Source: Aliidongia sp. (GTDB taxonomy: Bacteria > Pseudomonadota > Alphaproteobacteria > ATCC43930 > CGMCC-115725). From it: 24,000 nucleotides of DNA. A program made the position numbers and the translations under genes. The stretch covers positions 24,314 through 48,313 of the forward strand of contig JBBCHB010000041.1 of NCBI GenBank assembly GCA_037200015.1, written 5' to 3'. Under the pieces are notes generated by a model, which saw nothing but the letters and a program-made list of their open reading frames with translations, did not search any database and was not told where the DNA came from. Positions 1 through 24,000 of this stretch are shown in pieces (the stretch's first letter is position 1; every line of letters begins with the position of its first letter).

Positions 1-72
1 TTCCTGATCTTGCCCGAACCCTAAAATCCGCGTCGCTTGGCCGCCGTCGCCGCACCAGCATTCTGCCAGTGA

Positions 73-306
73 TCAACGATACCAGCGGCGGTTGATTAAG
101 ATGGCGCCAGGCCAGATGCCGACCGCAGCGAGTGAAAGCAGAAACAGGACCCAGTGTATCCAGCGCCGGCCCGTCGACCGCGCTGTCCTCTGCGGCTCGA
201 AAGACTGCTTGACCGCGGCGTCCAATTGTTCTGGCCAAGCTTCGCTTCTCGCCGTCGCAGCCTCGTCCGTGCTGGAGCGGGAGATCTCCTCCCCGTCGTT
301 GGGCAT
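73..306 (-). CDS. hypothetical small membrane protein (77 aa)
   Basis: ATG at 306 with GGAGGG 7 nt upstream on the minus strand. Mostly G/C third positions. C-terminal hydrophobic stretch WIHWVLFLLSLAAVGIWPGAILI. No family recognised. Confidence 0.35.
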   Translation of the reverse strand: MPNDGEEISRSSTDEAATARSEAWPEQLDAAVKQSFEPQRTARSTGRRWIHWVLFLLSLAAVGIWPGAILINRRWYR

Positions 307-436
307 TCAGGCACCCTCCACGCCGGGGGTACGTTCGGCAGGAGTCTATTGGCTGCGATCCGTAATGGGAACCAGCTGCTTATTGCATTCGATGTTGAGG
401 AAAATTCAGGAATACAGTAGCGCGACGGCGTCCCTG

Positions 437-454
437 CCTAGCATTACAGTTGCG
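437..454. repeat. IS left terminal inverted repeat
   Basis: cctagcattacagttgcg is the exact reverse complement of 1852-1869. The transposase stop codon (444-446) lies inside it. Confidence 0.9.
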
Positions 455-1819
455 TTTTTGACTTGAAGTGGGCGCTCTGAGCGGCCGCTTGGTGGGCGCG
501 CCGCCAGAGCGACCAGGCGATGATGTGGGCCGGTTTGATCCGCCGCTGAGCAAGCCTGACGGCGATGCGGCGGACCTCCTGGACCGACCAGCGGATCAGG
601 GGCGGCGCGGCGGTTTCGCGGCTGATGGTTTCGTTTTTGGGGGCGGTGTGGCATTGGCGCGCTGGCGGATGGCAGCCATCATGGCGAAGGCGAGCATGAC
701 GAGCGAGACGTGGCGATGCCAGCCATGCCAGGAGCGGCTCTCGTTGTGATCGAGACCAAGCTCGTTCTTGGCGGTCTCGAAGCTGTCCTCGATGGCCCAG
801 CGATGGCCTTCGACCGACACCAGCGTCTCGATCGGCGTACCGGCCGGACACCAAGTGGTGAAGAAGGCGAGATCGCCATTTGCGATGTGGCGGCGGATCA
901 GCAGGCCGCGGTCCACACGCCCGGATTTTCGGCATCGAATTCCTCGGCCTCTAGGTCGGCGAGCTCAAGATAGGCCCAGTCATGAAGCCGCGGCCCTTTG
1001 GTTCCTGCTCCTGCCGAGAGGCGCTGCCAATCGGATGGTTTGCAGCGCCTCGGCGATCGCCAAGGCTGATCCTGCGACCGGTTGCGGCTTGTCCCAGGAA
1101 TGGAAGAGATGGTCGCCGGTGACGCCGAGCACATAACCCTTGCCGGCCCGGCGCAGGACGCGTTCGACCTCGCTGACACCATAGACGGTATCGGCGGCGA
1201 CCCAGGCGAACGGCACATGAGCCGCGAGCGCGCGCCCGATCATCCGGGCCGCCAGCTTGGGCTTGGTGGCGAAGCCAACATCGTCCGACACATGGGCGGC
1301 CTTCAGGCGCGCCGGATCGTCGGTCCAGATCTTCGGCAGATAGAGCGCGCGGTCGATAAAGGCGTGGCCGTGGCAGGAGACATAAGCGGCGAACACGCCC
1401 ACTTGGCAGTTCGTGATCTTGCCGGCCGAGCCCGTGTACTGACGGGACACGCCACACGATGCCTTGCCCTGCTTCAGGAATCCGGTCTCGTCGAGCACCA
1501 GCACCGCATGTTCGTCCGCCAGATGCTCGACCACATAGTCGCGCACGATGTCGCGCAGCGCATCGGCATCCCAGCGACCGCGGCCGAGAATGGCCTGCTG
1601 GCGCCACGGCCCCGGATCACCGGCCGCTTCCGCCCGCATCCATCCGGTCTTGCGACGCTCGTCGCCAACCAGCCCATCCAGGAACAGGCCAGCGCTCGCC
1701 GCGACGCGGTCCTGCGTGAAAAGCGGTCGTATCCGACCCTTCACATCGCGCAGCGACGAGGCCCACAACGCCAGCGTCGCTTCAATCGAGGCACCAGACA
1801 TCCATGATCTCCGAATCAT
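444..1819 (-). pseudogene. IS701-family DDE transposase, three frame breaks as assembled
   Basis: Family-typical segments lie in different frames. They are SRQYTGSAGKITNCQVGVFAAY (ORF 980-1819), DWQRLSAGAGTKGPRLHDWAYLELADL (898-1218), HRWAIEDSFETAKNELGLDHNESRSWHGWHRHVSL (596-916) and LIRWSVQEVRRIAVRL...HFKSKTQL* (444-935). Breaks are near 1042, about 905-925, and the T5G5 run at 634-643. Confidence 0.85.
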
Positions 1820-1851
1820 GGTCGCCCATAGATTCAGAGATCAGCAAAATG

Positions 1852-1869
1852 CGCAACTGTAATGCTAGG
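1852..1869. repeat. IS right terminal inverted repeat
   Basis: cgcaactgtaatgctagg is the exact reverse complement of 437-454. Confidence 0.9.
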
Positions 1870-1884
1870 ACGCGTTTTCGACCG

Positions 1885-2763
1885 CTACGGCCGCCCGCCA
1901 TGTCCGACGTCGACCGTCGCGATCAGCAGCTTGCCGGCCGGCGCCGCTCCGGCCTCGCGTCCGGCCAGGGGCGGCGCCGTCAACATGAACAAAGTCCGAC
2001 CGTCCTCGCCGCCGAGCATGCAGGCATAGCAGGGCTGGCCGGTCTCGATCACGTCCAGCACCGTGCCGCCCTCGGCGATCAGCGCGCATTCCGGCGCCAA
2101 CGGATTGGCGATCCAGACATGGCCATCGGCGTCAAGCGCGATGCCGTCGGGCACGCGCGGCCAGGTCGTGGCCCAGACCCGGCGATTGCCGAGCGATCCG
2201 TCCGCGCCGATATCGAAGGCGGTCAGGCATCCGCCGAGCGTCTCGCCTACGATCAGGGTCCGCCCGTCCGGCGTGATCACCGAGCCGTTCGGGAAATGCA
2301 TGTCGGCCGCCGCCACCAGCACGCGGCCGTCCGGCTGGACGCAGGCGAGCTTGGCCGTGGCGTGATCGGCCAGCACCGCTTCGATGCCGCGCGCGGCCAA
2401 CTCGGCATCGAGGTCGAAGCCGAAATTGCCGACATAGGCCCGCCCGGCGGCGTCGACGACCATGTCGTTGCAGTGGAACCCGGCGATGTCCTTCAGCTCG
2501 GCATGGACGGCGATCCGGCCCTCGACCGAGCGGCGCAGCACCTGGCGCCTGGTCATCGACACGATCAGCAGCGAACCGTCAGGCATCCAACCCAGTCCGG
2601 AGGGTCTGTCGTCGATCTCGACTTCGATGCGCAGATCGCCGGCCGGCGAGACCGATTTCACCGCATGAGCATAGAAGTCGCTGAACCAGAGCCGTCCGTC
2701 ATGCCAGCGCGGCCCTTCGCCGAAATAAATGCCTTCCGCGAGAATACGCGTCGTCCGTCCCAT
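1885..2763 (-). CDS. SMP-30/gluconolactonase/LRE-family protein (lactonase-like beta-propeller)
   Basis: Begins MGRTTRILAEGIYFGEGPRWHDGRLWFSD, with later PDGSLL, FPNG and PDGIALDADGHVW propeller-blade motifs. ATG at 2763 follows GGAAAGGG. The 5' part of ORF 1885-3150 is read-through. Confidence 0.85.
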   Translation of the reverse strand: MGRTTRILAEGIYFGEGPRWHDGRLWFSDFYAHAVKSVSPAGDLRIEVEIDDRPSGLGWMPDGSLLIVSMTRRQVLRRSVEGRIAVHAELKDIAGFHCNDMVVDAAGRAYVGNFGFDLDAELAARGIEAVLADHATAKLACVQPDGRVLVAAADMHFPNGSVITPDGRTLIVGETLGGCLTAFDIGADGSLGNRRVWATTWPRVPDGIALDADGHVWIANPLAPECALIAEGGTVLDVIETGQPCYACMLGGEDGRTLFMLTAPPLAGREAGAAPAGKLLIATVDVGHGGRP

Positions 2764-2795
2764 GGTTTCCCTTTCCGTCTGGTTATCGTTACGGC

Positions 2796-3725
2796 TCAGC
2801 CGCCCTTGCCCGGCACCGCGGGGCCGGATTTGAGATAGGTCGCAAGCGCCATCCGGTCGGCATCGGTCAGCTTGGCGGTGCCGTCGACCACCTCGGACAT
2901 CGGCGCTGCGACGAAATCGCCATCCGGCGTCATGCCGGATTTGAGCAGCGCCGCGATCTCGTCGACACTCCATTTGCCGATGCCGTCCTTGAGGTCGGTC
3001 GAGATGTTCGGCGCCAGTTTGCCCTTGGGGCCCGACAGCTTGTTGCCGCCGAACCGGCGATCCTGGTCGAGGCCGCCCAGCGCGGTGCGCGGCGTATGGC
3101 ACTCGCCGCAATGGCCGACCGCGATCGCCAGATAGGCGCCGCGATTCCATTCGGCGCTGCGCGTGGGATCAGGTGCCAGCGGACCGGGTTGGAAATAGAG
3201 CGCCCGCCACAGCAGCATGCTCAGCCGGACGTCATAGGGGAAGCTCACCTCATGCGGCCGATTCGCCTGCGCGACCGGCGGCTGGGTCGCGAGATAGGCG
3301 CGGATGTCGAGAATGTCGCGATCGGTCATGAAGGTGAAGGCGGGAAACGGAAAGGCGGAAAAGTAATGTTCGCCGGCGGGCGAGATGCCGTCGCGCAGGG
3401 CATGCAGGAAATCGGCGTCGCTCCAGGCGCCGATGCCGTAGGCCGGATCGGGCGTGATGTTGCGGCTGAAATAGGTCCCGAACGGCGTCTCGATCGCACC
3501 GCCGCCGGCCAGCCGCGCGCCGCCATGCCCCTTGTCGGTATGGCAACCGACGCAATTGGCCGCGTTGAACAGATATTCGCCGCGCCGGGCCGCCTCCGGA
3601 TCGGCGGCCGCCACCGCCTCGGGCACAGGGTGCGACCTGGTCGCGCAGCTTGTGAGGAGAACGGGCAGCGCCATGAGGATCGCCGCGGCCCAAACCGGCG
3701 CGCGCGAGTGGAATCGTCTGCTCAT
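2796..3725 (-). CDS. diheme c-type cytochrome, probable lipoprotein
   Basis: Two CXXCH motifs (CVGCH, CGECH). Signal/lipobox MSRRFHSRAPVWAAAILMALPVLLTSC. ATG at 3725 follows GGAGGA. It sits 32 bp upstream of the SMP-30 gene on the same strand. Confidence 0.85.
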   Translation of the reverse strand: MSRRFHSRAPVWAAAILMALPVLLTSCATRSHPVPEAVAAADPEAARRGEYLFNAANCVGCHTDKGHGGARLAGGGAIETPFGTYFSRNITPDPAYGIGAWSDADFLHALRDGISPAGEHYFSAFPFPAFTFMTDRDILDIRAYLATQPPVAQANRPHEVSFPYDVRLSMLLWRALYFQPGPLAPDPTRSAEWNRGAYLAIAVGHCGECHTPRTALGGLDQDRRFGGNKLSGPKGKLAPNISTDLKDGIGKWSVDEIAALLKSGMTPDGDFVAAPMSEVVDGTAKLTDADRMALATYLKSGPAVPGKGG

Positions 3726-3845
3726 CCTTCTAATCCTCCCCGGGACCGCGTAATCATCATTGTCGCAGACGGCATGCATTGCCAGTTTCATCCGTCTGGG
3801 TCCAATGACCTCACACATCCGCCGCGGCGGCCGGGGAGCGACGGA

Positions 3846-4904
3846 ATGAACAAATCAGACTCGATCGCCGCGCCTGTTTCCGTGCCCGTTACCGGTTTCA
3901 TCCCTTTTCTGCTGCTGGCGTCGGTCCCGCTGGCCTATCTCCTGGCCGAGCCGCTGCCCTGCCTCGTCGTCCCCGGCTTCCTGGTCACCTTCCTGACGCT
4001 GGATTTCCTGCTCGGCTACGACACGGTGGAAGACGCGCCGGCCGACCGCCCTCTGCTCTTCCGCCTGCCGGTCTGGGCCTATATCCCGGTCCAGCTCGGC
4101 GTCATCGCCTGGGGCCTGGTTACGGTCAGCCGCGGTGCGAGCCTGGTCGGGCTGATCGGCCTCGCACTCGCGACCGGCGCCGCAGCCGGGATCTTCGGCA
4201 TGCTGGCGGCGCATGAGATGATCCATAGCCGGCACCGCGGCGAGCGGGCACTCGGCCTGGCGATGCTGGCCGGGGTCGGCTACATGCATTTCCGCATCTC
4301 GCATCTCTACGGCCATCACCGCTTCGCCGGTACCTATCAGGATCCGGCGACCGCGCGGCGCGGCGAGACGGCTTATCGCTTCATCCTGCGGTCCGTGACG
4401 GGACAGGTCGCCGAGGCCTGGCGGTTCGAGCGCCAGCGCCTGGCGCGCCGCCGCTGGCCGCTGCTCGGCAACCGGATGATCGGCTATGCCATCGTCATCG
4501 CCGCCATCGATCTGGGCGTGCTCGGCCTGCTCGGCTGGCCGGCCTTCGCCTTCCAGATGATCCAGAGCGTCGCCGCGATCTTCATCCTGGAGCTATTCAA
4601 CTACATCGCCCATTACGGGCTGGTCCGGCGGATTCGGCCGGACGGGCGGCTAGAGTCGTTCGGCGCCCAGCATTCCTGGAACGCCCGGCCACGCTTCAAC
4701 AATTGGGCGCTGTTCAATGGCGGCCATCACGCCCATCACCACCGGCAGCCGACCGCGACCTATCAATATCTCCGTCTCGACCCGACCGCGCCCGAGCTGC
4801 CCTTCGGCTTCGCCGGCAGCATCCTGCTCGCTTTGTTTCCGCCGCTCTGGCGCCGGATCATGGATCCGAAGGTCGATCACTGGCAGGCGCAGCCGGTCGC
4901 TTAG
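3846..4904 (+). CDS. AlkB-like integral-membrane di-iron hydroxylase / fatty-acid desaturase family (352 aa)
   Basis: Histidine boxes HEMIHS, SHLYGHH and GGHHAHHH, plus NYIAHYGL (the AlkB HYG motif). Several hydrophobic helices. ATG 3846 follows GGGGAG at 7 nt. The upstream part of ORF 3096-4904 is antisense to the cytochrome gene. Confidence 0.8.
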   Translation: MNKSDSIAAPVSVPVTGFIPFLLLASVPLAYLLAEPLPCLVVPGFLVTFLTLDFLLGYDTVEDAPADRPLLFRLPVWAYIPVQLGVIAWGLVTVSRGASLVGLIGLALATGAAAGIFGMLAAHEMIHSRHRGERALGLAMLAGVGYMHFRISHLYGHHRFAGTYQDPATARRGETAYRFILRSVTGQVAEAWRFERQRLARRRWPLLGNRMIGYAIVIAAIDLGVLGLLGWPAFAFQMIQSVAAIFILELFNYIAHYGLVRRIRPDGRLESFGAQHSWNARPRFNNWALFNGGHHAHHHRQPTATYQYLRLDPTAPELPFGFAGSILLALFPPLWRRIMDPKVDHWQAQPVA

Positions 4905-4911
4905 GCTCCCC

Positions 4912-6342
4912 TCAGTTCCAGATCGGCGGGCGGAGATCCTTCCACGGGCATTCCGTCTCCAGCTGCGCGGCGAGCCGGAACAAAGTCGCCTCGTCGGCAT
5001 AGCCGGCACTGAACATCATGCCGACCGGCAGGCCGGTGCTCGACCGGCAGAGCGGCAGCGAGATCGAAGGCTGGCCGGTGAAGTTGAACGGTGCGGCGAA
5101 GGGAAACAGCTCGGCGTTGCGCCGCCGGATCTCCAGCGGTTCGACCGTGACCGGGTTGATATAGCCGAGCGGCGGCGGCACCGTGCCCATGACCGGCGTC
5201 AGATAGACGTCGAACTCCTCGAACAGGGCAAGCACGCCACGCCCGAGCATCCGGCGTTCCTGCATACTGTAGAGCGCCTCGGCCCCGGTGACGCGGCGAC
5301 CGCCCTTCAGCGCGGCCCAGGTCAGCGGCTCCAGCTCATGCGGTTCGGGCTCGCGGCCGATCAGCTCGATCAGGCGCTGCATGCCCGCGGCGTAATTGGC
5401 GCCGGCCAGCGCGTTCTGCGCGGCGTAGAGCGCGCGGAGATCGACACCCAGGCCCCGCGGCACGACCTCATGGCCGAGCTTTTCAAGCAGCGCGGCGACG
5501 CCTTCCAGCAGAGATTGGATCTCCGGGTGGATCGGCTGGCCATTCGCGGTCTCCGACGACCAGGCGATGCGCAGCCGGCCGGGGGCGCGGTCGAGTTCGG
5601 CCAGATAAGACCCGGCCTTGGCCGGCGGCGCATAGGGCGAGGCCGGTTCCGGCACGCCGGTGACGTCGAGCATGGCGGCGCTGTCGCGCACGGTACGGGT
5701 CAGCACATGCTCGACGACATTGCCTTGCGCAAAGTCATAGCCGTCCGGCAGGTGCGGGTTGCGGTCGCGCGTGACCTTGAGCCCGACCAGCCCACAGCAA
5801 GATGCGGGAATCCGGATCGAACCCAGCCCGTCGCCGCCATGGGCCATCGGCACGATGCCGGCCGCGACCGCCGCCGCCGAGCCGCCCGATGAACCGCCGC
5901 TGCTGCGCTCGAGATCCCAGGGGTTATGGCAGGCGCCGAGATGGGCCGATTCAGTCGTGCCGGTGATGCCGAACTCGGGCGTGTTGGTCTTGCCCAGCGG
6001 CACCACGCCGCTCGAGCGGTAGCGGCGCATCAGTCCGGTATCCGCCGCATCGACGACGCCGGCCGCGAATCGGCTGCCCGAGGTGCGCGGCCAGCCGGCG
6101 ACGCCGATCAGCAGATCCTTGACCATGAACGGCACACCGCGGAACGGCCCGTCCGGGAGATTGCCCTTGGCGGCGGCGCGCGCCTCGTCATAGGCCTTGT
6201 AGACGACTGCGTTCAGCACGCCGTTATGACGCTCGATGCGGTCGATGGCAGCCTCGACCAGCTCGGCCGGCGTGATATCGCCCGTCCGGACCAGTTCGGC
6301 CAGACCCAGCCCGTCATACTCGGAATATTCGGCAAAGCTCAC
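4912..6342 (-). CDS. amidase (amidase-signature family)
   Basis: 476 aa with the Gly/Ser-rich AS signature GGSSGGSAAAVAAG and the catalytic-type context KDLL...GTTES. GTG start at 6342 follows GGGGGGA. Confidence 0.9.
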   Translation of the reverse strand: MSFAEYSEYDGLGLAELVRTGDITPAELVEAAIDRIERHNGVLNAVVYKAYDEARAAAKGNLPDGPFRGVPFMVKDLLIGVAGWPRTSGSRFAAGVVDAADTGLMRRYRSSGVVPLGKTNTPEFGITGTTESAHLGACHNPWDLERSSGGSSGGSAAAVAAGIVPMAHGGDGLGSIRIPASCCGLVGLKVTRDRNPHLPDGYDFAQGNVVEHVLTRTVRDSAAMLDVTGVPEPASPYAPPAKAGSYLAELDRAPGRLRIAWSSETANGQPIHPEIQSLLEGVAALLEKLGHEVVPRGLGVDLRALYAAQNALAGANYAAGMQRLIELIGREPEPHELEPLTWAALKGGRRVTGAEALYSMQERRMLGRGVLALFEEFDVYLTPVMGTVPPPLGYINPVTVEPLEIRRRNAELFPFAAPFNFTGQPSISLPLCRSSTGLPVGMMFSAGYADEATLFRLAAQLETECPWKDLRPPIWN

Positions 6343-6552
6343 AACATCCCCCCGTTTTGTTTGTTTCGGCTCAGCCGACCGCAGTGTCCGGCCGCGACGA
6401 CTATACCAGCCTTCGTCAACGGGTCATCGTCGCACGCGCCCATCCAGCCCGTTGACCCAGACGAGTTTTCCCTTCACGTTTAACGCGTGTCGCGATATTT
6501 TTCGCTACTCTGCGGACCAGCTGAGCGCAACCCTCCCGACAAGGATCGAACA

Positions 6553-6807
6553 ATGCCGAGTGACAGTCAAACGAGCGGACCGGTCGACGCCCGTGTGCTG
6601 GCGACGGCACCGGCCGTCGCGCTGCAGACGCTCTACCAGGGCATCTCGAAAGCGATGGTCATCGCCGTGCAGAACGCCGTCGCGGCGCAGCAGCAAGCCA
6701 ATATCACCGCGCAAGCCGTCGTAACCATGGGCGTCTCAACCCTGTACGCAATCGACACGGCAACCCTGGGCCAGGCGGCAGCCAAGGAAATCGGCAAGCC
6801 GCAATGA
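6553..6807 (+). CDS. rebB: RebB-like R-body (killing-trait family) subunit, 84 aa
   Basis: Core APAVALQTLYQGISKAMVIAVQNAVAAQQQANITAQAVVTMGVSTLYAIDTA matches the RebB signature as I remember it (xPAxAxxxLYQ ... NAxxxQQQxNxxAQAxxTxGVxxLYxIDTA). AAGGA lies 7 nt before ATG 6553. The stop overlaps the next ATG (ATGA at 6804-6807). Confidence 0.8.
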   Translation: MPSDSQTSGPVDARVLATAPAVALQTLYQGISKAMVIAVQNAVAAQQQANITAQAVVTMGVSTLYAIDTATLGQAAAKEIGKPQ

Positions 6808-6866
6808 GCATCGCCGCCCGTACCGGCCATGGCGCATCGCTGTTTCACGAAAGGAATGACGAGCCG

Positions 6867-7569
6867 ATGAGCGATTCCAAAACCGCTGATACCGGCCAGG
6901 ACTTCGATACGGCCACTGGCGTCGATACGCTGGCGGTCGCCGGATCCCCGGCGCAATCCTTTGCCATGCTCGACGCCGTGCTGATGCATGCGCTCGGCAT
7001 GGGGATGCTGAACGCCGTCACCAGCCAGCAGAATGCCGCGACGATCCGCTCCGGCACCGTCGCAATGACCTGCTCGATCCTGCTGTCGCTGCCGGTTTCC
7101 GCCACCGCGAACCAGCCGAAACCGACGCCTCAGATCGCCGCCGTGCTCGCGGCTGCAGCGAAGGCGGCACAGGCAGCACCGGCCGACGAGATCGGTCCCA
7201 GGACAGCCGCCGGAAGCGACGACCCCGCAGCGACCGTCGATCCCCAAATCCTCGACGCGATCAATCAGGAGCAACTGGCGACGATGTCGCCGCAGGTCGT
7301 GCTGACGAGCGGCGCTGGCAAAGCCTACCAAATGGTCGCCCCAATCCGCGGCGATTGCCATCCAAGACGCGACCGAAGCCCTGCGCAGCATTTCGACGAT
7401 TGCCGCCGCCGCATCCGGCGTTGCGATGGCCTGTTTCCTCGCGACAGGCGAGGAGAAGTATCTCGCGGGCCTCACGGCCGCGCAGGACATGGTGAAATCC
7501 GCCACCGAAGATTTCACGCGGATCGGCACGGCCGCCGCTACCCTCCTGAAGGAATTTCCGTCCGGATAA
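6867..7569 (+). pseudogene. tandem double RebB-like-domain protein (about 233 aa), one frame break as assembled
   Basis: Frame A 6867-7340 encodes domain 2 (SPAQSFAMLDAVLMHALGMGMLNAVTSQQNAATIRSGTVAMTCSILLSL), an Ala/Pro linker, and the start of domain 3 (GAGKAYQMVA). Frame B 7342-7569 continues QSAAIAIQDATEALRSISTIAAAASGVAMACFLATG...LLKEFPSG*. The break is at the CCCC run 7339-7342. The alternative start is the ATGA-coupled ATG at 6804. Frame A beyond 7343 is Arg-rich read-through antisense to the GNAT gene. Confidence 0.65.
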
Positions 7570-7587
7570 CGACGGCGGGACTGTGTT

Positions 7588-8160
7588 CTATCCGGCGGCG
7601 TGCAGCTCCGCCGCCGGCTTATCGAGCAAGGCTTTCTCCAGCACGACGAAAGCCAGGTCCGGCCGCATCGGCGTGCCGAAGCGATCGTCGTCATAGGGGA
7701 AGGCTTCGGTTTCGCCGGTGCGCCGATAGCCGCGCCGCTCGTACCAGGCGATCAGGCTGTCGCGCACCGACACCACCGTCATACGCGCGGTGCCAGCGCC
7801 CCAGCCGAGCGCTTCGGCCTCGGCCCGCTCCAGCATCATCCGCCCCAAGCCGCGATCCTGCAGGCCGGGACGGACTGCCAGCATGCCGATCAGGCAGGCC
7901 GGCTTGCCCTGTGCGTCGGCCGTTTTCTCCAGCCGGATGCAGGCAAGCAGCGCGCCCGTTTCGCGCAGGCCCAGAATGGTGACGTCGCGGCTGCTGTCGA
8001 ATTCAGCGGCGAGGGTCGCGGCCGTCGTGCGCGGACCGGCCACCATGTCGATTTCGCTGGTCCATCCGGCCTGGCCATCGAGCCCGCGATAGGCGGCATT
8101 CACCAGCTCGGCAAGCGCCTCCAAATCGGCGGCTTTACAGACCGATATCGTCGTCGTCAC
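7588..8160 (-). CDS. GNAT-family N-acetyltransferase (190 aa)
   Basis: Acetyl-CoA motif A context LAVRPGLQDRGLGRMMLERAEAEA, then WYERRGYRRTGE. Confidence 0.85.
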   Translation of the reverse strand: MTTTISVCKAADLEALAELVNAAYRGLDGQAGWTSEIDMVAGPRTTAATLAAEFDSSRDVTILGLRETGALLACIRLEKTADAQGKPACLIGMLAVRPGLQDRGLGRMMLERAEAEALGWGAGTARMTVVSVRDSLIAWYERRGYRRTGETEAFPYDDDRFGTPMRPDLAFVVLEKALLDKPAAELHAAG

Positions 8161-8235
8161 GCGGGCGGGCTCCGTCTTGGTGGCCTATTACGAAGCCCGC
8201 GCCGTGTAGGGAAGACAAGGGGCAATCAAGCGCCC

Positions 8236-9330
8236 TTACTTCCCTTCGGTCTCGGTCATGAATTGCGCCAGCTCGTCCTTCCACGCCACCGCCCAGGTAT
8301 GCGTGCCGTGGCCATGCGTGTTCTCGCTGATCGGCAGCAGGATGAAGCGGCCATGCGCCAGCCGCGGCGCCTCCTTCTGCGCGATACCCAGTTCCGGCGG
8401 GTTGATGAAATCATCGGCCGAGTTGATCCACAGCATCGGCGCCGTGATCTTTTCCAGCCCGGCCGAGGGATCGTAGTCGCGCGAGGCATCGACCTGGTAG
8501 ATCAGATCGTTGGCGTCGAGCTTGGCAAGCTCCTCGGCGGTCCGCGTCCCGAACGACTCGTCGACCTGTTCCGCGGTCGCCAGCGATTTCTGCATCTGCT
8601 GCGGCGCGCTTCCGGCAATCCAGAGGAGGTCGGAGGCGGCGCGCAGCCCCTCGCTCGGCTCCTGCTTGTACTCGCCGCCCTGCCAGGTCGGATCATGCTG
8701 GATCACGTCGATTACCATATGCCGCCACAGCCGGTTGCGCCCGACGATCCGCACCGGCAAACAGGCGAAAGGCGCCAGCGCCTGGACATCGGCCGCATAG
8801 GTTTCTCCCCAGACGAAGGCATGCATGCAACCCATCGAGGTCCCGAGGATCAGGCGCAGCTTGCCGGTCTTCAGCCCGTCTTTGGCCAGCCGGTGCTCGG
8901 CCTCGACCATGTCGTCATAATTGTAGTGCGGGAATTTGGCGCGCAGCCCGTCGCTCGGCTTCGAGGATTGGCCGTGCCCGATGCCGTCCGGCAGGATTAT
9001 GAAATAGCGCGACGCGTCGAGCGGTTGGCCGGCGCCGAACAGCTCGCCGCCGAAGATCGGCCGCAGGAAGGTCGAGCCGTCGCCGCCGGTGCCGTGTAGG
9101 ATCATCACGGCGTTGGTGATGCGATGCTGCGCGTCATATTTCGGCGTGCCGAGGGTACGGTAGTGGATCTTAAGTTCCGGCAGCGTCTCGCCCGAGCGGA
9201 AATGGAAGTCGCGGATCGCGAAATCGGCTTCCTTCAGACCCGGCCAAGTCGGTGCATCGGCCGCGACGGCGGCGCCGGTCAAGGCCAAGCCGGCCGCTGC
9301 GAAGATCGTAACCAGAAGCCGATTCATCAT
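8236..9330 (-). CDS. secreted alpha/beta-fold hydrolase (MetX-like fold)
   Basis: Signal peptide MMNRLLVTIFAAAGLALTGAAVAADA. HGTGG oxyanion-type motif. Nucleophile elbow GTSMG. 364 aa, uninterrupted. Confidence 0.8.
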   Translation of the reverse strand: MMNRLLVTIFAAAGLALTGAAVAADAPTWPGLKEADFAIRDFHFRSGETLPELKIHYRTLGTPKYDAQHRITNAVMILHGTGGDGSTFLRPIFGGELFGAGQPLDASRYFIILPDGIGHGQSSKPSDGLRAKFPHYNYDDMVEAEHRLAKDGLKTGKLRLILGTSMGCMHAFVWGETYAADVQALAPFACLPVRIVGRNRLWRHMVIDVIQHDPTWQGGEYKQEPSEGLRAASDLLWIAGSAPQQMQKSLATAEQVDESFGTRTAEELAKLDANDLIYQVDASRDYDPSAGLEKITAPMLWINSADDFINPPELGIAQKEAPRLAHGRFILLPISENTHGHGTHTWAVAWKDELAQFMTETEGK

Positions 9331-9509
9331 CCAAATCCCTCCCCCAAGGCGGCCGAGGATAGGCCGCTCGATTAGCGCTATACGCCGAAACTGCGCAGAG
9401 GGAAGATCACTGACGCGTGAGCCCGGCCTGCGACAATCCTCTTCACGAGCAAGTCCCGCGACGGGGCATGATACGTGCTGCGCTGAGCGCGCGAACCGAA
9501 GGAGACACT

Positions 9510-10354
9510 ATGAGGCCGATCATCGCCGTCGTCGCCCCGGGCAGCATGGGCGCCGCCATCGGACGCCGTCTGGTCGAGCGCGGCGCCGAAGTGCGCACCG
9601 CGCTGGCCGGCCGCAGTGCCGCGACCAGGGCACGGGCCGCGGCCGCCGGCATGGTCGCAGCCGAGCCGAGCGGCTTGGCCGAAGCCGGGTTCATCCTGTC
9701 GATCGTGCCGCCGGGCGAAGCGCTTGCCCTCGCCGAAAGCCTTGTGCCGGTCCTGACCCAGGCCACGCACAAGCCGCTCTATGTCGATTGCAATGCGGTC
9801 AGCCCGGACACGGTCGCACGCATTGCCACGGTCATCGCACCAACCGGCTGCCGCTTCGTCGATGCCGGCATCATCGGCGGCCCGCCGCAGCCGGACGCGG
9901 CCGGCCCGGTGTTCTACGCCTCCGGGCCGGATGCTGGATGCCTAGCGGCGCTCGCCGAATACGGGCTCGAAATCAGCCTGCTCGACGGGCCGATCGGCGC
10001 CGCCTCCGCCCTCAAGATGTCCTATGCCGGCATCACCAAGGGCTGAGCGCACTCGCCACCGCCATGATCCTGGCCGCGACCCGCGCCGGCGCGGCCGAGG
10101 CGCTGGGCGCGGAACTGGCGGCGAGCCAGCCGGCGCTGCTGAAGATGTTCACGCGCGGCGTGCCCGGCATGTTCCCCAAGGCCTATCGCTGGATCGCCGA
10201 GATGGAGGAGATCGCCGCCTTCTCGGACGATCCGGCCACGACGGCGATCTATCGCGGCATCGCCGATCTCTACCGCCGGATCGCGGCCGATGTCGCCGGG
10301 CCGAACCAGGACACGGCGACCCTGCGCGGGTTCTTCACACAGGCGGCGGAATAG
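9510..10354 (+). pseudogene. NAD(P)-binding oxidoreductase with DUF1932-type C-terminal domain, one frame break
   Basis: N-terminal Rossmann IAVVAPGSMGAAIGRRL after GAAGGAG. The frame ends ...SYAGITKG* at 10046, and the protein continues in the next frame as LSALATAMILAATRAGAAEAL...FFTQAAE*. This fits a missing base at about 10043. Confidence 0.75.
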
Positions 10355-10380
10355 AGCGCAGGAATCATTTCGACGACGCC

Positions 10381-10650
10381 TCACCTGTAGTGATATCGAC
10401 AGGACACGATCTCGATCTGCTGGGCCTCGCCCTTTCCGGTTACCCGGTAGATCAGACGATGTTCGCCCGTAATCCGGCGCGACCACCAACCGGCAAGATC
10501 CCCCTTCAACGGCTCAGGCTTGCCAAGGCCCTTGAAGGGATCGCGACGCGCGTCCTTGATCAACTCATTGCGCCGGCGAAGCATGTCCCGGTCGTTGTCC
10601 TGCCAGTAAAGATAGTCTTCCCACGCTTCGGCGGTCCATAGGAGCCTCAT
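10381..10650 (-). CDS. yoeB: YoeB toxin (type II TA, mRNA interferase)
   Basis: MRLLWTAEAWEDYLYWQDNDRDMLRRRNELIKDARRDPFKGLGKPEPLKGDLAGWWSRRITGEHRLIYRV...CRYHY aligns almost position for position with E. coli YoeB as remembered. Confidence 0.95.
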   Translation of the reverse strand: MRLLWTAEAWEDYLYWQDNDRDMLRRRNELIKDARRDPFKGLGKPEPLKGDLAGWWSRRITGEHRLIYRVTGKGEAQQIEIVSCRYHYR

Positions 10651-10913
10651 TTGGCAGGAGGCGCCTCGATGATCTCCCGCTCGGTGAGTTGCCCAGCATC
10701 GGCACTTTTAATCGAGCGAAGCAGGCGCTCTGCATTGGCCGGGCTTCGCAGCAGATGCAGTGTCTCCATAATGCCCTCATACTCTTCCTCCGAGAGCACG
10801 ATGACCGGCCGCGCGTTCTGCCGAGTCACGCGCAAAACGTCGCGACTGTCGCAAACACTGTCCATGTGTGCGGCGAGGTGCTGGCGGAATTCGGTATAGG
10901 ATACGGTGGGCAT
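10647..10913 (-). CDS. yefM: YefM antitoxin (Phd/YefM family)
   Basis: MPTVSYTEFRQHLAAHMDSV...VTRQNARPVIVLSEEEYEGIMETLHLLRSPANAERLLRSI resembles E. coli YefM. It overlaps yoeB by 4 bp (ATGA). AAGGAG lies 8 nt before the ATG. Confidence 0.95.
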   Translation of the reverse strand: MPTVSYTEFRQHLAAHMDSVCDSRDVLRVTRQNARPVIVLSEEEYEGIMETLHLLRSPANAERLLRSIKSADAGQLTEREIIEAPPAK

Positions 10914-10935
10914 GAGCCAATCTCCTTGCCGTCAA

Positions 10936-10965
10936 TAAATAGGTACATGTACCTATTTCTGTCAA
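10936..10965 (-). promoter_or_regulatory. putative sigma70-type promoter of yefM-yoeB
   Basis: On the minus strand: TTGACA (10965-10960), an 18-nt spacer, then TATTTA (10941-10936). It lies about 20 nt upstream of the SD/ATG. Confidence 0.6.
10937..10958. promoter_or_regulatory. 22-bp perfect palindrome, putative YefM-YoeB operator
   Basis: aaataggtacatgtacctattt is its own reverse complement. It fills the -35/-10 spacer, contains two GTAC cores, and is flanked by direct gtcaat copies (10931-10936, 10961-10966). Confidence 0.7.
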
Positions 10966-11087
10966 TGCGGCAGGATATGCAGCGCATCTATCCGTCCCCC
11001 TATCAAGCAATAGCGCAATCTTGATTGGACGAAGCCCGAGCACGGGAGCTTGGCTTGGCGAACCTGCCGCACCATCCCGGAGATCGC

Positions 11088-11939
11088 ATGTCCCCGTTCT
11101 CGCCCGACCATCCCGGCGCCGCCTGGGCGCTGCTGACCCAGGCGCAGCGAGACGCCGCTTATAACAATTCGGCAGCGGTCGCCGACAGCGCGCAGCACGT
11201 CGCGGTCCGGAACGCGGCCTCGGCCGCCTGGCGTTCGGCCGAACGCCATCACCTCGACCTGCCTTATGGACCGAGCGCGCGCGAGGCTTGGGACATCTAT
11301 CCGGCAAACGATCCGGCGGCGCCCTGTTTCGTATTCATCCATGGCGGTTATTGGCAGATGAATGCGCGGGAGAATTTCGCCTGCCTGGCCAAGGGCCTCC
11401 TCGCCCATGGCTGGTCGGTCGCGATGCCCGGCTATACCCTGGCGCCGGAGGCCAATCTGGCGCGCATCGCGGATGAGATCACGCGCGCGCTCGACTGGCT
11501 GGCCGGGCATGGCCGTCGCTACGGCGCCGGCGGCAAGGTGGTGGTGTCCGGCTGGTCGGCAGGGGGGCACCTTGCCGCGCTGGCGCTGGACCATCCCACC
11601 GTGTACGCCGGCCTCGCTATTTCCGGCGTCTACGAGCTGGCGCCGCTGCGCGACACTTATCTCGACAAGAAGCTGGCGCTGAGCGACCGGGAGATCGAAA
11701 CCCTGTCGCCGCTGCGTCTGCCGGTCGTCGGCAAGCCGCTGGTCATCGCTTATGGCTCGGCCGAGCTGCCGGCGCTGGTCGAGGATGCCCGTGCCTTCCA
11801 CGCGAAGCGGGCGGCAGCCCATGCGCCGGGCGCCCTGCTGCCGATCCCGCGCGCGGATCACTATACGGTGCTCGACCAGATCGCGGCCGCGGATGGCATG
11901 CTGACCCGGGCAGCGCTCGAGCTGGCGCGGGATTTCTAG
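11088..11939 (+). CDS. alpha/beta hydrolase, esterase/arylformamidase-like
   Basis: HGGYW oxyanion motif and nucleophile elbow GWSAGGH. ATG 11088 follows GGAGA. The in-frame TTG at 11025 is an alternative start (ORF 11025-11939). Confidence 0.8.
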   Translation: MSPFSPDHPGAAWALLTQAQRDAAYNNSAAVADSAQHVAVRNAASAAWRSAERHHLDLPYGPSAREAWDIYPANDPAAPCFVFIHGGYWQMNARENFACLAKGLLAHGWSVAMPGYTLAPEANLARIADEITRALDWLAGHGRRYGAGGKVVVSGWSAGGHLAALALDHPTVYAGLAISGVYELAPLRDTYLDKKLALSDREIETLSPLRLPVVGKPLVIAYGSAELPALVEDARAFHAKRAAAHAPGALLPIPRADHYTVLDQIAAADGMLTRAALELARDF

Positions 11940-11965
11940 CGACAGCCCGAGCAATTGCCGGCGGC

Positions 11966-12793
11966 CTACGCGAAATCCGTCCCGAGACTGACCGTCTGCC
12001 AGCGTTCGAGATCGGCGGCGAAGCTCTTCTGCTTCTCCTGCACGCGGCGGAAGGCGTCGGAGCCGAGCACCAGATGCAGCGGCGGTTCGGCTGCTGCAAC
12101 CGCCTCGATGATGGCGGCAGCGGCGCGGACCGGGTCGCCGATCTGCTGGCCGGCCATGGCATCGAGCCGAGCCACGGCCGCACCGGCAGTCGCAGCGTAG
12201 TCGTCGCTCCCGGCTTCGGTCTTGCGCAGCGAATGTTCCGACAGGAAATCCGTGCGGAAGGCGCCGGGCTCGACCAAGGTCACCTTGATGCCGAGCGGGG
12301 CGACTTCATAGGCGAGCGCCTGCGACAGGCCTTCGACCGCAAATTTGGAGGCGGCATAGAAGCCCGAGCCGGCCATTGGCGCCAAGCCGGCAATCGAGGT
12401 GATGTGACGATATGGCCGGACCGTTGCCGGCGCAGCTGCGGCAGCACGGCCTGAATGACGCGCCGGGTGCCGTGGAAATTCACGTCGAACAGATGCGCGA
12501 CCTGTTCCTCGGTCGCCGCCTCGATCGCGCCGAGCAGGCCGTAGCCGCCATTGTTGACGACGACGTCGATCCGCCCGCGGATGCCGATCGCCTGGCCGAG
12601 CACATCCCTTGATCGCCGCCGGATCGGTCACGTCGAGCGCCAGGACGTGGAGACGGCCCGTCTTATCCGCGAAGGGCGGCTTGCCGTCGCGCGTCGTGCC
12701 GATGACGGTCTCGCCCTTGGCCAGCAGCGCCTCGCTCAGCACCATGCCGAAGCCGCGGGAAATGCCGGTGATGAACCAGATCTTGGTTGCCAT
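11966..12793 (-). pseudogene. short-chain dehydrogenase/reductase (SDR), two compensating frame breaks
   Basis: MATKIWFITGISRGFG (TGxxxGxG), then VVNNGGYG in a second frame, then SIAGL...YAASKFAVEGL (YxxxK) back in the first frame. Breaks are at the CCC run 12606-12608 and about 12405. Total length is a multiple of 3. Confidence 0.8.
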
Positions 12794-12911
12794 GTCGCAG
12801 AACCTTTCTTGCTGGAGAGCTGCCCAGAACCGGACGCTGCAGATCTGGGGAGGTTCCAGCCTTCGGATAATGTGATAGAAACCAAATACCCTCTGTGATT
12901 TCTGGTGCATA

Positions 12912-13814
12912 ATGCGCGGAACCGAATTCGCCGAGCTGCGCGCCTTCGCCGCCGTGGCCGAGCACGGCAATTTCACCCGGGCCGCCGCCCGGCTGCGCCT
13001 CTCGCCCTCGACCCTCAGCCAGATCATCCGCAGCCTCGAAGCCCGCATCGGCGTCCGGCTGCTCAATCGGACGACGCGCAGCCTGGCGCTGACCCCCGCC
13101 GGCGAGCGGCTGCTCGCCCGGTTCAAGCCGGCCATGGCCGAAATGGAGGCATCGATCGAGGATGCCCGGGCGCTGCAGGGCCGGCCGGTCGGGCTGGTGC
13201 GGCTGCACACTTCGCGCTCGGCCACCGCCATGTTCCTCGAGCCGGTGCTCGGGCGGTTCCGCGACGCCTATCCCGACATCCTGCTCGATGTGACGATCGA
13301 CGATGCCGTGATCAATATCGTCGAGGCCGGCTACGATGCCGGCATCCGGCTGGGCGAGCTGCTGGAGAACGACATGATGGCGGTCAAGCTGGGCGGCGAT
13401 ATCCGCCAGATCGCCGTCGCCGCGCCGGAATATCTGGCCGAACACGGCACGCCCGCGACGCCGGCCGATCTGCTGAACCATCGCTGCATCAACTGGCGCC
13501 AGCCCGGCAGCAAGGGCCTCTATAATTGGGAGTTCTTCGAGAACGGCCATTGGATCGCGGTTGCCGTCAACGGGCCGTTGACGGTGTCGCATCGCGACGT
13601 CTCGATCCAGGCGGCGCTGCAGGGCGTCGGCATCGCCTTCTGGGCCGAGCATCTGGTCCGGCCCCTGGTCGAGGCCGGCCGGCTGGTCGCGCTGCTCGAA
13701 GAGTTCTCAGTCGAATTTCCCGGCTGGTACCTCTACTACCCGAAGCAGCGCTACATGCCGACCGCGCTCCGCGCTTTCATCGACTTCCTGCGCAACTGCC
13801 ATCCGCCGCCCTGA
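12912..13814 (+). CDS. LysR-family transcriptional regulator
   Basis: N-terminal wHTH ELRAFAAVAEHGNFTRAAARLRLSPSTLSQIIRSLE and a LysR substrate-binding C-terminal region. Divergent from the SDR gene. Confidence 0.9.
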   Translation: MRGTEFAELRAFAAVAEHGNFTRAAARLRLSPSTLSQIIRSLEARIGVRLLNRTTRSLALTPAGERLLARFKPAMAEMEASIEDARALQGRPVGLVRLHTSRSATAMFLEPVLGRFRDAYPDILLDVTIDDAVINIVEAGYDAGIRLGELLENDMMAVKLGGDIRQIAVAAPEYLAEHGTPATPADLLNHRCINWRQPGSKGLYNWEFFENGHWIAVAVNGPLTVSHRDVSIQAALQGVGIAFWAEHLVRPLVEAGRLVALLEEFSVEFPGWYLYYPKQRYMPTALRAFIDFLRNCHPPP

Positions 13815-13823
13815 CTCCCTTGC

Positions 13824-16019
13824 TTATGCCGTCCCGAACAGCGGCTTGACCCGGGCCGGCGTGAACGGCACCGAGCGCAGGCGTACGCCGGGTCGCGTCG
13901 AACACGGCGTTGCCGATCGCGGCCGGAACGATCGCGGCCGAGGGTTCGCCGCCGCCCCAGGGCACTTCGGTCGGGCGGTCGATCAGATCGATCGCGACCT
14001 CCGGCACCTCCGGAAGGTCAGGATCGGGTAGCTCGCCCAATCGAGGCTGGTCACCTTGGAGCGGTCGAAAGTCAGCTCCTCCTTCAAGGTCCGGCTGACC
14101 GTCTGGATGACATTGCCGTCGATCTGGTTGCGCAGCCCGTCGGGGTTGATGATCTGGCCGCAATCATGCGCGACATAGAACTTCTTCACCGCAATCTCGC
14201 CGGTCTTGCGGTTGACCTCGACCTCGGCCACGGCGCCGACATAAGTGCGCAGCAGCTCGTATTTGACATAGGCCATGCCGCGGCCCGTGGCGATCTCGGC
14301 CGAGCGGTCGACTTTCGGCCGGTCGCGCCATTTGCTGAGCGTGGCCAACCGTTCGAGCAACTCCTTGCCGCGCGTATCGGCCAGATGGTCGAGCCGGAGC
14401 TGGAGCGGATCGGCGCCGAGCTCGGCGGCGATCTCGTCCAGGAACTCTCATTGGCGAAGGTGTTCTGCAGCCGCCCGGGCGAGCGGATCCAGGACGGCCG
14501 GAACGGCGTCGTCTCCAGCCGATGCGCCACCGTCTTGATGTTCGGGAAACCATAGGGGATGGCCTGGTCGTTCAGCACGCCGCCCGGGCTGAGCGTGCCC
14601 AAACTGTCGAGCCCGGCGTGATCGGCCGCGACCAGCGCCACCATGCCGGCGCCGCCATTCGGGATGAACAGCTCGGATTCCCAGGCGACCACCTTGCCGT
14701 CCGCATCGATGCCGGCGCGCATGTCGAGCAGGGTCGGCGGGCCTTTGGGATCCCAGCCATGCTCGTCGGCGCGCATCCATTGCACGCGCACCGGCTGGCC
14801 GGTTTCGCGCGCCAGCAGCACGGCATCGGCCGCGGCATCCTCATGGCCGTTGCGGCCGTAGCAGCCGGCGCCGTCGAGATAGATGCAGCGCACCTTGGCC
14901 GGATCCGCGCCGAGCATCGCTGCCAGCTGCTTGCGCAGATTATGGGTCGCCTGCGAAGCGGTCCAGACCGTGACGCTGTCCTGGTCGAAGCTGGCGACCG
15001 CGCAGGACGGGCCGATCGAGCCATGGGTGTGGATGGCGAAATCATAGCTCGCCGAAAGCTTGCGCGGCGCCGCGGCGAGCGCGGTCGCCGAATCGCCGAT
15101 ATTGCTGGTCGAGTCGTCCTTGGCGATTTTGGTCGTGCGGACATGCTGCCAGAGCTGCTTCTCGTCCGGCAGGCCCTCCCAGGGCGACCAAGTGATGGCG
15201 AGCTGCTGCGCCGCCTTGATCGCGCCCCATTCGCTCTTGGCGACGACGCCGAGGAAATTGCCGACCCGCACGACCTTGACGACGCCCGGAATGTCCTTGA
15301 TCGAGGCCTCGTCATAGGACACGAGGGTCGAGGGGGCCCATGCCGGCCGGCCGGATGACGCGGCCGTGCAGCATGTTCGGCAGCTTGAAATTCTGCATAT
15401 AGGTGAAGCGCGCCATCACCTTGTCCGGGATGTCGAGCCGGCGCACCGGCTTGCCGACCAGCGTGTAATCGGCCGGCGCCTTCTGCGGTGCCGCCTTGTC
15501 GAGCTTCAGCTCCAGCGTCTTGCCGCCGATCAGCTTGCCGATCGCCACGGATTTGCCGCCCGGCGCCGTGACCACGCCGTCCTTGAGCTTCAGCCCGGCG
15601 GCATCGGCCTTGAGCCGGGTCGCCGCCTCGGCGAGCAACGCGCGGCGCGCCGTCGCCGCCGCCTGGCGCAACTGCATGCCGCCATTCTGGATCGACAGGC
15701 TGCCGAAGCTCGGCCCCTGGTCGGGGGTCAGCGCCGTATCGCCCTGGATCACCGTGACATGGTCGAGCGGCACGTCGAGCTCGTCGGCGACGATCTGGGT
15801 CAGCGCCGTGCGCACGCCCGTGCCGAGATCGACCTTGCCGGAATAGACCGTGACCTTGCCGTCGGCGGCGATCGCCAGGTAGCCGTCGACCGCATCGGGC
15901 GCCACGGTCTTGGCGACCGGCGCAGGCCCGGCCAAGCCGAGGCTGGGCGCCAGCGCGAAGGTGACGACCAGGGAGCCGGACGCCTGCAGCAGGGTGCGGC
16001 GATTCATCATGATGGTCAT
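13824..16019 (-). pseudogene. xanthine-dehydrogenase-family molybdopterin-binding subunit (IorB / aldehyde oxidoreductase large-subunit-like), four frame breaks
   Basis: Tat-type signal MTIMMNRRTLLQASG. Homologous segments run through ORFs 15312-16037, 14186-15322, 13983-14360 and 13777-14163, then a final frame ending ...DATGVRLRSVPFTPARVKPLFGTA*. Breaks are at the G5 run 15332-15336, AA 14443-14444, GG 14012-14013 and GGG 13890-13892. Net length is a multiple of 3. Confidence 0.8.
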
Positions 16020-16033
16020 GATCGCTCCCTCCC

Positions 16034-16495
16034 TCAAACGCCGGCCGCGCGCTGCACCGCGCGCAGGATGCGCAGATGGGTGCCGCAGCGACAGAGATTG
16101 TTGGCCAGTTCCTGCTTGATCTGATCGGCGCTCGGCTTCGGCGTCTTATGCAGGAAGGCGGCCGATTGCATGATCATGCCGTTGATACAGTAGCCGCATT
16201 GCACTGCCTGCTCCTCGATAAACGCCGCCTGGACCGGATGCGGATGCGCCGCGGTGCCGAGCCCTTCCAGCGTCACGATCTTGCTCTTGCCGATCTGCGA
16301 TACCGGCGTGATGCAGGACCGCACCGCCTCGCCGTCGACATGCACCGTGCAGGCGCCGCATTGGCCGAGGCCGCAGCCGAAGCGCGGGCCGTGCAGATCC
16401 AGATCGTTGCGCAGCACATAGAGCAGCGGCATGTCCGGATCGTCGACGCTGACGGTCTCCGTCTTGCCGTTCACGCTCAGCTGAATCCTTGCCAT
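16034..16495 (-). CDS. (2Fe-2S)-binding small subunit of the molybdo-dehydrogenase (IorA-like)
   Basis: CGLGQCGACTV and CGYCINGM...CRCGTH cluster motifs. ATG 16495 follows GGGGAG at 7 nt. Its stop lies 14 bp before the large-subunit start. Confidence 0.9.
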   Translation of the reverse strand: MARIQLSVNGKTETVSVDDPDMPLLYVLRNDLDLHGPRFGCGLGQCGACTVHVDGEAVRSCITPVSQIGKSKIVTLEGLGTAAHPHPVQAAFIEEQAVQCGYCINGMIMQSAAFLHKTPKPSADQIKQELANNLCRCGTHLRILRAVQRAAGV

Positions 16496-16635
16496 CGAAC
16501 CGCTCCCCATCCCCGTTATGGACCGGGACCGAGTTTATGAGGTTTCGGCAGCACCGTCCCATGCGCTTTCGGCGCGGCCGATCAGGTACCTCCGCACGGT
16601 ATTCTTGAAAGGTCTTTATTCTTGAGAAGTCATTT

Positions 16636-17129
16636 TCAGTGGGGCGGGCGTCTCGCCCGCCACGCCGCGGAGCGGCGTTCATGTGCGTTCCATCCCAGTT
16701 GCCCAGCACCACGATATGTCTCCAGCCCGGGCCAGCGCCGGAAGGGATTGCCCAAGACGTAGTCGCGTTTCTGTTGGTATTCGACGTCATTGCGAACCAC
16801 GCGATCAAAGTACTCGTCTTGCCAGATAGTACCGATGTGCTGGCGATACCCTCCAATGCGCTTGGCGGAGAACGACTTCCAAGAATGCAGGATTGCTTCC
16901 AAAGGGAAAACGGGATGCGGCTCGACAAGGACATGCACATGGTCATTCATTACGACATAGGCATGGAGCGCATATCGCTGGTCGTCAAAATGGCGAAGGC
17001 TGGAAACGATGAGGTCGCGCTCCCCTCTGAAAGATCGGTCAGCCCCTCCCTGAGGCGCCACGTTACAAAGTAAAGTGCTCCGTGAACCCGAGCGTGGGGA
17101 AGCCTGTGTCGATAGAAATCGAAAGTCAC
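16636..17129 (-). pseudogene. REP-associated tyrosine transposase (RAYT, IS200/IS605-like Y1 HUH), one frame break
   Basis: GTG 17129 opens (M)TFDFYRHRLPHARVHGALYFVTWRL. After a break at the CCCC run 17022-17025 the protein continues ERDLIVSSLRHFDDQRYALHAYVVMNDHVHVLV (HUH) ...WQDEYFDRVVRNDVEYQQKRDYVLGNP (catalytic Tyr region). The 3' end runs into the left REP. Confidence 0.8.
16638..16683. repeat. REP element, left flank of RAYT
   Basis: agtggggcgggcgtctcgcccgccacgccgcggagcggcgttcatg, with internal hairpin ggcgggcg-tct-cgcccgcc. It is an inverted copy of 17222-17267 with 1 mismatch in 46 bp. Confidence 0.85.
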
Positions 17130-17221
17130 GATACTGGGATCATCGATCTTATACTTTACATTAGGTCAACTGAGCGGTTTTTTTATGCCGCCGAACAGAC
17201 GGAGCCTGGATATTTTCGAGC

Positions 17222-17267
17222 CATGAACGCCGCTCCGCGGCGTGGCGGGCGAAACGCCCGCCCCACT
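17222..17267. repeat. REP element, right flank of RAYT
   Basis: catgaacgccgctccgcggcgtggcgggcgaaacgcccgccccact is the reverse complement of 16638-16683 except for the loop base. It lies 27 bp downstream of the kup stop. Confidence 0.85.
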
Positions 17268-17293
17268 TCCTTGTAGAACCTTGGCGCGAAATA

Positions 17294-19261
17294 TCACAAT
17301 TCCATCTGGCGCCCGATCTCGACGAATTGCCGGACCGGCAGCTGGAAGCGGTCGACGGCATGGATCGCGTTGCGGTTCAGGAAGCCGAACAGCGTCACGC
17401 GCCAGCCGGAGAGCAGGGCCGGGCCGGTCAGGCTGTGCACCACCTCGTCCGCCGCGCCGAAATAGATCGCCTTGTCGAGCTCGATCATGCAGCCCATGTC
17501 GCGCGCGCATTCCAGCGCCGCCGGCAGATTCGGCACCTCCAGGAAGCCGAAATGCACCGTGACGTGCCAGAAATTCTCGGCGACATGGTCGATCGCGATC
17601 CGGTCGCAGCCGTCGAGCCGGGGTACCTCCTCGAAGCGCACGGTCAGGCTGACCAGGCTTTTATGCAAGGCGCCGAACTGCTTGGCATGCCAGGCCAGGA
17701 GCGGCGGCACCGGCGCCGCCGATCGGCTGAGAAACACCGCCGTGCCGTCGATGCGCGGAAACGCGCCGGCCTGCAGCTTGCGCAGGAACTCCTCCGGGTC
17801 AGGCGCCCGTTCGAACAGCCGCGTCCGCACCGCGGTCACGCCTTTGCGCCAAGTCGTCATGATCAGAAAGACGCCGCTGCCGAACAGCAGCGGGATCCAG
17901 CCGCCCTCGGCGATCTTCAGCAGATTGGCGGCGAAGAACCCCAGATCGACGATCAGGAAGGCGCCGCAGACCGCGAGCACGAGCGGCAGCGACCAGTGCC
18001 AGCGCTCGCGCATCGCCGTACCGAGCAGGATCGTGGTCAGCAGCATGGTCGTCGAGACCGCCGTGCCATAGGCCCCGGCCAGCCGGTCCGAACTGCCGAA
18101 ACCGATGGTCAGCGCGATGGTGAACACCATCATCACCCAATTCACCGTCGGCACGTAGATCTGGCCGTATTCGCGGTCCGATGTCTGATGGATCCACAGG
18201 CCGGGGAACCAGCCGAGCTGCATGGCCTGGCGCGTCAGCGAGAACGAGCCGGTGATGATCGCCTGGCTGGCGATGATGGTGGCCAGCGTCGCCAGCCCGA
18301 CCATCGGATAGAGGCCCCAGCCCGGCACGATCTTGAAGAACGGGTTGTCGGTCATGTCCGGCTGATCGAGCAGCAGGGCCGTCTGGCCGGCATAGCTCAG
18401 CAGCAGCGCCGGCAGCACGAGGCCGTACCAGGACGACCGGATCGGGTTGCGGCCGATATGGCCCATATCGGCATAGAGCGCCTCGCCGCCGGTCACGGCC
18501 AGGAACACGCCGCCCAGCGCGGCGAAGCTGCCCCAGCCGTGATCGGCCAGGAAGCGGACGGCATGGACCGGATTGACCGCGGCGACGACCGCCGGATGCC
18601 GGACGACACCGACCGCGCCGATCACACCGATCGTGACGAACCACAGTGTCATGACCGGCCCGAAGATCTTGCCGATGCGCGCCGTGCCGAGTTGCTGGCA
18701 GCCGAACAGCCCAAGCAGGATGGCGACTGCGACCGGCATGATGAAAGGCTTCAGCGCCGGCGTCGCGACATTGACGCCTTCGAGCGCGCTCAGCACCGAG
18801 ATCGCCGGGGTGATGATGCCGTCGCCATAGATCAGCGCGGCGCCGAACAGCCCGCAGGTGACCAGGAACAGGCCCTTCTCGCCGCTGTTGCGCCCGACCA
18901 GCGACATCAGCGCCAGGATGCCGCCCTCGCCGTGATTGTCGGCGCGCATGACGAAGACGCAGTATTTGAGCGAGATCGTGATCAGCAGCGCCCAGAAGAT
19001 CAGCGACAGGATGCCGAGCGCGAATTCCGGCGTGAGATGCCCGCCGGACGCGCCGATCACCGCCTGCAGCGTGTAAAGCGGGCTGGTGCCGAGATCGCCA
19101 TAGACGATGCCGAGCGCAGCCAGCGCCGCGCCGGCGTGGTGCCGGCCGCCTTCTGCTCCGTCCGAATCTTGCCTGGGGCCTGGGCTGCGCTGACGGTCAT
19201 CCGCTTGCTCCGCATGGATGTGGTCGTTCGGGCGGGACCCGAGTATGGCCCGCTTGCCCAT
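17294..19261 (-). CDS. kup: KUP/HAK/KT-family potassium uptake transporter
   Basis: 655 aa with LGIVYGDLGTSPLYTLQ near the N-terminus, about 12 hydrophobic segments, and a cytoplasmic C-terminal domain. Uninterrupted. Confidence 0.95.
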   Translation of the reverse strand: MGKRAILGSRPNDHIHAEQADDRQRSPGPRQDSDGAEGGRHHAGAALAALGIVYGDLGTSPLYTLQAVIGASGGHLTPEFALGILSLIFWALLITISLKYCVFVMRADNHGEGGILALMSLVGRNSGEKGLFLVTCGLFGAALIYGDGIITPAISVLSALEGVNVATPALKPFIMPVAVAILLGLFGCQQLGTARIGKIFGPVMTLWFVTIGVIGAVGVVRHPAVVAAVNPVHAVRFLADHGWGSFAALGGVFLAVTGGEALYADMGHIGRNPIRSSWYGLVLPALLLSYAGQTALLLDQPDMTDNPFFKIVPGWGLYPMVGLATLATIIASQAIITGSFSLTRQAMQLGWFPGLWIHQTSDREYGQIYVPTVNWVMMVFTIALTIGFGSSDRLAGAYGTAVSTTMLLTTILLGTAMRERWHWSLPLVLAVCGAFLIVDLGFFAANLLKIAEGGWIPLLFGSGVFLIMTTWRKGVTAVRTRLFERAPDPEEFLRKLQAGAFPRIDGTAVFLSRSAAPVPPLLAWHAKQFGALHKSLVSLTVRFEEVPRLDGCDRIAIDHVAENFWHVTVHFGFLEVPNLPAALECARDMGCMIELDKAIYFGAADEVVHSLTGPALLSGWRVTLFGFLNRNAIHAVDRFQLPVRQFVEIGRQMEL

Positions 19262-19403
19262 GCCTGACTAACCGCCGAAAGCGGAAACCGCTCCCGGGGC
19301 CATCATGCCGCAGCGGATCTGGGGGATAGGCTGTGTCTCCGCCTGCGCGCATTTCGAGCATATTCGCCGGGGTTTCCACAAGCGCACAATTGAGTGGCAC
19401 CCA

Positions 19404-19427
19404 GTGGGGCGGGCGTCCCGCCCGCCA
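19404..19427. repeat. REP copy (same family as the RAYT flanks)
   Basis: gtggggcgggcgtcccgcccgcca compared with gtggggcgggcgtctcgcccgcca at 16639-16662. Confidence 0.7.
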
Positions 19428-19474
19428 GCCGGCATAGCCTTTCGCGCGAGAGAATTGCGGGCTCATGCCGGCAA

Positions 19475-19498
19475 GGCGGGCGGGGACGCCCGCTCCAC
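19475..19498. repeat. REP copy, inverted relative to 19404-19427, slightly degenerate
   Basis: ggcgggcggggacgcccgctccac compared with ggcgggcgaaacgcccgccccac at 17244-17266. It forms an inverted REP pair with 19404-19427, with a 47-bp spacer. Confidence 0.6.
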
Positions 19499-19606
19499 TG
19501 AAGAGCGGAGCCGGCGGCAATATCTTTACAGCCTCGACCCGTCACGCCGGCGGGTCGGCCCCGCTCTGCGGCGGCATCGCCTGGGGCTCAGCCGCCGCAG
19601 CCGGCG

Positions 19607-20485
19607 CTATGGCTTTGCGCCGCGCCTCGCCTTCCATTTGGGCGATGTATATTGCGGCCAATTCGGGATCGGCCGTTCATTGCGGATCGCGAGTTCGTTT
19701 TGAACGGAAACCGGCGGCGAAAGAGAGGGGTCCAGATCGCCGAAATACATCCGGGCATAATTGGGCCTGACGCCACGGTCGCGGATGAAGGCGGATCCGA
19801 CCTCCTCGGCCGAATCCTTCAACAACCGCTTGTCGTGCCGGCCGCTGGCCAGCTCCGCGCGCAGCTCGGCCAGCAGATCCTCGATATCGTCCGGCATGAG
19901 CCGCATGTCGAAGGGCAGCGCCTCCGCAGCGTAACGCTCTGCCGCCTCGCGACGTTCGGCCAGCTCCTTGGCCGGATCGGGCTTGCACCACCGGCTGCGC
20001 GGGCGCTCGGGCGCGGGCGGCGGGGTGTCGGAACCGGATGGGTCGGGCTGCGTCTCGGACGGCGGCGCCGCCAGATCCTCAAGCAGCTTCAGCTCCAGCG
20101 CGATATCGTAGCGCGCGAGCCGGCTCAGGCGGAACAGCGCCAGCGACATCTCGCCGGGCGGAGTCGCCCGCGGCGGCGCTTCGCTCGACACTTCGGCCGC
20201 TGGAGCCTCGGCCGCCGGCATCTCCGCCGCCGGGATCTCGATCAAGGCGTCCTTCGCCGCCTCCGCCCGCGCCTCGGCGCCAAGCGCACGCCGCTCCTCG
20301 GCCGCATCCCGCCGGTTCATCCGTTCCGCCGCTTCGAGCGCCAGTTCGGTAAACCGCCGCAGCGTCCGGACATGCAGCTCGGTCCGCGCCGCCACCGTCT
20401 CGCCGGCAAGGCAAGACGCGCCATCCGGCAGCGGATCGCTGGGCGGCGCCTCAGGCGCGGGTTGGAACGAGGGCAAATCTTCCAT
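19607..20485 (-). CDS. hypothetical Ala/Glu/Pro-rich protein (about 292 aa), family not recognised
   Basis: Long uninterrupted ORF with normal acidic/helical composition. Its antisense ORF is Arg-rich junk. Possible starts are at 20485, 20497 and 20512, and an AT-rich stretch lies just upstream. Confidence 0.5.
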   Translation of the reverse strand: MEDLPSFQPAPEAPPSDPLPDGASCLAGETVAARTELHVRTLRRFTELALEAAERMNRRDAAEERRALGAEARAEAAKDALIEIPAAEMPAAEAPAAEVSSEAPPRATPPGEMSLALFRLSRLARYDIALELKLLEDLAAPPSETQPDPSGSDTPPPAPERPRSRWCKPDPAKELAERREAAERYAAEALPFDMRLMPDDIEDLLAELRAELASGRHDKRLLKDSAEEVGSAFIRDRGVRPNYARMYFGDLDPSLSPPVSVQNELAIRNERPIPNWPQYTSPKWKARRGAKP

Positions 20486-20628
20486 AGAACAAATCATATA
20501 CAATCTGTCCATTCGCGAGGCAAGCCGTTTTTATCGAGGCCGGCTCCAAGGCGAGAGGCGTCCGGTAAGCCCATTCGGTCTGCTTCGGTGATGAGTACGT
20601 GATCGGCGGGATGTGGCCCCCTTTTTGT

Positions 20629-20659
20629 CGTCATGGCCGGGCTTATCCCGGTGATGACG
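20629..20659. repeat. imperfect hairpin / REP-like miniature element
   Basis: cgtcatGGccggg-cttat-cccggTGatgacg has stems cgtcat/atgacg and ccggg/cccgg. It resembles the gtcat..cccggg..atgac intergenic repeats common in Rhizobiales (from memory). Confidence 0.35.
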
Positions 20660-20772
20660 GTCAGAGGGAAGCGAGCATCGGCGACATTTGTTAGAGACCC
20701 AGCACTAGCCGCCCGCGATCCTGCCGTCGGCGCCAAGCGGAGTCAGACATATTTGCAACGGACGGCGTGCCC

Positions 20773-21084
20773 CTATACCCCGCCAAGCAGACGCCGGGCC
20801 GCCGGGGTCCACGCACCGGGATCTTCATCGAGCAGATGGTTGAGGGCGACCGCTTCCGGATCTGCCGCGGTCGCCTGACGACAAAGGGCCTCGACGAACG
20901 CCTCAGGCATTTCGGTGATGGCGAACGCCATGCGGTCGCGACGTTTGAGGCGCCGATATTCGGCTGCCGACATCAGCACCAAGCAATCGCGGCCATGATT
21001 GGTGATGGCGACCGGATCATGCAGTGCCGCTTCCTGAACTGGACTGACGTTGCGCTGAAGATCCTGGGACGGAATACGGCGCAT
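20773..21084 (-). CDS. Phd/YefM-family type II antitoxin, no cognate toxin evident
   Basis: MRRIPSQDLQRNVSPVQEAALHDPVAITNHGRDCLVLMSAAEYRRLKRRD is a typical Phd/YefM N-terminal fold sequence. The local GC is visibly lower. Confidence 0.75.
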   Translation of the reverse strand: MRRIPSQDLQRNVSPVQEAALHDPVAITNHGRDCLVLMSAAEYRRLKRRDRMAFAITEMPEAFVEALCRQATAADPEAVALNHLLDEDPGAWTPAARRLLGGV

Positions 21085-21155
21085 GCGATAATCCTATATA
21101 AAAATGCCGACGTTTTGGCGCTCTTCATGCACCGCCATGAGAACCGGGAGTTAGC

Positions 21156-21620
21156 TTGATATTCTCGACACACGAATTTTCCGGCATACATATCCGACCT
21201 ATGGAGGCTGCCGATCTACCGTTCATTACCGCACTCGCCGTCCAACTCGGCTATAGCCCGAGCGTGGATCAGGTGATAGAGCGCTTCGACTTGCTCCGGC
21301 CTCAAGCATCGGTGGGATTCTATGTTGCATATACCAATGCGTCGATGGTCGCAGGTTGGATTCATGTCTATGGCGTCCATACCCTGGTCTCGACATCTTA
21401 CGCTGAGATTGGCAGCATTGTCGTTGATGAGGGTGCTACGACTGCGTGGTATAGGGCGCACTTTAATGGAACGAGCGGAGCAGTGGGCGCTCGATCATGA
21501 ATACCAGGAAGTCGCTTGCGCTCTGGCCATCATCGCCTCGAAGCTCATCACTTCTACCGGCGGATCGGCTACGAAGTAGCACGAGCCAGCCATACATTCC
21601 GCCGCCATCTTAAGTCATGA
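21156..21620 (+). pseudogene. GNAT-family acetyltransferase, two compensating frame breaks
   Basis: IHIRPMEAADLPFI...GSIVVDEG (frame A), RLRGIGRTLMERAEQWALDHEYQEV (motif A, frame B), LRSGHHRLEAHHFYRRIGYEV...* (frame A again). Breaks are near 21438 and 21514-21516. The TTG start at 21156 is tentative. Confidence 0.7.
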
Positions 21621-21849
21621 TCTCGCGGCCTTCTTACGTAGAAGGAAACGACGAAGATGCGACAGCCTTGGCTAGAGCAGAGCCTGCGAAAGTTTGTGAC
21701 CGTTCATCGGGACAAGTCGGCGATGCCGATCTACCCAAGGACGGCCCCACCGCCATCCCCCCACCGAATGCCACGTCCCCTCATTCTCCGTTGGACGGAA
21801 CGCCCCCACCCCGCGACACTGCCCCGAACACAGGCGGAGGGAACGGCCC

Positions 21850-22992
21850 ATGGCCGAGCGCGGCAAGCCGCTCGACGGGATTCTGGTGGTGGCGCTGGAG
21901 CAGGCGGGTCGCGGCGCCCTATTGCAGCGTGCGGCTGGCCGATGCCGGGGCGCGGGTCATCAAGATCGAGCGGCCCGAGGGTGATTTCGCGCGCGGCTAT
22001 GACGCCTCGGTCAAGGGGCTGTCGAGCTATTTCGTCTGGCTCAACCGCGGCAAGGAGAGCCTGGTCGCCGATATCAAGGACCCGGCGGATGCGGCGCTGC
22101 TGCACCGGATCCTGGCGCGGGCCGATGTCTTCATCCAGAACCTGGCGCCGGGGGCCGCGGCGCGGGCCGGCTTCGGCTCGGATGAGCTGCACCGGCGCTA
22201 TCCGCGGCTGATCACGCTCGACGTCTCGGGCTATGGCGCCGGCAACAGCTACACCGAGATGAAGGCCTATGATCTGCTGGTCCAGGCCGAAAGCGGCCTC
22301 GCCTCGATCACCGGGCATCCGGCCGGGCCGGGCCGGGTCGGCGTCTCGGTCTGCGACATTGCTTGCGGCATGGCCTCGCATTCGGCCGTGCTCGAAGCCT
22401 TGATCCAGCGCGGCCGGACCGGCGAAGGCAGCCGGCTCGAAGTCAGCCTGTTCGACGGCATGGCCGATTGGATGAATGTGCCGCTGCTCTATTTCGAAGG
22501 CACCGGCAAACCGGTCGAGCGGGTCGGGCTGGCGCATCCCTCGATCTGTCCTTATGGCGCCTTCGAGACTTCGGACGGCAAGCTCGTGCTGATCTCGATC
22601 CAGAACGAGCGCGAATGGGCAGTTTCTGCGCCCATGTGCTGGACGAGCCGGGCCTGCCGGCGCAGCCGGGCTATGAAAGCAACACCGCGCGGGTCGCCAA
22701 CCGGCCCGAAGTCGATGCCCGCGTTGCCCGCGCGTTCCAGGCGCTGAGCCGCGACGAGGCCGCCGCCCGGCTCGGCACGGCGCGCACGGCCTATGGCTTC
22801 GTCAACGGCCTGCCGGAGCTGGCCGCCCATCCGGCGCTGCGCCGGGCCGCGGTCGAGACGCAGAACGGCCTCGCCTCGATCATCGCGCCGCCGGCGCTGC
22901 GCGACGGCGAAGCGCCCCGGCTCGGCGCGGTGCCGGCGATCGGCGAGCATAGTGCCGGGATCCGCCGGGATTTCGCAGGAGAGGCCGCATGA
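21850..22992 (+). pseudogene. family III CoA-transferase (CaiB/BaiF-like), two compensating frame breaks
   Basis: GGAGGG-led ATG 21850 gives MAERGKPLDGILVVALEQA. It continues VAAPYCSVRLADAGARVIKIERPEGD...ISIQNEREW in ORF 21617-22747, then FCAHVLDEPGL...GEHSAGIRRDFAGEAA* in ORF 22363-22992. Breaks are at GGG 21906-21908 and TTT 22623-22625. Confidence 0.8.
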
Positions 22993-23334
22993 GCCAGCCG
23001 ATCACCGAGGAAGACCTGATCGCCAGCATCGCCGATGCGCTGCAATTCATCTCCTACTACCACCCGGCCGACTACATCCGGCATCTGGCCGGCGCCTGGG
23101 CTGAGGAGGAGAGCCCGGCCGCGCGCAACGCCATGGCTCAGATCCTGGTCAATTCGCGCCTGGCCGCCTATGGCCGCCGGCCGATCTGCCAGGATACCGG
23201 CGTCGCGAATGTCTTCATGAAGATTGGCATGGGTGCGCGCTTCGCGACCGATCGGCCGCTCGGCGAGCTGGTCGATGAGGGCGTGCGCCGGCCTGGAAGA
23301 ACGAGGCCAATCCGCTGCGCGCCTCGATGGTGGC
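22989..23334 (+). pseudogene. class I (Fe-S) fumarate hydratase / tartrate dehydratase alpha-type, N-terminal fragment only
   Basis: MSQPITEEDLIASIADALQFISYYHPADYIRHL...[19 protein letters not shown]...LVDEGVRR, then (after a break near 23290-23292) [14 protein letters not shown]. Homology stops near 23334, where the sequence becomes antisense cmk. The ATGA overlap with the CoA-transferase stop implies an operon. Confidence 0.7.
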
Positions 23335-23945
23335 GAAAACGGCGTCGGCGTCGAGCGCCGAGGTGTCGATCAGCACGGCATCCTCGGCCGGCTTGAGCGG
23401 CGCCGTCGCGCGCGCACTGTCGCGGGCGTCGCGTGCCTGCAGATCGGCCAGCACGGCGGCGGCGTCGCCCGGCTCGCCGCGTGCCGCCAATTCCTTGAAG
23501 CGCCGCTCGGCCCGAGCGCCGATATCCGCCGTGACGAACAGCTTGAGCGGCGCGTCCGGGCAGACCACCGTGCCGATATCGCGCCCATCGAGCACGGCAC
23601 CGCGTTTGCCGGCGGGTGGCTCGGATGCGAAGCGGCGTTGGAAGTCGAGCAGCAGCGCCAGCGCACGCCCGGATGGGCCGCCACGACCGAGGAGGCACGG
23701 GCGACATCCTCGTCGCGCAGCCGCGGATCGCTGAGACTCGTCGGATCGAGACGGTGAGCGCAAGCCTCTGCCACCGCGGCATCGGCCGGCGCGTGTCCGG
23801 CCGCCAGCACATCGCGGGCGACGGCCCGGTAGATCGCCCCGGTGTCGAGATAAGCGAGATCGAAACGGTCGGCCAGACGCCGCGCCAGCGTGCCCTTGCC
23901 GGAGGCCGCCGGCCCGTCGATCGCGATGGTGAGGGTCCGGCTCAC
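23215..23945 (-). pseudogene. cmk: cytidylate kinase, one frame break as assembled; 3' end uncertain
   Basis: GTG 23945 gives [25 protein letters not shown] (P-loop) ...AAHPGVR. After a break near 23660 it continues [11 protein letters not shown]...[23 protein letters not shown]...[19 protein letters not shown]. The tail beyond about 23320 is read from antisense fumarate-hydratase sequence. Confidence 0.8.
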
Positions 23946-24000
23946 GACACCGGCTCGACCGAAGCGCCAAGCTTGCCCATCAGGCCGGCGAAATCGGGGA
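23942..24000 (-). CDS. aroA: 3-phosphoshikimate 1-carboxyvinyltransferase, C-terminal end (partial at window edge)
   Basis: ...[18 protein letters not shown]. Its stop overlaps the cmk GTG (GTGA). aroA-cmk adjacency is the usual proteobacterial arrangement. Confidence 0.6.

What the first reader, a model, noticed from the sequence alone, without database searches (positions are those of the whole stretch)
6343..7587. Minimal R-body (reb) locus: a canonical RebB-like subunit followed by a fused double-RebB-domain gene
ORF 6553-6807 carries APAVALQTLYQGISKAMVIAVQNAVAAQQQANITAQAVVTMGVSTLYAIDTA. I recognise this as the RebB / killing-trait signature of refractile-body (R-body) polymer subunits, first described in Caedibacter taeniospiralis, with homologues known in Azorhizobium caulinodans and Pseudomonas aeruginosa. 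The next gene holds two more, increasingly divergent copies of the pattern in one reading unit, joined by an Ala/Pro-rich linker (aa 80-125). D2 is SPAQSFAMLDAVLMHALGMGMLNAVTSQQNAATIRSGTVAMTCSILLSL. D3 is GAGKAYQMVA|QSAAIAIQDATEALRSISTIAAAASGVAMACFLATG and lacks the NAxxxQQ core. Described reb loci encode separate small paralogues (RebA/B/D) plus RebC. Three things here depart from that: a covalently tandem subunit, no RebC-like gene or dedicated regulator nearby, and a two-gene locus wedged between an amidase and a GNAT. If functional, it would encode a pH-actuated protein-ribbon machine with an undescribed subunit architecture.
Basis: partly seen in the sequence, partly recalled or inferred. 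Interest (0 to 1): 0.8.

Follow-up and report, generated by a model that had tools for sequence, protein, structure and literature searches.

The report
Reduced R-body locus with fused accessory gene
This is a stripped-down, two-gene version of a known bacterial R-body (coiled protein ribbon) gene cluster in which two accessory genes that are normally separate are joined into one; the apparent break in that gene is most likely a sequencing error.

Summary
ORF 6553-6807 is a RebB-family protein (Pfam PF11747, 66 bits against a cut-off of 24). The next gene (6867-7569) starts with a second RebB domain (53-54 bits), continues through an Ala/Pro-rich linker, and ends in a highly conserved third domain. 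One extra C at 7339-7342 breaks the frame.

The second gene is not a tandem RebB duplication. It is a fusion of two adjacent accessory genes of published "Group 1" reb clusters: HP1.3/S2 (Reb-like with a Pro-rich tail) and HP1.2/S3. These are separate genes in about 70 species, including Stenotrophomonas, Xanthomonas, Azospirillum and Bradyrhizobium.

The fused form, with a single upstream RebB and a conserved TTGAC-N17-CACGAT promoter-like motif, recurs in six species-representative MAG loci and a metagenome contig pair. Intact fused proteins fall into about 20 clusters at 50% identity. These loci lack HP1.1, HP1.4/S1, extra RebB copies and the sigma-54-type regulator.

D3 is only remotely RebB-like (hhalign P=6e-5).

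The window carries at least 7 more frame breaks at short homopolymers, one of them in cmk. The break is therefore probably an assembly indel.

Whether the pair builds an R-body is untested. Verdict: new variant of a known kind, moderate interest.

The parts
6452..6480 (+). Conserved sigma-70-like promoter motif: -35 TTGACC (6452-6457), 17-nt spacer, -10 CACGTT (6475-6480), about 70 nt upstream of the rebB start
   Evidence: Alignment of the regions upstream of the primary rebB gene in all 7 fused-type loci (alignment A3). TTGAC is invariant, and C, A, G and T of CAnGnT are invariant at the same spacing. The generic consensus scan did not call it.
6553..6807 (+). rebB: primary-type Reb subunit, 84 aa. 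It has the NAVAAQQQ core and the LYQ motif but lacks the N-terminal QITD segment.
   Evidence: Pfam RebB 66 bits against a cut-off of 24. It scores 64 bits against an HMM of 135 primary RebBs and aligns only from model position 26. It is the only primary RebB in the 24-kb window.
6867..7569 (+). Fused accessory gene (S2::S3, i.e. HP1.3::HP1.2). It encodes 233 aa once one C of 7339-7342 is removed; stop codon TAA at 7567-7569.
   Evidence: Translations. There are 23 intact full-length homologues at 43-57% identity and 92-100% query coverage. D2 and D3 lie in one stop-to-stop ORF only in the fused-type loci.
6906..7097 (+). D2: RebB domain of the S2/HP1.3 type (residues 14-77), with the NAVTSQQN core
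   Evidence: Pfam RebB 53-54 bits. hhalign against primary RebB gives P=2.5e-7, probability 93%.
7098..7235 (+). Ala/Pro-rich linker (residues 78-123). It corresponds to the Pro-rich C-terminal tail of stand-alone S2/HP1.3 proteins.
   Evidence: Length and sequence vary between homologues. AF2 pLDDT is 31-35 with mostly no regular structure. dN/dS is 0.39-0.71, against about 0.2 in the domains. The S. maltophilia 194-aa protein has the same domain plus a Pro-rich tail.
7236..7566 (+). D3: S3/HP1.2-type domain (residues 124-233). It has the VDPQILDAINQ motif, the invariant TSGAGKAYQ motif, and an extra C-terminal helix ending in FPSG.
   Evidence: It is the most conserved part of the family, with 18 invariant columns. 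Stand-alone 115-139-aa versions sit inside large reb clusters. There is no Pfam family for it. hhalign against primary RebB gives P=5.8e-5. AF2 pLDDT is 72-85, all helical.
7339..7342 (+). CCCC run carrying one extra C, which is the frame break
   Evidence: Codon-level comparison with 12 homologous loci. Downstream of the break, the second frame still scores 118 bits against the D3 HMM. dN/dS after the break is 0.24-0.29 against L009 and L010.

Best explanation
**What it is.** The locus is a reduced derivative of the 'Group 1' type of reb (R-body) gene cluster. It has its own conserved sigma-70-like promoter motif, one primary Reb subunit gene (6553-6807), and one gene (6867-7569) that fuses the two 'secondary Reb' accessory genes. 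In full clusters those two genes lie side by side. They are S2/HP1.3 (a RebB-like domain with a Pro-rich tail) and S3/HP1.2 (a conserved helical domain only remotely related to RebB).

**Shown here:**
- the family memberships of ORF1 and D2;
- the fusion event;
- recurrence of the module under purifying selection in other uncultured bacteria;
- loss of HP1.1, S1, the extra RebB copies and the sigma-54/AraC-type regulator.

**The frame break.** The single extra C is most likely an assembly or sequencing indel, so the real gene is probably intact.

**How it most likely works (inferred).** The two genes are transcribed together. The primary Reb polymerises into the ribbon. The fusion protein supplies the S2 and S3 functions in a fixed 1:1 ratio, tethered by a flexible linker. 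By analogy with RebC/RebD of the type 51 R-body and RapA of P. aeruginosa, these may be minor structural or assembly-guiding components. Fusion of adjacent genes argues that S2 and S3 act together physically. Whether three Reb-type domains in two polypeptides are enough to build an extendable R-body is not known.
For: - **Family membership.** Pfam RebB hits for ORF1 and D2 are well above threshold.
- **Split state in full clusters.** In S. maltophilia R-24 the order is 4 RebB, then 78-aa, 194-aa (D2 plus Pro-rich tail), 115-aa (D3) and about 360-aa genes, then a sigma-54/AraC regulator. Metagenome loci L003 and L004 show the same order.
- **Match to published descriptions.** This fits HP1.4/HP1.3/HP1.2/HP1.1 of Raymann 2013. 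It also fits S1/S2/S3 of Dorr 2026, whose seeds htRebE/F/G are 65, 184 and 113 aa and come from the R-body producer H. taeniospiralis.
- **HMM survey of 87 loci.** D2 and D3 share one ORF only in L001/2, L006/7, L008-L011, L058 and the window. About 70 species have them split.
- **What fused loci contain.** They have one primary RebB (L006/7 has none), no HP1.1 and no regulator. Their flanking genes differ. They share an upstream TTGAC-N17-CAnGnT motif.
- **Selection.** dN/dS is 0.20-0.27 for both domains.
- **Spread of the fusion.** About 20 clusters of fused proteins exist among 1.84 billion representatives.
- **Break as artefact.** At least 7 further frame breaks at 2-5-nt homopolymers occur in five neighbouring genes: NAD_binding_2|DUF1932, an SDR (2 breaks), an IorB-like gene (2 breaks), CoA_transf_3 and cmk. 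In each case both halves still match Pfam. The D3 reading after the break is fully conserved.
Against: - No experiment links S2/S3 proteins, or any two-gene reb locus, to R-body formation.
- Studied systems need two to three Reb paralogues plus helpers (PMC5527310; bioRxiv 10.64898/2026.05.21.725848).
- The primary RebB here lacks the QITD N-terminal signature.
- I could not find the source contig or a second assembly of the same strain. The break therefore cannot be proven to be an error.
- A second family member (P0028) is broken at the same codon.
- AF2 confidence for D2 is low, so the model gives no support for a D2-D3 contact.
- The equation of D2 and D3 with the S2 and S3 groups rests on gene order, lengths and described features, not on direct alignment with the published seed sequences.
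Confidence: 0.7

Rival explanations
1. The frame break is real and the locus is a decaying remnant. The fused gene is a recent pseudogene that yields a D2-linker fragment with a nonsense tail, and no polymer is made.
For: The extra C is in the sequence as given. Reduced loci could be a stage in cluster loss: HP1.1, S1 and the regulator are absent. P0028 is also broken, at the same codon.
Against: The window has at least 7 other homopolymer frame breaks, including one in the housekeeping gene cmk. This points to sequence quality rather than selective decay of this gene. There is no degeneration after the break: 118 bits to the D3 HMM and dN/dS of 0.24. The same reduced module is intact, under purifying selection, and keeps a conserved promoter motif in six other species-level loci.
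Confidence: 0.13
2. The pair is intact but does not build an R-body by itself. It either serves a larger reb cluster elsewhere in the genome, or forms a different, non-extending Reb-type assembly with another role.
For: Characterised systems need several Reb paralogues and helper proteins (PMC5527310; bioRxiv 2026.05.21.725848). There is only one primary RebB here, and it lacks the QITD segment. One fused family member (P0029, L006/L007) has no RebB gene next to it at all.
Against: Within 16-24 kb around all fused-type loci there are no other reb genes. In the one 335-kb contig examined, only 16.7 kb was read, so a distant cluster is not excluded. Three Reb-type domains are present, which matches the number of paralogues that known systems require.
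Confidence: 0.25
3. The break is a programmed or phase-variable frameshift site that regulates production of the full-length fusion.
For: Two family members from different lineages are shifted into the same frame at the same codon: the window by +1 in CCC, and P0028 by what looks like -2 in GCGC.
Against: The site is not conserved at the DNA level. Most homologues read GCG CAA, with no C run. A 4-nt run is too short for slippage-based phase variation. GCC-CCA-A offers no good +1 re-pairing for tRNA-Ala or tRNA-Pro (inference from codon-anticodon rules). At least 28 of the relatives are in frame. The window is full of similar breaks elsewhere.
Confidence: 0.02

Closest known systems
'Group 1 synteny' reb clusters (Raymann et al. 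2013, G3, PMC3583457; group 1 + S1/S2/S3 of Dorr et al. 2026, BMC Genomics, PMC13430693). Examples: Hydrogenophaga taeniospiralis htRebA-G, Stenotrophomonas maltophilia, Xanthomonas, Azospirillum, Bradyrhizobium.
   Same: The same protein families occur in the same order: primary RebB, then an S2/HP1.3-type Reb-like domain with a Pro/Ala-rich tail, then the S3/HP1.2-type domain. D3 is 57-72% identical to the stand-alone proteins over the best-matching segment.
   Different: S2 and S3 are one polypeptide here. There is one primary RebB instead of 4-5, and it lacks the QITD N-terminus. There is no S1/HP1.4, no HP1.1 (about 360 aa) and no sigma-54/AraC-type activator. A sigma-70-like promoter motif is present instead.
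Type 51 R-body operon rebA-rebD of Caedibacter taeniospiralis (pKAP298)
   Same: Small, helical RebB-family (PF11747) subunits. Several paralogous Reb domains are encoded together. Accessory components are thought to guide assembly (bioRxiv 10.64898/2026.05.21.725848).
   Different: There is no RebC, which has no homologues outside Caedibacter anyway. The subunits there are separate 81-114-aa proteins. No S2/S3-type proteins are present. Function there is demonstrated; here it is only inferred.
Pseudomonas aeruginosa PA14 reb cluster (rebP1, rebP2, rebD, rapA, rcgA, fecI2; PMC8322103) and the Azorhizobium caulinodans reb operon (PMC5527310): 'Group 2' type
   Same: RebB-family structural genes sit next to a longer, Pro-rich, weakly Reb-like accessory protein. 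RapA (group S4) co-purifies and co-localises with the R-body. This offers a precedent for what S2/S3 might do.
   Different: The accessory families differ (S4, HP2.x). Dedicated regulators are present there (ECF sigma, Crp/Fnr-type RebR, PraR). No fusion of accessory domains is reported.

Membership tests
RebB / 'Killing trait' protein family (Pfam PF11747) | Match to the family HMM above the gathering score: ORF1 (6553-6807) | tested here: met
   66 bits against a cut-off of 24, E=3e-18, model positions 9-67 of 68.
RebB / 'Killing trait' protein family (Pfam PF11747) | Match to the family HMM above the gathering score: D2 (gene 2, residues 14-77) | tested here: met
   53-54 bits against a cut-off of 24, model positions 3-66 of 68. 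hhalign against 135 primary RebBs gives P=2.5e-7.
RebB / 'Killing trait' protein family (Pfam PF11747) | Match to the family HMM above the gathering score: D3 (gene 2, residues 124-233) | tested here: not met
   D3 alone gives no RebB hit, even at E<=10 (protein 4). Stand-alone D3 proteins carry no Pfam domain. Remote profile-profile similarity only: P=5.8e-5, probability 66%, colinear over 71 columns, with a reversed control at P=0.28.
RebB / 'Killing trait' protein family (Pfam PF11747) | Signature motifs of primary Reb proteins (Dorr 2026): (D)QITD near the N-terminus, a conserved Tyr (LYQ), and NAV...QQQ | tested here: inconclusive
   Read directly from the sequence. ORF1 has LYQ and NAVAAQQQ but no QITD. 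D2 has NAVTSQQN and a degenerate QDFD, with no YQ. D3 has PQILD and KAYQ but no NAV/QQ core. No single domain carries the full set.
'Group 1 synteny' reb cluster (Raymann 2013) | HP1.3/S2 and HP1.2/S3 homologues next to reb genes | tested here: met
   Both are present, as the two halves of one gene. The equation with the published groups rests on gene order, lengths and described features, not on alignment with the seed accessions.
'Group 1 synteny' reb cluster (Raymann 2013) | HP1.1 (about 360 aa) and HP1.4/S1 (60-80 aa) present; several primary reb genes | tested here: not met
   An HP1.1 HMM built from 76 sequences finds nothing in the window or in any fused-type locus. Only one primary RebB is present and there is no S1-like hit.
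'Group 1 synteny' reb cluster (as seen in the loci fetched here) | Adjacent sigma-54-activator/AraC-HTH regulator | tested here: not met
   The regulator HMM hits 66 split-type loci at E<1e-20. It hits none in the window or the fused-type loci.
R-body (the structure itself) | Insoluble coiled ribbon that extends on a trigger such as low pH | not testable with these tools
   This needs expression, electron microscopy and pH-shift assays. There is no solved structure to compare with: no PDB relative by sequence or by fold.

The most novel reading that the evidence does not exclude
The RebB + S2::S3 pair is a self-sufficient, naturally minimised R-body (or R-body-like) machine. Three Reb-type domains on two polypeptides, driven by a simple constitutive-type promoter, would be enough to build the polymer. 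The fusion would also reveal that S2 and S3, whose role is unknown in every reb cluster, form an obligate 1:1 unit, for example a nucleator or cap built around the invariant TSGAGKAYQ motif.
Probability: 0.25. Interest if true: 0.6.

Novelty: new variant of a known kind. Interest (0 to 1): 0.4.

Why it matters
R-bodies are being developed as pH-driven protein actuators and have been implicated in virulence. The roles of the accessory 'secondary Reb' proteins (S1-S3, or HP1.1-1.4) are unknown, and no structure exists.

A natural fusion of S2 with S3 is Rosetta-stone evidence that these two proteins work together. It recurs in about 20 sequence clusters. It always appears in loci that have shed the other accessory genes, the regulator and the extra RebB copies. 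It also defines the smallest natural Reb gene set seen so far, which is an obvious construct to test for minimal R-body assembly.

The two published surveys I read do not mention fusions. One of them excluded loci with fewer than three reb genes (PMC13430693, Methods), so this class would have been filtered out.

The result is incremental rather than surprising. All the parts belong to known families and nothing about function is shown.

Tried and rejected
- **Genome scans.** Scanning genome contigs with the single repaired protein found nothing. The alignment-based scan was needed.
- **Source contig or sister assembly.** Exact-protein look-ups of ORF1 (both possible starts) and of the amidase found nothing. 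An exact DNA pattern spanning the break, allowing CCC or CCCC, found nothing in metagenome contigs.
- **DNA of the other broken homologue, P0028.** The sample file was too large. The only 100%-identical contig ends before the break.
- **Sigma-54 promoter.** Searched upstream of rebB because full clusters carry a sigma-54 activator. No convincing TGGCAC-N5-TTGC was found in the window or its relatives. A sigma-70-like motif is conserved instead.
- **Generic scans.** The promoter/terminator scan found no + strand promoter and no terminator.
- **NCBIfam.** No model matches either protein.
- **Structures.** PDB sequence searches and Foldseek with the AF2 model (best E=0.58) gave nothing. The model is low-confidence except for D3.
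- **Direct D3 vs D2 comparison.** Not significant.
- **Programmed frameshifting or phase variation.** Considered and rejected (see rival explanations).
- **Horizontal-transfer signature.** The GC content of the reb genes (65%) is close to the window mean (66%), so there is no clear signal.
- **Long antisense and overlapping ORFs (6633-7694 minus strand, 6236-6724 plus strand, and the 6804-7982 read-through).** These are high-GC artefacts; each overlaps the reb genes or the GNAT gene, which have family matches, though I did not search these ORFs themselves.
Full report
**1. The observation.**
The region reads as the first-stage reader described.

- ORF1 (6553-6807, 84 aa) matches Pfam RebB/'Killing trait' PF11747 at 66 bits. 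The gathering cut-off is 24 and E=3e-18.
- A second gene follows after a 59-nt gap. Its conserved start is ATG 6867, preceded by AAGGAA. An upstream ATG at 6804 overlaps the ORF1 stop.
- Residues 14-77 of gene 2 (D2) match RebB at 53-54 bits.
- Residues 78-123 are Ala/Pro-rich.
- The frame then breaks. The window reads GTC GCC CCA ATC CGC, where every homologue reads GTC GCS CAA TCG GCS. There is one extra C in the run 7339-7342.
- Removing that C gives a 233-aa protein ending at TAA 7567-7569.

**2. The fused gene is a real, conserved architecture.**
A search of 5.8 billion proteins with the repaired product returned 23 intact proteins of 232-291 aa. They cover 92-100% of the query at 43-57% identity, and all come from metagenomes.

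- The alignment shows a moderately conserved D2, a variable linker, and a very conserved C-terminal domain D3.
- D3 has 18 invariant columns, including TSGAGKAYQ, D167 and a C-terminal F-P.
- A profile search of 1.84 billion cluster representatives found 665 relatives.
- About ten of these are full-length fused representatives. About nine more are divergent two-domain proteins of 188-331 aa. One is a triple fusion that adds a primary RebB domain.

**3. What the two halves are.**
The stand-alone relatives of D3 (P0024, P0027; 129-137 aa, no Pfam domain) lie inside large reb clusters. Those clusters hold four RebB genes, a small protein in L003 (72 aa), a 158-210-aa protein, the D3 protein, several unknown proteins, and a sigma-54-activator/AraC regulator.

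An alignment-based scan of one genome per species found 114 loci, of which 80 were kept. In S. maltophilia R-24 the order is:

- four RebB genes;
- a 78-aa weakly Reb-like protein;
- a 194-aa protein made of a D2-like RebB domain and a Pro-rich tail;
- a 115-aa D3 protein;
- a gene of about 360 aa;
- the regulator, on the opposite strand.

This is the 'Group 1 synteny pattern' of Raymann et al. 2013:

- HP1.4, 60-80 aa, a distant Reb homologue;
- HP1.3, about 170 aa, a distant Reb homologue twice the usual length;
- HP1.2, 110-120 aa, no conserved domain;
- HP1.1, about 360 aa (PMC3583457).

It also matches the 'secondary' groups of Dorr et al. 2026. Their S2 has an extended proline-rich C-terminus, and their S3 lacks the proline and the motifs of domains 2 and 3. 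Their seeds htRebE/F/G are 65, 184 and 113 aa and come from the R-body producer Hydrogenophaga taeniospiralis (PMC13430693).

Gene 2 of the window is therefore a fusion of HP1.3/S2 with HP1.2/S3. The 'linker' is the S2 tail. I infer this mapping from order, lengths and described features. I could not align the published seed accessions.

**4. Is D3 a RebB domain?**
Pfam does not detect it.

- A profile of 74 D3 sequences against a profile of 135 primary RebBs gives hhalign P=5.8e-5 and probability 66%.
- The match runs over 71 colinear columns. It pairs VDxQIxDAINQ with VNDQITDSVTQ, and KAYQxVAQS with NLYQATAQA.
- The reversed-template control gives P=0.28.
- D3 against D2 directly is not significant.
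- AF2 predicts D3 as a short helix, a long helix and an extra C-terminal helix at pLDDT 72-85. D2 and the linker are low-confidence.
- Nothing in the PDB resembles it by sequence or fold.

D3 is best described as a distant, elaborated relative of the Reb fold. It is not a third RebB copy in the Pfam sense.

**5. The two-gene module.**
HMMs for D2 and D3 run over all 87 fetched loci place both domains in one stop-to-stop ORF in only a few places:

- L001/L002 (metagenome contigs);
- L006/L007;
- L008-L011 (one Pseudomonadota MAG and three uncultured Alphaproteobacteria MAGs);
- L058 (a Lysobacterales MAG);
- the window.

About 70 species have the split arrangement. Except for L006/L007, every fused locus has exactly one primary RebB immediately upstream. 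That RebB aligns to the primary-RebB model only from position 24-33 onward, so it lacks the QITD segment.

- An HP1.1 HMM built from 76 sequences finds no hit in any fused locus or in the window.
- A regulator HMM that matches 66 split loci also finds no hit there.
- Flanking genes differ between loci: abhydrolase and gltB, a GGDEF protein and an epoxide hydrolase, a Na+/H+ antiporter, and here an amidase and a GNAT.
- All seven loci share an upstream TTGAC-N17-CAnGnT motif. In the window this is TTGACC at 6452-6457 and CACGTT at 6475-6480.
- dN/dS among fused relatives is 0.20-0.27 for D2 and D3, and 0.39-0.71 for the linker.

The pair is therefore a conserved, selected and independently promoted unit. 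It is not a random fragment.

**6. The frame break.**
The window contains at least seven more frame breaks in five neighbouring genes. Each sits at a 2-5-nt homopolymer, and both halves still match the same Pfam architecture:

- NAD_binding_2 | DUF1932, near 10043 (CC to C);
- an SDR that goes out of frame near 12606 and comes back near 12405 (AA to A);
- an IorB-like molybdopterin subunit, near 15334 (C4 to C5) and near 14443 (TTT to TT);
- a family III CoA-transferase (profile 10-252 | 250-365);
- cytidylate kinase cmk (profile 1-102 | 112-205).

Eight indels of both signs in 24 kb, one of them in a housekeeping gene, with no downstream decay, is the signature of an error-prone assembly. The closest relatives of the module come from metagenome-assembled genomes. 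The reading after the break is fully conserved: 118 bits to the D3 HMM and dN/dS of 0.24.

I could not find the source contig or a sister assembly to prove this.

One oddity remains. P0028, a homologue of a different lineage, is shifted into the same frame at the same codon. From its protein sequence this looks like GCGC to GC, but its DNA past the break could not be retrieved. The site is not conserved at the DNA level and offers no plausible slippery sequence. I therefore treat this as coincidence.

**7. How it most likely works.**
Shown: the gene content, the fusion, its recurrence, the selection on it and the promoter motif.

Inferred:

- the two genes are co-transcribed, given the 59-nt gap and no predicted terminator;
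- the primary Reb polymerises;
- the fusion delivers the S2 and S3 functions at a fixed 1:1 ratio through a flexible tether.

Precedents for accessory roles:

- RebD is a minor component of the type 51 R-body, and RebC is a helper that is not incorporated. Without them, assembly goes off-pathway (bioRxiv 10.64898/2026.05.21.725848).
- RapA (group S4) co-purifies and co-localises with P. aeruginosa R-bodies (PMC8322103).
- AZC_3784 is essential in A. caulinodans (PMC5527310).

No experiment addresses S2 or S3. Known systems need two to three Reb paralogues, and this locus encodes three Reb-type domains. Whether it makes an extendable ribbon is open.

**8. Comparison and novelty.**
- All parts belong to known families.
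- The absence of RebC is normal, because RebC has no homologues outside Caedibacter (PMC13430693).
- What I did not find described is the S2::S3 fusion and the reduced two-gene locus class. A full-text search for 'fusion' and 'fused' gave no hits in either survey.
- Dorr et al. also filtered out clusters with fewer than three reb genes.

This is a new variant of a known kind. It is useful as Rosetta-stone evidence for an S2-S3 partnership and as a candidate minimal construct. It is not a categorically new system, and its function is unproven.

Noticed in passing
window ~10043; ~12405 and ~12606; ~14443 and ~15334; within 22363-22747 (exact site not determined); within 23370-23700 (exact site not determined): At least seven further frame breaks at short homopolymers in five genes: NAD_binding_2/DUF1932 dehydrogenase, an SDR (out and back), an IorB-like molybdopterin subunit (two breaks), a family III CoA-transferase, and cytidylate kinase cmk. 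Both halves of each gene still match Pfam. This suggests the window comes from an indel-prone assembly.
   Followed up: yes
P0028 (JGI sample 3300067032, 1855-bp contig; no DNA available): A second fused-family member from another lineage is frameshifted at exactly the same codon as the window (...AYQLVA|IGRHRS). From its protein sequence this is consistent with loss of GC from GCGC. Both shifts lead to the same frame. The cause is unknown and I treated it as coincidence.
   Followed up: partly
P0108 (258 aa, from the representative search): A triple fusion: an S2-like domain, a Pro-rich linker, an S3-like domain, then a C-terminal primary-type RebB domain (AHNAVTSQQQTNVTMQAATTMGTATMFSVDTAA). 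This suggests a whole Reb set can be carried on one polypeptide.
   Followed up: no
L006 8001-8816 / L007 (P0029, 271 aa; seen on 20 contigs of up to 664 kb): A divergent fused S2::S3 gene stands alone with no RebB-family gene within +/-8 kb. Its neighbours are a methyltransferase, a NIPSNAP protein, a large BTAD/AAA regulator and chemotaxis-like genes.
   Followed up: partly
window 6452-6480 and the equivalent positions in L001, L008-L011, L058: A conserved TTGAC-N17-CAnGnT motif lies upstream of the single rebB gene in all fused-type loci, although protein identity is only about 45-57% and the flanking genes differ. The window has about 25 extra nt in the leader.
   Followed up: yes
L047 10583-12232 (-), L003 12953-14602 (-), L004 13837-15573 (-), and 63 other loci: Split-type Group 1 reb clusters nearly always carry a regulator of 549-578 aa in the three loci examined, combining a sigma-54-interaction AAA+ domain with an AraC-type HTH. 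This implies sigma-54-dependent control of those clusters. It is absent from all fused-type loci.
   Followed up: partly
window 980-1819 (-) and 16636-17061 (-): Mobile-element genes: a DDE_5 (IS-type) transposase and an IS200-like Y1 transposase. I did not examine whether they relate to the placement of the reb pair.
   Followed up: no
window 19607-20512 (-): A 301-aa Ala/Glu/Pro-rich ORF with no Pfam match. It may or may not be a real gene.
   Followed up: no
L010 6834-7601 and L011 6871-7632: In two fused-type loci the gene immediately upstream of rebB encodes a GGDEF-type diguanylate cyclase. The TTGAC motif lies just after its stop codon. A possible regulatory link was not explored.
   Followed up: no
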